A stretch of DNA of 64,000 nt. It comes from Nitrospinaceae bacterium. Lineage in GTDB: Bacteria; Nitrospinota; Nitrospinia; Nitrospinales; Nitrospinaceae. Shown piece by piece: positions 1 to 64,000 of this stretch. Both the position numbers and the translations under genes were made by a program. The first letter of the stretch is position 1, and each line of letters starts with the position of its first letter. The notes under the pieces were generated by a model. That model saw only the letters and a list, made by a program, of their open reading frames with translations, did no database searches and was not told the origin of the DNA. The stretch covers positions 1,760,001 to 1,824,000 of the forward strand of contig OZ250172.1 in NCBI GenBank assembly GCA_965237905.1. Reading direction: 5' to 3'.

Positions 1-67
1 CGGAGCAAATTGGCACAGGCGTTATAGCTTAATTGCCCCTATATCTTCGCATTCTAAATTTATTGTG

Positions 68-128
68 CCAGCGGAGGTACTCCGCCCAGCGTGACGCTGG
101 ACCCAATTGGCTGAAACGTTGATGGCCA
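68..128. repeat. REP-like composite palindrome (GCGGAG-GTA-CTCCGC plus CCAGCGT-G-ACGCTGG), left copy
   Basis: Hairpin 71-85 abuts palindrome 86-100; 86-115 matches 867-896 with one mismatch. Confidence 0.75.
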
Positions 129-264
129 GACTGATCAAAGAATCATTGAATTTGTGATATTAACCGTATATTCGGGTGCTTTCTTGTGAAATTTGACGCA
201 AGTACCGGAAAATATGAGGTACTCTGATTGCTCCAGCAGATTTTAGTCATTCGGGTCCGGTGCT

Positions 265-810
265 ATGAAAAACCTCATACTTTTATCGGTGATGTTCCTT
301 TTGATCTTGTCTCCCCAACACCAAAGTTCGGCACGTAGCAGTATTCCCACCACCGGAAAACTGGCCGCAGATGTGGACGGCGACGGGCAACTGGATTACC
401 TTACATTCCGGTTAGAGGGCGTAAGAGGCGGTTATAATGGTTCCTTGGCCATCACTTCTTCAAAAGGCAGGAAACTTTGGGAAGATGTCTGGTATTTGTA
501 TCAGAAAGACTTGGAGGAGGTATTGGTTCATGAGGGGAATATTCGCAGAAAAGCGCTAATACTGGGTTTTTTCAAGGGTCAATTAAAATACGGCGGAAAT
601 CTTAAATTTATAAAACTGCGCTACGAGGATTTGCAGGATGACTGGATTAATGATTCTGCCAGTGACAATAATATCGAACCTGAAGAACTTAAAAATCATA
701 TTTTGTCCCAGGATAAAAATACCACTTTGACTTATAGTGCCCAATGGCCTGAAGAACAGGTGCAAATCGTCTATGTGTCCGCACTGAAAAAGTTTGTGAG
801 GTATGCTTAG
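265..810 (+). CDS. Secreted hypothetical protein with DxDGDG Ca-binding-like motif
   Basis: 181 aa ORF, MKN-hydrophobic signal peptide, ADVDGDGQLD motif. Confidence 0.7.
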   Translation: MKNLILLSVMFLLILSPQHQSSARSSIPTTGKLAADVDGDGQLDYLTFRLEGVRGGYNGSLAITSSKGRKLWEDVWYLYQKDLEEVLVHEGNIRRKALILGFFKGQLKYGGNLKFIKLRYEDLQDDWINDSASDNNIEPEELKNHILSQDKNTTLTYSAQWPEEQVQIVYVSALKKFVRYA

Positions 811-846
811 TTCAAGAAATATCCATCCTATTTCCTTCCATCTGTC

Positions 847-909
847 CCAGCGGCACCCGCCGCTGACCAGCGTGACGCTGGACCCAACTGGCTGAAGCTT
901 TGACGGGCA
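847..909. repeat. REP-like composite palindrome, right copy
   Basis: CAGCGGC-ACCC-GCCGCTG hairpin 848-865 then CCAGCGTGACGCTGGACCCAACTGGCTGAA 867-896. Confidence 0.75.
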
Positions 910-1025
910 ACGATAATCTTTGAACGCATTGGCATAGTTATACCAGCCTTACTCCTTTAATATCAATAATATATCCACATTTTTTGTGGCGTCTTTGGCC
1001 CGGCGTATGTTATAAATCTAAAGGC

Positions 1026-1060
1026 CCATGTAACTTATTGATTTTACATGTATTACATGG
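1026..1060. promoter_or_regulatory. Putative IHF site inside a CCATGTAA/TTACATGG inverted repeat
   Basis: 1031-1043 reverse complement AATCAATAAGTTA fits WATCAANNNNTTR; lies upstream of the 1152 gene. Confidence 0.35.
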
Positions 1061-1151
1061 CAAAAAAGGATTTCCGGGATTCTCCCCGGCACCTGCTTCT
1101 TTTCTGATATCAATATAAACCTTAATTAACAATAGGTTAAGGACTCTCGCC

Positions 1152-2360
1152 ATGAACAATGACCAAATTGCCCTCTATCTGAACGATCATCCTGAATTTT
1201 TCAACCAGTACCCGGAACTGCTGGACCGGATTCAATCCATCGCCCCGGAGGACATGCCTCTCAAGCCGGTCAAAACCCTGAACATCGCCGACCGCATTTT
1301 GAAGCGGGCGCAGGCTGATAAGGAGCACATGAAAAACCAGCTGGTCAGCTTCATGGAAATCAGCCAGGCTAACGACAAAATTCAGGAGAACCTGTTCGCG
1401 ATCGACCGCATCATCATGTACAGCCTCAACTTTTCCCAGATGATCGGCCAACTGCGTGAGGAAATCATCACGCGCTTCAAAATTCCGGGAGTCCAGATTA
1501 TTTTGATGGATGGCGACGAGCACTTGATGGAGCGGTGTTTGAAGGAACGTTTGGACAAAAATGCGATCGATGGTTTGCAATTTGTCGACACGAATACCGT
1601 CACCGGCTGGTTTGGTGCCGATCTCAAGCCTGTTCTCCGGGCGGAGATAACGGAGGGCTCGGAAATTTGTGGCGCCACTCCAGAATTGAACATTCAATCG
1701 GAAGCGTTGATCCCGATCATACTGCACGGCAATTTGATCGGAGCCATGGCGTTAGGAAGCGAAAATCCGAACCATTTCCACAAAGGATTGCGTACTGATC
1801 TTCTGGAACGCACCGCCGACAAACTGGGCATTGCCATCGAAAACGTGCTGCTACTCGATCTCATGAAAAACCAGCCGGTGCTGGATTCCAAGACGGGGCT
1901 TTACAATGAGGTTTATCTCGATCCCGTTCTGCGCCGCGAATTCGGCTGGGCTCAATGCTACGGTAAAAGCCTGTCTCTCATTAAAATGCACATTGACTCT
2001 TTTGAGGAACTCGTGAATACTTATGGGAAATCACGCATCAAGAAGGTCTTGCAGGAGGCCGGCAAAGTGCTTGCGGAGAACAGCCGTGGGGGCGATATTA
2101 TGATCAGCGCCGGTGAGGGGGATTTCCTGATTTTACTGCCGGATACGTCGGAACAGGGTGCCGGGCAAATCGCTCAGCGAATCCGAAAAATGTTGATAAC
2201 CCACATGTTTCCGGAACTGGAAAACGATTGCGTGAGGATTATTTTTGGAGTGACTGCCACCTCCGGCAAGGGCATCGAGTCTCCGGCCGATCTATTGGCG
2301 GCGGCTTCGGACGCCTTGGAAAAGGCTAAAGGGCAGAAGGACAGCGCACTGACCGTATGA
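1152..2360 (+). CDS. DUF484 (YigA-like coiled-coil/GAF) protein fused to a degenerate GGDEF domain
   Basis: N-term IALYLNDHPEFFNQYPELL typical of DUF484; C-term DSKTGLYN...SLIKMHIDSF...SAGEGDF is GGDEF-fold without the GG(D/E)EF motif. Confidence 0.75.
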   Translation: MNNDQIALYLNDHPEFFNQYPELLDRIQSIAPEDMPLKPVKTLNIADRILKRAQADKEHMKNQLVSFMEISQANDKIQENLFAIDRIIMYSLNFSQMIGQLREEIITRFKIPGVQIILMDGDEHLMERCLKERLDKNAIDGLQFVDTNTVTGWFGADLKPVLRAEITEGSEICGATPELNIQSEALIPIILHGNLIGAMALGSENPNHFHKGLRTDLLERTADKLGIAIENVLLLDLMKNQPVLDSKTGLYNEVYLDPVLRREFGWAQCYGKSLSLIKMHIDSFEELVNTYGKSRIKKVLQEAGKVLAENSRGGDIMISAGEGDFLILLPDTSEQGAGQIAQRIRKMLITHMFPELENDCVRIIFGVTATSGKGIESPADLLAAASDALEKAKGQKDSALTV

Positions 2361-2884
2361 AGATTCGAAAAGCTACATTAAAAGATGCCGATGCCATTGT
2401 GCATTTGATCAATGTCCACGCGGAAATAGGCCAAATGCTGTTCCGGAGCCGGGAGGATGTGTGTGCCCATATCCGGGATTTCCTGATTGCGGAAAAGGAC
2501 GGACACATTGCCGGTGCCTGCGGACTCAGTTTTGGTCCGGGGCCACTGGTCGAGGTCCGGTCGTTGGCCGTGCTTCCCGACTACTATCGGCAGGGTATCG
2601 GCACCGCCCTGGTCAACGCGTGCATTGTGCAGGCCACGCTGGCGGAGTGCGAACGCATCTTTGTTTTAACCTACGCTATACCTCTATTTGATAAACTCGG
2701 ATTTCGCGTCATCAGCATGGATCAACTGCCCGATAAAATCTGGAAAGATTGCCAGGGATGCCGAAAGCAGGATCACTGCGACGAAACGGCGATGATCCGC
2801 AACCTGGTCCAAGTCGCTTCATCCTCCGATGCAAAAACCCCGGTTGAAGAAGCAAACGGTCCTTTTCTTCCAGTTTCTTCTTAA
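2357..2884 (+). CDS. argA: Short GNAT-type N-acetylglutamate synthase-like acetyltransferase
   Basis: EVRSLAV, RQGIGTAL acetyl-CoA motif, KIWKDCxxC...CDETAM; ATGA overlap with the upstream gene. Confidence 0.7.
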   Translation: MKIRKATLKDADAIVHLINVHAEIGQMLFRSREDVCAHIRDFLIAEKDGHIAGACGLSFGPGPLVEVRSLAVLPDYYRQGIGTALVNACIVQATLAECERIFVLTYAIPLFDKLGFRVISMDQLPDKIWKDCQGCRKQDHCDETAMIRNLVQVASSSDAKTPVEEANGPFLPVSS

Positions 2885-2994
2885 ACTGCAAAAATCAGCC
2901 GCTTTTCAAGCACTCCGTTTTAAAGGTTGAAAAGCCGCCCGGCAAAAAGTAAGATCGTCCCACTCACCCACCCGTTGTTTCAGAAAACATTCCG

Positions 2995-3267
2995 ATGAGC
3001 CTGATTGAAAAAAAGAATTTGAATTACCTGACGACTGTGGAACAGTTTTTCCTGTCGCTCAAGGATTCGGGCCTCCACCTTTCCGCCAACGATACCCATT
3101 TGATCGGCCAATGGGAGGAACGCGGAATACCGGTCGAGCGACTGTGCCGCGCCATTGAATCGGGTTACGAGAAGGCGAGCAAGCAGGAACGATCGCCCAA
3201 CCCGAAATGTTCGCTGACCCGGCTCCAGGATTTCATCGAACAGGAGTTGCAGGGGGCCCCACGATGA
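2995..3267 (+). CDS. Small DnaD/DnaB_2-like protein
   Basis: NYLTTVEQFF...LSANDTHLIGQWEERGIPVERLCRAI pattern; coupled to the downstream ATPase by ATGA overlap. Confidence 0.5.
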   Translation: MSLIEKKNLNYLTTVEQFFLSLKDSGLHLSANDTHLIGQWEERGIPVERLCRAIESGYEKASKQERSPNPKCSLTRLQDFIEQELQGAPR

Positions 3268-4214
3268 CGACTACCAAAGGCAAAACCTCGTCTGACCCGA
3301 AAGAGATCTCCATTGAAGCCAGGAATAAAACGGGTACTGAAATCTGTACCCAGTGCCGCGGTTCCCATTACCTCCTGACTAATCATGAAGGCTACGTTCA
3401 GGGTGAGTTGTGCGCCTGTTTTAATTGCCCCGAATGCGAAGGCCGCGGCCACATCTATATAGAGGACGAAACCGGTATCTCATCCCTGCGCGAATGCGCC
3501 TGTGCAGGGTTGGTGCATCGATTGAAGAAAGTGGGAGAGGCCGGCATCCCTGGGAAATTCGCATCGACAAAACTGGGAACCTACCACCCGATACACGATT
3601 CCCAAAAATTCGCATTACGACAGGCACAGGATTTTGTGAAAGACTTCGGAACCTCACAGCAGGGCCTGTTGTTTATGGGACGGCCGGGGCTGGGCAAAAC
3701 GCATCTGGCGGTATCCGTTATCAAGATGCTGATTCTGGACAAAAGAGCGGATTGCAAATTTGTAGATTTCTTTCAACTGTTGTCGGACATTCGTTTCGGT
3801 TATTCCCAGGACCTTTCCGAACAGGCCATCATCAATCCCTATGTCGCCGCGCCGATTCTGTTGATCGACGAGTTGGCCAAAGGCCGCAATACCGAATGGG
3901 AATTGACCATGCTCGATCAGATCATTTCCAGCCGTTACAACGCCGCCGACAAGATCACTTTGTTTACGACCAACTACTCGGACCAGTCACCCAATCCAAA
4001 AAAGGGTGAGAAAAACGATACGCATAAAGAATTCCGTTCGGGTAACGGCCGAGAGGCTTTGGTATCGGAAGAGACTTTGCAGGACAAAGTGGGAGAGCGG
4101 ATTTACTCACGGCTGGCGGAAATGTGCCGATTTATCAAGCTGGAAGGCATCGACTACCGGCAGGAGATGCAGGGCAAGGAGACCGCCCCCGCCCGATCAC
4201 GCAAAAAGAAATAG
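3264..4214 (+). CDS. DnaC/IstB-like AAA+ ATPase (helicase-loader family) with two N-terminal Cys4 zinc motifs
   Basis: Walker A GRPGLGKTHL, Walker B LLIDEL, TTNY, RIYSRL; CxxC...CxC twice; start moved to ATG 3264. Confidence 0.85.
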   Translation: MTTTKGKTSSDPKEISIEARNKTGTEICTQCRGSHYLLTNHEGYVQGELCACFNCPECEGRGHIYIEDETGISSLRECACAGLVHRLKKVGEAGIPGKFASTKLGTYHPIHDSQKFALRQAQDFVKDFGTSQQGLLFMGRPGLGKTHLAVSVIKMLILDKRADCKFVDFFQLLSDIRFGYSQDLSEQAIINPYVAAPILLIDELAKGRNTEWELTMLDQIISSRYNAADKITLFTTNYSDQSPNPKKGEKNDTHKEFRSGNGREALVSEETLQDKVGERIYSRLAEMCRFIKLEGIDYRQEMQGKETAPARSRKKK

Positions 4215-4324
4215 AACAGAGCAAATTTGGCACCGCAGAGGGTCGGGCAGGAGGAAAAGAAAAAGGCGAGGGTTATAAAAACCTTCGCCTTACTTATTTG
4301 AAATCAGGGTCTGTCACCTGAGAT

Positions 4325-4546
4325 TTAATCCAGAGAATACTCGTCTTTGTCCGCAGATCCGCCCAACCCGTCATTGTTCAGATTCGGCTCACCTTTAGCC
4401 TTCTGGCCTTTGTTTTTCAGGTTCAGGGGAACCTTTTTCTTGAGTCCGCCAAAGTAGTTGTCCCAGTAATCCTTGCTCAGTTTTTTGCTGGGCAGTACTT
4501 TTTTGATCTTCCCCTTTTTGTCTGTGATTTTTACCGGATAAAACAT
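4325..4546 (-). CDS. Small basic hypothetical protein
   Basis: 73 aa ORF with GAGGAGG RBS just upstream. Confidence 0.6.
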   Translation of the reverse strand: MFYPVKITDKKGKIKKVLPSKKLSKDYWDNYFGGLKKKVPLNLKNKGQKAKGEPNLNNDGLGGSADKDEYSLD

Positions 4547-4720
4547 GTTTTGCCTCCTCGCTTTCCTACCCTACCGGAAAAACAAGCCAGGAAACGGCCC
4601 CCAGGGCCGTTACAATCTACTTGTCCTTAATAGGTATATAATGATACGTTTCCCTTACAAATGAGATGCAGGATAACATATAAGGATTCATAAATACTCT
4701 ATATTTTAGCTATTTGGAGG

Positions 4721-5548
4721 ATGATTTTGAACCATTGGGCACGTTTTTCAATGATTTTTGGGCTTTTTTTCCTTATCGGCGGATGCGACAGTGAACTCAA
4801 GGAGCATAAGGGCCACCCGGCTGTGGTCAAGAAGCTGGAAATGCAGAACGACCCGGCTCTGCTGGCCAAGGCCGTGACCGGGAGCGTCACTTTGGACCCC
4901 AAAATAAAGGCCGGTATTCCCGAGGGGTCGGTGCTGTTTATCTATGCGCGAGCTCAGGGAGTCAATTCCGGCCCGCCGGTGGCGGTGAGGAAAATGACCT
5001 TCTTCCAACTGCCGCAGGAATTCTCCATCAGCCCTGCCGACGCGGTGATGACGCAGGACGGGTTCGACGGACCGCTGACCCTGACCGCCCGGCTGGACCG
5101 CGACGGCAATGCCCGTGCCGGTGCGGGAGATATTACCGGATCGCTGGACGTGACGACCGGACAAAAGGGCGTGACTCTGGTGCTGAGTCAGGTGATCGAG
5201 GAGACCGGCAAAAAAGTCACCGGCACCATTTCATTGGACCCCAAGCTCAAGGCTCGACTGCCCGCCAATAAAATTCTGTTCCTGTTCGCCCGTCCCAAGG
5301 GAGTCAAACGCGGCCCGCCCCTGGCGGTGAAACGCATCTTCGCCACCCAATTGCCGCATTCCTTTACTATCGGCCAGTCCGACACCATGATACCCGGTGC
5401 GGAATTTGACGGTCCGATTACGCTGACCGTGCGGCTCGACCAGGACGGCAACGCCAGCCCCGCACCAGGCGATATCGAAGGCACACTCGAAACTCACGCC
5501 GACGCCAAAAATGTGAGACTCGTTTTGAATCATGTGATTGGTGGGTGA
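4721..5548 (+). CDS. Probable lipoprotein with two tandem CcmI/CycH C-terminal Ig-like domains
   Basis: LIGGC lipobox; two copies of VTGxxxLDPK...LFxxAR...GPPxAVxx...QLP...FDGPxTLTxRLDxDGNA; GGAGG RBS. Confidence 0.7.
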   Translation: MILNHWARFSMIFGLFFLIGGCDSELKEHKGHPAVVKKLEMQNDPALLAKAVTGSVTLDPKIKAGIPEGSVLFIYARAQGVNSGPPVAVRKMTFFQLPQEFSISPADAVMTQDGFDGPLTLTARLDRDGNARAGAGDITGSLDVTTGQKGVTLVLSQVIEETGKKVTGTISLDPKLKARLPANKILFLFARPKGVKRGPPLAVKRIFATQLPHSFTIGQSDTMIPGAEFDGPITLTVRLDQDGNASPAPGDIEGTLETHADAKNVRLVLNHVIGG

Positions 5549-5585
5549 GCAACGTTTTCCCGCTTCATCATGGCTCCTGACTCTT

Positions 5586-5690
5586 TTATAACTACCCAAA
5601 ATTCACTTTATAACTACCTTACATAGGGGTTTATCCATTTATAACCACCTGTATATGGATTATAACTAGCTAAAAAAAGTATTATAACTA
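5586..5690 (+). repeat. Five helically phased direct repeats TTATAAC(Y)A
   Basis: Cores at 5586, 5608, 5639, 5660, 5682 (spacing 22, 31, 21, 22). Confidence 0.75.
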
Positions 5691-5726
5691 TTTAGGGGAA
5701 TTGTGCTCAGGGATCAACGTTTGCAG

Positions 5727-6425
5727 TTAACGGTCAACAAGTTCCCCCTCCGGGGAGGAGGCGCAACGGAAGCCGACGTAGTGGTAGCGGTAGATAGGAT
5801 TGCTCAGGATGCGGTGGCTGGAGCGCTGGCTGATGGCGTTATTGCGCCACGACCCGCCGCGCTGGACTTTGCCACCGTGTTCGTGATCACTCGCCGTCCA
5901 TTCCCACACATTGCCTGACATATCGTACAGTCCGAAGGCATTCAGTTTTTTTTCACCGACGGGATGCGTTTGCTTATTGGAGTTCACTTTGTACCAGGCG
6001 TAGGCGTTGTCCATTGTATCTCCCCAATAGTAGGCGGAGGTCGATCCGGCGCGCGCGGCGTGTTCCCATTCCCATTCCGTAGGCAGGCGTTTGCCGACTT
6101 TGCGGCAGTAAGTGTCGGCCTGTTCCCAAGTCACTTTTTCAACAGGACGGTTGCTTCCTTTGAAGAAGGATGGATTCTCTCCTATTACCTTTTCATATTG
6201 TTCCTGGGTGACTTCGTACCGACCGATTAAAAAGGCATCGATTGGAATTTTCCTTTTATCTTTATCAAGCCCCAATATTCCCGCGGGTATCCGCACCATC
6301 CCGGGTTCCTGCAGGGGAGCAGAAATCGCGACGGCAATGTTCCATAGATAAAAGAAAAACAGGAGCGCGATGGATAGCAATATAAAGGAAAAGACGGGAG
6401 GTGGTTTCAAGGGTCTCTCCAACAA
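5727..6425 (-). CDS. Formylglycine-generating enzyme (SUMF1/FGE-sulfatase) domain protein, membrane anchored
   Basis: RLPTEWEWEHAAR, NAFGLYDMSGNVWEW, RGGSW, VGFRC; catalytic Cys pair not evident. Confidence 0.9.
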   Translation of the reverse strand: MLERPLKPPPVFSFILLSIALLFFFYLWNIAVAISAPLQEPGMVRIPAGILGLDKDKRKIPIDAFLIGRYEVTQEQYEKVIGENPSFFKGSNRPVEKVTWEQADTYCRKVGKRLPTEWEWEHAARAGSTSAYYWGDTMDNAYAWYKVNSNKQTHPVGEKKLNAFGLYDMSGNVWEWTASDHEHGGKVQRGGSWRNNAISQRSSHRILSNPIYRYHYVGFRCASSPEGELVDR

Positions 6426-6457
6426 AGTATTGGAGGGTTTAAAGCAGGAGAAAACTA

Positions 6458-6643
6458 TTATTCATTCCCCAGGTCGTGGACATCATCATGGTAAATTTCG
6501 TCGAGGGCGGAATGTTCTTCGGAGGGTACTTTGGTCTTATCAAGATCGGGTAGATCGAGCTTGGCCCATTCTTCCTTCATCTGTTTTTTACTTTTGAAAG
6601 CTACCGGACGCTTTTGCGGCGGTGGGGTGCCTTTTTCGTTCAT
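6458..6643 (-). CDS. Small hypothetical protein
   Basis: 61 aa ORF with AGGAG upstream, same strand as neighbours. Confidence 0.45.
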   Translation of the reverse strand: MNEKGTPPPQKRPVAFKSKKQMKEEWAKLDLPDLDKTKVPSEEHSALDEIYHDDVHDLGNE

Positions 6644-6747
6644 TCCTATGACTCCTATAATGCATGTCCCATTATTTTGACCAGAATGTTCCTTAATGGC
6701 AATGAAATATTTAGGGCCTCAGGCGCATCCAGCGGATCTGGCTGTCA

Positions 6748-8319
6748 TCACACCCAGCCGAAGGTATCGGGAGGCCGCGACCGGCTTCCCACAAACGCGA
6801 AAATGGGTACCAGCACCAGGCATATCTGACTGAAGATATCGCCGTAAGTGGAGTAAAATCCGGGCTCTGAGGTTTGTGGATGAATTTTGGCGATGATCCA
6901 GTCCTCCTCAAAAATTTCAGTGGCATCGACAATCCGGCCATAAGCGTCTACGGTTCCCGAAATTCCGGTATTGGCGGCGCGTACAATGGGGACACGATTT
7001 TCGACAGCCCTCATGGCAACCATGCTCATGTGTTGATACGAAGCGGCGCTTTTACCGAACCAGGCGTCGTTGGTGATGTTGACCAGATAGCCGGCGCCTT
7101 GTTTTACGGGCTGGCGCACCAAGTCCGGAAATATGATTTCGAAGCAGATGGACACGGCAAATCCGTGATCTCCCAGTTGAAATACTTTTGCTTCCTCGCC
7201 CCGCTCGAAATCCCCGATGTTTGCCACCATTTTGTCGATAAAGAACAGAATGGAACGGAATGGAACAAACTCACCGAATGGCACCAGGTGAATTTTATTG
7301 TAACGCCCCAACTGTGCTCCATGACCGGAAAGAAAATATGCGCTGTTATACAGTTGGAGGGGTTGACTTTTGCCCAGGGCAAGTTCCTCTGCGGGTTCTT
7401 TAACGGCGGGGCTTCCCAGGACTATAGGAGTCTGCGCCTGGCGCACGGTATCGACGACATATTGAGTTCCTGCAAAGTCGCGGCCGAAGAAAAAAGGTGT
7501 GACCGCCTCCGGCCATACCATCAGATCCGGTTTGAACACCGCCGCTTTAAGAGTCAGGTTCCGGTAACGGCGGAGGACTTCAGTGCGGTAGGCCGGGTCC
7601 CATTTCATCTTCTGCGGAATATTGCCCTGAATGAGACCCACCCGCACCGGCGGGGTGCTGTAGACGGGTTCCCGCTGTAAGGTCCACCCCCCGTATCCCA
7701 CGCAGAGCAATAAAAGAAGTAAGGTGGAAACGCCGATCCGCTTTCTGTAACTCTTCCAGGCGGGATACTTTCCAAAAGCGGGATGGATGAGGACGAATAA
7801 TCCAGCGTTCACCAAAACGATCAACGCGGTGATTCCATAGACTCCGGTGATCGACGCCATTTGAATGACCGGAAGTGATTGAAACTGGGAATAGCCCAGG
7901 CCCTGCCAGGAAAATCCGTATATGGAATGCGTGGATCGAAGATACTCCAAGGCTGTCCAGGTAACCGGCGCCAGCAGAAAAATATTAACGGGATGGCTCT
8001 TGCTGAAGCGGTTGACCAGATAAGCGAACAGGCCCATGTACAAACTCAAATAAGCCACCAGCAGGCTCAGGATCAGCCAGCTCACCACCATGGGGATGTT
8101 TCCGTAATTGACGAGAGTGTTGATCACCCAGCTCAAGGTGATGAAGTAAAAAACCAGTCCGGCTACGAAACCGAGCTTCAGCGCCCGCCGCGCATTTCCG
8201 CTATAAGTAGCGAAAAGTAAAGGTACAAGGGCGAACCAGGCGAGAAATTCCAGATTAAATCTGGGAAAGGCGAAGGCCAAAAGGAGGCCGCTGATGATCG
8301 CTTTCAGGTAATCCTTCAT
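6748..8319 (-). CDS. lnt: Apolipoprotein N-acyltransferase
   Basis: QGNI, WPE, YNKIHLVPFGEFVP, ICFEIIF, ITNDAWFG, RAANTGIS. Confidence 0.97.
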   Translation of the reverse strand: MKDYLKAIISGLLLAFAFPRFNLEFLAWFALVPLLFATYSGNARRALKLGFVAGLVFYFITLSWVINTLVNYGNIPMVVSWLILSLLVAYLSLYMGLFAYLVNRFSKSHPVNIFLLAPVTWTALEYLRSTHSIYGFSWQGLGYSQFQSLPVIQMASITGVYGITALIVLVNAGLFVLIHPAFGKYPAWKSYRKRIGVSTLLLLLLCVGYGGWTLQREPVYSTPPVRVGLIQGNIPQKMKWDPAYRTEVLRRYRNLTLKAAVFKPDLMVWPEAVTPFFFGRDFAGTQYVVDTVRQAQTPIVLGSPAVKEPAEELALGKSQPLQLYNSAYFLSGHGAQLGRYNKIHLVPFGEFVPFRSILFFIDKMVANIGDFERGEEAKVFQLGDHGFAVSICFEIIFPDLVRQPVKQGAGYLVNITNDAWFGKSAASYQHMSMVAMRAVENRVPIVRAANTGISGTVDAYGRIVDATEIFEEDWIIAKIHPQTSEPGFYSTYGDIFSQICLVLVPIFAFVGSRSRPPDTFGWV

Positions 8320-8411
8320 AGGGGAGGGGGATTAGTGTTAGGTAATGTTCTCGATATCAGATATAGTATTAGGGTTGCGATCCTTACCCTATATTAATAA
8401 GGAAAGCTGGG

Positions 8412-8666
8412 TTGAGTACTCAAAAACAAGTCATCAACAACTTCAAAAAGGTATGTATTTGCCGGAGCGTGACCGGAGGCACCATCATGAAAGCCATTCG
8501 GGAAGGCAGTCTATCCTTTGAAGCCCTGCGACGGGCCATCCGCGTAGGTACCGGTAATTGCAAAGCCAAGCGATGCCGACCCAAAATTGAAGCTACACTG
8601 CAAGCCTACAAGGAATCCCTGGACACTGCCGGCAAGGAAGCGTCCCCATCCAAGGCCAAGGCCTAA
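8412..8666 (+). CDS. BFD-like (2Fe-2S)-binding protein
   Basis: CICRSV...GTGNCKAKRC; TTG start. Confidence 0.75.
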   Translation: MSTQKQVINNFKKVCICRSVTGGTIMKAIREGSLSFEALRRAIRVGTGNCKAKRCRPKIEATLQAYKESLDTAGKEASPSKAKA

Positions 8667-8764
8667 CTCCTGGTTGGCGATACCGTTACCACCCTCCCTA
8701 CTTTTAAGATTATCCCTTAAACAACAAATGGAAGCAACCGCCTTGCGAGGCCGGGTGGGTTCGA

Positions 8765-9967
8765 TTAGGCGTGCAGTGTACGCAATGCGGATTCAATCCG
8801 GTTCAATCCCTCATTGATATTTTCCATAGAGGTGGCGAAGGATAAGCGCAGGTTGTTGTCGGCACCGAAGGCGATGCCAGGTACCAGTGCGACTTGGGCT
8901 TCTTCGATTAAAAACTCTGCGACGTCGAGAGATCCTTTGATTGTTTTACCATTCCATTGCTTACCGAACACTCCGGAAAAATCCGGGAACGTGTAAAAAG
9001 AACCGACCGGTTTAGGGCAGGAGATACCTTCTATTTTTGCGTAGCGGTCCATGAGAGTGTCGCGCCGTTTTTTAAACTCCGTCACCATCCTTTTTATTTC
9101 GCCGGGAGTTTTCTCGCCGATCAACGCTTCCACACAAGCGGCTTGGGAAATAGATGTGGGATTGGAAGTGGATTGTCCCTGCAGTTTGGATACGGCAGAC
9201 GCGATGTCCGCTTCCGCCGCCAGGTAGCCGATACGCCAACCCGTCATCGCAAAACATTTGGAAGCGCCATTGATAACGACGGTGCTTTGTTTTAACTCTT
9301 CGCTCAAAGACGCGATACTGAAATGCTCGAACCCGTCGAATATGATTTTTTCATAGATCTCATCAGAGATCACCATCAGCTTATTTTTTAAAACCACTTC
9401 CGCAAGCGCTTCCAATTCTTTTTTAGTGTAAGCCGATCCGGTGGGATTGGAAGGACTGTTCAAAACCAGCGCGCGCGTTTTTTTTGTGACGGCTTGTTGC
9501 AGTTGTTCCGCGGTGATTTTAAATCCCGACGATTCATCAGTGTTCAGGATCACGGGTGTGGCGTTGGCCAGAATGACCATGTCCGGATACGACACCCAAT
9601 ACGGAGCGGGAATAATGATTTCGTCACCTGCATCCCAAAGCACTTGCGCTAGATTGTAAAAGGAATGTTTCGCTCCACAGGAAACCACAATCTGTTTACG
9701 GTCGTAAGCCAATCCATTATCGCGATCAAACTTTTCGATGATGGCATCCTTGAGTGCATGGGTGCCGCTGACGATGGTGTAATGTGTATCATTATTTTGG
9801 ATCGCATTGATCGCCGCCTGTTTAATATTTTCCGGAGTGGCAAAGTCGGGTTCACCTGCGCCAAATCCGATCACATCAATCCCCTGCTCTCTTAGAGCTT
9901 GGGCCTTGGCGGAAATGGCCATCGTCATAGACGGCTGGATATTTTGAATGCGTTGCGCAAACTTCAT
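8765..9967 (-). CDS. aspC: PLP-dependent aspartate aminotransferase (class I/II)
   Basis: GAGEPDF, NSPSNPTG, SDEIY, SKCFAMTGWRIGY. Confidence 0.93.
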   Translation of the reverse strand: MKFAQRIQNIQPSMTMAISAKAQALREQGIDVIGFGAGEPDFATPENIKQAAINAIQNNDTHYTIVSGTHALKDAIIEKFDRDNGLAYDRKQIVVSCGAKHSFYNLAQVLWDAGDEIIIPAPYWVSYPDMVILANATPVILNTDESSGFKITAEQLQQAVTKKTRALVLNSPSNPTGSAYTKKELEALAEVVLKNKLMVISDEIYEKIIFDGFEHFSIASLSEELKQSTVVINGASKCFAMTGWRIGYLAAEADIASAVSKLQGQSTSNPTSISQAACVEALIGEKTPGEIKRMVTEFKKRRDTLMDRYAKIEGISCPKPVGSFYTFPDFSGVFGKQWNGKTIKGSLDVAEFLIEEAQVALVPGIAFGADNNLRLSFATSMENINEGLNRIESALRTLHA

Positions 9968-10449
9968 GAGGAGATTTTAGAGATACCTTCCTGGACACAC
10001 TTGGGAACCATTTTGCTGACGTCGCCTCCGTGCTTGGCGATCTCTTTTACAAAACTGGAACTGAGAAACGAATACTCCTGACTGGGAATCATAAAAACAG
10101 TTTCCAGATTGGCATTCAGATTGCGGTTCATCAGTCCCATTTGCAGTTCATATTCAAAATCGGAAACAGCCCGCAATCCTTTAATAATAATGTTGGCCTT
10201 ATGCAACTCGGCGAAACCGGTCAGGAGCGTATCAAAAGGTAACACTTCAATTCCTTTAAGGTCTTGGACGGATTGCGTGATAAACCTCACCCTGTCATCG
10301 CTGTCAAACAGAGGGTTTTTTTTGGGATTCAACGCGACGGCCACGATCAGCCGGTCGCACAAGCTCAGGGCACGCCGCATGATGTCCAGGTGGCCGAAGG
10401 TAATGGGATCAAAAGTTCCCGGATAAATGGCTGTTCTTTTAGTATTCAT
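9964..10449 (-). CDS. coaD: Phosphopantetheine adenylyltransferase
   Basis: YPGTFDPITFGHLD, KGLRAVSDFEYE, SSSFVKE. Confidence 0.97.
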   Translation of the reverse strand: MNTKRTAIYPGTFDPITFGHLDIMRRALSLCDRLIVAVALNPKKNPLFDSDDRVRFITQSVQDLKGIEVLPFDTLLTGFAELHKANIIIKGLRAVSDFEYELQMGLMNRNLNANLETVFMIPSQEYSFLSSSFVKEIAKHGGDVSKMVPKCVQEGISKISS

Positions 10450-11003
10450 GGCTTTTTTAAAGAGGGGGATTATAACTTCAAATGGAGAGCCGCGAAAGGC
10501 CCAAAAAGCAGAATTTTAAGGTTTTTTGAGTCTTTTTCAAAAAAGCTACCTTATAAGGTGGAAATTACTCTCATCTACGGGGACTAATTTTGGGTGAATT
10601 TGAGGAATATTTCTTAAAAAGTGCCATTACCTCGAGAGGTTATCACCCTTTTTAGGGTGATTTTGATTTTGTTTTTAGAAATTCCACATACTGTCGGTCC
10701 CCAAACCTGCGAAAATCGCCACTTTTGAGAAGAGACATACCTCAGTTATTAAAGCCTAAATCATTTATCTATAAGGGCTTTCAAATATCTTTGAAATATC
10801 AACAAATACCCTGATTTGCCATTTCTCAAATAAAACAAAAAAAATGGGAATATTCCCAAAAATTGTTGAAAATTCAAGACTTATGGTGTACATTTACATC
10901 CACTTAATTGGGTGTAAAGCAATTTTTAAAGAGGATAAATTTGAGTCTTTTCTGAGGTCAAAAATACCCCCAAAAAAATTGATTTTCCCCGTCGAAAAAG
11001 GGT

Positions 11004-11032
11004 TTGACAAGATTTTCTGATTGAAGTATAAG
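11004..11032 (+). promoter_or_regulatory. Sigma70-type promoter upstream of nxrA
   Basis: TTGACA 11004-11009, 17 bp spacer, TATAAG 11027-11032. Confidence 0.6.
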
Positions 11033-11423
11033 AGGGGCAACTAGAATACCCAGAAGCCAAATTGACCAAAAAATGGATTCCAAAATCTGTGTTTTTTTAA
11101 AGTGCTCGAGAAATTTTGGAAGAAGTTTTTGTTCTGTCGTATTCCTGTTTTGAGGTTTTAAACAAGCTTGAAACGGGTGATTGGTTTTTTGGTTTCGGAC
11201 TAAAATTAAAATTTTTTTGAGTTGTTTGTTTATCCAAGGTGAACCCTTGGACATGGTTTAATTTCAGGTAAATATTATTAATCGCTCGAATTTTAAAAAT
11301 TCAAAAAAAATTGAAAGGAGAAACTTTGAAGGATCCCGGCTTTTAGAGGGATCAATTAGACAATTTTTCAAGAGTAGATGTTTCGGTTTAAAACCCACTT
11401 TAACCTAAGGGAGGTTTTACTTT

Positions 11424-14400
11424 ATGCGTTTAAATCGAAGAAAATTCTTGCAGGTCAGTGCTGGTGTAGCTTCGGCTATGGCACTTTCAAGTAAGAGAGT
11501 CGGTGCTCAGTTAAAGCCCGTAGTTAAGGTAGGCAATCCTCTGGATTCCTATCCTGATCGTCGTTGGGAAGAAGTTTACCGCGATCAATATAAGTACGAG
11601 CGTTCCTTTACGTATTGTTGCTCCCCGAATGACACCCATCAGTGTCGTGTTCGGGGATTTGTACGTAATGGCATCCTAATGCGTATCGAGCAGAACTATG
11701 ACCATCATAAGGTCAAAGATCTGTACGGTAACCAGGCGGACGCCGCATGGAACCCCCGTATGTGTTTGCGCGGCATGACTTATCCGCGACGTGCATACGG
11801 TCCTTACCGGAACAAATATCCGATGATCCGCGTTGGCTGGAAACAGTGGGCGGATGACGGGTTCCCGTATCTGGATAAGGAAAATCGTGAAAAGTATAAG
11901 TTTACCAGCCGTGGCACGGACGAATTTGTTCGTTTGTCATGGGATCAGACCTTCACCTATTTGGCGAAGGGTCATGTTGCCGTAGCGAAAGCTTACAGCG
12001 GCGCCCGCGGTGCTCAGCGCTTGAAGAATGAAGGCTACCAGCCTGAAATGATCGAAGCGATGGGCGGATCCGGCCCCCGTACTTTTAAGTATCGCGGTGG
12101 TATGGGTCTGTTGGGCGTTATCGGTAAGTATGGTATTTACCGCCTCGCCAACATGGTTGGTTTGCTAGACGCGATCATTCGTGGTCGTGGCCCCGGTCAG
12201 GTATTGGGTGGACGCGCATGGTCCAACTACACCTGGCATGGTGACCAGGCTCCGGGACATTCCTGGACGCATGGTATGCAGACTTCTGATATCGACTTTG
12301 CTGACCATCGTTATGCAAAGTTGACCATTCAGTGGGGTAAAAACCTCATTGAAAACAAAATGCCGGAAGCTCATTGGTACACGGAAATCATGGAACGCGG
12401 TGGCACACTCGTTACCGTATGTCCTGAGTACAACCCGCCTTCAACGAAAGCGGACTACTGGATTCCCTGTCGTGCCGGTTTGTCGGACATTTCTGTATTC
12501 CTCGGCGCAGCTAAGATCATCATGGACGAAGGTCTGGTTGATGTGCCTTACGTTAAGGAATACACCGATATGCCGCTTCTGGTAAGAACCGACAATCTGA
12601 CCCGTCTGCATCCGGATGATTACATTCCGGGATACAAGGTTCAGGCGCTTCCGAAAGATGGCTTCACCACCAAGTGGATGAAGAACTTCAATCGCAGCAA
12701 AATGCCTGACTATGCAGTATGGGATATGAATACCAACAAGCCGGTAGCTATTACGCGTGAAGACATCGGCGCCAAGATGCTGAAGAAGAAGATTGATCCA
12801 GCACTTGATGGTGTATTTGACATCAAGTTGGTTAACGGCAAAACCATCACGGTCATGCCTTTGTACGAAATGTACAAAGTTCATTTGAAAGATTATGACC
12901 TGGATACCGTTAACCAGATCAGTCACGCTCCGAAAGACTTGATCGTTCGTGTCGCTCGCGACATGGGTACCATCAAACCGGTTGAGATTCACTACGGTGA
13001 AGGTATCAACCATTACTTCCATGCAACCATGCACAACCGTGCATCGTATGTTCCCCTCATGCTGACGGGTAATGTTGGACCGAAAGGTTCCGGCTCCCAC
13101 ACTTGGGCGGGTAACTACAAAGCTGGTAACTACCAAGGATCGCATTGGTCCGGACCTGGTTTCGCGGCGATGGTTGCGGAAGATCCCTTCAACCCGATTC
13201 TGGATCCAGCCAAGAACGTTGACTGGAAAAACGTTAAGGGTTACCTGAAGGGTGAGGAAGTCAGCTACTGGGCGCATCGTGATAAAGCCTTGATCGTTAA
13301 TACCCCACGGTATGGACGTAAGGTGTTCACGGGTCGTACTCATATGCCGACTCCGACCAAGCTGTGTTGGTACGTTAATGTTAACGTTATCAATAATGCG
13401 AAGTGGTTCTACGAGCTGGTGTTCAACACCAACAACAACGTAGACATGATCGTCGCTCAGGATATCGAGTTCACGGGTTCCTGTGAGTATTCCGATATCG
13501 TTCTTGCCCCGAACTCTTGGGCGGAATTCGAGAGTTACGAGATCACTTCCGCATGTTCCAACCCGTTCCACCAGATTTGGGGTGGCACCGGTATTAAACC
13601 CATCTTTGACACGATCGACGATAACCTGATCCATCGGGAATTCGCCAAGAGAATGTCTCAGGTGACCGGCGACAAACGGTTTGCGGACTTCTTCAAAGTG
13701 TACGAAGGTGCAGCTCCCAACCGAACGAAGGCGATGATTCGCCGGCTGTTCACGACGTCGACCACTGGTATGGGTTACAACATCGACGACATCATCAACG
13801 GCAAGTATGGTGAGCCGGGATGTTGTTTGATGCTGTTCAGAACATACCCGCGGTCTCCGTTCTGGGAAATGTTCACTGAGTCCAAGCCTTACTACACTCC
13901 GAACGGTCGTATCCAGTTCTATAATGACGAGCCGGAAGCGATCGAATACGGTGAAAACTTCATCGTTCACAGAGAAGGCCCAGAAGCAACGCCTTACCTG
14001 CCGAACGTTATCGTATCCACCAACCCCTACATCCGACCTGACGATTACGGTATTCCGGAAGAAGAGCAAGATCCGGATCTCCGTCACGTTCGAAACATCA
14101 AGAAACCTTGGTCTTCTGTACGTACGACCAAGAACTTCTTGTGGGAGAAGGGGTATCGGTTCTACTGTGTAACGCCTAAATCCAGACATACCGCGCATTC
14201 GTCCTGGGCGACGACTGACTGGAACATGATCTGGAACAACAACTTCGGCGATCCTTACCGCATGGATAAGCGATCTCCGGGCGTTGGTGAATGGCAAGTA
14301 CACATGAACCCGTTCCTGTGTAAAGACCTTGGTATCAACGATGGCGACTACATTTATTGTGACGCCAACCCGGCCGACAGGCCTTATATGGGTTGGAAGC

Positions 14401-14885
14401 CGTCTGATCCTCGATACAAGGTTGGCCGCCTCATGTTGCGCGCGAAGTACAACCCTGCGTATCCGTATCACACCACGATGATGAAACATGCAACGTGGAT
14501 TGGTACTGAGCGTACGGTTAAAGCGCACGAAGAACGGCCGGACGGACGCGCGATGTCCATGACGACTCCATACCAATCAAACTTCCGGTATGGTGGTCAG
14601 CAGTCCATCACGCGATCTTGGTTGATGCCGATGCATCAGACGGACAGTCTGTTCCATAAAGCAAAAACCAAGATGAAGTTCAAGCATGGGTACGAAGCAG
14701 ACAACCATGCCGTTAACGCGACTCCAAAAGAAACCTTGGTTAAGTTCTCCAAGGCGGAGGATGGTGGTCTGCATGGTAAGGGACTTTGGGAACCTGTTCG
14801 AACGGGTTACACTCCTGAGTCTCCGTTGAAAGATCGCTTTGCTGAGATGTATCTCGCGGGGCAATACACTCGCGTTAAGATCTAA
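11424..14885 (+). CDS. nxrA: Nitrite oxidoreductase alpha subunit, periplasmic type (Mo-bisPGD)
   Basis: Tat signal RRKFL, FS0 motif CSPNDTHQC...MC, TWHGDQ Asp ligand, 1153 aa, strongly biased codon usage. Confidence 0.97.
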   Translation: MRLNRRKFLQVSAGVASAMALSSKRVGAQLKPVVKVGNPLDSYPDRRWEEVYRDQYKYERSFTYCCSPNDTHQCRVRGFVRNGILMRIEQNYDHHKVKDLYGNQADAAWNPRMCLRGMTYPRRAYGPYRNKYPMIRVGWKQWADDGFPYLDKENREKYKFTSRGTDEFVRLSWDQTFTYLAKGHVAVAKAYSGARGAQRLKNEGYQPEMIEAMGGSGPRTFKYRGGMGLLGVIGKYGIYRLANMVGLLDAIIRGRGPGQVLGGRAWSNYTWHGDQAPGHSWTHGMQTSDIDFADHRYAKLTIQWGKNLIENKMPEAHWYTEIMERGGTLVTVCPEYNPPSTKADYWIPCRAGLSDISVFLGAAKIIMDEGLVDVPYVKEYTDMPLLVRTDNLTRLHPDDYIPGYKVQALPKDGFTTKWMKNFNRSKMPDYAVWDMNTNKPVAITREDIGAKMLKKKIDPALDGVFDIKLVNGKTITVMPLYEMYKVHLKDYDLDTVNQISHAPKDLIVRVARDMGTIKPVEIHYGEGINHYFHATMHNRASYVPLMLTGNVGPKGSGSHTWAGNYKAGNYQGSHWSGPGFAAMVAEDPFNPILDPAKNVDWKNVKGYLKGEEVSYWAHRDKALIVNTPRYGRKVFTGRTHMPTPTKLCWYVNVNVINNAKWFYELVFNTNNNVDMIVAQDIEFTGSCEYSDIVLAPNSWAEFESYEITSACSNPFHQIWGGTGIKPIFDTIDDNLIHREFAKRMSQVTGDKRFADFFKVYEGAAPNRTKAMIRRLFTTSTTGMGYNIDDIINGKYGEPGCCLMLFRTYPRSPFWEMFTESKPYYTPNGRIQFYNDEPEAIEYGENFIVHREGPEATPYLPNVIVSTNPYIRPDDYGIPEEEQDPDLRHVRNIKKPWSSVRTTKNFLWEKGYRFYCVTPKSRHTAHSSWATTDWNMIWNNNFGDPYRMDKRSPGVGEWQVHMNPFLCKDLGINDGDYIYCDANPADRPYMGWKPSDPRYKVGRLMLRAKYNPAYPYHTTMMKHATWIGTERTVKAHEERPDGRAMSMTTPYQSNFRYGGQQSITRSWLMPMHQTDSLFHKAKTKMKFKHGYEADNHAVNATPKETLVKFSKAEDGGLHGKGLWEPVRTGYTPESPLKDRFAEMYLAGQYTRVKI

Positions 14886-14897
14886 GCGTTTGGGAAC

Positions 14898-14917
14898 GCG
14901 GGCCCTTCGGGGTCCGC
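14898..14917 (+). other. Intercistronic hairpin with cUUCGg tetraloop
   Basis: GCGGGCCC-TTCG-GGGTCCGC, no following U tract. Confidence 0.6.
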
Positions 14918-14999
14918 ATACCTATTGCGGTTTTTCTTGACACATATTAGCAACCAGAATCGGTGCCTTTGAGGTTCCGGTTTTTACGGAGGTTAAAAA

Positions 15000-16277
15000 A
15001 TGCCTGAAGTATATAACTGGCAGTTGGGTCGTATGGCGACCTATGTGTACGAGGAGAAACACCCGAAGGAGCAGTTTACCTTCGTTTTCAATACGAATCG
15101 TTGTATTGCGTGTCAAACGTGTACGATGGCTCATAAATCCACCTGGACGTTCTCCAAAGGTCAGGAGTACATGTGGTGGAACAATGTTGAAACGAAACCT
15201 TACGGTGGATATCCTCAGTTCTGGGACTGGAAAATTCTGAAAATGCTGGAACAATCCAATCCCGGGCAAAACGTATGGAACGTTCGTAAGACGTCGAACA
15301 AAGCGATTCACGGTGTTTATGAAGGTGTCACCATCTTCGAAGCGCCTGCCAAGATTGGTTTGAACCAACAGGCAATCGGCTATGTTCCGACCGACGAAGA
15401 GTGGCGCTTCCCGAACTTTGGTGAAGATACTGCTCATGGTCGTGAGTTTACTCAGTCTCGCGAAGGTACGTTCGGTGGCGACAACGGCTGTAAGTCTGTG
15501 TTGCCTGAGCATAAAATCTGGTTTTTCTATCTGCAACGGATTTGTAACCATTGTACATATCCTGGCTGTTTGGCAGCATGTCCTCGTAAGGCGATTTATA
15601 AGCGCCAAGAGGATGGTATCGTGCTGATCGATCAGTCTCGGTGCCGTGGTTATAAAAAATGCGTTGAGCAGTGTCCTTACAAAAAGCCGATGTTCCGTGG
15701 TACGACTCGGATTTCCGAGAAATGTATCGCATGTTACCCGCGGATCGAGGGACTGGATCCCTTGACTGAAGGTGACCAGATGGAAACCCGCTGTATGGCG
15801 GCCTGCGTAGGTAAGATTCGTCTGCAGGGTCTGGTAAAAGTCGGTTCCAACGGCCAATGGGCACACGATCCGGATAACCCCCAGTACTATCTGATTCGGG
15901 ACCGGAAAGTAGCTCTGCCGCTGTATCCGCAGTTTGGTACGGAGCCGAACGGTTACTATGTACCGTCACGGCACGTTCCTCGTGCGTACTCGCAACAGAT
16001 GTTTGGCCCTGGCGTGGATCATTCGATCGACCAGTACATGGTTCCCGATCGAGATCTGCTGGGTATCCTGCAGTTGTTCCGAACCACGCAGAGGATCATC
16101 TTCAAATGGAAACGTGAGCCCGGTCCGAAAATTTTCGAGACCAACATTCACGGTAAGAAGTTTGAGATGTACAATGACACGATCATCGGGTTTAACCGGA
16201 AGGGTAAAGAAATCATCCGTGTTACGGTTGAGGAACCCTTCTACGTCAGACCTGAAGAACATCCAGGCGCAATTTAA
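15000..16277 (+). CDS. nxrB: Nitrite oxidoreductase beta subunit (Fe-S)
   Basis: MPEVYNWQLGR start, CIACQTC, CNHCTYPGCLAACP, CRGYKKCVEQCP, CIACYP; GGAGG RBS. Confidence 0.97.
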   Translation: MPEVYNWQLGRMATYVYEEKHPKEQFTFVFNTNRCIACQTCTMAHKSTWTFSKGQEYMWWNNVETKPYGGYPQFWDWKILKMLEQSNPGQNVWNVRKTSNKAIHGVYEGVTIFEAPAKIGLNQQAIGYVPTDEEWRFPNFGEDTAHGREFTQSREGTFGGDNGCKSVLPEHKIWFFYLQRICNHCTYPGCLAACPRKAIYKRQEDGIVLIDQSRCRGYKKCVEQCPYKKPMFRGTTRISEKCIACYPRIEGLDPLTEGDQMETRCMAACVGKIRLQGLVKVGSNGQWAHDPDNPQYYLIRDRKVALPLYPQFGTEPNGYYVPSRHVPRAYSQQMFGPGVDHSIDQYMVPDRDLLGILQLFRTTQRIIFKWKREPGPKIFETNIHGKKFEMYNDTIIGFNRKGKEIIRVTVEEPFYVRPEEHPGAI

Positions 16278-16298
16278 GCTTGAGCGATATTCTCTGCT

Positions 16299-16323
16299 TC
16301 CGGAGCGGGTTTCCCGCTCCGGA
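16299..16323 (+). other. Intercistronic 11-bp hairpin
   Basis: TCCGGAGCGGG-TTT-CCCGCTCCGGA between nxrB and nxrC. Confidence 0.6.
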
Positions 16324-16395
16324 GGTCAGTTCGCTTGGCTGAATGTACTTGGGTTAGATCTGACAACCCGATAACTGCTAAACAGGAGGAAAACT

Positions 16396-17409
16396 GTGAA
16401 AACCAAAAAAAGCATCATTTTCGCCATGGTGGCCGCTTTCGTTCTCGGTGTGACGATGACAGCTGGCGCGGCTACCATTAAGGCGGTTAAGGTCAAGGGG
16501 AACATTCCTACCGATCCTTCAAGCCTGTTCTGGTCCGAGCGTTATGGCCCAACGGCTCTGAAGCACGTTATTATCGATATGGATCCCCAAATGATTACCA
16601 ATCCGATGTGGCCCAATCCGCAAACGAAATATGTGTTTGTGAAAGCCGCAACGAATGGTAAGGAAATTGCTGTTCATTTGGAGTGGAATGACGCCACGCG
16701 TAATGACATTATGGTTACGTCCCAGCAATATAAGGACCAAGTGGCCATTATGTTTCCTGTAAAACAATCCGGCGAAGAGCCTCCCTTTACCATGGGTGGT
16801 GCCGGAGAGCGCGTCAATATCTGGCAGTGGAAAGCGACCTGGGATAAAGAGGGTGCTGGAGATGCCGGTAATGAAGCGATGCAGGATCTGGAAGATCAGT
16901 ACGATTTCATGGCCCTGGGTTCCGGTGGATACTACATGTATGAGCCGGGTGGCAAATTGCAGATGAAATCTGAATTGGGTTCCGGAAGAACTGGTAGTAA
17001 AGACAGCCGCAGTAAAGGTGGGTCTGGTTCTCAAGGTGCCGGCAACATCAGCAAGCGTGGCAGTATGGTAGACTTCGGTATGGGTAAAAACGAAGGTGTT
17101 TACAACCCCGGTATTGCTACCCATAACATCCTGTCCGACAATACCATGAGACGTTCTCCAGTTGAGGACCTGAATGCTGAGGGTTTTAGCACCCTGACCA
17201 CTCAGGCTCATCAGGACGTTGATGGTAAAGGGAACTGGAACAACAATCGCTGGACCGTAGTTTTCAAACGTGCTTTGAAAACCAAAGACTCCAACGACAC
17301 CCAGTTCACCGGAAGTAAAGCTTCGATGGCTATTGCTATCTGGAATGGTCAGAACAAAGAGAGAAATGGTCAAAAAGCTGTAACGCAGTGGCAAACTCTG
17401 CAATACTAA
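16396..17409 (+). CDS. nxrC: Nitrite oxidoreductase gamma subunit candidate (EbdC-like heme b protein)
   Basis: Sec signal, LEWNDAT, DQVAIMFP, FTMGG (Met ligand), NIWQWKA, AIWNGxxxERNGQK (Lys ligand); GTG start with AGGAGG. Confidence 0.85.
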   Translation: MKTKKSIIFAMVAAFVLGVTMTAGAATIKAVKVKGNIPTDPSSLFWSERYGPTALKHVIIDMDPQMITNPMWPNPQTKYVFVKAATNGKEIAVHLEWNDATRNDIMVTSQQYKDQVAIMFPVKQSGEEPPFTMGGAGERVNIWQWKATWDKEGAGDAGNEAMQDLEDQYDFMALGSGGYYMYEPGGKLQMKSELGSGRTGSKDSRSKGGSGSQGAGNISKRGSMVDFGMGKNEGVYNPGIATHNILSDNTMRRSPVEDLNAEGFSTLTTQAHQDVDGKGNWNNNRWTVVFKRALKTKDSNDTQFTGSKASMAIAIWNGQNKERNGQKAVTQWQTLQY

Positions 17410-17433
17410 GCTTTTAAACCTTTCTTAAAAGTT

Positions 17434-17470
17434 AAACCCGGAAGATGGTTTCCCATCTTCCGGGTTTTTT
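17434..17470 (+). terminator. Intrinsic terminator of the nxr operon
   Basis: AAACCCGGAAGATGG-TTTC-CCATCTTCCGGGTTT plus T tract. Confidence 0.9.
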
Positions 17471-17495
17471 CTTTGCGTAAGGGTCTAATAAAACT

Positions 17496-17810
17496 CTATT
17501 CCGTTTCCCAGCCCATTTCCATCCAACGGTGCATTCCGCCCTGACTGACACAAACTATGTTGGTCAACCCAGCCATTTCCAAGTCTGCAGCCGCCTTTTG
17601 AGCTCTTCCTCCCATTTTGCAATGAACGTACACCGTTTTATAATTTTTTAACTCATCTGCAATAGAACCGACAGTTTCGTGATCCTGATTTCTGGCTCCC
17701 GGTATATGTCCCTCAGAAAATTCCGCCGGGGTTCGTACGTCCAGAATCAAAACTCCCTCTCCCATATCAGGAATCGAATCGTGCAATTTATCTATACTGA
17801 TCTTCTCCAT
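17496..17810 (-). CDS. Rhodanese-like domain protein
   Basis: LDVRTPAEFSEGHIPGA, HCKMGGRA. Confidence 0.9.
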   Translation of the reverse strand: MEKISIDKLHDSIPDMGEGVLILDVRTPAEFSEGHIPGARNQDHETVGSIADELKNYKTVYVHCKMGGRAQKAAADLEMAGLTNIVCVSQGGMHRWMEMGWETE

Positions 17811-18048
17811 GGCACTCCTCTCTTAGGCAGTAAAAATATTTCGAATTATATCATGGTTGTCATAAATCCCAGAACATAAGGAATTGGATAGGAAAAATCC
17901 TCTCTCTTTTCTAAATCCCAGGAAAATTCTGCCGGGGGAAATGAGCTCCTACTCTGGATTCAAAAATTAATGAAAAATAGGGGAACTCTAAATGTTTATT
18001 TTAAAAGGGTTAGGGAGAAATAAATATAATAAAAACAATCAATTAGAT

Positions 18049-18065
18049 TTGGTATGGAATATGCA
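18049..18065 (+). promoter_or_regulatory. Sigma54 promoter for flgF
   Basis: TTGGTATGGAATATGCA, GG-N10-GC. Confidence 0.65.
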
Positions 18066-18098
18066 AAACTTGATAAAAACCCTAATTGTAAGGTCACA

Positions 18099-18890
18099 AT
18101 GATTGAAGGATTATATATCGCGGCTTCCGGGGGAACCAAGCAACTGAAGAAGTTGGATATTTTAAGTAACAATATCGCCAACATCAGTACCCAGGGATTT
18201 AAAAGGGATATGTTGGTTTATGCGGAGAAGAAACCTCCATTCCAGCAGGGTCCTTTGAGTGGGTCCGATGCGATAAACCTTAATCCGTTTCACGGGTCTG
18301 ATCCGGCGGTCTCCTATGTGCAGGTGACGCAATCTCTTACAGACTTTACGCAAGGTTCTTTAATCAAAACCGACAATCCCTTGAATGTGGCCATTGAGGG
18401 CGAAGGATTTTTTGCTATCAATACTCCCACAGGAATCCGATATACCCGGAATGGTAACTTTCACTTGGATGGATTGGGGCAACTGGTGGACCAGAAGGGC
18501 AACGCAATAATGACCCGGAGTGAAGAACCTATTCTGATCCCATTTGGTACCAAGCAAATCACTATAGATCAGGATGGATCAATATTTGGTGGCACTGAGG
18601 TTGACCAGGAGGTATTGGGCCAGTTAAAAATAGTAAATTTCAATAATCTTCAGTCCCTGACAAAAGAAGGGGAAGGGCTTTATAAAATTTCGGATTCTTC
18701 AGTTAAAGAGATTCTGGTAAATGACGCTAAGGTACTCCAGGGATTTACAGAAAGTAGCAATGCCAATGTCATCCATGAGATGACTCAAATGATTGAAACG
18801 GTAAGACAGCTTGAGGCGTATCAGAAAATCATCCAGTCGATTGATGAAGCAGACGATCAATCGGTCAATAGTCTGGGACGGGTCGCTTAA
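18099..18890 (+). CDS. flgF: Flagellar basal-body rod protein FlgF
   Basis: GLYIAASG, SNNIANISTQGFK, YTRNGNF, QGFTESSN; start moved downstream of the sigma54 site. Confidence 0.9.
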   Translation: MIEGLYIAASGGTKQLKKLDILSNNIANISTQGFKRDMLVYAEKKPPFQQGPLSGSDAINLNPFHGSDPAVSYVQVTQSLTDFTQGSLIKTDNPLNVAIEGEGFFAINTPTGIRYTRNGNFHLDGLGQLVDQKGNAIMTRSEEPILIPFGTKQITIDQDGSIFGGTEVDQEVLGQLKIVNFNNLQSLTKEGEGLYKISDSSVKEILVNDAKVLQGFTESSNANVIHEMTQMIETVRQLEAYQKIIQSIDEADDQSVNSLGRVA

Positions 18891-18925
18891 CTGGATCAAT
18901 AAGAGCCACTACTAAAGGATAAAAA

Positions 18926-19714
18926 ATGCTTCGTTCATTGTATATCGCATCCACGGGAATGCGCGCTCAAGATCTGAATGTCAGTGTTATCGCCAACAAT
19001 CTGGCAAACGTAAATACAGCGGGATTCAAAAGAAGCCGTGCGGATTTCGAAGATTTGCTGTACCAAAATCTGCGTTTAATGGGAACGTTGTCCAACTCAG
19101 GAAATCGAATTCCAACGGGAATTCAAGTGGGCTTGGGAGTCAAGCCCGCGGCCATTCAAAAAATATTTCTCCAGGGGGATTTTGCTCAAACTCAGAACCC
19201 ACTGGATATAGCAATTGAAGGCAAGGGATTTTTTCAAATTCAGCAACCCAATGGAAACTTTGCCTATACCCGGGCAGGAACATTTAAATTGGATAATTTG
19301 GGTCGCATTGTCACTTCCGAGGGTCAATTATTACAACCGTCAGTAACCATCCCGATTAACGCTATAAACATATCCATCGAACCCTCGGGAGCGGTTTCTG
19401 TTACCCAACCGGGATCAACGCAACCGGCTATTGTGGGTAATCTACAGTTGGTTACTTTTCAAAACCAGGCGGGTCTGCAAGCGATTGGCAATAACCTGTT
19501 CGAGCAAACCGGGTCTTCCGGGCCCCCCATTATCGGACTCCCAAGCCTGCAAGACCGGGGAACACTGAGGCAGGGATTTTTAGAATTGTCCAACGTCAGT
19601 GTGGTTGAAGAGTTGGTCAATTTGATTACCGCGCAACGGGCATACGAAATCAATTCCCGTACGGTTCAGACAGCAGATGAAATGCTGCAAATAACCAGTA
19701 ACCTGAAGCGATAA
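18926..19714 (+). CDS. flgG: Flagellar basal-body rod protein FlgG
   Basis: [42 protein letters not shown]. Confidence 0.96.
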
Positions 19715-19717
19715 TTT

Positions 19718-20461
19718 ATGAAAACTAATAAAACATTTAAGCCTGGCTATTTGATCATATCCATCATAATGGCTGTTTTTTTGAATTTAGGTTCAATGGG
19801 GAATCCGATATGGGCCGCGAGTCAAATCTTGAAGGTGGCGACCATCGAAAAATTCGGTATGGATTTTATGCTTGATACTCTCCAATGGGACAAAGATCGA
19901 TTGGAGATAAAGGTCATCTATGATGGGAAACAGATCCTGCTGCCACAGGGGGATGTAACGTTTGACTGTAAATTACCCGGTGGAAAAAGGCAGGTGGGTC
20001 GGGTTCATTTTTTGTGCCTGATAAAATTACCGGGAAGCACCAAAAAAAGGTTGCGCCTCTATGCCGATGTCAAAGTCGCCTATGACGTTTACCGTCCCAT
20101 TCGATCATTGAAAATGGGCCATGTAATTCAACCGGGAGATGTTGAACTCACTCGATTGAAATCGGACCATATTCTGAGAAACATAATTTCCGATGAAGCG
20201 GATATTATGGGTCACCGATTAATAAGAAATCTTGAGGAAGGCGAAACAATCCTGGCGCACATGATTCAAAAGGTGCCTTTGGTTAAAAATGGTGACCGCA
20301 TTCTCATCATTGCCCACAAAGGTTCTTTACGCGTAACGGCGCCGGGGGTGGTCCGGCAAAACGGATTCAAGAACGATACGGTAAGGGTTGAAAATATGCA
20401 AAGTAGGAAAATCATTTTAGGCACGGTTTTAGATTCCCGGACCGTGCAGATTAACTTCTAA
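19718..20461 (+). CDS. flgA: Flagellar P-ring chaperone FlgA
   Basis: Signal peptide, SAF region, C-term VTAPG...G...VRVENMQSRKII; position between flgG and flgH. Confidence 0.85.
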   Translation: MKTNKTFKPGYLIISIIMAVFLNLGSMGNPIWAASQILKVATIEKFGMDFMLDTLQWDKDRLEIKVIYDGKQILLPQGDVTFDCKLPGGKRQVGRVHFLCLIKLPGSTKKRLRLYADVKVAYDVYRPIRSLKMGHVIQPGDVELTRLKSDHILRNIISDEADIMGHRLIRNLEEGETILAHMIQKVPLVKNGDRILIIAHKGSLRVTAPGVVRQNGFKNDTVRVENMQSRKIILGTVLDSRTVQINF

Positions 20462-20477
20462 TCGGTATAAATCATTC

Positions 20478-21190
20478 ATGAAATTTTTTTTCCAGTTTTG
20501 GGCTATGCATTCCTCGCTGTTTCACTTGTGTCATGCATGGGTTGCGCGAATTTAGGAAACCCATCTGAGGAAGTACTGACTCAACCTATATTTGAAGATA
20601 CGGAGAAATATGTCCCTTTGGATGGATCTTTGTGGCCGGGCGAGACTTCGGAGAATCTTTTGTTTGCCGATACCAAGGCTAAACAGATAGGAGATATCGT
20701 GACGGTCCAACTGGAAGAAAATTTTGAATCGACCCATTCCGCCACTACAGGAGTTAGCAAAGACTCCGAAATTGATTTGGGGGTTAGTACCGTTCTGGGG
20801 CTACCTAACGATTATGGAATGACCAATTTCCTGGGACTCAACAATTCCTTTGATCCCAACGTGCAAGCTCAAAGCTCAAGATCGACCAATGGCGCGGGAA
20901 CGACGACCCGTGGAGGGAGTATGACCGGTACCTTGGCGGCGGTGATCAAGGAGGAGTTGCCCAATGGAGTTTTTCGCATAGAAGGTCGGCGCACAGTAAC
21001 CGTGAATAATGAAGATCAAATGATGGTCTTGACCGGTTTAATTCGACGGGTGGACATTGGATTCGCCAATATTATTTCCTCCCAGCAAATTGCCGACGCA
21101 AATATAGTTTATACCGGCAAGGGAGTGATCTCTGACGAGCAGAATGTGGGTTGGCTAATGCGGTTTTTTGCCTGGGTATGGCCATTTTAA
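20478..21190 (+). CDS. flgH: Flagellar L-ring protein FlgH; ATG 20478 is out of frame by 1 nt at a T8 tract (in-frame TTG at 20498)
   Basis: GSLW, IGDIVTV, LPNG, TGLIRRVDI, IADANI; lipobox Cys. Confidence 0.9.
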
Positions 21191-21226
21191 ATATTTTGTT
21201 CTATTTGGTATTTTGGAGATAACGGA

Positions 21227-22345
21227 ATGCGCAAAGGTTTTTTTATCCTATTGATCACTATTTTTATATTCGCTACGATTTGGACGGCATCGTCCGAAGC
21301 GGCGCGAATTAAAGACTTGGTCAATGTTAATGGAGTACGGGCCAACAAACTGATCGGATTTGGTTTGGTCATTGGTTTAGCCAACACGGGTGACCAGGCC
21401 ACTAATGTCTTTTTCTCTATTCAAACCATGGTCAACATGCTCCAGAAATTGGGAGTCACCATTCCTCAGGACCGGATAAATCAGCTGCAATTCAGAAACG
21501 CGGCGACCGTAATGGTGACGACGGAATTGCCAGCGTTTGCGCGCCAGGGGGACCGAATTGATGTTGTGGTCTCTTCATTAGGCGATTCCCGTAGTCTTCA
21601 GGGGGGCACCTTGTTAATGACCCCGGTGAAAGGCGCGGATTCCATTACCTATGCGGTAGCGCAAGGGCCGGTTTCCATTGGAGGATTTTCGGTTCAAGGC
21701 TTGTCGCAGGGTGTACAGAAAAATCATCCCACTGTGGGCAGGATTACCGGCGGAGGCATCGTTGAAAAAGAGCTCTCTGACTTTTTCAACAGCAAGAAGG
21801 AAATCTCTCTTTCCTTAAAAAATACCGATTTTACCACTGGGTCAAGAATTGCCAAGGCCATCAATTTTAAAATGAAAGATGTTTTTGCCGAACCGATCGA
21901 CGGCAGGACCATCCGCGTCAAGGTTCCTAAATTTTATATTAACAACGTCTCCGGGTTTGTCACCAAAATCGAGACTCTGGAAGTGGAACCGGATACCGTT
22001 GCCAAGGTCATCATCGATGAAAGAACTGGAACGGTGGTGATGGGTGAGAAGGTTCGCATTTCAACTGTGGCGGTGGCGCATGGCAATCTGTTTGTACAGA
22101 TAACGGAATCGCCGGAAGTATCGCAACCCGCACCTTTATCAACCGGACAAACGGTGGTTGTTCCACGAACCGAAATAACTGTCGAGGAAGAGGAAGAGCA
22201 TCTTTTAATTGTTCCCAAAGGCGTTGGTATCGGTGAAGTGGTGAATGCCTTGAATGCCATCGGTGTGACGCCCAGGGATTTAATTGCCATTCTACAGGCC
22301 ATCAAAGCGTCCGGTTCCCTGCACGCGGAGCTGGAGATTATATAG
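21227..22345 (+). CDS. flgI: Flagellar P-ring protein FlgI
   Basis: ARIKDL, GFGLVIGL, SLQGGTLLMTP, ERTGTVVMG, LIAILQAIK. Confidence 0.97.
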   Translation: MRKGFFILLITIFIFATIWTASSEAARIKDLVNVNGVRANKLIGFGLVIGLANTGDQATNVFFSIQTMVNMLQKLGVTIPQDRINQLQFRNAATVMVTTELPAFARQGDRIDVVVSSLGDSRSLQGGTLLMTPVKGADSITYAVAQGPVSIGGFSVQGLSQGVQKNHPTVGRITGGGIVEKELSDFFNSKKEISLSLKNTDFTTGSRIAKAINFKMKDVFAEPIDGRTIRVKVPKFYINNVSGFVTKIETLEVEPDTVAKVIIDERTGTVVMGEKVRISTVAVAHGNLFVQITESPEVSQPAPLSTGQTVVVPRTEITVEEEEEHLLIVPKGVGIGEVVNALNAIGVTPRDLIAILQAIKASGSLHAELEII

Positions 22346-22514
22346 CCCAGGCATTCCCCCCCCTCATCAAATTGCCGGGAGGAAAGTACCTACCCTCTGC
22401 TAGGCAAAAATTTCCTTTTTCCCCTCCCAGAACTCCCATGATGGTTTTCTCGTAGTGAAGACCCCCTAAAGTTCAATAAAACAAAGGGTTTCAGGCCTTG
22501 CATTCCTTCTCTAT

Positions 22515-22531
22515 TTGGCACCACCCTTGCA
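22515..22531 (+). promoter_or_regulatory. Sigma54 promoter for flgJNKL
   Basis: TTGGCACCACCCTTGCA matches TGGCAC-N5-TTGCA. Confidence 0.85.
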
Positions 22532-22585
22532 AAACTAAATATAATTCGCATGGATAGTTTCATAACTCAGGAGTGAATCAATTCA

Positions 22586-23056
22586 ATGGAACCGATTTCC
22601 ACATTTAATTCTGGCGCTTCTCTGGCCCTACAAAGCAAGTCTTTCCAGGTGAAGGAACTGGCCGACAAAGCCAGGCAATTGGTAGGGGCACAGCATCGTC
22701 TTGAGGGCCATAAATCGAATGAGACACATTCATTAAATAGGGGGCAGGAGGCTTCAACCACTCCCAGTAATGAAAATAAAGAGTTGATGGAAGTGGCTAA
22801 GAAATTTGAAGCCATACTGGTTCATCAAATGCTGAAAGCCATGCGGAAAACCGTCAATAAATCGGATTTATTGAATAGTTTCTCCCTGGAACAATATGAA
22901 TCCATGATGGATGAAGAAATTGCCAATGAAATGGTAAAACATAAAGGGATCGGTCTTGCAGATAGTTTGTTTTACCAATTGAGCCGGTTGGAGGAGGCCT
23001 CCAACCAGAAAGCCACAATTTCCAATAAACTCCTGGGGGTCGACCAACATGAGTGA
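22586..23056 (+). CDS. flgJ: Rod-binding protein FlgJ (no muramidase domain)
   Basis: AKKFEAILVHQMLKAMRKT, MMDEEIA, GIGLAD. Confidence 0.85.
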   Translation: MEPISTFNSGASLALQSKSFQVKELADKARQLVGAQHRLEGHKSNETHSLNRGQEASTTPSNENKELMEVAKKFEAILVHQMLKAMRKTVNKSDLLNSFSLEQYESMMDEEIANEMVKHKGIGLADSLFYQLSRLEEASNQKATISNKLLGVDQHE

Positions 23057-23549
23057 TCTATACCATACATTGGACAAAGTCTTGGTTCAAAAAATTGGAA
23101 TATACAATGAACTGATAGGAGTGATGAAAGAAGAATGGACCAGCATTTCCGAATACTCCCGGGAAAAGCTGGAGAATGCTCTGGAACGAAAATCATCACT
23201 GCTGGCTAAAGTCCACGAGGTGAACCATAAGAGAGAAGAGATTGTTCAAGCCTTTGCCCAAAAGCTGGGGCGCGTGCAATCGGAAGTGACCCTCAAAACT
23301 ATTATCGGATTGAAAGACAACCCATGGGGGAATCGTATGGCCGCGTGTCGGAAAAAAATCCGTGAGCAAATTAATACAATCAATGAAATGAACTCGGAAA
23401 ATAAACAATTGATCAATCGGTCATCTCTGACGATGAAAAAGTCCATGTCATGGTTATACGAGGTGGATATGGCATACACGCCCTATTATTCCAACGGGCA
23501 GTTAAGTGAACCGACTATGGAAAGCCGAGTAGTGAATACGGATGTTTAG
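23049..23549 (+). CDS. flgN: Flagellar export chaperone FlgN
   Basis: Helical protein with NxxNKQLI and YxxNG, directly upstream of flgK. Confidence 0.75.
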   Translation: MSDLYHTLDKVLVQKIGIYNELIGVMKEEWTSISEYSREKLENALERKSSLLAKVHEVNHKREEIVQAFAQKLGRVQSEVTLKTIIGLKDNPWGNRMAACRKKIREQINTINEMNSENKQLINRSSLTMKKSMSWLYEVDMAYTPYYSNGQLSEPTMESRVVNTDV

Positions 23550-23581
23550 AATTAAAAGCCTTTAATTGGATGGTGTGAGTT

Positions 23582-25258
23582 ATGACAGCAAATATTTTCA
23601 GTGCATTGAATACGGCAAAGTTAGGGCTGCAGACCAACCAGACGGCGATTGAAGTTACGGGTCACAACATCGCGAATGTACAGACCGAGGGTTTTTCCCG
23701 ACAGGAAGTGACGTTGGAAGTCAACCGGCCGCGTCGGGTTGGCTTAGCCTTCTTAGGTACGGGGGTTAGAGCGACCAATGTAACCCGCGATTTTGACCAG
23801 TTTTTATTCAATCAGATTTTAGGCGAAAGCAGTACACTGGGAAACTTTGATATCCGCAACACATTTTTCCAAAGGCTGGAAACGATTATGAACGAAAGTT
23901 CAGGGACAAGCCTGAACAACGCGATGAGTGAATTTTTCACCGCTTTTGATGATCTTGCATCCAATCCGACCAATCTGGCCGCACGCACTGCAGTACTTTC
24001 TGCGGCGGGAACACTGGCGACGGTGTTCAACCAGTTGGGCTCATCACTACTCCAACAGCGCATCAACCTGGATAATGCGGTTACCGCAGAGGTGACTGAA
24101 ATCAATGGCATGCTCGATGAGATTGCCGAGTTTAACCGGTCCATTATAAAACTTGAGAATGGCAATACGCCCGCTAATGATTTGCGGGACCAACGTGACC
24201 TTTTGATCAAGCAGTTATCTGAAAAAATGGATGTCCAGCTCATCGATACCAATGACAATAACACCACCTTGACGCTTTCCGGCGGTACTCCTCTGGTGGT
24301 GGGAACCACGGTATTCAAGCTCAGCGCCACAGCCAATCTGGATAACCGAGGTTTCAAGGATATCTTTGTGGACGATGGTATGGGTGGAACAACCAATGTG
24401 ACCGCAGAGATCCAAGGCGGTGAAATGCGTGGTTTGCTGGATATGAGAGACGTCGAAACACTGGGCCTTATTGATCAGTTGGATCGCCTTGCGGCGGGAT
24501 TGATGGAACAAGTCAACGGCGTTCATTTGCAGGGTTTGGGCCTTGACGGCAGTTCGGGGAATCTATTCTTTGAAACATTAACTCCCACGGTTAACATCGG
24601 AAGTCAAAATTTGGGTACTGCAGTGGTCACAGCCACCAATGCCAGTCCATCGACTGTCACTGTAGACAAGTTTCAGATTCAGTTTACGGGTGCAGGCACT
24701 TTTGATCTATTTAATTTGACTACGAACCAGGTGACGGGTTCTTTTGGATTTGTTGCAGGCATACCCTTGAACATCGCCAATGGTTTGGCAGTAACGATCA
24801 CAGGTGCTCCCGTTGCTGGAGATACTGCTGATATTTCAATTTCAGAAGATGCGGCGCTGAATATGGCTCTTTCCAGCACAGTTTTGAATAATACTGATAA
24901 AATTGCCGCCGGATTGTCCGGCACCGGAGACGGTCAGAACGCACTTAATATTTCGAATCTTCAGAACAGTCTGGTATTCAGCTCGGGGGCCTTTACCCCC
25001 GGAGCGGGAACCTCGACCTTTGATGATTTTTATAATTCCATAGTCAGCGGTTTGGGAGCCGGGTCCCGATCGTCGCAAACGATCCTGAGACAGCAGGAAG
25101 GGGTTATGCTCCAATTGAATACCCAACGCGAGAGTATTTCAGGCGTTTCTTTGGATGAGGAAATGGTTAATCTCATTAAATTTCAGCAGGCATATGCGGC
25201 TTCGGCCCGAATGATAACCGTTATTGAGGAAATGTTTGACGTCTTACAAAGAATTTAA
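23582..25258 (+). CDS. flgK: Flagellar hook-associated protein FlgK
   Basis: GHNIANVQTEGFSRQ, NDLRDQRD, SGVSLDEEMVNLIKFQQAY. Confidence 0.96.
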   Translation: MTANIFSALNTAKLGLQTNQTAIEVTGHNIANVQTEGFSRQEVTLEVNRPRRVGLAFLGTGVRATNVTRDFDQFLFNQILGESSTLGNFDIRNTFFQRLETIMNESSGTSLNNAMSEFFTAFDDLASNPTNLAARTAVLSAAGTLATVFNQLGSSLLQQRINLDNAVTAEVTEINGMLDEIAEFNRSIIKLENGNTPANDLRDQRDLLIKQLSEKMDVQLIDTNDNNTTLTLSGGTPLVVGTTVFKLSATANLDNRGFKDIFVDDGMGGTTNVTAEIQGGEMRGLLDMRDVETLGLIDQLDRLAAGLMEQVNGVHLQGLGLDGSSGNLFFETLTPTVNIGSQNLGTAVVTATNASPSTVTVDKFQIQFTGAGTFDLFNLTTNQVTGSFGFVAGIPLNIANGLAVTITGAPVAGDTADISISEDAALNMALSSTVLNNTDKIAAGLSGTGDGQNALNISNLQNSLVFSSGAFTPGAGTSTFDDFYNSIVSGLGAGSRSSQTILRQQEGVMLQLNTQRESISGVSLDEEMVNLIKFQQAYAASARMITVIEEMFDVLQRI

Positions 25259-25290
25259 GTTCATTTTGAAGTTTAAATAAAGAGCAGGAG

Positions 25291-26814
25291 ATGGTTATGG
25301 TAATGCGAATCACCAATCAGATTCAACAGAGCAACTCGCTCCAGAATATATTCCGGATTACAGAGGATTTATTTGCGGCCAACCAGCGTATAGCTACGGG
25401 AAAAAGAATCAACAAACCCTCCGATGATCCTTTAGGAATACAGGACACGCTGACACTCCGTAGTTCGATCGCGCAGATTCAGCAATTCAGCAGGAACATA
25501 GACAATAACCGACTGTTCCTGAATACCGCCGATACGGCGCTGGATTCGGTAGGTCTGGGGATTACCCGCGCCCTCGAGTTGGCTCAGGGAAGCCTGGGGG
25601 CCACCAGCGATGCGCAAACGCGCTCCCTGGTTGCATTGGAAATACAATCCATCCTCGACCAAGCGATCCAGGAGGCGAACACGCAGGTGAAAGGGCATTT
25701 TATTTTTGGCGGAACGGATTTGTTGAATGCCCCCTACCAAGCCAACGGAATTGGGCTGGGAGCTACTTATTCTGGAAACTCCGATACTCTGGAAGTAGAG
25801 GTTGGGTCAACCCTGACCATCCCAATTACCCGCCCAGGTTCTGAAGTCTTCGGGACCGATATGAATCCGGCGGTAAACGGCAACACTCTGCTATCGGATT
25901 TGAATGGCGGTGCCGGGGTGGCTCTGGGAAGCTTCGATGTTACTAATCGCGGTGGTATTACTACGCCTATCACTGTGGTTGCGGGAATGACGGTCAACGC
26001 TCTCATTGCGGCCATCAATGTTGCGCCTAATGTCACGGCATCCTTGAATGCGAGTCAAACGGGTCTACAGCTCACAGATAGCAGTGGAACCATTTTGCAA
26101 TCTCTCACCGTTACCGAAGCCGGCAGTACCACGGCGGCAGATCTGGGTATTCTGAAGGTCAACGATGGAGATATCGTCGGTTCGGATTTGAATCCCATTC
26201 TAACGACCGCTACTTTAATTACCGATTTAAACGGGGGTAGTGGATTGACGCTGGGGCAAATTGATATTGTCAACGGTGCACTTTCAGACACGGTTGATTT
26301 GAGCGGCGCGACAACTGTAGGCGATGTTTTGGCGGCGATCACTGGTTCCCTCGCGAATGTCACAGCCAATATCAATAGTCAGGGCAATGCCCTGCAAGTC
26401 GTTTCCAATGATCTGACGACCACCGCCGTCATTAACGAAGTAGCGGGAGGCGATACAGCTTTCCTCCTGGGAATAGGCGGCGGCAATGTATTTACCGCTC
26501 TGGATGCATTGAGGGAGGCTTTAGAGAGGAATGATACCAACGGGATTTCGGCTTCCTTCGCAAACCTGAACGAGGCGCTGGACACGGTATTGCAAGCTCG
26601 GGCGGAATATGGCGCCCTGGTCCGGACCATGGACACTCTGGAAATCGGACACAGTGCGGATGAAGTGAGCGAAACCGCCCAATTATCAGAAGTGGAGGAC
26701 TCGGATTTTGTCAAGGACGCGTCCGATGTTGCGGCCTTGCAGTTGGCTCTGGAGGCTACCCTGAACACCACCGCGCGGGTTCTTCAGCCAAGCTTATTGG
26801 ATTTCCTGCGATAA
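25291..26814 (+). CDS. flgL: Flagellar hook-associated protein FlgL with duplicated internal domain
   Basis: MRITNQ, ATGKRINKPSDDP, C-term QPSLLDFLR. Confidence 0.93.
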   Translation: MVMVMRITNQIQQSNSLQNIFRITEDLFAANQRIATGKRINKPSDDPLGIQDTLTLRSSIAQIQQFSRNIDNNRLFLNTADTALDSVGLGITRALELAQGSLGATSDAQTRSLVALEIQSILDQAIQEANTQVKGHFIFGGTDLLNAPYQANGIGLGATYSGNSDTLEVEVGSTLTIPITRPGSEVFGTDMNPAVNGNTLLSDLNGGAGVALGSFDVTNRGGITTPITVVAGMTVNALIAAINVAPNVTASLNASQTGLQLTDSSGTILQSLTVTEAGSTTAADLGILKVNDGDIVGSDLNPILTTATLITDLNGGSGLTLGQIDIVNGALSDTVDLSGATTVGDVLAAITGSLANVTANINSQGNALQVVSNDLTTTAVINEVAGGDTAFLLGIGGGNVFTALDALREALERNDTNGISASFANLNEALDTVLQARAEYGALVRTMDTLEIGHSADEVSETAQLSEVEDSDFVKDASDVAALQLALEATLNTTARVLQPSLLDFLR

Positions 26815-26821
26815 CTTGTGC

Positions 26822-28132
26822 TTATCCAGAACTGTGTTGAGCTCTATTCATCATGGATTTTTGATCGCCTTCGCGCCGGGTGGCACAGGGAAGATCAATG
26901 ATGAAAGCAGCTCCTTCTCCATGTTTGCTTTCCACTTCAATGGTACCGGAATGTTTTTCAACGATGGTGTAGCACACGGAAAGCCCCAATCCCGTTCCCT
27001 GATCCTCCGGCTTGGTGGTAAAAAAGGGATCGAATAGTTTTACCATATCCTCTTCCTTGATACCGGTTCCGGTATCGGCGAATTTAATTCGAATAAAATT
27101 TTCCTGAATAACAGGTATCGCATCCGGGGGCGTATTGAGGTCCGTTTTCCGCCGATTTTGCTTTTGTTTCTTGACATAGGTTTCTGTGGTCACTGTCAAG
27201 TTGCCGCCTCTTTCCATCGCGTGGCGTGCATTGTTCGTGAGGTTCAAAAATACTTGACGCATGCGGTTGGCATCAATTTTGATCGTCGGCAGATTGGAAC
27301 TGAAATTACGCACCACTCGAACATTGTCGATCTCCATATTCTTTTCCATAATAGAAAGAACAGACTCCAACTCTTCATTGATGTCAACATAAGTCAACTC
27401 CATATCCTCTTTCCGGGAGAACTTCAGAAGGCCGCCGACAATTTTTTCGATTCTTCCGATTTCCTCCATGATCGATTCCAAATCACTGTTCAGGCCTTCA
27501 TCTTGTTCTCGCTCCAACAGCAAAGCCTGAACATGGCCTGAAATGATATTTAGAGGGTTGAGAAGCTCATGGCACACCCCTGCCGCCAAACGGCCAATAC
27601 TGGCCAGCTTTTCAGATCTCAAAATCTGGTCCTGAGCGGTTTGAAGTTTCTTCATAGAAACTTGCAAGTCACTATTGGCCCGGGTCAATTCCTCGTTGTA
27701 TTTTTTCAGTTGTTCTTCCGCCTGTTGGCGGCGCTCTTCTTCTTTTCTCAGCTGAATAGCGAATCGAATGGATTGGAAGAGGGATTCGGATGTCAGGCTT
27801 CCTTTGGTGCGGTAGTCTGTAGCGCCGCTTTTCATGGCTTCCACGGCAATTTCCTGATCTCCCTGACTGGTCAGGAAAATAATAGGAGTCGTGATATCTT
27901 TTTGACGGACCATTCGAAGCAGGTCGATACCATCCATTTCGCCTAAACGGAAGTCAAAAAGGCAAACATCAAAATAAGTGTGATTAAGAAAATCCAGAGC
28001 GGATTGGGGATTAAGCGCGTGCTTAATGATCGGACGGGGATCGAGCTCTCTTTCGGAAATCAAATCTTTGATAAAGAAAGCATCATCCTCATCATCTTCA
28101 ACTAGAAGAATTTTAATGCCCTCTTTATTCAT
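26822..28132 (-). CDS. Hybrid REC-histidine kinase (NtrB-like HisKA, HATPase)
   Basis: ILLVEDD REC, SEKLASIGRLAAGVCHELLNPL, DTGTG, FFTTK, GTGLGL. Confidence 0.93.
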   Translation of the reverse strand: MNKEGIKILLVEDDEDDAFFIKDLISERELDPRPIIKHALNPQSALDFLNHTYFDVCLFDFRLGEMDGIDLLRMVRQKDITTPIIFLTSQGDQEIAVEAMKSGATDYRTKGSLTSESLFQSIRFAIQLRKEEERRQQAEEQLKKYNEELTRANSDLQVSMKKLQTAQDQILRSEKLASIGRLAAGVCHELLNPLNIISGHVQALLLEREQDEGLNSDLESIMEEIGRIEKIVGGLLKFSRKEDMELTYVDINEELESVLSIMEKNMEIDNVRVVRNFSSNLPTIKIDANRMRQVFLNLTNNARHAMERGGNLTVTTETYVKKQKQNRRKTDLNTPPDAIPVIQENFIRIKFADTGTGIKEEDMVKLFDPFFTTKPEDQGTGLGLSVCYTIVEKHSGTIEVESKHGEGAAFIIDLPCATRREGDQKSMMNRAQHSSG

Positions 28133-28149
28133 AGACGTGGGACAAAAAT

Positions 28150-28599
28150 TTAATCTGGCAGTTTAACGATTTGGAACCAATAGTGAGATAATACTTTTAT
28201 GACTTCTACAAACTCATTAAACCGAACCGGCTTTTGAATAGAGGAATTAACTCCCAGATCATAAGCATGGTTGATGTCCGTTTCTGCCTTGGATGTGGTC
28301 AGAACAACAACGGGTATTTTGCGAAGCGTAATATTTTTTTTGATTTCATCCAACACTTCGCGCCCATCTTTCCGGGGCATATTCAAGTCCAGTAGAATCA
28401 AACTGGGAAAATCGGGAGAGGAGTTCTTTATCGTGGTTCCGACGGGCTCAAGATAATTCATGAGCTCTTCACCATCCTTCACCCACTTGATTTGCGTGTC
28501 GACTCCGGCTTCTTTTAACGCCTCCATAGTCAACAGATAATCGTCCTCGTCATCCTCAGCAATCAAAATAGGGTGCAATCCATTTAGTGTAGTCGTCAT
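28150..28599 (-). CDS. Rcp1-like single-domain response regulator
   Basis: ILIAEDDEDD, LILLDLNMPRKDGREVL, IPVVVLTTS, KPV. Confidence 0.92.
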   Translation of the reverse strand: MTTTLNGLHPILIAEDDEDDYLLTMEALKEAGVDTQIKWVKDGEELMNYLEPVGTTIKNSSPDFPSLILLDLNMPRKDGREVLDEIKKNITLRKIPVVVLTTSKAETDINHAYDLGVNSSIQKPVRFNEFVEVIKVLSHYWFQIVKLPD

Positions 28600-29002
28600 A
28601 CGCGCATCCAAAAAAAAAGAAGTCTTGGAACAACTGGATCTATTAAAGGGGTGTCTATTACATTCTAATGCTCATTTTTAAAATGAAAACCCTTATTTTC
28701 CAAAAATTTACGTTTATACCGGAGGCGTAGTCACTCTCAAACGGGGTGTTAGACAGATTTTAGGACAACTCAATATTTTGCTTCAAAAGAATTGAATTAG
28801 CGCCATTTACAGAGGATAAAAATGAGAGGCTACTCATTACCTAAAACAAGGGTAAAGCACTTAAAAAATAGTGATTTAAAGATAGTTTAGGGCCTTATCG
28901 ACGAGTGAATACGATGAATTCCTTCGAAACGATGTCTCAGGCTGCCCCAGAGAACCCCTGCAGTCCATATTATCCTTTTAAATCGATAGTTTAAGTTTCC
29001 TG

Positions 29003-29452
29003 CTAATCAACGGAACGGACCTTTTTCTTGAGAACTTTGTCCCTGGCAAAATCAACCGAGCAGACATGGCGGGAATAGCCGAATTCTTGAATCATGGCAT
29101 TGAACTGGCCGTAATCCCAGGTTTTAGGGTCCTTCAATTTTTTCAACTTTTCAGTTTTCTTTTCAAGGTCACGGGGTCGGATGATGCCGATGATCTCACC
29201 CTTGGGAGGTGCGTTGTTCAATTTTTCCAACCAGTACTTGTCGAAATCCACCTTCCCTGCGCGGGCGACAACCTTCATAATCGATTCCCCAACTTTAACC
29301 TGGGCGCAGAATTTTTTGACTTGAAGCTCTGCATCGGAATTCCCACAGGAAGAGATCAATGATGCGCACAATACAACTATACTAATTGTTAGGGTTTTTC
29401 TTATGTTGAATTGAAAACGGCTGAGCGATTTGAAAATAGTGTTTGGATTCAT
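29003..29452 (-). CDS. Hypothetical lipoprotein
   Basis: Hydrophobic stretch ending LISSC; start uncertain. Confidence 0.55.
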   Translation of the reverse strand: MNPNTIFKSLSRFQFNIRKTLTISIVVLCASLISSCGNSDAELQVKKFCAQVKVGESIMKVVARAGKVDFDKYWLEKLNNAPPKGEIIGIIRPRDLEKKTEKLKKLKDPKTWDYGQFNAMIQEFGYSRHVCSVDFARDKVLKKKVRSVD

Positions 29453-29597
29453 GGGTTTGCGTATTTGTAAAAACGGGCCGCGAAGCGGGCGGGTGATTGA
29501 TAACCCTAGTAAGGGCAAAATTTTCAGCACTATAATACAACAAGAGAAACCCGGTTGTGAAGAGGTAGAGTTAAAAAATTTACTATGGGCAGATGAC

Positions 29598-30161
29598 CTA
29601 TTTTATTGTGTATCGGAAACAATCGACTGTGTGATCGTTCACCATTCCCGTGGCCTGCATGAAGGCGTAGCAGATAGTACTGCCGACGAATTTGAATCCC
29701 CGTTTTTTCATGTCCTTGCTCATGGCGTCGCTTTCGGGCGTGTTGGCGGGGATCTCAGAAAGTTTTTTCCATTTATTCCGAATGGTCTTACCGCCGACAA
29801 AGGACCAACAATATTTACTGAAGGTGCCGAACTCTTTGCAGACTTTCAGGTAAGCGCGGGAGTTAATCCGGACGGAATAGACCTTGAGCCGGTTGCGGAT
29901 AATTCCCGGATCTTTCAAAATCTTTTCCAGTTGCTTATCGGTCAGGCGGGACAGTTTCTCAGGATCGAACTGCTTAAATATTTTGCGGTAGTTTTCGCGG
30001 CGGTTGAGGATGGTTTCCCACGAGAGTCCCGCCTGCGCTCCTTCGAGGATAAGGAATTCGAACAATTTGCGGTCTTTTTTTACGGGCTTGCCCCACTCCT
30101 TGTCGTGATAAGCAACCATCAAGGGATTTTTAGAGCCGACCCATTCGCATCGTTTTTTCAT
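29598..30161 (-). CDS. tag: DNA-3-methyladenine glycosylase I
   Basis: RCEW, YHDKEWG, LEGAQAGLSW, IIRNRLK, GMVNDHTVDC. Confidence 0.96.
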   Translation of the reverse strand: MKKRCEWVGSKNPLMVAYHDKEWGKPVKKDRKLFEFLILEGAQAGLSWETILNRRENYRKIFKQFDPEKLSRLTDKQLEKILKDPGIIRNRLKVYSVRINSRAYLKVCKEFGTFSKYCWSFVGGKTIRNKWKKLSEIPANTPESDAMSKDMKKRGFKFVGSTICYAFMQATGMVNDHTVDCFRYTIK

Positions 30162-30289
30162 AATCCGTTGCTCTGTATAATGAGAAGCCATATTTTATAC
30201 AGAAATCAGATAAATGTCACGATGGGTTTTCCTGTAAGATGAATGCAGTACTGGAGACCAAACAACCGGAATATGAAACAGGGAGTTCT

Positions 30290-30679
30290 ATGAAATCTTT
30301 CATTGAGTTTAATAAAAAGATTTTGGGGATGAAATTCCCCTGGAACCTGTGGTTAGGGTTGCTGGGTCTGGTTAACGTCGGGGGTGGCCTGTTTTACATC
30401 CGCACGATGGAAGGCCAGTTGGCTTTGGTCTGCATGATGGCGGCCTTTTTGATTATGTGGGGTATTTATGTCAAAAAGGGATTCGTCCGCTTGTTAGGGC
30501 TGGGGCATCTGATTGCCTGGATGCCGCAGGTCGTCTGGTACGTCCAGGTGGTCGGAGACACGGCGGGGTGGTTCCAATACTGGCTGATCTCTGTCCTGGC
30601 CGTTAATGGGTTGTCCCTGGTGATCGACTTTGTGGACGTGGTCCGTTATTCCCTCGGCAATAAGCAACCGATCGGCTAA
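30290..30679 (+). CDS. Small multi-TM membrane protein
   Basis: Four hydrophobic segments, GFVRLLGLGHL motif; GGGAG RBS. Confidence 0.7.
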   Translation: MKSFIEFNKKILGMKFPWNLWLGLLGLVNVGGGLFYIRTMEGQLALVCMMAAFLIMWGIYVKKGFVRLLGLGHLIAWMPQVVWYVQVVGDTAGWFQYWLISVLAVNGLSLVIDFVDVVRYSLGNKQPIG

Positions 30680-30682
30680 CGA

Positions 30683-31042
30683 TTACTCCGCGTCGCGGTT
30701 GACCGTATCCGGTGTGAACGCGGGAAGGCATACCGCGATGTATTCCGCTCCGCCCGGTGTGCTGTAGCGCACCCATTCCCCTTTATGCACGGTGATCGCC
30801 TGCCCCGCATTAACTTCAAAAACTTTTGCCTGCGTTTCCACGAATAGAGTTCCCTTGAGCACTACCGTGTATTCATCAAACTCCGGCGTTTGCCCCGGCT
30901 CCTTCCAACCCGCCGGACTCTCCATCTTGGCAATGCTGATCCCTTTCGTACCGCTGTTCACGCAGCCGATGAACTCCTTGATGATTTTCGGTATATTCCC
31001 CGGCGCTTCAATAATTTTAGGCGAATCAATAAATTCGGGCAT
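30683..31042 (-). CDS. Cupin domain protein (EutQ-like)
   Basis: EPGQTPEFDEYTVVLKG, GEWVRYSTP, YIAVCLPAF. Confidence 0.85.
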   Translation of the reverse strand: MPEFIDSPKIIEAPGNIPKIIKEFIGCVNSGTKGISIAKMESPAGWKEPGQTPEFDEYTVVLKGTLFVETQAKVFEVNAGQAITVHKGEWVRYSTPGGAEYIAVCLPAFTPDTVNRDAE

Positions 31043-31191
31043 AGCGTTTCCTTGAATAATTGTAAGGATCATTAGGGTTTGACTTGAAATCTACGCAATT
31101 ATTGGGATTATAGTACCAGACTTGAATGAGGCGGGGAATCAGTAATTGTCCAACTTATGCCGGGTTGGCTGGAGAGTTGAATGGAAATTAT

Positions 31192-31392
31192 CTATCGCAT
31201 TTTGAAAAGTTTGAAAAATCCAAAGGCCGCGCACAGGCCGCCGAGGACCAGCATCACCATGGCTTTATCGGGCGGGGCGCCGTTCAGCGCCTGATTGAGT
31301 TTGGAGGAAACCGATTGGGTAATATTGTAGCCCCAGAACAGCAGAACCCCTCCTGCCGCCAGCATGACGATTCCCTGTACTTTATTTTTCAT
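31192..31392 (-). CDS. DUF3185-like small membrane protein
   Basis: GGVLLFWG...SSKLNQALNGAPPDKA...GG pattern; AGGAG RBS. Confidence 0.65.
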   Translation of the reverse strand: MKNKVQGIVMLAAGGVLLFWGYNITQSVSSKLNQALNGAPPDKAMVMLVLGGLCAAFGFFKLFKMR

Positions 31393-31516
31393 GCTCTCTC
31401 CTTTTCAAATATTGACAAATCAATACTCCATCAGGTTAAAGGATTTAGTGGAAAAATAACACAAATTTTGAAGCCAGAATCCGGAAAGATGGCGGGAGTA
31501 AGGGTATAATCATTTT

Positions 31517-31948
31517 ATGTCCAGCCATTTCTTCCAGAAAGACGATACGACCTCTCCTCCGGTGATGTTGTTTGATGGGGTGTGCAAACTCTGCAACGGG
31601 AGTATGAATTTCATTTTACGAGTCGATCGGAAAGGGCAGCTGAAATTGGCGTCCTTGCAGTCGGATTATGGCCGCCAGGTTTTAGCATCGCATGAAATAA
31701 AATCCGATCCGATGGATTCCATGATTTTGCTGGAGGGCACGCGGTTGACCACGAAATCCACCGCCATGATCCGGATTTCCAAATATCTGGGTGGGGCGTG
31801 GCCACTGTGCATGATCGCGCTCGTCGTCCCCCGCTTTATTCGCGATTTCATTTATGATATTGTCGCCAAAAACCGCTACCGCTGGTTTGGAAAATACGAC
31901 ACTTGCCGCTTGCCCGATCCTGAATTTGAGGATCGGTTTTACACGTAA
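31517..31948 (+). CDS. DCC1/YuxK-like thiol-disulfide oxidoreductase (DUF393)
   Basis: FDGVCKLC, SLQS, RDFIYDIVAKNRYRWFG. Confidence 0.9.
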   Translation: MSSHFFQKDDTTSPPVMLFDGVCKLCNGSMNFILRVDRKGQLKLASLQSDYGRQVLASHEIKSDPMDSMILLEGTRLTTKSTAMIRISKYLGGAWPLCMIALVVPRFIRDFIYDIVAKNRYRWFGKYDTCRLPDPEFEDRFYT

Positions 31949-32064
31949 AATTAATGATGGGGACCGCTTAAAAGATTTCTCTGGAGAATGTCTGGCAGGG
32001 ATCGCTTACGGCGTAGGCGAATTCCGAGAATTTGGAATGATAGGATTTTTCTTTTAACGCTGAA

Positions 32065-32553
32065 TTATTTGGAGTTCCAGGGTTTGCCGTCGATCAGCAA
32101 ATCTTTAATCTGAGCTTTACCGTCGGTCATAACAGAAATGACGATACTTCCCTTTTTGGACCTCACATCTTTATCCAATTTCTCCGCTTGGTCTTCCGGG
32201 ATATAAAACCGTTCGATCCCCGCTTTAAATTGGTTGCCCCTACAAGTCCCTTTAATTACGACTTCACAACTTTCCGGTTTGCTGTGCGAAAATTGTTTGG
32301 GTTTGAGGCAGACGTATCCAGTTACAACTGCATGCGATCTTTTTTTGGGTGGCTGGCAAAGGTCTTTCACGCCGTAATCCACCCGATAAATTAGATAGTG
32401 GCCGGAAAGGAGGTCCCTGGGATCATAGCCTTCAATAGGAAGAGTGACTTCCTGCCCATAAGTTACCCTATAGTGTTTGTATCCTGTTAAAAAACCCAGA
32501 GCTACAATGGGGAACAGTAACGCACTAATCAAAATTATCTTAGGCCGGTTCAT
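32065..32553 (-). CDS. GDYXXLXY-domain membrane-anchored protein
   Basis: DPRDLLSGHYLIYRVDY, GIERFYIPE; ATGA overlap with the DUF2157 gene. Confidence 0.8.
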   Translation of the reverse strand: MNRPKIILISALLFPIVALGFLTGYKHYRVTYGQEVTLPIEGYDPRDLLSGHYLIYRVDYGVKDLCQPPKKRSHAVVTGYVCLKPKQFSHSKPESCEVVIKGTCRGNQFKAGIERFYIPEDQAEKLDKDVRSKKGSIVISVMTDGKAQIKDLLIDGKPWNSK

Positions 32554-33691
32554 TTTAAAAGTCCCTCCGACCATGTGGCCATCTGCAAACGATATTTGTT
32601 CCAGTAAACCACCATACCAATGATGAGACCCCCTGATAGAATCAATCCAAATCCCGTCACAGCAAGTCCGCCAAAAGCCTGAAAGTAAAGTATTAAAAAT
32701 CGGACGCCGATGAGAAAAATTAAAAGCTGGAAGAGTTTTCGCCGTTTAAGACTGGCCAGGAAAATAGCCAGCAAACCCAAAATAATCAGGGTGCATAAGG
32801 CGAATATGATTTCGCCGTCCTTAATGACATAAATCAGATGGAAGGGCAAGAAATAAAAAGCGAGGAAGATCATCAGGAGTATTTTCTGTGGATGGGTATA
32901 TGCTGAATTTGACCAGATACCCAAAACTGCAGTGACGGCCAAAATATAATTTGGAAAGTAAGTCAGAAACCCTGATTCGGGTTGACCGTAACAGCCTGCA
33001 TAACCAATAAACCAGCCCTCGACAACAAACAGGGCCATAATGATTCCAATTAAAGCCCATACGGTGAAGGCTCGCGTCAGCCCAACTTCGCCCAGATATT
33101 TTCTGCTGAGCATGGCCAAAACGCCACTCAAAAGAGGAACAGCCATAAAAACGCCGGAATAATCTTTTTGATATAGGGGTTGAAAAGCTGGGCTGGTTAA
33201 TGCAGTGCAAATGAGTGCGATGAAAAAACCGGATACCCAAAGAAAGGGACCGAAAGATCTTTTGGATATGATTGGAATTCCCGCGGTGATCAGCGACCAA
33301 AGCATCAGGGCTTGATACAGTTTGCCACCCGTATGGTAGATTTGTGAAATCAAGCCGATGGATGCCAGGCAAAGAAACAGAAAACAAACCAGCAACACTT
33401 CGAACTGAATAGATTTTTTTTCTCCCAGGTATGATGGATTCCAATCGCTAAACCGATCAGCAACAGGAAATCGAGCCCCAGCTTAACGGCATCTGGAATG
33501 TCATCCCAATTGGCGGCGATGAGTGAAATGAACCCAATGCTGATGATGGTGGCGCCCAGAATCAGAAAACTGTACAGTACCCAGGAACTGCCGGGCGCAT
33601 TGGCTTCGTATTGACGAATTCCTTCCGCCTGTTCCCGGCTGATGATATTGTTCGACACCCAATCGTGGAGCCGCTTTTCGAGTCGTGACAT
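32550..33691 (-). pseudogene. DUF2157 membrane protein split by a 1-nt frameshift at an A8 tract (real or sequencing artefact)
   Basis: ORF 33350-33691 (IAANWDDIP) and ORF 32550-33398 (LISQIYH) join if the tract at 33414-33421 is 9 nt. Confidence 0.75.
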
Positions 33692-33833
33692 ATCAATAGG
33701 TTAAAGGATATCCGCCAAAACTAACATATAAATTTTATCACGGGTAAATGTAGGCGGGGCAGGCCTGGGATGAAAAAAGCGGGAGGCAGTGAATCCATTC
33801 CGGATTGCGGAAAACCTCTATTATTTGATCGGC

Positions 33834-34241
33834 TTAAAAAACTTCCGTGTTGAATACCTGGCAGGGATTACTTACCGTGTTGGAATCCCCGGAGACGGAG
33901 AACAGGGGAGCCGGGTACTGAAAGGCGCCGCTTTTCAAATCCTTCCCGGGCGAGTAAGACCAGTCGGGATCGGCGGCCAGTTTGGGGAATTTTTTTGTAA
34001 ACTCTTCGTGCTTAGGATAGCGGGCGTACTCCATACAAAAGTTGACAATATAAGCCCTTACGATCTTGGCCTCCTGCACCGTTACGGAATCCTTTTTGTA
34101 ACCCTTGGCCTGCTGAACCGTTGGAGAATGCTTGGACTGAGGCACCGTTTTGGAGTCCTTCATATACAAACTCACCCCCACACCCCCAAACAACAAGAGA
34201 CCCAAAACAATTGTAACGATTAGGCTTTTCTTCGATTTCAT
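33834..34241 (-). CDS. Hypothetical single-TM protein
   Basis: MKSKKSLIV-hydrophobic N-terminus; start chosen at second Met. Confidence 0.5.
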   Translation of the reverse strand: MKSKKSLIVTIVLGLLLFGGVGVSLYMKDSKTVPQSKHSPTVQQAKGYKKDSVTVQEAKIVRAYIVNFCMEYARYPKHEEFTKKFPKLAADPDWSYSPGKDLKSGAFQYPAPLFSVSGDSNTVSNPCQVFNTEVF

Positions 34242-34366
34242 AGAATCAGTATAACAGGCAGGAAAACAAATTCGAGACAAGAGGCTCAACGAGTCGGCAA
34301 TTCAGCCTTTTACAATGGAAAAGAATGGCCTGGCGAAATCAGCTCTGGACCTTGTGCGGCTTCTGC

Positions 34367-34389
34367 CAAGCTCGCCCTCCGCGAAGGAG
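34367..34389. repeat. CAAGCTCGCCCTCCGCGnAGGAG repeat
   Basis: Near-identical to 36315-36337. Confidence 0.7.
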
Positions 34390-34392
34390 TTG

Positions 34393-34914
34393 TTACTCTG
34401 TCATCTTTTTTTGCCTTATCTTGGCGATAATCATATAACCAATGGCGACGCTGCATAAACCAAAAAGCCCAATGGCAGCATAGGCTATCAGAGGATTTTT
34501 CCCTTTAAGAAGAATCCAAATCCCCAGCCCAACGAAACCAAGGGATGTGAATTCAAGGATAATGAGGGTGGGAAGATTATGGGATTTCGCCGAATTCTTG
34601 TACGCTTCGGACACTCGCAGTTTTTCTTCGGTTTTCTGCAAGCCTTTGGTAAGTTTCTTGACTGTGAAACAATACCAGACAATAAAAACAGGCAACAGTA
34701 CAAGATTCAGCCAGGCCCCGACAGTCACTTGGATGATAACGATAGCGGGGATCATAATGATATATATTGTTTTGATCAATCCACGGATCTGGTCCTTCCG
34801 GTCTTCGGAATCAATGATGAACCCTGACCCAAAGATTCCCCACGGATAAAACAATGTGTTTCCCGATGCATCTTTCTTAAAAATTGCATCTGTCACGCCA
34901 TCAAAATAGCCCAT
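34393..34914 (-). CDS. Hypothetical 4-TM membrane protein
   Basis: MGYFDG...FKKD.GNTLFYPWG; AAGGA RBS. Confidence 0.7.
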   Translation of the reverse strand: MGYFDGVTDAIFKKDASGNTLFYPWGIFGSGFIIDSEDRKDQIRGLIKTIYIIMIPAIVIIQVTVGAWLNLVLLPVFIVWYCFTVKKLTKGLQKTEEKLRVSEAYKNSAKSHNLPTLIILEFTSLGFVGLGIWILLKGKNPLIAYAAIGLFGLCSVAIGYMIIAKIRQKKMTE

Positions 34915-34950
34915 ATTTTCCTTGAACAAGCGTTGCCCCGCCCACCACAT

Positions 34951-36210
34951 CTATTTGCTTTCAGACAATTTCCATAGGTTAGTGGATTCATTGAAGAAAA
35001 ACTGTCTCCAGTAGCGATCGTTGTCACTGTCATACTGACCAAAACAATCGTTTATCTGCGGCGCTCCGCCCAGCATTCTTAAAATCTCGATAAGGGAGCG
35101 CCATTCTTTGTTAAGCGACCGGGCTCTTCCCCCCTTCGGTCCATTGGATTTTTTTAGTCTGCGCCAATGTGTGGGAAGAGAACTGGCAGCTACCGAACCC
35201 CGTTCTATAGCTATAAAATGTTTTATTTGTAATTGATGGCTGCAATTGCGCCTCAATGCGTAAATATTTTTTTTGACTAGATATCCTCTATCTGCTATGT
35301 AGCGATTCTTATCTGCGCCGTATTGCAACAAAAGACGGACGGCCGATGCATCCTTCATATTGATCGCGAAAGCCAGTGGATCATGAACACCACCGCTTTC
35401 CTTATTGACATTGAAATGCCTGAGAAGCATTTCAAGGACTTGGTAGTTTTTAGATCGAATTGCGGTTAAAACGGAATTAAGAGTGACCGGTGAGCCCTTT
35501 TTAATGAGCGTCTCCACAATGAAGGGCTTTTCATCCCCCTTGATGACAACCTGATCATCCAAGTTTCTGGAAAGTTGATTGAGTACCTCTTGTTGAAGCT
35601 TCGGGTTTCCCTTAAGGCGTCCGGTTTCCGCTCTCAAATAAGAATAGGGAGAAACGCGATTGGATTCGCACAGTGGAGAGACTCCTTTGTCCATATATCG
35701 CTCGATCGATTTCAGATCGCCCGTCGCCACGGCGATTTTCAAATAGGAGCATTTCAGATTGCGATGAAAGCCGCTGGATTTTTCCACGACGGCAGTAAGG
35801 GTTTCGGCGTCGTGAAGGGATTCCGCGATGCTTAAAAACCTCCCGGTCTGGTATTTGTCGATACACCAGGAATCCATGAGATCCACATCCCGGCTTTTCT
35901 TGAATTCCGAGAGAACACGGTTGGCGCAAGAAGCTTTGATGTTTTGAAATGGTCCGTGATAAGCGATATAACCGCCAAAATAACCAATGTAAATTACCAG
36001 AAAGAGCATGGCTATGCGGGGATACTTTTTCTGAATCCACGCCACCACGATGCCGCAGACCAGACCCAGTAAAATCGCGGCGGGAAGGATGTACAGAGCC
36101 GCAAAACCCCCACCATCGGGCATCTGCCTTAACCAAATGTAAGACGCCCGCCAGGTAAGGGCACTCAAAGCCAGCGGGTAAACCAGATACCGGAATTTAA
36201 ATTTGCTCAT
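34951..36210 (-). CDS. Membrane-anchored ankyrin-repeat protein
   Basis: Three N-terminal TM segments; PLAFAINMKDASAVRLLLQYGAD and related ankyrin-like units. Confidence 0.65.
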   Translation of the reverse strand: MSKFKFRYLVYPLALSALTWRASYIWLRQMPDGGGFAALYILPAAILLGLVCGIVVAWIQKKYPRIAMLFLVIYIGYFGGYIAYHGPFQNIKASCANRVLSEFKKSRDVDLMDSWCIDKYQTGRFLSIAESLHDAETLTAVVEKSSGFHRNLKCSYLKIAVATGDLKSIERYMDKGVSPLCESNRVSPYSYLRAETGRLKGNPKLQQEVLNQLSRNLDDQVVIKGDEKPFIVETLIKKGSPVTLNSVLTAIRSKNYQVLEMLLRHFNVNKESGGVHDPLAFAINMKDASAVRLLLQYGADKNRYIADRGYLVKKNIYALRRNCSHQLQIKHFIAIERGSVAASSLPTHWRRLKKSNGPKGGRARSLNKEWRSLIEILRMLGGAPQINDCFGQYDSDNDRYWRQFFFNESTNLWKLSESK

Positions 36211-36314
36211 ATTGGCAGTATAAAACCAGAGTGGAGAGAAGTACAGCGGCACGCCGGGTGGAGTGCCTCCACACGCAGTTTGAATGAAACTCAAGCAACT
36301 TTGCCCGTCGTGAG

Positions 36315-36452
36315 CAAGCTCGCCCTCCGCGTAGGAGGCGGAGAACCTCCGCAGGTAATATACACTTTAATGGCGGAGATAAAGGCTGGTTTGCTCAACC
36401 AAGTGTCAGCCAATTTCGCCCTCCGCGTAGGAGCTCGCCCTCTGCGGAAGAG
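36315..36452. repeat. Cluster of short repeats abutting the tmRNA 3' end
   Basis: Three TCGCCCTC(C/T)GCG units (about 36319, 36416, 36434) plus hairpin GCGGAG-AAC-CTCCGC 36338-36352. Confidence 0.7.
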
Positions 36453-36814
36453 TGGTGGAGGCGGGGGGAATCGAACCCCCGTCCGAAAGTCGTCAACGCA
36501 AAGCGTCTACATGCTTATTTCGCTCTTTGGGTCTCGTTCGAGCTACTCCAGCGAACAGGATTTCACCCGAACCAGTCTCTCAATCACCGCATACCCCCGA
36601 GACACTGGGTACGAAGCTCGTTCGCTAAAGTGACGTTCTTCTAAACCTCACGAACAAAAGAATAGAGAACGGTAACCAAGTAAAACGAGTTTACGCGGCT
36701 ACTGCATAGTCATAATCATTGGCGATTATGGTTTGTGCCGTTTTTTTACGGGCCAACGGCATCCCGTGCATGCAACTTTGATCTCAATACTCCCGTCGAA
36801 TCCAGATCGCCCCC
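36453..36814 (-). ncRNA. ssrA: tmRNA, tag peptide (A)ANDYDYAVAA* at 36723-36691
   Basis: 5' GGGGGCGATCTGGATTCGAC, 3' GGTTCGATTCCCCCCGCCTCCACCA, G.U pair at acceptor position 3, 362 nt. Confidence 0.97.
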
Positions 36815-36997
36815 AAAATTGAGGTGTGTGAGGAGTGAGTTCCTATCTATAATATAACATCCCCGCCAGGGAATTCCAATGCCTATCAGCTTCGGGGGAA
36901 TCGTCTAAAGCGTTTAATCTAAAGGAGTTTCTCTATTCGTGGAGGGAGAGGGGGAAGAAACTTTTCAGTCGGGATGATATCTATAATTTTACCAAAA

Positions 36998-37354
36998 CTA
37001 CCATTGCCAAGTGTGGACGGGGGGATACAGAATGGTGGACTCCAGTTCATAGGTTTCACCCAGATGAGAATGAACCAACTCCAGCTTGATATCATTCGTA
37101 ATTTCATCCGGGAAAAATTCCACCAGCGTGTTGTAACAGACCAGCGCCTCATCATAGGCATTGAAGATTTGATGCCCGGGAGTGTTGAGGATTTCGACTG
37201 CATAATCCCGCCCCGCATCGTCCCATTGCCAGAGGCGCACTACGTAATGGCTGACGGACTGGAAAGTATCAGACAGAGGCAAGCCAGCTTTATAGCGGGC
37301 TTCATAAATATCCTGCGCCGTATGGACCTGTCCCTTAAAAGAATATTTGTACAT
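36998..37354 (-). CDS. Hypothetical protein, paralog A
   Basis: Aligns end to end with 37484-37840; GGGGGA RBS. Confidence 0.75.
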   Translation of the reverse strand: MYKYSFKGQVHTAQDIYEARYKAGLPLSDTFQSVSHYVVRLWQWDDAGRDYAVEILNTPGHQIFNAYDEALVCYNTLVEFFPDEITNDIKLELVHSHLGETYELESTILYPPVHTWQW

Positions 37355-37483
37355 GTGGTCCCCCCCTACGATGACCATCATCCGGTGGCCCGGAATGCAG
37401 ACTTAACGCATGGATAGTAATGAAAATGGATGGCAGGCGCAAGTGAAAAGACTCCTATCCATTAATCTTTTTAAAACAATGCG

Positions 37484-37840
37484 TTATGGCTCTCTTGCCA
37501 GCACGGGCGGAAATAGAATTTTCGAATACAAAGTGCTGATCTTTCCCCGGTGGTACTGAATCAACTCCAGTTTGATCTCCTCTGCGGCTTCCTCCGGATA
37601 ATCGGTTGCAAGAGCATTAAAACAAGTCAGCGCGTCATCATACTCTTTGAACACCTGATGTCCCGGTGCATCGAAAACCTCGATGGAGTGGTCTTTTTCC
37701 GTCTCGTCCCAATGCCAAATGCGAACGATGAAATGATCGATCGGGTTGATCCCCTCCGGCAGGACAAATTCCGTTTGCCACCTCGCCTCATGGAATCCAG
37801 GCGCAAAATGGATCCGGTTGTTATGTAAGAATTTATACAT
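37484..37840 (-). CDS. Hypothetical protein, paralog B
   Basis: Shares MYK, EAR, VRxWxWD, PGHQxF, YDxAL, IKLEL, ILxPPV with paralog A; AGGGGG RBS. Confidence 0.75.
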   Translation of the reverse strand: MYKFLHNNRIHFAPGFHEARWQTEFVLPEGINPIDHFIVRIWHWDETEKDHSIEVFDAPGHQVFKEYDDALTCFNALATDYPEEAAEEIKLELIQYHRGKISTLYSKILFPPVLAREP

Positions 37841-38037
37841 TATTGATTCCCCCTTTCCACAGTTGTCGTCATAGAATTTTCCCCTAATCCTAATATAATT
37901 CTAAGACCGGATTACGGCACATTTTATTCCCCTTCAAAAATCAGGGTTTATCGTTTGCAAAGCATTTATGGTAAATTAGCCCTTCATTTACAGGCGAAAT
38001 AATAGCGAAGTGGTCAATCACCCAAACGGAGGTCATC

Positions 38038-38856
38038 ATGTTTTCAGGGCTTGATATCGAAAAAATGGTAACGATTTATGTGGTTCCCTGGTTCATCAAT
38101 ATCGCGTTGGCAATCGTCGTTTTTATTGTGGGGCGGTTAATCGCCAAAGGCCTGGTTAAGGTGCTTGAGCGGCTTCTTGTCAGAGCGAAAGTGGACTCTA
38201 TGCTGGTTGAGTTCATCGGATCGATTGCCAGTGCCGCGTTGTTTCTCTTTGTCATTATCGCCTCGCTGGATATGCTGGGCGTCAATACCACTTCACTGAT
38301 CGCCATGTTAGGCGCGGCGGGTTTGGCGGTGGGACTGGCGCTTCAGGGCTCGTTGCAGAACTTTGCCTCTGGTGTCCTGTTGATTATATTTCGCCCCTTC
38401 CAGGTAGGCAATTTTATTGAAGCGGGAGGAATCGCCGGCACGGTCGAAAAAATCACCATTTTCAACACCATCATGCTGACTCCGGATAACCGGGAAATCA
38501 TCGTCCCCAATGGTGCTGTTTACGGCGGAACCATCACCAATATATCGGCACGCGATACCCGGCGGATCGACATGGTATTTGGCATTGGTTATGGAGACGA
38601 CATTAAAAAAGCCAAAGATATTCTGATGAAAGCCATGGAGTCTGATGAGCGAATATTGAAGGACCCGGCACCTATGGTCGCCCTTGCGGAACTGGCGGAC
38701 AGCAGTGTGAATTTTGTGGTGCGGCCCTGGGTCAATGCCGCGGACTATTGGGCCGTCAAATTTGAGTTTACTGAAAAAATCAAATTAACCTTTGATGAAA
38801 ATGGCGTTTCCATTCCATTCCCGCAAATGGATGTCCATATGGATCAGGCGGCTTAA
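38038..38856 (+). CDS. mscS: Small-conductance mechanosensitive channel
   Basis: GAAGLAVGLALQGSLQNFASG, RPFQVG, IPFPQMDV. Confidence 0.95.
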   Translation: MFSGLDIEKMVTIYVVPWFINIALAIVVFIVGRLIAKGLVKVLERLLVRAKVDSMLVEFIGSIASAALFLFVIIASLDMLGVNTTSLIAMLGAAGLAVGLALQGSLQNFASGVLLIIFRPFQVGNFIEAGGIAGTVEKITIFNTIMLTPDNREIIVPNGAVYGGTITNISARDTRRIDMVFGIGYGDDIKKAKDILMKAMESDERILKDPAPMVALAELADSSVNFVVRPWVNAADYWAVKFEFTEKIKLTFDENGVSIPFPQMDVHMDQAA

Positions 38857-38877
38857 GGGGAATATTCGGTTTTCGGT

Positions 38878-39636
38878 TTAATGGATTTGTGATCGGTTTT
38901 CCAGCCAAGTGACGCCTTTGGATAAGAGGAGGGTCAGCAGCAGGTAGGTCAGGGCGATATAGGTGTAGGTCTCAAAGTAATTGAAGTGGCGTGTGGCGTA
39001 TTCGTTGGCCACGCGCAGAATATCCGAAATGGCCAGCACCGAGACCAGGCTGGTATCCTTCAGCATGCCCAGCGTCTGGTTGCCGACGGCGGGGACGATG
39101 GTCCGCATTGCCTGCGGCAGAATGATCTGGAACATGGCCTGGCGTTCGTTCATGCCCAAACTGCGTGCCGCTTCACCTTGCTCCTTCGCAATGGCCTCCA
39201 CTCCGGCGCGGATCACATCCGCCATGTAGGCGCCGTAGCAGAACCCGAATCCCAATACCGCTGCTGCCAGTTTGTGGATACTGAAAAATTCTCCCAGCGC
39301 GTAATAAATATAAAACAACAGGACCAGCAGGGGAATGCCGCGCAGAATTTCAGTATAAAGCGATGCGGTCACCAATACTGCTTTGTTGCGCGATAGTTTG
39401 GCGAGGCCCACCAGCAAGCCCACGGCAATCGCCGCCGTGCTTCCCATCAACGTCACGCCTAAGGTATAGGCGATTCCCATAGGCAGTAGTTTAAGTAGTG
39501 CCAGGTAGCCGCCTTCGATTTCCCGTTCCAGAAAAATTTCCTGCGCGGGCAGGTAGACCAGGAATACGAAGCTGAACACCACCGCCACGTTCCAGCCCCA
39601 ATGGGTCATTGCGTTGGTGTGAGCGGGTGTTTTCAT
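38878..39636 (-). CDS. Polar amino acid ABC transporter permease
   Basis: RGIPLLV, GAYMADVIRAG, EAARSLGM, ILPQA, LKDTSL. Confidence 0.93.
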   Translation of the reverse strand: MKTPAHTNAMTHWGWNVAVVFSFVFLVYLPAQEIFLEREIEGGYLALLKLLPMGIAYTLGVTLMGSTAAIAVGLLVGLAKLSRNKAVLVTASLYTEILRGIPLLVLLFYIYYALGEFFSIHKLAAAVLGFGFCYGAYMADVIRAGVEAIAKEQGEAARSLGMNERQAMFQIILPQAMRTIVPAVGNQTLGMLKDTSLVSVLAISDILRVANEYATRHFNYFETYTYIALTYLLLTLLLSKGVTWLENRSQIH

Positions 39637-39750
39637 GAATTATAGGTCGCCGGAGATACTTGCGTAAGTCCAGATTTCTGAGTTTGACTTCATTCCTCCT
39701 CCTCGGAGAGAGCTTTGCGGAAGTAACTGATTGTTCAATACAGTGGTCCA

Positions 39751-39860
39751 TCCCCTCCTCAGTCCTCCCCTTGGTAAGGGGAGGAGATATTAGGTCCAGC
39801 GTTACGCTGGCTCACCTTAATCCGTCACCCTGTGGGTGCTCCCCATGAGGGGAGAGGAGA
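39751..39860. repeat. Nested REP-like mosaic between SBP and permease genes
   Basis: CCTCCCCTT-GGT-AAGGGGAGG hairpin, GGTCCAGCGTTACGCTGG 39793-39810, CTCACCTTAATCC...CTCCCCATGAGGGGAGAGGAG 39811-39859. Confidence 0.75.
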
Positions 39861-39885
39861 ATATTAGCTCCGGGCCTTGCCCGGC

Positions 39886-40710
39886 TCATCCTGTCGGCGA
39901 TGTTTCGTTGGCAGAAGGAATCACCGCCGCCTGGCCGAGGTCCCATTGCTGATGCAATCGTTCCACCGTGCCATTGGCCAACAGGGTTTTCAGTGCCTTG
40001 TCGAGGGCTTGTAGTAAAGCCGGATTGTCCTTGCGTACGGCGATACCGTAATATTCGTTCGTCAGGATTTCTCCCACCATCTTGATTTTGTCGAACACCG
40101 GTTTGTCCTTGTTTTTGTAATACAACGTTCCGGTGCTCTCACCCAGCACCGCGTCGAGTTCTCCATTGATCAAATCCTGCACGGCGTGCCCATACGATTC
40201 ATAACCCACGTTGCGGATGGCGGGATGATCCTTCAGTAAAAAATAAGCGGTCGTCCCGCGTTGCGCACCCACTATCATATTTTTGTTTTGCAGGTCGTCC
40301 AGCGTAGCTACCCCTTGCGTTTTTCTGAGCACGACGATAGCCAGGCCGCTTTTCAGGTAAGGCGTGCTGAACCCCATTTTCTTTTGGCGCTCCTCCAGAA
40401 TAGTGATGGAGCTGATGGCGGCATCGTACTTTCCGGTGGTCAGTCCGCCCAAGAGACCCGCCCACTCCACGTTGACCATTTCCAGTTCGAGACCAGCCTC
40501 TTTGGCGATGGCTTCCATCAAGGCCCAGTCGAATCCGTCGATCTGATTCTGGTCGTTCATAAACGACATGGGAACCAGAGTGGCATCGGTTGCGACTCTT
40601 ATTTTTTTGGGAACGCTCCCGGAATCCGGACCGCAGGCTGGAAATAATCCTGGCAGAAGAATCAGGAATAATAAAAACAATACAATGGAATGTGGTTGGG
40701 TTCGAGACAT
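39886..40710 (-). CDS. Polar amino acid ABC substrate-binding lipoprotein (SBP_bac_3)
   Basis: LFPAC lipobox, GFD, ISSITILEERQKKMGFSTPY, GAQRGTT, YGIAVRK. Confidence 0.92.
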   Translation of the reverse strand: MSRTQPHSIVLFLLFLILLPGLFPACGPDSGSVPKKIRVATDATLVPMSFMNDQNQIDGFDWALMEAIAKEAGLELEMVNVEWAGLLGGLTTGKYDAAISSITILEERQKKMGFSTPYLKSGLAIVVLRKTQGVATLDDLQNKNMIVGAQRGTTAYFLLKDHPAIRNVGYESYGHAVQDLINGELDAVLGESTGTLYYKNKDKPVFDKIKMVGEILTNEYYGIAVRKDNPALLQALDKALKTLLANGTVERLHQQWDLGQAAVIPSANETSPTG

Positions 40711-40725
40711 AAAATAGATTCCCGG

Positions 40726-41793
40726 TTATGGAGTGAACAAGTACACGTCCCGGTACGCGAAGGTCACCGACAGGGAATCCCCTTTTTCCCAGACTGCGCT
40801 TTCGCCATAGGGCACGTGCACATTCAAGATGCTTTCGTTTTTCAATCGTACCCGGTATTGGATACGGTTGCCGAAAAACAGTTTCTGTATCACTTCACCA
40901 TCGAGGCGGTTGATTTCTTCGCCGACTCCCCGGTCCTTCAGCAATAGACGTTCCGGCCGCAGGTAACAACTCAACTGAGTATTTTCAGCGTAGGTGATAT
41001 CGGATAAAGCGATCAAGGTTCCCGCTTCATGGAGTGAAAGCGTGACCTGATTCCCCGCTTGCTGGATAACGGTGCCTTCCAGCCGGTTGATTTCTCCCAG
41101 AAACGAGGCGGTGAAAGGGTCTGCCGGTTGATCGTAAAGCGCCTGCGGCGTACCCACCTGTAGAAGACTACCGCCTTCCAGAATGCTCATACGGTCAGCC
41201 AGGCTCATCGCCTCTTCCTGATCGTGGGTGACGAACAGGAACGTAATCCCGAAAGCGCGTTGCATGTCCATCAACTCCTCGCGCAGGTTCTGGCGCAGAC
41301 TTTCATCCAGCGAGGACAACGGTTCGTCCAATAAAAGCACTTTGGGTTTGTTGATGACAGCGCGTGCCAGCGCCACACGTTGGGATTCTCCGCCGCTCAG
41401 TTGACCCGGCCAGGCATAGCGCAATTCGGTGAGGCGGGTGACTTCCAGCAGGGCGTCGATCTGATTCGCGATTTCTGATTCTGGGATGCCCCGCACTCTG
41501 GGGCCGACGGCGATATTGTCGTAAACGTTCATGTGAGGAAACAACGCGTGCCGCTGAAAGATGAATCCCACCGGACGTTGCTCGACGGGAAGCGCGCCGA
41601 CCTCCTGTCCCTCAATAAAAATACGGCCACGGTCCGGTTGATCGAAACCGGCGATCATGCGGAGCAAAGTGGTTTTGCCGCATCCGCTTTGGCCCAGCAA
41701 AACGAATCGCTCGCCTTCTTCGATCGCCAGAGAACAATCCTCCAGCACTCTCTTCGGGCCAAACGATTTGGAGATGCCTTCCAGTCGAACCAT
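40726..41793 (-). CDS. ABC ATPase of PotA/FbpC type with C-terminal TOBE domain
   Basis: GQSGCGKTT, FQRHALFPHM, LSGGESQRVALAR, VTHDQEEA, LRPE. Confidence 0.9.
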   Translation of the reverse strand: MVRLEGISKSFGPKRVLEDCSLAIEEGERFVLLGQSGCGKTTLLRMIAGFDQPDRGRIFIEGQEVGALPVEQRPVGFIFQRHALFPHMNVYDNIAVGPRVRGIPESEIANQIDALLEVTRLTELRYAWPGQLSGGESQRVALARAVINKPKVLLLDEPLSSLDESLRQNLREELMDMQRAFGITFLFVTHDQEEAMSLADRMSILEGGSLLQVGTPQALYDQPADPFTASFLGEINRLEGTVIQQAGNQVTLSLHEAGTLIALSDITYAENTQLSCYLRPERLLLKDRGVGEEINRLDGEVIQKLFFGNRIQYRVRLKNESILNVHVPYGESAVWEKGDSLSVTFAYRDVYLFTP

Positions 41794-41803
41794 AAGAATA
41801 CCG

Positions 41804-42568
41804 TCAATTGGCTTTCCAGGCCCAGAGCATGTCGACGGGACGGCGCTGGGTCCTGAACCCATGATGTTTGAAAAACTGTTCCATTGAATCCATATCGTGC
41901 TTCGGTTCCGGCCCTTTGTGAACTTCCATAGCGATTTGATCGATGCGTGACAGGATGTCTTCAGAGCAGTTATAGAAAATATCGTATTCCGCTCCTTCGC
42001 AATCCATTTTTAAAAAATCACACCGTTCCAATCCGTACGTCTCAAAAATATCCTGCAGGGTGACGCAGTTGACCCGGATTTCCTCACCTTCCTGTTTTCG
42101 GGTCATTGAGGCGCTGGTGGTGAAGGAATCACTGGGATCGAAGGTCAGGGTAATTTCTCCCGCTTTTCCAGCCACCGCGTTTTGGTGGGGATGAATGTCG
42201 TATTTTGCATTCAATTGGCGGTTCTGTTCCAGTTGCTTGAAATTTGCCGGGATGGGTTCGTAACTGAAAATGCGCGGGTGGTCGAATCTGGAGGCGGCGA
42301 ACAGGGAAAAGAACCCCGCATTGGCCCCGATATCGATCACAGATCCCCCTTTTGGGATACTTCTCTGGAGTCCATTGATGTAACACTCATCCATGAACAC
42401 TTCCTTGAAGGTTTGCAACAGGCGCCGGGGAACTTCGACCACTACGCCGGTGCGGGTGATGAAATGTATGGGATCCGGCCGGGTGAGCCCGAATTTGATG
42501 CCCAGATAAAGGCTCCAATTGGAAATATTCCGCATTAGATTAAGGTATCGTGTCACTGAACCTCCCAC
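41804..42568 (-). CDS. FkbM family methyltransferase
   Basis: IDIGANAGFFS, YEPIP, FLKMDCEGAE; start uncertain. Confidence 0.9.
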   Translation of the reverse strand: MGGSVTRYLNLMRNISNWSLYLGIKFGLTRPDPIHFITRTGVVVEVPRRLLQTFKEVFMDECYINGLQRSIPKGGSVIDIGANAGFFSLFAASRFDHPRIFSYEPIPANFKQLEQNRQLNAKYDIHPHQNAVAGKAGEITLTFDPSDSFTTSASMTRKQEGEEIRVNCVTLQDIFETYGLERCDFLKMDCEGAEYDIFYNCSEDILSRIDQIAMEVHKGPEPKHDMDSMEQFFKHHGFRTQRRPVDMLWAWKAN

Positions 42569-42774
42569 TTGAAATTGAAAATTGGATCCCCCTGGTACTC
42601 TCTCCGCCGGTTCCGGAGATCGGCAGAAAACATTATAAGCTGTGATTCAAAAAAAAGGGGTCTCCACGCTATTTTTTTCCAATTTTAGTTGAGTTTTTGA
42701 ACAATATTGGTGATGCTAGACTTGTGGGGAGTGCCCGCAAATTCAGGCTTTTTTCAAACATTTTCAGGATTTAT

Positions 42775-44835
42775 ATGATCTCTTTGATAAAACGGATTAA
42801 AGAGTTTGGAGTTCTGCTGTGTTTTTTCGGAGCTTTCAGCGGAATGATGTTCAAGGTATTTGCCCCTGCTCTTTCTTATGCGGGGAAGCCGCCGGGTGTG
42901 CCTGGCGACCTGACCCGGTTGACGCTTGAAGAGTTGATGGACATTCAAGTGACTTCGGTCTCTAAAGGTGAGGAGGATTTTTCCAAAGCCCCCTCCGCGA
43001 TTTTTGTGATCACCCAGGAAGATTTGCGCCGCTCCGGCGCCAACACTATTCCCGAAGCTCTGCGCATGGTGCCCGGCGTGCAGGTGTCCCAGATCGATTC
43101 CAGCACTTGGGCGATAACCGCTCGCGGTTTCAACTCCCGTTTTGCCAACAAGCTGTTGGTTCTGATCGACGGTCGTTCCGTGTATACCCATGTATTTGCC
43201 GGGGTATTCTGGGACGAGCAGGACATGGTGTTGGAAGATGTTGAACGTATCGAAGTGATCCGCGGACCTGGCGGTACCTTGTGGGGCGCCAACGCAGTGA
43301 ACGGCGTTATCAACATCATCACCAAGAATGCGCACAAAACCACCGGTGGTCAAGTCAGCGCCGGTGGAGGTAATTTGGACCGCTTCATCGGATCTATCCG
43401 GTATGGAGAAAAAATCGGCGACAACGCCGCGGTCCGGGTTTGGGGGAAATATTATAACCGCAACAACCTGGACGATTTGCAGGGCAACTCCGCGCCGGAT
43501 GAATTCGAAACGGGCCGCGGCGGCATGCGGTTGGACTGGGACGCTTCGGAATCGAATTCTTTCACCTTCCAGGGCGACGTGATGGTCGGCGAGTTCGCCG
43601 GTAAGACCTCCAACGCCGTCAACTCTCTGTCGCCTGTACCGACCACGACCGATATCGTGCAGGACTCGCAGGTCCGGACGGCTAATTTCATCACTCGATG
43701 GAAACACCGCTTTTCGGACACTTCTAATATGGACCTGCAGTTTTATTACAACCGTGACCATCGGGAAAGCCGGGTGTTGCAAGAACTGTTAGTTGATACT
43801 TATGATCTCGATTTTCAGCATCGCTTTCAATTGGGAGATCGGCATGAAATGCTGTGGGGGTTGGGGCACCGTTTTATTAAGGATTCGTTTGAAAACAGCA
43901 TCGGCATCAGCTATTTCCCGGACAGCAATCTCAACTATATTTCCAACGCGTTTGTGCAGGACAAAATTACCCTGATCCACGACCAGCTGTATCTCACCCT
44001 CGGTTCCAAATTTTCGATCAACAACTTTACTGGGTTTGAATTCCAACCCAACGCGCGCCTGGCGTGGACTCCCAACGACCGGCATACCGTGTGGGCGGCG
44101 GTTTCCCGCGCGGTACGTACCCCGTCCCGCTCCGGAGATTCAGGGCGTTTTAATGCCGCCACTACTATCCTGCCGGGCCCGACCCCTGCGGTGGTTGTGA
44201 TTCAGGGGCAAAAGGATTTTGAATCTGAAAATCTACTGGCCACTGAGCTGGGCTACCGTTTGCGTCCGCATGACAAATTATTCTTTGATGTAGCGGCGTT
44301 CGTGAATGTTTACCGGGATAGCCATAGCTTTGAAGTGGAAACCCCTTTTCCTAATCCCGCGGGATTTGTGGAAGTGCCTATCGTTTCCCGCAATCGCCTT
44401 GATGGAGAAACTTACGGTGTGGAGTTGGCGGCTACCTGGGATGTGGCGGACTGGTGGCGGTTGAACGGTGCTTTCACCTGGCTCCAGGTGGATTTACGAA
44501 AGGATCCGATCAGTACCGATCAAAATGTCGTGGGTTTCGAAGGCAACGATCCCGAGTTTCAATGGAACCTGCGTTCGCACATGGATCTGCCTTCGAATTG
44601 GGAATTCGATCAGACGTTGTATTACGTGGACGCCCTCAAGAGTCAGCAAGTGCGGAGCTATTTCCGGCTGGACCTGCGGGTGGGATGGCGTCCTACCCAA
44701 AATATCGAAGTCAGTATCGTTGGCCAGAATCTGCTGGATAGCCAGCATCAGGAATGGGGCGACGACCGCATTCAAACGAATGACCGCAATCTGGTAGAAC
44801 GTTCGGTTTTTGGCAAGTTGGTTTTAAAGTTTTAA
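42775..44835 (+). CDS. TonB-dependent receptor
   Basis: LEELMDIQVTSVSK, EALRMVPG, VLIDGR, IEVIRGPGGTLWGANAVNGVINIITK, C-terminal F. Confidence 0.93.
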   Translation: MISLIKRIKEFGVLLCFFGAFSGMMFKVFAPALSYAGKPPGVPGDLTRLTLEELMDIQVTSVSKGEEDFSKAPSAIFVITQEDLRRSGANTIPEALRMVPGVQVSQIDSSTWAITARGFNSRFANKLLVLIDGRSVYTHVFAGVFWDEQDMVLEDVERIEVIRGPGGTLWGANAVNGVINIITKNAHKTTGGQVSAGGGNLDRFIGSIRYGEKIGDNAAVRVWGKYYNRNNLDDLQGNSAPDEFETGRGGMRLDWDASESNSFTFQGDVMVGEFAGKTSNAVNSLSPVPTTTDIVQDSQVRTANFITRWKHRFSDTSNMDLQFYYNRDHRESRVLQELLVDTYDLDFQHRFQLGDRHEMLWGLGHRFIKDSFENSIGISYFPDSNLNYISNAFVQDKITLIHDQLYLTLGSKFSINNFTGFEFQPNARLAWTPNDRHTVWAAVSRAVRTPSRSGDSGRFNAATTILPGPTPAVVVIQGQKDFESENLLATELGYRLRPHDKLFFDVAAFVNVYRDSHSFEVETPFPNPAGFVEVPIVSRNRLDGETYGVELAATWDVADWWRLNGAFTWLQVDLRKDPISTDQNVVGFEGNDPEFQWNLRSHMDLPSNWEFDQTLYYVDALKSQQVRSYFRLDLRVGWRPTQNIEVSIVGQNLLDSQHQEWGDDRIQTNDRNLVERSVFGKLVLKF

Positions 44836-44968
44836 AGATAACCGTTTGTTGACATCAGAACCAATTGCCCCATCCGCGCTCTTTTCTAGCACTTCCGAGA
44901 ACTGGAATTTAACGAAAGGAGAAGCGGGTGCCGCGCAGTGTTTATGGAAAATTCACTTTACGTTTTTA

Positions 44969-45571
44969 ATGGGACATTTTTTATTTAGGTGTGTTTTGAA
45001 GAATAGACTGCGGCGACATTTAATTGTGGTTGGGTTACTCCTCTGGGGTTGGTGCGCGCCACTAGCGAGCCAGGCTCTGGCGGTGGAGTCCGCCTATGCC
45101 GCCGCAGTGGAATATGAAGTCAAGGCGGCGTTCATTCATAATTTCACCCAATTCATTGATTGGCCCTCTGCAGTGTTTGAAGCAGAAGACTCCCCATTGC
45201 GGATCGGTATTCTAGGTAAGGGGCCCATTGATAATCCTTTGATGAATTTGAACGGGAAAAAAGTTCAGAAAAGGTCCTTGGAAGTTTCCAGGATTCGAAA
45301 CTTAAATACGGTTAGCCAGTACCATGTTATTTTTGTGAACCCTTCCGAAGATAGACGGGTGGGGTCCATTCTCCGCACTCTCAAGGGTACCGGTATCCTG
45401 ACCATCGGGGATATGGCAGGTTTTGCCGAGCGATGCGGAGTCATCAATTTTTACCTGAAGAGCGGCAAGGTTCGGTTTGAAATCAATATTGAAGCGTCCC
45501 AGCGGGAAAAACTGAAAATTAGCTCCAAATTACTGCATTTGGCCCGCATTGTAAATTCCCGATGTGGTTAA
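44969..45571 (+). CDS. YfiR/HmsC family (DUF4154) periplasmic protein
   Basis: EYEVKAAFIHNFTQFIDWP, LTIGD, FEIN, ISSKLLHLA; start uncertain. Confidence 0.88.
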   Translation: MGHFLFRCVLKNRLRRHLIVVGLLLWGWCAPLASQALAVESAYAAAVEYEVKAAFIHNFTQFIDWPSAVFEAEDSPLRIGILGKGPIDNPLMNLNGKKVQKRSLEVSRIRNLNTVSQYHVIFVNPSEDRRVGSILRTLKGTGILTIGDMAGFAERCGVINFYLKSGKVRFEINIEASQREKLKISSKLLHLARIVNSRCG

Positions 45572-45750
45572 TTTATGGGGATTTAGCTCACTCAAAAATT
45601 AAAGAATCCGATCCCCTCCCCGTTTCATCCCAAAGATGAGAGAGTATTTGACTTATCCCTACCGCCGGGGGTAGGCTTGAGTAATAAACCCTTGTTTTTC
45701 AGGTTTCGTAAAACGGGTATTTGAGGGTTCAGAGCCGAGAAGGAGAAATC

Positions 45751-46302
45751 ATGGTACAGACCGATAAAACTTACGACGATTCCAAACGTGTTGGGGAAAT
45801 GTTGGGGACTATGGAGGCCGCTCGTCTGTTTGCTTTGGACGCCCTGCAGACGTGCCGCTTTGTTTTCGAAAAGGGTTTGGTTTCCGCCTATGAAGCCACC
45901 CGGCAGGAGCTGAAGTTTTTATTCAAGCGGTTTACCGCGCTGGATTATGTATTTGGTAATCTCTGTTTGCTAGGATTGTTGTTGTGTTTTGCAGTATTCC
46001 TTTCAGGCTTTGGCCTTTTGGGATACCAGACCGTGGTTTGGTTGCAGGACGGTGTATGGAATGCCATGCCTCTCATGATGGTGTTCACTTTTCTTTTTGA
46101 TGGCACTGCGTTCGGCGCCTGGATGCAAAATCCGGATGCCTGGGTGGGTCTTCACCAGGTTATGGAGTGGCTCCTCATTAATATTCCCATTTCCCTGGTT
46201 TTGATTGTTGATGGACTGATCCTGTCCGCAGGAATGGTTGCCGTTATTGTTTTCGCGGTAATGGTTCGCAGATTCCAGTTCAAGCACAGAGAGCAGGGTT
46301 AA
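45751..46302 (+). CDS. Hypothetical membrane protein
   Basis: AGGAG RBS; TM segments; YQTVVWLQDGVW and PDAWVGLHQ motifs. Confidence 0.7.
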   Translation: MVQTDKTYDDSKRVGEMLGTMEAARLFALDALQTCRFVFEKGLVSAYEATRQELKFLFKRFTALDYVFGNLCLLGLLLCFAVFLSGFGLLGYQTVVWLQDGVWNAMPLMMVFTFLFDGTAFGAWMQNPDAWVGLHQVMEWLLINIPISLVLIVDGLILSAGMVAVIVFAVMVRRFQFKHREQG

Positions 46303-46363
46303 ACCCCAAACCTGCTGCCAACGGATTCACCGGTTTTGCAAATGCGAGTCTCGCGCTTTTTAC

Positions 46364-48394
46364 TCAAGAACGAGGCATAGTCTTTAACGGGAAGGCGAGC
46401 ATACGGGTTGGAGTTGTTTGCAAATTAAATAACTGAATGAACGCGGCGAGGCACTGCGGATCATATTTGCCTGCCTTGGTTTTCTTTTGTAATTCCTTAA
46501 TGGCGGTTTGATAATTTAAAGCCACCTGATTCCTACTGTTGCTGGTCAGGACATCAAAATCGTTGGCGATACTCAATATGCGCGAACCCAGAGGAATTTC
46601 CCCTCCCTTTAATTTATCCGGATAACCCGACCCATCATAATGTTCGTGATGGCTCTTCACATAATTGTGGAGTATTGTCGAAGTGTACCCCAACTGTTTG
46701 ATCATCCGGGTGCTTTCTATTGAATGTTGGTGGACCAAGGCCTGCTCGTATTTGGACAAGGGCCGGTTGGTGCCCCGGATTTCGTGCGGGATAATGATCT
46801 TGCCCAAATCATGCAAATATCCGGCGATCAAAAGTTCTTCTTTTTCCCTGTGGGATAAACCCAGTTTTTCAGCCAGCGCGTATGAAAGAAGCGCCACTGT
46901 TTTGCCGTGACCCAGGGTGCCATCGACCGCCTCGGACGCATGAATCAGTTCCATCGGTAATTTGATATTGGCAGTGACCGAAGCATACTTGTCAAAGAAG
47001 TCCCGGGGAATTTTGTTGCGATCCATAAAAGGATCCTTTAGTCCGAGGACCCGGTAAATCGACACACGCTCCTTTTTCCCGCGGATAGCTATTTTTTCGT
47101 ACTCATCCTGCTTTTTCTCTGCCTCAACGTAGGCCTCGCGGGCTTCTACATGGTTCGGGTCGATTTTCAATATTTTTTGAAAAACTTCTATAGCGGCGCT
47201 GGCAGCCCGCTTTTTAAAGAAGGCTTGCCCCAGAGCGTACAGCATCTGCAGGTCGTTGGGATTTTGATTCAGAAGATCTTCGAGGGATCGAACTTCAGCT
47301 TCCACAATCTTGTCCGCTTCCCGTTTGCCATAAACGGAACGAATCCGGCTGACGTGAAAAAATTGCTGAACAATCATATAAGTATTGTGGTCGATGTACA
47401 CTTCGCCGGGCTCGCATAACTCTTCAAGGCGGGCGGCCAGGTTCGCGGTATTGCCGATACAGGAGTAACTTTTGCGCTTCGACCCCAAAAGACCCACCAC
47501 GGACGCCCCAGTGGCAATGCCCACCCGCATTTTCCATTGAGGATGGGTTTTCTGCATTCTTTCCTGCATGGTGAGGCCCGCCAGAACTGCCAGAACCGCA
47601 TGATTTTTATATTTAACAGGTGCTCCAAATTCCACCATGATCCCGTCGCCAATGTACTTGTCGATATGGCCGTAGCACTGGGTGATACAATCCTCCATTT
47701 CACCGAGATAAGCATTCAATTCGTTGATCACCTGTTCCGGCGGATTCTGCTCGGAATAAACGGTAAAGTCCTTGAGATCGGTAAACAAAACGGAGATCCG
47801 CCGTTTTTCGTTGCGCAGTTTGCCTTCGATCATCAACCGTGCTACTTTGGAGTCCATTACAGAGAATAAAGCTTCTTCCACACGGGTTTTTAAGGATTCG
47901 ACATTTCCCTGCGACCGCTCTAGTTCCTGAGTCCTTTCAGAAACCCTTGTTTCCAGTTGGGAGCTGTAATCATTCAACCGTTTGTTGCTGATATCCAACA
48001 GTTGTTTTTCCTGTGCCAGCTCTTCCCGCAGTTTGTCGGTGAAGCGGAGTTTTTCCTTCAACCCTCCGATAATCCATCCCGCTAGAATCAGGAATCCGGC
48101 CCAAATCGTGAGGTGGAAGTACAGGTGAAATTTTTCTTCAAGGGCGTAGTCGTAATAGTAGTTGTCCAAATCGGCCAGCACAAACACCCAGACCATGAGA
48201 ACGGTTAAAAACGCACCCAGCACCGCTGTGCGCCGTCCCAGGTAATAACCCGCGAGCATAATCGGGAGATAGTAAAAATTGAGGAATGCAATTTTGGAAT
48301 AAACGAAGAAATTGATCAGAACAACGCTGATCAAAATCGTGAATATGAAGTGACTTTCGAAATGGTCGAATACGTACCGCTTGAGCTTTTCCAT
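46364..48394 (-). CDS. Membrane sensor - class III adenylate cyclase (TPR insertion) - HD-GYP fusion
   Basis: 4 TM; LFTDLKDFT, DKYIGDG, IGNTANLAARLE; TPR YALGQAFF...ILKIDPNH; LHDLGK, HHEHYDGSGYP. Confidence 0.9.
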   Translation of the reverse strand: MEKLKRYVFDHFESHFIFTILISVVLINFFVYSKIAFLNFYYLPIMLAGYYLGRRTAVLGAFLTVLMVWVFVLADLDNYYYDYALEEKFHLYFHLTIWAGFLILAGWIIGGLKEKLRFTDKLREELAQEKQLLDISNKRLNDYSSQLETRVSERTQELERSQGNVESLKTRVEEALFSVMDSKVARLMIEGKLRNEKRRISVLFTDLKDFTVYSEQNPPEQVINELNAYLGEMEDCITQCYGHIDKYIGDGIMVEFGAPVKYKNHAVLAVLAGLTMQERMQKTHPQWKMRVGIATGASVVGLLGSKRKSYSCIGNTANLAARLEELCEPGEVYIDHNTYMIVQQFFHVSRIRSVYGKREADKIVEAEVRSLEDLLNQNPNDLQMLYALGQAFFKKRAASAAIEVFQKILKIDPNHVEAREAYVEAEKKQDEYEKIAIRGKKERVSIYRVLGLKDPFMDRNKIPRDFFDKYASVTANIKLPMELIHASEAVDGTLGHGKTVALLSYALAEKLGLSHREKEELLIAGYLHDLGKIIIPHEIRGTNRPLSKYEQALVHQHSIESTRMIKQLGYTSTILHNYVKSHHEHYDGSGYPDKLKGGEIPLGSRILSIANDFDVLTSNSRNQVALNYQTAIKELQKKTKAGKYDPQCLAAFIQLFNLQTTPTRMLAFPLKTMPRS

Positions 48395-48639
48395 TAATTC
48401 TTACCTCCCCCGGTAAGGATGCTTCAGGAAACTAAAGACGTGATTTCATTATTTTAAGGTAGTTCTCAAGTATACCCTAAATGGGTTTAAAGTACATTTA
48501 CAAATAATGTGTTTTTATTGGAGGCGAGTGATTACCCTCTGCAGAATAATCGTATAAGCCTATGTAACTTATGGATTTTCAGAGGTGCGGCCACCGTCGG
48601 GCAGGTTTGGAGGGGGGAAATAGGGTTCCTGAGTGGAGG

Positions 48640-48993
48640 TTATTTTTTTTGAGTGTCCGGGGCTGAATCTGGGTATTTTTTGAGCAGTTTTTTGAGCAGG
48701 CTTTGGGCAGCGGCATTGTTGGAGGTGCTTTGTTCCGTTTCAAACAGTGCCAGCGCTTTTTGAACATGGGCCAATGCCGGGCGCCCCTCGTTCAATTGAT
48801 CGTATACCAGGCCCAGATTGAAGTGGGTTGCGCCTTTATCCGGATTATGCTCCAGGGATTTTAGAAATTCGTCAACGGCCTCCCGATACCGTTTAAATTT
48901 TCGATGTTGCCAGGCATTTTTAAAATGGATTTCCGCAGGATCGGTCGGAGGGGGTTTGGACGTCAACCTGAGTTCAAATTCTCTGTCGCTCAT
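48640..48993 (-). CDS. Small TPR protein
   Basis: AVDEFLKSLEHNPDKGATHFNLGLVY. Confidence 0.8.
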   Translation of the reverse strand: MSDREFELRLTSKPPPTDPAEIHFKNAWQHRKFKRYREAVDEFLKSLEHNPDKGATHFNLGLVYDQLNEGRPALAHVQKALALFETEQSTSNNAAAQSLLKKLLKKYPDSAPDTQKK

Positions 48994-49037
48994 AGCAGTC
49001 AATGGCTCAATTGAAAATGTGGATGGTAATCTTTACT

Positions 49038-49955
49038 TCAGGGAATAATATCTTCCGGTCGCAGTTTGAATTGCCGAATGATAAGTTCCTTGTTTTGCCG
49101 GGCCTTTCCCGCCCATTCGAGTTGACCGGCCTGTTGATACAAATCTTCCGCCCGTTGCATGTACTCCACAGCCTTCGGTCCCTGTTGCTTCTTGTAATAT
49201 ATCATGGCCAGGTTGAAATGCACGCCGGGGGCATCCGGTTTTAGCTCCAGCGCCCTTTCAGCGGAGAGTTGCGCCTTGTCCCATTGTTCGAGTTTGATGA
49301 AGGCCGAACTCAACCGGGTCCACACTCGTCCATTGTCTGAATCCAGACGCCCGGCCTGCTTGAGCGCAGGTAAGGCGCGCTCGGGGTCGTTTTCCTTTAA
49401 ATAAATCTCTCCTATGGTGAGATAGGCCAACGATTGATCCGGGTCCAGCTGAATGGCTTTCAAAGACGTTTCAAGGGCCGGTTTGTATTGTTTGAAAAAA
49501 AGACGGGAGGCCCCCAATACCGCATGATCCCTGGCCCTGCCGGAATCGAGCTTCACTGCCGCCTCGGATAATTCCAACGCACGCCGGTAATTCTCCATCT
49601 TGAAATGGACCCAGGCGCCGGTCGATACATACTCCGCGTTATCGGGATGCAGTTTGTACAGTGTTTGAATCACATCCAACGCACGCACCAGTTTGCCCTC
49701 CTTCACCAATTGATGAACGGCGACAACTTCCTTGCCCTTCTCTACCTGAATAGAATTTTCATAATCCGTGAACCAATAGATCCCGTGCTGGCTGATATAA
49801 TAGTAAGCGGGGCCTCCAATGAGCAGGACGGCGAGAATCACCAGGGCGCCCGCCCTGAGAAATTTGTTACGGGAAGGTTCCGGCGGCGGTTTGGACGAAG
49901 GGATGTCCTCGGGCTGGTAAATATCCTTGTATTTGTCGATTCCCGGGCGTGGCAT
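49038..49955 (-). CDS. Membrane-anchored TPR protein
   Basis: One TM followed by about six TPR units (AIQLDPDQSLAYLTIG, ALELKPDAPGVHFNLA). Confidence 0.85.
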   Translation of the reverse strand: MPRPGIDKYKDIYQPEDIPSSKPPPEPSRNKFLRAGALVILAVLLIGGPAYYYISQHGIYWFTDYENSIQVEKGKEVVAVHQLVKEGKLVRALDVIQTLYKLHPDNAEYVSTGAWVHFKMENYRRALELSEAAVKLDSGRARDHAVLGASRLFFKQYKPALETSLKAIQLDPDQSLAYLTIGEIYLKENDPERALPALKQAGRLDSDNGRVWTRLSSAFIKLEQWDKAQLSAERALELKPDAPGVHFNLAMIYYKKQQGPKAVEYMQRAEDLYQQAGQLEWAGKARQNKELIIRQFKLRPEDIIP

Positions 49956-50019
49956 GCCCACTCCAAAGTCGAACTATAGATACTTCTTCATTCTAGAAGT
50001 GGAATCAGCAATTGTAAAG

Positions 50020-50037
50020 CCAGGGTGACGCTGGACC
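50020..50037. repeat. CCAGCGTGACGCTGGACC family copy (one mismatch)
   Basis: CCAGGGTGACGCTGGACC in intergenic DNA. Confidence 0.65.
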
Positions 50038-50130
50038 TGAATTCTGAATTGTGCAGGGTGAGCATCGAGAGCCGTCATCGGTCAACCTGCTCCCCCTCCG
50101 GGCAGGAGCGGCGCGATTGAAGCGTAATCT

Positions 50131-50550
50131 TCATTCTCCCGATAGGTGTAGAACCACCTGCCGGCGATGGGGAGCCGTCCGGTGCTCGAACAGGTAGATA
50201 TCCTGCCAGGTACCGAGGGTGAGACTCCCGTTGACCAGCGGTACGCAAATCTGCGTCTGGGTGAGGGCCGAACGGATGTGCGCTGGCATGTCATCGTCCC
50301 CTTCTGCGGAGTGCCGGTATTGCGGGTCACCGTCCGGCACCATCCGATTCAAAAACGCGTTCAGATCGGTCAGCACATCCGGGTCAGCATTCTCCTGAAT
50401 CACCAGCGAAGCCGAAGTGTGCCGGATGAACACCGTGAGCAGTCCCGTGGTCATCCCCTGCGCGTGCGCCCAGGAGACGATAGCATCATTGATGTTGTGC
50501 AGTCCCCGCGCCTTGGTTTTGATTGATATCTCGTGCGTCGCCTGTTTCAT
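50131..50550 (-). CDS. yjbQ: YjbQ family protein (UPF0047)
   Basis: HTSASLVIQENADPDV, EGDDDMPAHIRS, LGTWQ. Confidence 0.93.
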   Translation of the reverse strand: MKQATHEISIKTKARGLHNINDAIVSWAHAQGMTTGLLTVFIRHTSASLVIQENADPDVLTDLNAFLNRMVPDGDPQYRHSAEGDDDMPAHIRSALTQTQICVPLVNGSLTLGTWQDIYLFEHRTAPHRRQVVLHLSGE

Positions 50551-50740
50551 ACCTCACCCTTTGCGAAATTTATCCGATCATATATAGGAACGCGGACAAA
50601 ATCCAGCCATCCTCCGTAAAAAAGGTGGATAAATCCGGGAGGAAGGCCGAATTTAATATTACCTCTCTCATTCGGATTTGGTTTAGCATAGAGGTATGGG
50701 CATTGAGCTAATAGAGTACCGTTTTTTCTCGGGGTGATGT

Positions 50741-52165
50741 ATGAAAACAACCGTTTATCAGGAAAAAAGTTTTCGCGAAAACGTCAATCTCGTATTTGAT
50801 ATCGCGGCCGCCACCCTTGAAATCAACGATGGCTTGGCATACGTCCTTAAAGGAGCCTACAACGTTTACCAGGTTCGCTTCCCCGTCAAAATCAACGGCA
50901 AGGTCGAAAGTTTTATCGGCTGGCGCGCTGTCCACAGCGAGCATAAGCTCCCCACCAAAGGCGGCATTCGTTATTCTCCCCTGGTGACCCAGGATGAAGT
51001 GGAAGCCTTGGCCGCGCTCATGTCCTACAAATGCGCGTTGGTCGACGTCCCGTTCGGCGGAGCCAAGGGTGGGTTGGTGGTCGATCCCAAGAAATATGAC
51101 GATGCCGTCATGGAGCGCGTCACCCGGCGTTTTGCCTTTGAGTTGATCAAAAAAGATTACATCAATCCCGCCACCAGCGTGCCCGCGCCGGACATGGGCA
51201 CCGGTCCCCGCGAAATGGCCTGGATCGCCGACACTTACATGCAGCACCGCTCGGAAGACATCAACGGTCTCGGCTGTGTCACTGGTAAGCCCGTCAGCCT
51301 GGGGGGCATTCCCGGACGCACCGAAGCGACCGGGCGCGGTGTGGTTTATGGCATCCGCGAATTCTTCCGTCACCCGGAAGATACAAAGAAAGCCGGTTTC
51401 GAAGGCACGCTCGAAGGCAAAACTGTGATCATCCAGGGACTGGGCAACGTCGGCTACCACACTGCCAAAATTCTCGAATCTGAAGACGGCGCAAAAATCA
51501 TCGGCGTCATCGAACACGACGGCGCGTTGATGGACCGCAACGGCCTCAGCGTGGAAGAAGTAAACACCTATAATAAGAAACACGGCGGAGTGAAAGGCTA
51601 TCCCGACGCTCAGTATTTTGAGAATGGCGACGCGATTCTGGAAGAAGAATGCGATCTTCTGATACCGGCGGCGATGGAAGGGGTTATCCATATGGAAAAC
51701 GCCCCGCGTATCAAAGCGAAACTGATCGCCGAGGCAGCCAACGGACCCGTCACTTTCGGCGCCGACGCCATTTTAAGGCAAAAGGGTGTGGTGATGATTC
51801 CCGATATCTATCTCAACGCGGGCGGGGTGATCGTCTCGTATTTCGAATGGATCAAGAATCTGTCGCACATCCGCTTCGGCCGTCTTACCCGCCGCCATGA
51901 GGTCAGCCAGAACGATCTTCTGCTCAAGGCCATCGAATCCAACGGCCATAAAATCCCGACTGAACTTGCCGAGAAACTGTGTCATGGCCCGAACGAGTTG
52001 GATCTGGTCCGCTCCGGCCTGGACGACACCATGCGGACGGCCTTCCAGCAGATCCGCGACCGTTACTGGTCCCACGACAAAATTGAGTCCTACCGCATCG
52101 CCGCCATGGCCATCGCCATTGAAAAAATCGCCCTCAGCTTCCAGGAACGCGGCGTGTATCCTTAA
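50741..52165 (+). CDS. gdhA: Glutamate dehydrogenase (Glu/Leu/Phe/Val family) with antenna-like C-terminal insert
   Basis: KGGIRY, PFGGAKGG, VPAPDMGT, QGLGNVG, EAANGP, NAGGVIVSYFEW. Confidence 0.93.
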   Translation: MKTTVYQEKSFRENVNLVFDIAAATLEINDGLAYVLKGAYNVYQVRFPVKINGKVESFIGWRAVHSEHKLPTKGGIRYSPLVTQDEVEALAALMSYKCALVDVPFGGAKGGLVVDPKKYDDAVMERVTRRFAFELIKKDYINPATSVPAPDMGTGPREMAWIADTYMQHRSEDINGLGCVTGKPVSLGGIPGRTEATGRGVVYGIREFFRHPEDTKKAGFEGTLEGKTVIIQGLGNVGYHTAKILESEDGAKIIGVIEHDGALMDRNGLSVEEVNTYNKKHGGVKGYPDAQYFENGDAILEEECDLLIPAAMEGVIHMENAPRIKAKLIAEAANGPVTFGADAILRQKGVVMIPDIYLNAGGVIVSYFEWIKNLSHIRFGRLTRRHEVSQNDLLLKAIESNGHKIPTELAEKLCHGPNELDLVRSGLDDTMRTAFQQIRDRYWSHDKIESYRIAAMAIAIEKIALSFQERGVYP

Positions 52166-52268
52166 GCCTTGGGTAAGCACCATTTTCCTCCCCTCCAAAA
52201 AGCTTCAAGGCCCGGCTCAATAGTGATATAGTAACGTCAGAAACCCTTGTCCTATCCTCGAGTCGATC

Positions 52269-53363
52269 ATGTCCAGCCCAACCGGAAAAACATCGCAATA
52301 TGAAGCCAGCGGCGTCAGCCAGAGCGGCGCGGAATCCGCGCTGGACGGCATACTCAAACACATTCTGCCGACCCGCAAGTTCAGTGAACGCTATCCACTG
52401 AAAGCCGATATCGGTTACTTCGCCAACGTCATCGACCTGGGCAACGGCGAGGGCATCGCCTTCTGCACCGACGGCGTGGGCACCAAGGTGATCGTCGCGG
52501 AGTTGATGAACCAGTACGACACCCTTGGCATCGACTGCATCGCGATGAACGTCAATGATCTCATCTGCGTCGGCGCGCGGCCGGTGAGTATGGTGGACTA
52601 CATCGGCTGTTCGCACACCGACCCGAAAGTGTTCGAGGAATTGGGACGCGGCCTCGCCGAAGGGGCGAAACAGGCGCAGATCAGCATTTCCGGCGGGGAG
52701 ATTTCGCAGGTGAAAGAAATCATCAACGGCATCGATCTCATCGGCGCCGCCATCGGCCATGTGAAACTCGATCAAATCAATACCGGACAGAATATAAAAC
52801 CCGGCAACTTGATCCTGGGACTCGCCGCCAGTGGGGTGCATTCCAACGGCTTGACCCTGGCGCGTAAAGTTCTATTGGGCGAAACGTTGGAGGAGCAAAA
52901 GGAAAAGATTAACCAATATGAAGAATCGCTGGGCCGTACGCTCGGCGCGGAATTGCTGGAGCCGACAAAAATTTACGTCCAGCCGGTAATGAAAATGCTG
53001 GAGGCAGGCATCGATATCCGTGCCATGATTCACATCACAGGCGGCGGACTCACCAACCTCACCCGCGTGCAAACCAACAATATCCGTTTTGTGATCGACC
53101 CCCTACCTGACCTGCTACCCGTGTACGAGTTGATTCAGGAAGCGGGCGGGATCAGCGATGCGGAGATGTACGAAGTGTTCAACATGGGCACCGGCTTCTG
53201 CGTGATCGTCGACCACGCCAACGACGCCGATCAAGTTCACTCCATCTGCAAAGAATATGGCATCTCCTGCCACGGCATCGGCCAGGTGGAACCCTGGACC
53301 GGTAAAGAAGTGTTCATCCCCTCCAAAAACCTCAAAAGCTCCGGTTCGGGGTTTATCTCATAA
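52269..53363 (+). CDS. purM: Phosphoribosylformylglycinamidine cyclo-ligase
   Basis: TDGVGTK, AMNVND, SGVHSNG, LLEPTKIY, HITGGG, FNMGTG. Confidence 0.96.
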   Translation: MSSPTGKTSQYEASGVSQSGAESALDGILKHILPTRKFSERYPLKADIGYFANVIDLGNGEGIAFCTDGVGTKVIVAELMNQYDTLGIDCIAMNVNDLICVGARPVSMVDYIGCSHTDPKVFEELGRGLAEGAKQAQISISGGEISQVKEIINGIDLIGAAIGHVKLDQINTGQNIKPGNLILGLAASGVHSNGLTLARKVLLGETLEEQKEKINQYEESLGRTLGAELLEPTKIYVQPVMKMLEAGIDIRAMIHITGGGLTNLTRVQTNNIRFVIDPLPDLLPVYELIQEAGGISDAEMYEVFNMGTGFCVIVDHANDADQVHSICKEYGISCHGIGQVEPWTGKEVFIPSKNLKSSGSGFIS

Positions 53364-53446
53364 ATATTTTATTGCCCTGAATCCATCGAAGGATAACAGG
53401 GACGGCTCGTTCCGGCTTTGAAGGCCCTTATGAATTTTGGGGTCGA

Positions 53447-54667
53447 TCATTCGGGGTGAATGTCGGTGAATTCTGGAGGTTCCGTCGGGTTACTTCTTCT
53501 TTCTTTATTTTTTTCTGGAAGCATAATGATAAACGAGGTGCCTTTGCCAGGTTGGCTGACCACGTGAATGGATCCACCATGACGATCCACGATTTTTTTG
53601 CAGATGGCGAGTCCCATACCCGTGCCTTCAAATTGAGTGCCGCTACTGGTTCTTTCAAAGGGATGAAAGACCAGGTTGATCTGGTGGTCCTCAATGCCGA
53701 TGCCGTTGTCCTTGACTATGATTTCCCAGAACCCGTCACGCAACGGGCGGCTGGTGATCTCCACTACCGGTGAGACGCCTTTCTGATGATATTTGAGGGC
53801 GTTGCTGATCAAGTTTTGAACCATCTGTCGCATCTGTGTGGGGTCCGCTTCCAACGTTGGTAATTTTTTGTCGATTTTCAATTGGGCCTTCGAATGGGTG
53901 ATCCGGGCTTCCAGATCATCAATCACTTCCAGAGTCAGTGTGTGCAGGTTCACGGGCTGGAATGACTGGGCACTGGAAGAAACGCTGGCCAGTTTTAACA
54001 GAGCCTCAATAAAGCCCTGCATTCGACGTGCAGATTTTCGCAGGCGATCCAGGTAATCCCGGTTTTTGGTTTCCTCTTTAGGAACATGTTCTTCCAGCCG
54101 GTCGCCGAACATTACGATCTTGCGTAAAGGTTCCTGCAGATCATGCGAGGCGACGGCGGCAAAATCCATCAGCTCCTGGTTGCTTCGTTTTAACTCCTGG
54201 GTTCTTTCCTCGACCCGTTCTTCCAGACGGATGCTGTAGTTTCGCAACTGGCGGTTGGAGATGCTTAACAATTCGCGTTCGTGGTCCAGATCTTCACGGA
54301 GCCGTTCGGTGTGTTTCAACTCGAGCTGCAATTTTTCGGACAAGGTGCCGATCAGCCATGCCGCCAGGATCAGAAATCCTCCCCATACTGTAAGATTGAG
54401 GTTGGCCTGGAAGGAACTGCTGACGGTGTAATATTCCTTTTGGTCCGCCAGGATGAATATCCAGACGATAAGGATGGCAAAAAACGCACCCAGGACGGCA
54501 AACCGCTTGCCGATGTAGTATCCCGCCAGCACGATCAGAAGGTAAAAGAAATCCAGAAAGGCGATTTTGGTGTAGACAAAGTAATTGACGAAAATCGCTC
54601 CCGCCAATATGGAAAGGACAATGGCATCTTGGCCATGTTTCAGTAGATATTTTTTCAGAGAGTCCAC
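53447..54667 (-). CDS. Membrane histidine kinase (phytochrome-type HisKA) with 4-TM input module
   Basis: FAAVASHDLQEPLRKI, QNLISNALKY, DNGIG, GTGMGLAIC. Confidence 0.93.
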   Translation of the reverse strand: MDSLKKYLLKHGQDAIVLSILAGAIFVNYFVYTKIAFLDFFYLLIVLAGYYIGKRFAVLGAFFAILIVWIFILADQKEYYTVSSSFQANLNLTVWGGFLILAAWLIGTLSEKLQLELKHTERLREDLDHERELLSISNRQLRNYSIRLEERVEERTQELKRSNQELMDFAAVASHDLQEPLRKIVMFGDRLEEHVPKEETKNRDYLDRLRKSARRMQGFIEALLKLASVSSSAQSFQPVNLHTLTLEVIDDLEARITHSKAQLKIDKKLPTLEADPTQMRQMVQNLISNALKYHQKGVSPVVEITSRPLRDGFWEIIVKDNGIGIEDHQINLVFHPFERTSSGTQFEGTGMGLAICKKIVDRHGGSIHVVSQPGKGTSFIIMLPEKNKERRSNPTEPPEFTDIHPE

Positions 54668-54889
54668 TTGATTACATTAGAATTGATTGTAAAAAATAGT
54701 ATAAGGTATAAGTCCCTAATAAGAATGACTTTTCAGGGTTTTTCAGGAATATATTGAATCAGCTTATACCTTAATTTGGGAGAGGGAATTGAAAGGAATT
54801 GAAAAATCAGCTTTTAGGGGGAAACTGGACGAGGAAGAGGGTGGCTCTTGTTATGGGCGTGGTTGGATCAGGGCCTGAGAGGATCCACT

Positions 54890-55360
54890 TCAGGTTCTTA
54901 AGACGCGCTTTAACTCTTCTTCCAATTGGAGGTTACGTTCATTCAAGCGTTGGTAGGATAATTCCAGTTCCTTGCGGAGCCGGTTGCTTTCTTCCAGCTC
55001 ATGCTTTCTCTTTTCCGATAGAGTACCGACCAGCCAGGCGGCCAAAATCAAAAACCCTCCCCACACGGTTAGATCCAGATGGGTATTCAATGGGTTGTCG
55101 GGCTCGAGATAAGGGTTTTCGTTCACCAATACAAAAGCCCAAACCATGATGATGGCAAAAAAAGCTCCTAGAATGGCCAGCCGCTTGCCCACGTAGTAAC
55201 CGCCCAGCACGATCAAAAGATAGAACACATCCAGGAAAGCGACTTTGGAATAGATGAAGTAATGAATTGCCGCCGCACTGAGTAACGTGAGGAGGATGAT
55301 AATATCTTCCCAGTGTTTTTCTGTGTGATTTTCAGATTCATCCGGGATGGGATTCGGCAT
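54890..55360 (-). CDS. Stand-alone 4-TM input module plus coiled coil
   Basis: Aligns with the N-termini of 46364-48394 and 53447-54667; no output domain. Confidence 0.8.
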   Translation of the reverse strand: MPNPIPDESENHTEKHWEDIIILLTLLSAAAIHYFIYSKVAFLDVFYLLIVLGGYYVGKRLAILGAFFAIIMVWAFVLVNENPYLEPDNPLNTHLDLTVWGGFLILAAWLVGTLSEKRKHELEESNRLRKELELSYQRLNERNLQLEEELKRVLRT

Positions 55361-55480
55361 ATTCAGTCCACAATTAAAATTGATACGCTTTTTATTATTA
55401 TAAGCCAGCGCTTAAATTTTCTATAACATTTTTTGTAGGTCTTTGTTTCAAAAAAATTCGGTTCGGAAGAGAGAACAATT

Positions 55481-56839
55481 TTATTCAGTAGGAAAAAACT
55501 TGGCGAGGAAGACAATCGCCACGGCTACGGGGGCGATATATCGCACGACGAATTCCCAGTAGGCCGCCCAGTGGAATGTGGTTTCGTGTCGCTCGATTTC
55601 TTTGTGAGCTTCTTTGGTGCCCCACACCCAGCCGACAAAAATGGCGGTTAGCATTCCGCCTATGGGAAGCAGATAATTGGAAGCGAGATTGTCAACGTTG
55701 TCGAAGAAGTTCATGCCAAACAGTTTAAAATCCTTAAGCAGACCGGCCGACAATCCAGAGGGAATACCAATCACAAAAATCACCAGTCCCATTGTGAGGA
55801 CGGATTTTTTGCGCCCCCAACCTTTCTGGTCAATAAAATAAGCCACCACCACTTCCAGCAGGGAAATGGCCGAGGTCAACGCGGCAATGGCCAACAACGC
55901 GAAAAATATGATGGACACCACCCATCCGAAAGGCATGCCGGTGAACACAGCCGGGAGCACGCTGAACACCAGGCCGGGACCTTCGGTCGGTTCCAGCCCC
56001 ATGGCGAACACGGCGGGGAAGATCACCAGGCCCACCAACAGGGCGATCAGGGTATCGAATAAAACCACGTAGAGGGTCGCGGAAGTCAGGTTCTCTTTGG
56101 CGGGCAGGTAGCTTCCGTAAGTGATCATGGCACCCATGCCGAGACTGAGCGAGAAAAACGCCTGGCCCATTGCCAGCAAAACCGCATGGCCGCTCAGTTT
56201 GCTGAAGTCGGGATACAGGTAAAATTTGAGTCCTTCCATGGCACCGTCCAGCGTCAACGCCCGAATCATGAGAATCACCAGCATCACCACCAGTGTCGGC
56301 ATCAGAATATCGCAGGCTTTTTCGATACCGCCATGCACACCTTTGATGACAATGGCAATGGTTAACCCCATGAACACTGCATGGTAGAACATCACCTCAC
56401 CGGTGTTGGCGATGAAGCCTGCGAAGAATTTTCCCGCCTCGGCGGGGTCGGTGAACTGGTCCAGCGAATGCGTCAGGGCTTTGACCATGTAAGCGATCGT
56501 CCATCCCCCGACCACCCCGTAAAAAGACAGAATCAGGAAGCCCGCGAGCACTCCCATAAATCCGATCCCCACCCAGGGTGTGCTGGGCTTGAGTTGTCGG
56601 AAAGCGCCAACGGGATTGAGGCTGGTTTTGCGTCCAACGGTAAACTCGGCCAGCATGATGGGCAAGCCCACCACGGCGATGCAGATCAGATAAACCAGAA
56701 CAAACGCGCCACCGCCGTTTTGTCCGGTGATGTAGGGAAATCTCCAGATGTTGCCCAGGCCGACGGCGGAACCGGATGCGGCCATAATGAAACCCATTCG
56801 GGTGGCCCAGAGTCCTCGTTTGTGGTTCGGTTCAGTCAT
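55481..56839 (-). CDS. Sodium-dependent transporter, SNF/NSS family
   Basis: GSAVGLGNIWRFPY, GGGAF, QAFFSLSLG, GPGLVF. Confidence 0.95.
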   Translation of the reverse strand: MTEPNHKRGLWATRMGFIMAASGSAVGLGNIWRFPYITGQNGGGAFVLVYLICIAVVGLPIMLAEFTVGRKTSLNPVGAFRQLKPSTPWVGIGFMGVLAGFLILSFYGVVGGWTIAYMVKALTHSLDQFTDPAEAGKFFAGFIANTGEVMFYHAVFMGLTIAIVIKGVHGGIEKACDILMPTLVVMLVILMIRALTLDGAMEGLKFYLYPDFSKLSGHAVLLAMGQAFFSLSLGMGAMITYGSYLPAKENLTSATLYVVLFDTLIALLVGLVIFPAVFAMGLEPTEGPGLVFSVLPAVFTGMPFGWVVSIIFFALLAIAALTSAISLLEVVVAYFIDQKGWGRKKSVLTMGLVIFVIGIPSGLSAGLLKDFKLFGMNFFDNVDNLASNYLLPIGGMLTAIFVGWVWGTKEAHKEIERHETTFHWAAYWEFVVRYIAPVAVAIVFLAKFFPTE

Positions 56840-56907
56840 GGAGATTTAGTATACCGGCCTACGCGATTGGGGGCAAGATATTGAAAGATAGGTTATTCAG
56901 TGGGCAA

Positions 56908-57021
56908 CCAGCGTGACGCTCGCCAGGCAACGCCCGGAGGAAATTTTATAGGGTGTCAGGGCCAAATTGAAGGGTGACTTTCGCCAGTAGAGGTTTTAAA
57001 TTACCTGCGGAGGTACTCCGC
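56908..57021. repeat. REP-like palindromes upstream of uvrC
   Basis: CCAGCGTGACGCTCG 56908-56922 and GCGGAGGTACTCCGC 57007-57021. Confidence 0.65.
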
Positions 57022-57077
57022 TATAATCAAAACAGCCGAATGATTCATAGGCAGGAACTGCCGGAGGAAAAGTTGAC

Positions 57078-58910
57078 GTGAACCCGAAAGACCGTCTGAA
57101 AGAAATTCTCGAGCCCATACCCAAACTTCCCGGAATATATATCATGAAAGACGGGAAGGGGGAAATGCTTTATATCGGGAAGGCCAAGTCGCTGTTCCAT
57201 CGCGTGCGGTCGTATTTTTCCGATGCGGCGGACCAGGCCCCGCGCACGCGCATCTTCGTGCGTAAGGTAAAGGACATCAAGTTCCTCACCACGAAGACCG
57301 AGCAGGAAGCGCTCATCCTCGAAAGCAATTTCATCAAGAAGCACCAGCCGCGCTACAACGTCCTGTTGAAGGACGACAAGCATTATCCCTACATCCGCAT
57401 GACGACGCAGGAAACGTTTCCCCGCCTCGAAGTGGTGCGGCGCGTCAAAAAAGACGGCGCCACTTATTTTGGTCCGTACACCATGGTGCGGGAGGTGCGC
57501 GATACCATCCGCCTCATCTACAAAATTTTTCCGCTGAGACAGAGCAACGACGAACTGGACGGTAATCCCAAGCGCCGTCCCTGCCTCAATTACCAGATGA
57601 AGCGTTGTCTCGCACCGTGCGCCGGGCTGGTGTCGCCGGAGGACTACGCCAAGGTGGTCAACGATGTGGTGCTGTTTCTGAAAGGCAAGAACACCGAGCT
57701 GGTGAAGAGTCTGAAAGAAAAAATGAATGAGGCTTCCACCCATCAGCGTTACGAGGAAGCGGCGGTGTACCGCGACAAGGTTGAAGCGATCAAAACCGTG
57801 GTCGACAAACAGAAAATTATTTCCACGTCGCAGATCGATCAGGACGTCATCGCCTGTACCAGCGACCGCGGTTGGTCGATGGTGCAACTGCTCGCGGTGC
57901 GGGGCGGCAAGATGATCGCCGAGAAAATCTACAAGATGAAAAACCTCAATCAGGAAGACGACAGCGAAACGCTGGCGTCGTTCCTCAAGCAGTATTACGC
58001 CGACGAGCTGGCTCTGCCGTCGGAGATTCTCTTGTCTCATGTCATTGAAGATGCGGAATTGATCGAACAGTGGTTGACCGAAAAAAAGCAAGGCAAGGTG
58101 CATCTCGAAGTACCGCAGAAGGGTAAGAAGCGCGATCTCGTTAAAATGGCGGAGGAGAATGCGCGATTCGCCATGCGCACTGAGTTGGACAAGGAAGACG
58201 TGGCGACCCGGAGCCTGGAAGAACTGCAGGAAACGTTATCGCTCAAAAATTTTCCGCGCGTGATCGAAGGCTTCGATATCTCCAACATTTCCGGCACCAA
58301 CGCGGTGGGCTCGATGGTAGTTTTCGAGAATGCTAAATCTGCAAAGGAAAAATACCGCCGTTTCAAAATCAAGACGGTGGCGGGTATTGATGATTACGCG
58401 ATGATCACCGAAGTGATGATCCGCCGCTACGCCCGCCTGCTCGACGAAGGCAAGCCGTTACCCGATTTAATTTTGATCGACGGCGGCAAGGGGCATCTCA
58501 ATACCGGATATAAGGCGCTGGAGAGTCTGGAACTGGAAGGGCGGATCGATCTCGCCTGCATCGCCAAGGGCAAGTTTCGGAGCAATCTCGAAACCGACGA
58601 AGTCTTCCTGGCAGGGAAGAAAGACCCGGTGTGGTTCAAAGAGAATTCGCCGTCGCGGTTTCTGCTTCAGCGCGTGCGCGACGAGGCGCACCGGTTTGCC
58701 ATCGACTACCACCGCAAACTGAGAGGCAAGGGATCGCTGTCCTCCCCGCTGGAAGGCATCCCCGGCATCGGCAAAAAACGCCGGCTCATGCTGCTGAAAG
58801 AATTCGGCAGTATCGAGAACATCAAAAACGCCACACTGGAAGAATTGCAGAAACTCCCCGGCATTACAAAATCTATAGCAGAGAAAGTTATTAAATCAAT
58901 AAGCGTTTGA
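57078..58910 (+). CDS. uvrC: Excinuclease ABC subunit C
   Basis: YIGKAKSL GIY-YIG, FDISN, DDYAMI, IDGGKG, RDEAHRFA, HhH GIGKKR. Confidence 0.97.
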   Translation: MNPKDRLKEILEPIPKLPGIYIMKDGKGEMLYIGKAKSLFHRVRSYFSDAADQAPRTRIFVRKVKDIKFLTTKTEQEALILESNFIKKHQPRYNVLLKDDKHYPYIRMTTQETFPRLEVVRRVKKDGATYFGPYTMVREVRDTIRLIYKIFPLRQSNDELDGNPKRRPCLNYQMKRCLAPCAGLVSPEDYAKVVNDVVLFLKGKNTELVKSLKEKMNEASTHQRYEEAAVYRDKVEAIKTVVDKQKIISTSQIDQDVIACTSDRGWSMVQLLAVRGGKMIAEKIYKMKNLNQEDDSETLASFLKQYYADELALPSEILLSHVIEDAELIEQWLTEKKQGKVHLEVPQKGKKRDLVKMAEENARFAMRTELDKEDVATRSLEELQETLSLKNFPRVIEGFDISNISGTNAVGSMVVFENAKSAKEKYRRFKIKTVAGIDDYAMITEVMIRRYARLLDEGKPLPDLILIDGGKGHLNTGYKALESLELEGRIDLACIAKGKFRSNLETDEVFLAGKKDPVWFKENSPSRFLLQRVRDEAHRFAIDYHRKLRGKGSLSSPLEGIPGIGKKRRLMLLKEFGSIENIKNATLEELQKLPGITKSIAEKVIKSISV

Positions 58911-59035
58911 ATTTAAAGGATTTAATAATGTTTAGCCCTATTTGACATTTTAATCTGGAAAGAAAATATTTGCAGGAGTATAAAGATAGGCAGTCCAAAT
59001 TATTCCCCGTATCCAATTTAATTAGGTGAACTCAA

Positions 59036-60205
59036 ATGGTAAATAAACCAAAGGCATCCCGAAAACCCAAAGCTGGACCCAAGAAAAGCCCAAAAGCTGC
59101 CCCTATATCAGCCTCAAGAAAATATTTAAGTCAAACGGATGTGCCTGGTGTCTCTTTAGAAAAAGCATTAAAAGTTTCACAGGCTTTAAATGACAATTTT
59201 GCGAAACATCCAACTAAACCCTTAATGATAGCTCAAGCTTTAGATATGTCTCCCACCTCGGGGCCCTTTAGGCAACTATGTGGTGCCGCTATAGCCTATG
59301 GTTTAACCGAAGGAGGCTATAATGCGGACCAAATTTCTCTAACTAACCTAGGCACTAGAATTGTTACTCCAACTGAAGAGGGTGATGATTTGATTGCTAA
59401 AAGGGAGGCCGTTCTAAAGCCGCGAGTTTTAAATGAATTTCTTAAACAATATGATGGTTCTCCTTTGCCAAAAGAAAATATTGCTTTAAATGTTTTAGAG
59501 GAATTTGGTGTTCCGAGAGATAAAACTGATAAAACATACCAATTAATTTTAGAAAGCGCCGAAGCAGTAAAAATAATTACTGAAATAAAGGGAAAGCAAT
59601 ATGTAAATTTAGAGTCTTCTGGAATTTCAACAGCTGAGGACGAGCAGGAAGAGCTTGCTGAAAGTGAAACCGCACAAACGCTTGAGAATCCTCCTGTAGA
59701 GGAAGTCATTAAGGATGAAAATGAAGAAACCATCTCTCAAGATAAACAAAAAAACTTAAAAAGAAAAAAACGAGTGTTTATTACCCATGGAAAGAAAAAG
59801 CATTTTATTGAACCAATTAAAAAGCTGTTAGATTTTGGTGAAATGGAACCCGTGGTTTCTACAGAAAAACAGTCCGTATCTCAACCTGTTCCCGATAAGG
59901 TAATCAATGATATGAGAAGTTGCGGAGCGGCCATAGTTCATGTTGATACGGATTCGATCGGAAAAAAAGAAGACGAAAAAATTAAAATTGTTAATTCCAA
60001 TGTTTTGATTGAGATCGGTGCCGCCATGGCTCTTTATGGTAAAAGATTTATTTTATTAGTAGAAGATGGTGTGGATTTGCCATCCAACCTTCAGGGACTA
60101 TACGAAGTAAGGTATGAAGGGGAAAATTTGGATAGTAATGCTACGATTAAATTACTCGAGGCAATTAAAGATATTAAAAATCATCCATTGCCAGAGGAAA
60201 AATAG
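59036..60205 (+). CDS. Protein with C-terminal Cap12/Pycsar-type TIR-like domain and helical N-terminal domain
   Basis: RVFITHG, NVLIEIG (catalytic Glu), LPSNLQG; visibly AT-rich versus neighbours. Confidence 0.85.
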   Translation: MVNKPKASRKPKAGPKKSPKAAPISASRKYLSQTDVPGVSLEKALKVSQALNDNFAKHPTKPLMIAQALDMSPTSGPFRQLCGAAIAYGLTEGGYNADQISLTNLGTRIVTPTEEGDDLIAKREAVLKPRVLNEFLKQYDGSPLPKENIALNVLEEFGVPRDKTDKTYQLILESAEAVKIITEIKGKQYVNLESSGISTAEDEQEELAESETAQTLENPPVEEVIKDENEETISQDKQKNLKRKKRVFITHGKKKHFIEPIKKLLDFGEMEPVVSTEKQSVSQPVPDKVINDMRSCGAAIVHVDTDSIGKKEDEKIKIVNSNVLIEIGAAMALYGKRFILLVEDGVDLPSNLQGLYEVRYEGENLDSNATIKLLEAIKDIKNHPLPEEK

Positions 60206-60284
60206 AGGTTCAGGTTGATGGGAAGATATTTAAGCTCACAGCCAGAGACCCTTCCTACTTAGACACATCTAAAGTTTCTATTTT

Positions 60285-61925
60285 TTATTTACCCTTTTGC
60301 GCAACGAGGAGGTAGCGGGTGGAGGGGCAGGTATCGGCTTTGTCGCCGATGGGTTGGAGAGTCACGGCATCATAGATATCCACTTTGCCTTTGAACGCTT
60401 TTGCGAATTCCTGACGCAAACGCCACATCGGCGGCAGGAATCTCAAATGCTTGCCTTCGTTGGTGATCAGTAACCGGTCGTTGTTGCGGCTGACGTTCAA
60501 AATCTCGCTCTGCTGGAACGTTCGGTTGCCTTCCTCGATCAGCACTGGATTGCGCAGGGAGATAACGTTGCCCGTCTTCGACCGGATCACGTGCGGATAC
60601 GTCCGGATGTGGTCCGGTGTGATGAAGTCGCCGAAAAAGTATCCGCCGGGCTTGGTGATTTGCGCCGTGACCGCCAACGCCTCGTCCAACTGCTCCGGCG
60701 ACAAATACTGAAACACGTTCAGCCCGCAGTAAGTGACGTCCCAGGTCTGATCGCCCAATGCCAGTATGTCTTCCGCCTTGGCGGTGATGCGGCGCGACGC
60801 CACCTGCACCATCGCCTCCGATTTGTCGATACCCAACAGGCGATCGCCCGGCACCCCCAGCTGTTTGATTAAATATTCCTCCACAATACCGGTACCGCAA
60901 CCGATGGACAGAAACTTCACCTTGTCCCGTTCGATCTTATATTTTTCAAAAACGAATTTTAAATACTCAGCGATGAACTCATCGAGGCAGGGCTGGCCGA
61001 TGACGTCGTCGTACAACTCGGCGTAGGTGTAAAACGGATCGCCCTGGTCGTCGGGAAAGAGTAACGCCTTCTGCACCTTGGCGGCGGCGATGAGTTCGTT
61101 GCGCAGTAACCGCCAGTAGCCCATGTCCGTCATGTGGCCGGATTTCTGATCGACGTGCGGGAACAGATCGTTTACAAATCTCTGCCAGTTGGACGTGTCA
61201 CACAATTTCTGGACAAGCTCCTGGTCGCGTTGTTCCAGATCGGCGGGTAACTCCATGTGGCGTTGGACGCGGTCGATGCGGTTTTTCAGTTCGATGACGT
61301 TGCGGAGCCATGTCAGGTAATCGGGATGCGGTCCCGGCTCGCGGCGTTTGATCTGGTTCTCCGGCATGGCGAAGAACACCCCGCCGTCGGTGCGCTGTAT
61401 GGTGTTTTCTTCGAGGTCGAAAATACGCGCGTCCGCGGTGACGCCGCCTTTGGAGCGGCCGTAACAACCGTACATGTGAAAGCTCATGAAATTTGTGTTG
61501 GACGGATTGCCCAGCTGATGCACCAGTTGATTCCCCACCGACATCACCTCGCCCGGTTTCACCTCGGCACGCGACAGGGTGGTGATGTCGCCGTCCTGCA
61601 CCAGGAACACCGAGTGCTCCGCCGGACCGAACACCTGCACCGCGCCCCACTCGGTATAGCCGTGATCGTGAATGGCGGAAAAATCCCCCGGCGTCCACGA
61701 CATGACCATCATTTCGAAATAGCCGCCGTCAAAAACCAGTTTGCGTCCATAGCTGTCGCGGATGGGGTGTTCGAGTTCGGACCAGGGTTCCAGGTCCTCC
61801 GTCTGCAGGTTGGCCGAAAGCAGGAGTTCGCGCGCCTTACGCGGAGTGAGGTCCTTCGCCTCCTCCAGCATGCGGATCAAATCCTGGATGGCAAACGGCA
61901 AACGATGTTTGTTCATGGCCGCCAT
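60285..61925 (-). CDS. Cysteine dioxygenase-like cupin fused to class I SAM methyltransferase
   Basis: YGRKL, WTPGDFSAIHDHG, HQLGN, SFHMY; FLSIGCGTG, GIDKSEAM, KPGGYF. Confidence 0.85.
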   Translation of the reverse strand: MAAMNKHRLPFAIQDLIRMLEEAKDLTPRKARELLLSANLQTEDLEPWSELEHPIRDSYGRKLVFDGGYFEMMVMSWTPGDFSAIHDHGYTEWGAVQVFGPAEHSVFLVQDGDITTLSRAEVKPGEVMSVGNQLVHQLGNPSNTNFMSFHMYGCYGRSKGGVTADARIFDLEENTIQRTDGGVFFAMPENQIKRREPGPHPDYLTWLRNVIELKNRIDRVQRHMELPADLEQRDQELVQKLCDTSNWQRFVNDLFPHVDQKSGHMTDMGYWRLLRNELIAAAKVQKALLFPDDQGDPFYTYAELYDDVIGQPCLDEFIAEYLKFVFEKYKIERDKVKFLSIGCGTGIVEEYLIKQLGVPGDRLLGIDKSEAMVQVASRRITAKAEDILALGDQTWDVTYCGLNVFQYLSPEQLDEALAVTAQITKPGGYFFGDFITPDHIRTYPHVIRSKTGNVISLRNPVLIEEGNRTFQQSEILNVSRNNDRLLITNEGKHLRFLPPMWRLRQEFAKAFKGKVDIYDAVTLQPIGDKADTCPSTRYLLVAQKGK

Positions 61926-62076
61926 GATGTTCCTATGTTGAATGGAGGAATCGGATGTTCTTCGAAAAACGCTACCTTAATAATATAGAGCAGAAATTTT
62001 GAATTTTTGGGAGAAATTGTACTCTTAGATCAAAAACTTCAATGATTTTAAAGCTTTGCGGGAGGTTGGGCCAGAC

Positions 62077-63300
62077 TTATTTCATCTTGTACTTGTCGAC
62101 AAATTTAAAATTCTGCCGGTTGTGGACGGGGTAGACGGTGAACAGCGGCGTGTTGTACGGGACCACGGCGGTGTCGGTGCCGGGGTTGAGCGTCAGGTGG
62201 ATGTTGACGAAGTTGAAGCTGAGTCCCTCCTGCCAGGGTTCCTTGGTGGACTCGGCATAAGCCGGAATCTTGTCGGACGCGTGACTGCGGGTCATCAGGC
62301 CGGAGCCGCCCTGCAGGCCGTACTCGTACAAATCCGGTGCGCCGGTCACCAGCACGGAGACCTGCGCCGAGTCGAACCATACTTTAAAATTCGAGACGAT
62401 TTGAACGTATGTGCCAAGGGTTCCCAGCCGTTCCAGCACGGTTGCGGGATACGCGTATTCCGGCGGCACGTTCGGCTTGTCGCCCTGAAATTTGAAATCC
62501 TTCTCCTTCACGCGGGAGAACGATACGAACAAAATGTTGGGATCGTCCAAGGCTACGTCCAGCACCTGCCCGTCCTGATAGCTGATCAGCTTATCCATCT
62601 CGTAGGCCAGCGGGAACGAGTAACCAAACTTGGTGTAGAAGATACGCGAGCCCGCGTCCAGCGGGTCGTCCGGCTTTTTGCTGATCTTGAGGTCGAACGG
62701 CAGCATCATGTGGAACGCGTTGGTGCGCGAATTCATGAACGGCGCGCAGGCGCCGGGAAACTCGCGGTGCACGCTCTTGTTGTCCGGCTCGAACTTGCGC
62801 GGTCCGCCGGTGAAGTTCTGGGCAGTCTTGGCCTGTTTGGTGAGGCTGAATTTGTTCTGGTAATACTCCGAGGCGCGCTTCTGGGCGACGTCCAGAAAAT
62901 AGTCGGGGATATCGGTCTGGACGACGAGTTGCTGGACCTCCGTCGTGTCACTGCGCGGCGCAGGACGCATGGCGTCGTTGTAAATTGCCAATTCCGATTC
63001 GGTTTTCTTGATGTCGTAATCCAGTTGCCGCGAAAGATCCGTGTTCGAGTAGCGCGTCTGGGAGAGCAGGGCCTTGGTCTTCTGGAGCATCTCCAGTTTC
63101 TGGCTGAAGCGTTTCGGCTCGTCCGCCAACGATTGCACCGTCGCCATCAACAGGCCGAACTGTTCCTCCGGTTCGAGGCCGATGCCGCCCAAGTCGTTGT
63201 CCTTGATGAAGGCCAGGGCCATCGGGCCGAACGCCTCTTCCCCGCGGATGTTCAGGGTCAACAAATAATTGAGATAGGAACGCGCTTCTTTGAGATCCAA
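62077..63300 (-). CDS. Hypothetical protein: helical N-terminus plus possible DUF6065/dUTPase-like domain
   Basis: 407 aa, TTG start with GGGAGG RBS; CAPF...LPFD and PYNTPLFTVYP motifs. Confidence 0.7.
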   Translation of the reverse strand: MDLKEARSYLNYLLTLNIRGEEAFGPMALAFIKDNDLGGIGLEPEEQFGLLMATVQSLADEPKRFSQKLEMLQKTKALLSQTRYSNTDLSRQLDYDIKKTESELAIYNDAMRPAPRSDTTEVQQLVVQTDIPDYFLDVAQKRASEYYQNKFSLTKQAKTAQNFTGGPRKFEPDNKSVHREFPGACAPFMNSRTNAFHMMLPFDLKISKKPDDPLDAGSRIFYTKFGYSFPLAYEMDKLISYQDGQVLDVALDDPNILFVSFSRVKEKDFKFQGDKPNVPPEYAYPATVLERLGTLGTYVQIVSNFKVWFDSAQVSVLVTGAPDLYEYGLQGGSGLMTRSHASDKIPAYAESTKEPWQEGLSFNFVNIHLTLNPGTDTAVVPYNTPLFTVYPVHNRQNFKFVDKYKMK

Positions 63301-63436
63301 AACGGCCTCCCGGGCCAGTTAACCATTTAAAATACAGGGTTTATGGGATGGAGCATTATGGACTTTCGTCTGCTGGAGTGCAAGATTTTTCTGATCCGAT
63401 GGGAGTGAAGCGGACAAGATGAAAAGATAGGATTTA

Positions 63437-63667
63437 CCGCAGAGGGCGCAGAGTCCGCAGAGAAATCTTTAAGCAGACAGGTCCTCCCAAACAGGTGATA
63501 ACCATCAACGTCTTGGAGGAACGAATAACGGGATGACAGGATGCACAGGATTTCAAAAATCTCCTCTCCCCTCATGGGGAGAGGATTAAGGTGAGGGGTG
63601 GAGTTTTGTAGTTGCTCGATTTATCGAGCATTTTTGAAGGGAGCCCTATAAATGAGGTAACTACAAA
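63437..63667. repeat. Mosaic of short repeats including a GTAG-type REP doublet
   Basis: CGCAGAG x3 near 63438-63462; CTCCTCTCCCCTCATGGGGAGAGGATTAAGGTGAG 63561-63595; TTTGTAGTTGCTCGATTTATCGAGC...GGTAACTACAAA 63605-63667. Confidence 0.7.
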
Positions 63668-63706
63668 TCAAGCCCTTATGTAAAGGTCTCGGTGAAAAGA
63701 GGTGGG

Positions 63707-64000
63707 TCATCTGAGTTCCTTAAATATGCGGATCAACTCGTCGAGGGCTTCGGAATCGGTCACACGGAACAACTGCTCGACCTGCTTGAGCAATTCGTCC
63801 CGGCTGGAAAAATTCAGTTCGATTTTGAACTGGTCGTTCTCGAAATTCTCCGGCGTGCGCAATTTGATTTTGCCGTCGAACTTCATTTGGTCGATGGCCC
63901 GGTAAACCTGCTTCTGGAGGTCGGTGAGCACCGGGTAGCGCCACAGGCGCAGTTGCTTATGCACAGCCTCGTATTTTTCGTTGATGGGCAGGTCGGCATT
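63707..64000 (-). CDS. C-terminal part of a gene running off the window, possibly a ParB/Srx-domain protein
   Basis: Open to window edge; LRLWRYPVL...PENFE...IELNFSS resembles C-termini of deltaproteobacterial ParB-like proteins. Confidence 0.45.
   Translation of the reverse strand, partial: NADLPINEKYEAVHKQLRLWRYPVLTDLQKQVYRAIDQMKFDGKIKLRTPENFENDQFKIELNFSSRDELLKQVEQLFRVTDSEALDELIRIFKELR

Follow-up and report, generated by a model that had tools for sequence, protein, structure and literature searches.

A DUF4118-related four-helix membrane module as a probable input domain of cyclase, HD-GYP and kinase proteins in a Nitrospinaceae bacterium

Introduction

How does one small membrane domain come to serve several different signalling enzymes, and what might a copy without any enzyme do? 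A stretch of 64,000 nucleotides from a Nitrospinaceae bacterium (the window, to whose first letter all positions refer) raises this question with three minus-strand genes, A, B and C, which begin alike and end differently. The original prediction saw in them one conserved membrane input, possibly a distant relative of DUF4118 or MASE domains, wired to a cyclase/HD-GYP protein, a histidine kinase and nothing.

Results

One module at the head of three genes

All three open reading frames are present at the predicted positions on the minus strand, with the following features.

Gene A, 46364..48394, minus strand: 676 residues; four-helix (4-TM) module, coiled coil/S-helix, class III cyclase with a TPR hairpin, and a probably impaired HD-GYP domain
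4-TM module of A, 48035..48394, minus strand: residues 1-120
Coiled-coil linker of A, 47825..48034, minus strand: S-helix ERT signature at residue 153
Class III nucleotide cyclase core of A, 47345..47806, minus strand: residues 197-350 (Pfam)
TPR-like helical insert of A, 47105..47305, minus strand: about residues 364-430
HD-GYP domain of A, 46415..46933, minus strand: about residues 488-660
Gene B, 53447..54667, minus strand: 406 residues, GTG start; 4-TM module, coiled coil, HisKA and HATPase_c
4-TM module of B, 54314..54667, minus strand: from the sequence alignment
Gene C, 54890..55360, minus strand: 156 residues; 4-TM module and ~35 residues of coiled coil, without ERT and without output
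SNF/NSS-family transporter gene, 55481..56839, minus strand: on the strand of C and immediately upstream of it, or of B in loci lacking C

Pairwise BLASTP of the N-termini is significant for every pair (A and B, 50% over 163 columns, E 3e-59; B and C, 52% over 140, E 7e-53; A and C, 43% over 142, E 2e-37), and the motifs quoted in the original prediction align. Pfam annotates Guanylate_cyc (197-350), TPR (about 364-425) and HD_5 (495-647) in A, HisKA (168-229) and HATPase_c (275-386) in B, and no family above cut-off in C. The genes do not form a single operon, A lying ~5 kb from B with opposite-strand genes in between. The count of three module copies holds for the window, but the whole genome has six, with cyclase-TPR-HD-GYP proteins, kinases and stand-alone genes accounting for two each; all six match the module at E<=1e-22, and the next match follows at E 0.19.

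The module comprises ~115 residues. Both structure models give it the predicted four helices, and hydropathy resolves three clear segments and a weaker one, the second, most clearly in B and C. The models themselves are weak (pLDDT 63.8 and pTM 0.30; 67.9 and 0.44 for the second). The loops are short, as had been noted, but "almost no periplasmic loop" goes too far, as a poorly conserved loop of about 15-20 residues joins helices 3 and 4. Foldseek of the low-confidence models against the PDB returned nothing at E<=0.001; a wide search with a low-confidence model found only generic helical bundles, among which a designed protein scored highest (Z 8.6), and the absence of KdpD from the 50 listed excludes nothing. 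Profile searches of PDB sequences with the module gave no meaningful match, and NCBIfam nothing below E 0.05.

In A numbering, W98 and L102 are conserved in 65 of 65 family members, G53 in 63/65, E13 in 57/65, Y42 in 54/65 and K34 in 52/65, and the family signature consists of FLNFYYLP and the invariant W in helix 4. Judged from these columns, the conservation appears to exceed the needs of an anchor; the conserved polar residues and the invariant Trp persist across phyla.

Kinship with DUF4118 and the MASE domains

DUF4118 (PF13493) is the four-helix membrane domain of KdpD. The suspected distant kinship is borne out by hhalign, which aligns the family with DUF4118 at 94% probability (score 44, 75 columns in helices 2-4, helix 1 unaligned), and by weak DUF4118 matches in 62 of 72 members. 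The controls, 40 column shuffles and 12 reversed ones, score at most 14; some helix-order permutations still reach 33-37, so part of the likeness is a generic helix pattern. The hmmscan match covers model positions 4-101 of 107. Scores are 14.4 bits for B, 11 for C and none for A against a gathering cut-off of 28.4, which is reached in none of 61 genomes; 5 of the 6 matches of the DUF4118 model in these genomes fall on the four-helix module. The family profile, in turn, gives 17 true DUF4118 sequences 18 bits or less. Precomputed data tag 3/120 and 4/120 relatives as DUF4118, some C orthologues are named "DUF4118 domain-containing protein" at NCBI, and the ESM Atlas offers, as leads only, clusters without a name and one in which 28% of the members carry DUF4118.

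Like the module, DUF4118 has four helices in about 105-115 residues with short loops, a helix 2 rich in aromatic residues that closes with G-[RK]-R, and a last helix that continues into a cytoplasmic helix. Unlike DUF4118 of KdpD, the module is N-terminal, comes without a KdpD or Usp domain, and has HD-GYP and cyclase as its main outputs. No strong full-length match to a characterised sensor family emerged from the Pfam, NCBIfam and PDB-profile searches. We are confident that the module forms a distinct DUF4118-related family; as the kinship scores below the cut-off, a new family of MASE-like inputs is the reading we prefer.

MASE1-MASE12 are likewise conserved membrane domains without a large periplasmic part, occurring on several enzyme classes. 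MASE9-11 were defined as conserved integral membrane domains common to different classes of signalling enzymes in a study that, in the part cited here, regards many more such domains as undefined (10.1101/2021.11.05.467447). Membership of the MASE class calls for at least two output classes, and the module occurs on HisKA, cyclase, HD-GYP and GGDEF. It differs from MASE9-11 in having four rather than 6-8 helices and in its two stand-alone lineages. MASE1 matches 17 of 72 members weakly (best E 9e-5; elsewhere 25 bits against a cut-off of 29.8); none of the named MASE models exceeds its cut-off in the scans, and beyond MASE1 there is no MASE among the 25 shown of 50 families.

Distribution and fused outputs

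The family counts 719 clusters (50% identity) at E<=0.001, and 465 at E<=1e-10, among 1.84 billion representatives. Among 120 Nitrospinota genomes searched, the module is present in 34 and absent in 86, many of the latter being incomplete. Two other phyla have matches in 64/301 and 31/201 genomes (45/301 and 26/201 at E<=2.5e-11), and a full-length cyclase homologue occurs in 21 of 151 genomes of one gammaproteobacterial family. Fusion of the module to HisKA, cyclase-TPR-HD, HD-GYP and GGDEF supports the proposed modular membrane input domain. Among 58 representatives selected from 150 listed, 14 carry HD, 8 a kinase (3 hybrid), 7 a cyclase, and one each GGDEF, GAF, Hpt, PilZ and RrnaAD; the other 24 show no family at 1e-6. 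One family protein, on a single short contig, has PilZ ahead of the module and nothing behind. Many HD-fused members give weak HD matches (Gemmatimonadota loci), and the gammaproteobacterial cyclase homologues lack the HD motif. Most full-length loci read have no second sensory domain annotated between module and enzyme, leaving the module as the only evident input there. The neighbourhoods of 36 loci in other phyla share no partner gene; not being conserved outside the home family, genomic context offers no cue.

Of the short proteins in this set of 150 representatives, the majority seem to be fragments and were left out of the stand-alone count. Gammaproteobacterial proteins of 213-220 residues, consisting of module and coiled coil, might be taken for a third stand-alone form, but we discounted them as apparently recent nonsense alleles (3 of 21 gammaproteobacterial matches), because in one genome a single in-frame stop is followed by an intact-looking frame and two others stop near the start. 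Our literature search, which covered few subscription papers, listed no publication on the four-helix family or its output-less paralogues.

The cyclase/HD-GYP protein and the kinase

Class III cyclases use two metal-binding Asp, a substrate Lys, and a transition-state Asn and Arg. A has all five, as D206, K246, D250, N318 and R322, in alignment with 45 homologues, which predicts use of ATP. The order of membrane anchor, coiled coil and cyclase core in A is that of class III membrane adenylate cyclases (P. aeruginosa CyaB, PDB 3r5g; PDB 2w01; matched at E of about 1e-25 to 1e-27, catalytic residues included). To this A adds a TPR hairpin, placed inside the core or immediately behind it, and an HD-GYP domain at the C-terminus, an arrangement that is conserved across phyla. 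Residues 433-451, behind the TPR insert, resemble the C-terminal KG arm of the cyclase; the insert thus probably lies inside the cyclase fold.

The predicted "cyclase/HD-GYP" output claims too much for its second enzyme. The HD, HHE and GYP motifs are kept in A and its clade. The conserved C-terminal Asp of HD-GYP domains has a metal role; aligned to PmGH, A has Asn611 in its place and has lost RxY(K/R). That motif is described as guanine-binding (10.1101/2021.11.05.467447). The Asn is found in 31/31 sequences of the A clade and RxY in none; the paralogue clade has Asp and RLY in 10/10 complete sequences. From this alignment, the HD-GYP domain of A is probably catalytically impaired, whereas that of its paralogue at C1:1470024-1472111 is predicted to be active. 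DvhD from Desulfovibrio vulgaris (PDB 9rbz, 9rc0) also has an HD-GYP-like domain behind its membrane part, with Asn at the PmGH Asp position, but dCache and PAS in place of the four-helix module. It is reported as an inactive HD-GYP c-di-GMP receptor that lacks HD, keeps RxY, binds c-di-GMP and signals inside-out (PMC13090378). Since A, opposite to DvhD, keeps HD and HHE without RxY(K/R), c-di-GMP binding by A is not implied.

B has HisKA and HATPase_c above the Pfam cut-offs, as a HisKA sensor kinase should, with the H-box His, N, G1 and G2 boxes at 173, 285, 320 and 348. Its coiled coil bears ERT at 154, the signature of the S-helix, which is described as a signal-transmitting switch (PMC1592074). 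Pfam annotates no other input domain between module and HisKA. B is an orphan kinase, the nearest receiver-domain match being about 27 kb away. Among 13 other loci examined, 11 have the SNF gene as the immediate upstream neighbour of B or C; of the remaining two, one has it 1.4 kb upstream across an inserted gene and the other is cut at a contig end. This adjacency sits in a larger conserved block, uvrC-SNF-kinase-purM-gdh, in one family; the transporter gene is a neighbour and only a candidate member of the sensor system. A promoter and terminator scan gave 7 against 3.9 +/- 1.9 and 10 against 5.2 +/- 2.2 in shuffles and singled out no site, and the RNA runs looked up listed no RNA holder.

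The enzyme-less copy

C groups inside the B-kinase clade (support 99/96), although the branch that makes it sister to the genus kinases is weak (82/34), and it shares 70% DNA identity with the 5' part of B. Tree and identity suggest that C is likely a tandem 5' duplicate of B. It ends ahead of the S-helix ERT switch, which only A and B of the three possess. C is under purifying selection, with a median dN/dS of 0.149 and a maximum of 0.221 over 10 pairs (0.127 for B). It occurs in 6 of the 8 genus genomes with the locus assembled, five besides the source genome; its absence from the other two and from the sister genera makes it dispensable. C-like clusters number 48 among 120 listed, 28 of exactly 156 residues and mostly of 155-161. 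Conservation in five other genomes, dN/dS of at most 0.22 and near-constant length show that C is neither a pseudogene nor a strain-specific remnant. The other stand-alone lineage seems to have a separate origin. Purifying selection implies a function for C, but not that C acts on B. When B(1-150) and C(8-156) were modelled as a complex, the score was 0.06 against a mark of 0.32, and the result was counted neither way.

Discussion

On balance, we lean towards a reading in which a widespread DUF4118-related four-helix domain serves as a MASE-like input and C damps the adjacent kinase B. That the module is an input rather than a mere anchor seems fairly likely; action of C on B is a more tentative proposal. 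With both ends inside, the module would read a cue or a partner at the outer half of the bundle (K34, N/D39, Y42 and W98, A numbering) and pass a conformational signal along the coiled coil to the attached enzyme, whatever its class, in A and B via the ERT S-helix. A would then make cAMP, with the impaired HD-GYP domain as a regulatory appendage. C might damp B by competing for a dimer partner or for the signal, a B:C pair being presumably unable to complete the S-helix/kinase dimer. The suggested decoy or heterodimer role of C is plausible from its anatomy and ancestry. The copies need not share one cue.

It is less probable, though worth weighing, that the module chiefly anchors its proteins in the membrane and provides a scaffold for dimerisation, the enzymes being regulated from the cytoplasm (A via TPR and HD-GYP) and the stand-alone copies being buffered by-products with a structural role. 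The homology to DUF4118 suits this view, the KdpD helices being described as anchor and clip (PMC2714519), as do the short loops and the several Gly and Ala among the conserved columns, typical of helix packing. However, B has no other annotated input ahead of HisKA, the invariant Trp and the polar residues are kept across phyla, and a mere anchor would not need two enzyme-less lineages kept under selection.

We give a similarly small chance to a docking surface for another membrane protein, which the stand-alone copies would titrate without pairing to B; this protein could be a co-sensor, for instance the SNF transporter, or lie downstream as the target of inside-out signalling. The weak HD matches and missing HD motif, the protein with PilZ before the module, and the precedents of DvhD (PMC13090378) and PelD, where a DUF4118 domain accompanies a degenerate GGDEF (PMC7890745), are in keeping with docking. 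The position of the SNF gene would be too, but as part of one family's conserved block it is not independent evidence, and the 36 loci in other phyla have no conserved partner gene.

A more ambitious version of the decoy idea strikes us as rather improbable: an undescribed family whose enzyme-less paralogues arose twice in one lineage, once from a kinase and once, it appears, from a diguanylate cyclase, and now serve as dedicated decoy subunits in the membrane, their pairing adjusting the gain of the kinase, cAMP and c-di-GMP outputs or wiring these to one another and giving a marine nitrifier a combinatorial receptor network from one domain.

Least credible is the original proposal of one nitrifier-relevant stimulus (nitrite, membrane redox or pmf) feeding cAMP, c-di-GMP and phosphorelay alike: the Nitrospinaceae-type copies do fall in one weakly supported clade (96/62), with up to six copies on three output kinds in the genus, but neither a single stimulus nor a nitrite/redox signal finds support, because B and C lack a proline kept in 57/65 members and have D at a core position where A has N, and because strong matches abound outside Nitrospinota, columns conserved in at least 55% of the family including no Cys, His or Met.

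A new MASE-like family alone would be an expected kind of finding. The favoured reading, in addition, would supply the missing input domain for orphan proteins of four kinds (HD-GYP, cyclase, kinase and diguanylate cyclase), hundreds in all, from uncultured or little-studied groups (Nitrospinota, Gemmatimonadota, Pseudohongiellaceae, Thermodesulfovibrionales and Smithella), so that one ligand screen could annotate many of them. The link to KdpD bears on whether helices of this kind have a sensing role besides anchoring. Should the enzyme-less copies pair with their full-length paralogues, they would exemplify a simple, repeatable way of evolving regulators by receptor truncation.

Six module copies in the source genome

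Genes A, B and C share a four-helix membrane module of about 115 residues at their N-termini (residue numbers follow gene A). The three ORFs are present as predicted, all on the minus strand, and their N-termini are homologous (A-B 50%, B-C 52% and A-C 43% identity; E 2e-37 or better). The three copies originally counted hold, and a whole-genome search raised the genome total to six, with a clean gap to the background.

Genes carrying the module (first three in window coordinates; the others, from the whole-genome search, in contig coordinates of the source genome, loci in brackets)
46364-48394, minus strand, gene A, 676 aa
53447-54667, minus strand, gene B, 406 aa
54890-55360, minus strand, gene C, 156 aa
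G000:C1:1470024-1472111 (L002:7025-9112), minus strand, second cyclase-TPR-HD-GYP protein
C1:1371787-1372869, second kinase
G000:C1:2006048-2006563 (L003:8049-8564), minus strand, second stand-alone module gene, no coiled coil

Pfam assigned a class III cyclase, TPR and an HD_5 domain to A, and HisKA and HATPase_c to B. DUF4118, the KdpD membrane domain family, matched B and C below threshold only, and C matched no other family. A and B lie about 5 kb apart with opposite-strand genes in between; only C and B are in tandem, 222 bp apart, downstream of a transporter gene (SNF) on the same strand. No receiver-domain match was found closer than 20 kb to any of the six copies. Two further ORFs in the window were judged by eye. 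One of 389 residues (59036-60205) seems to end in a TIR-type nucleotide-binding domain and is possibly a defence gene; the other, of 546 residues (60285-61925), appears to be a fusion of a SAM methyltransferase with a cupin of cysteine-dioxygenase type.

The module is a relative of DUF4118

W98 and L102 occur in every one of 65 diverse family members, and G53, L38, F101, G110, E13, P44, R55, Y42 and K34 are each kept in 52-63. If the basic G[RK]R turn lies inside, both ends of the module would face inside, with K34, N39, Y42 and W98 towards the outer half.

The distant kinship to DUF4118 suspected originally was borne out. DUF4118 matched 62 of 72 members at E≤0.5 (best 2e-5), and MASE1 matched 17 of 72. 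Aligned by hhalign with E. coli KdpD and 16 DUF4118 domains over the cut-off, the family gave a probability of 94% and a score of 44 across helices 2-4; 40 column shuffles scored at most 14 and the reversed alignment 12, and some helix-order permutations reached 33-37. The module profile gave at most 18 bits on these 17 sequences. The DUF4118 model, run on 61 genomes of the order, found six matches, all short of the cut-off and five of them this module. By profile comparison, then, the module is a relative of DUF4118 but not a member by the curated test. Two predicted structures were both of low quality; no relative with a solved structure was found, nor a description of the family in the literature searched. 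The family is real, well conserved and apparently undescribed.

Distribution and outputs of the family

Of 120 genomes in the phylum, 34 matched the six-copy profile (21 of the 57 of high quality). The ten other genus genomes are all among the carriers, and one genome can have as many as six matches. Close relatives are named Nitrospinaceae and Nitrospinota in databases, and these carriers are presumably nitrite oxidisers. Other families of the phylum have the module at the head of a GGDEF protein. A recent output swap is seen in one genome of the genus, where the second kinase lineage's module is joined directly to HD-GYP rather than to a kinase (L013:1480-2478).

Outside the phylum, a broader profile matched 64 of 301 genomes of one other phylum (45 at E≤2.5e-11, the remainder weak). 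In the phylum to which a Gemmatimonadetes record belongs, it matched 31 of 201 genomes, 26 of them strongly. The full-length cyclase fusion is present in 21 of 151 genomes of one gammaproteobacterial family, and the source names of further carriers include Thermodesulfovibrionales, Smithella and Pseudohongiellaceae. An exhaustive profile search gave 719 clusters at E≤0.001 and 465 at ≤1e-10. We scanned 58 among the 150 representatives listed, picked from the 100 with at least 190 residues, a sample omitting most representatives of typical HD or cyclase length. They comprised 14 HD, 8 kinase (3 hybrid, 1 with PAS) and 7 cyclase outputs, with GGDEF, GAF, Hpt, PilZ and RrnaAD once each; for 24, no family reached 1e-6, and those of them that were read are mostly fragments or degenerate HD domains. 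HD-GYP and cyclase-TPR-HD-GYP dominate outside Nitrospinota and, on this distribution, are probably the older fusions.

One listed homologue (P0476) has PilZ ahead of the module and no output after it; it comes from a single 1.8-kb contig and may be an assembly or gene-calling artefact. Early stops or a frameshift disrupt three of the 21 gammaproteobacterial cyclase fusions (L164, L167, L168). Records of truncated forms of 213 and 220 residues come from as many as 116 and 79 contigs, respectively, so this cyclase may often be lost in some marine populations.

The original prediction routed a single stimulus through all copies. Against this, B and C lack the family proline and have Asp in place of the helix-2 Asn, the residues conserved in the module among the 65 members include no Cys, His or Met, many carriers lie outside Nitrospinota, and gene neighbourhoods elsewhere are unrelated. 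There are two main rivals to an input role. The module could offer a docking site to a membrane partner or serve inside-out signalling, for which PelD (PMC7890745) and DvhD (PMC13090378) are precedents, or it could be a plain anchor, in keeping with the anchor-and-clip description of the KdpD helices (PMC2714519). The module also falls under the working definition of MASE domains, given as a membrane domain common to several output classes (10.1101/2021.11.05.467447). Most likely, it is a MASE-like input family that was expanded and re-wired in one Nitrospinaceae genus.

Enzymatic outputs of genes A and B

The catalytic residues of class III cyclases are present in A, aligned over 45 homologues, and A is predicted from them to make cAMP. 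The motif behind the TPR segment resembles the C-terminal KG arm of the cyclase, so the TPR segment is probably an insert.

The HD-GYP domain of A retains HD, HHE and GYP. It has Asn611 at the position of an Asp in PmGH, a difference shared with the inactive HD-GYP receptor DvhD, and lacks RxY(K/R), described as determining c-di-GMP specificity (10.1101/2021.11.05.467447). Asn occupies this position in 31 of 31 A-clade sequences, and the HD motif itself is gone from the six gammaproteobacterial homologues read. The predicted cyclase/HD-GYP output thus claims too much for the second enzyme: A reads better as a cyclase carrying a probably impaired HD-GYP appendage. Its paralogue at G000:C1:1470024-1472111 (53% identity) retains the Asp and RLY lost from A, which suggests an active/impaired pair in one cell; every complete paralogue-clade sequence (10 of 10) retains them too.

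Immediately upstream of A, two TPR genes (48640-49961) share its strand, an order conserved in three other loci (L034, L035, L036). At 42697-45571, 0.8 kb from the end of A and on a different strand, a TonB-dependent receptor gene precedes a YfiR/HmsC-like (DUF4154) gene; no partner cyclase or kinase directly follows the DUF4154 gene.

The kinase motifs of B are complete. The S-helix, for which a switch role between input and enzyme has been described (PMC1592074), shows its ERT signature in both A and B. The median dN/dS is 0.127 for B and 0.078 for A (pairs not independent).

Stand-alone copies

Five other genus genomes have C immediately upstream of the B orthologue, one of them with a shortened assembled copy. 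Two genus genomes, one 94% complete, have the locus assembled but lack C, and in sister genera the kinase adjoins the SNF gene directly. The dN/dS of C has a median of 0.149 and a maximum of 0.22 (10 pairs, not independent). This occurrence and the median argue against a strain-specific remnant, and 48 of the 120 short homologues listed are C-like, 28 of them exactly 156 residues long. In one further locus, a 341-residue gene, RDD-like by eye (L058:4463-5848), is flanked on both sides by copies of the final 100 nt of the SNF gene, 93% identical to each other. It lies just upstream of the kinase, the position that C occupies in other genomes; the site seems prone to insertions.

In a 52-sequence tree, C is nested among the B-type kinases, within their clade (99/96). 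The second stand-alone lineage joins the GGDEF-fused modules with support of 94/93, slightly short of the tool's strong-support mark; output loss thus probably happened twice. For the second gene, the median dN/dS is 0.215 (12 of 15 pairs unsaturated; pairs not independent). It bears an acidic N-terminal extension, and its orthologues occur beside an MMPL gene, a flagellar cluster or trp genes.

C retains about 35 residues of the coiled coil and ends ahead of the ERT signature. Such an anatomy fits a candidate subunit that would be able to pair with B yet leave the signalling dimer incomplete. C is probably a retained truncated duplicate and a candidate tuner of B. A new module family of this sort is an expected kind of finding; what merits experiment is the enzyme-less paralogues, which are under selection and probably arose on two occasions.
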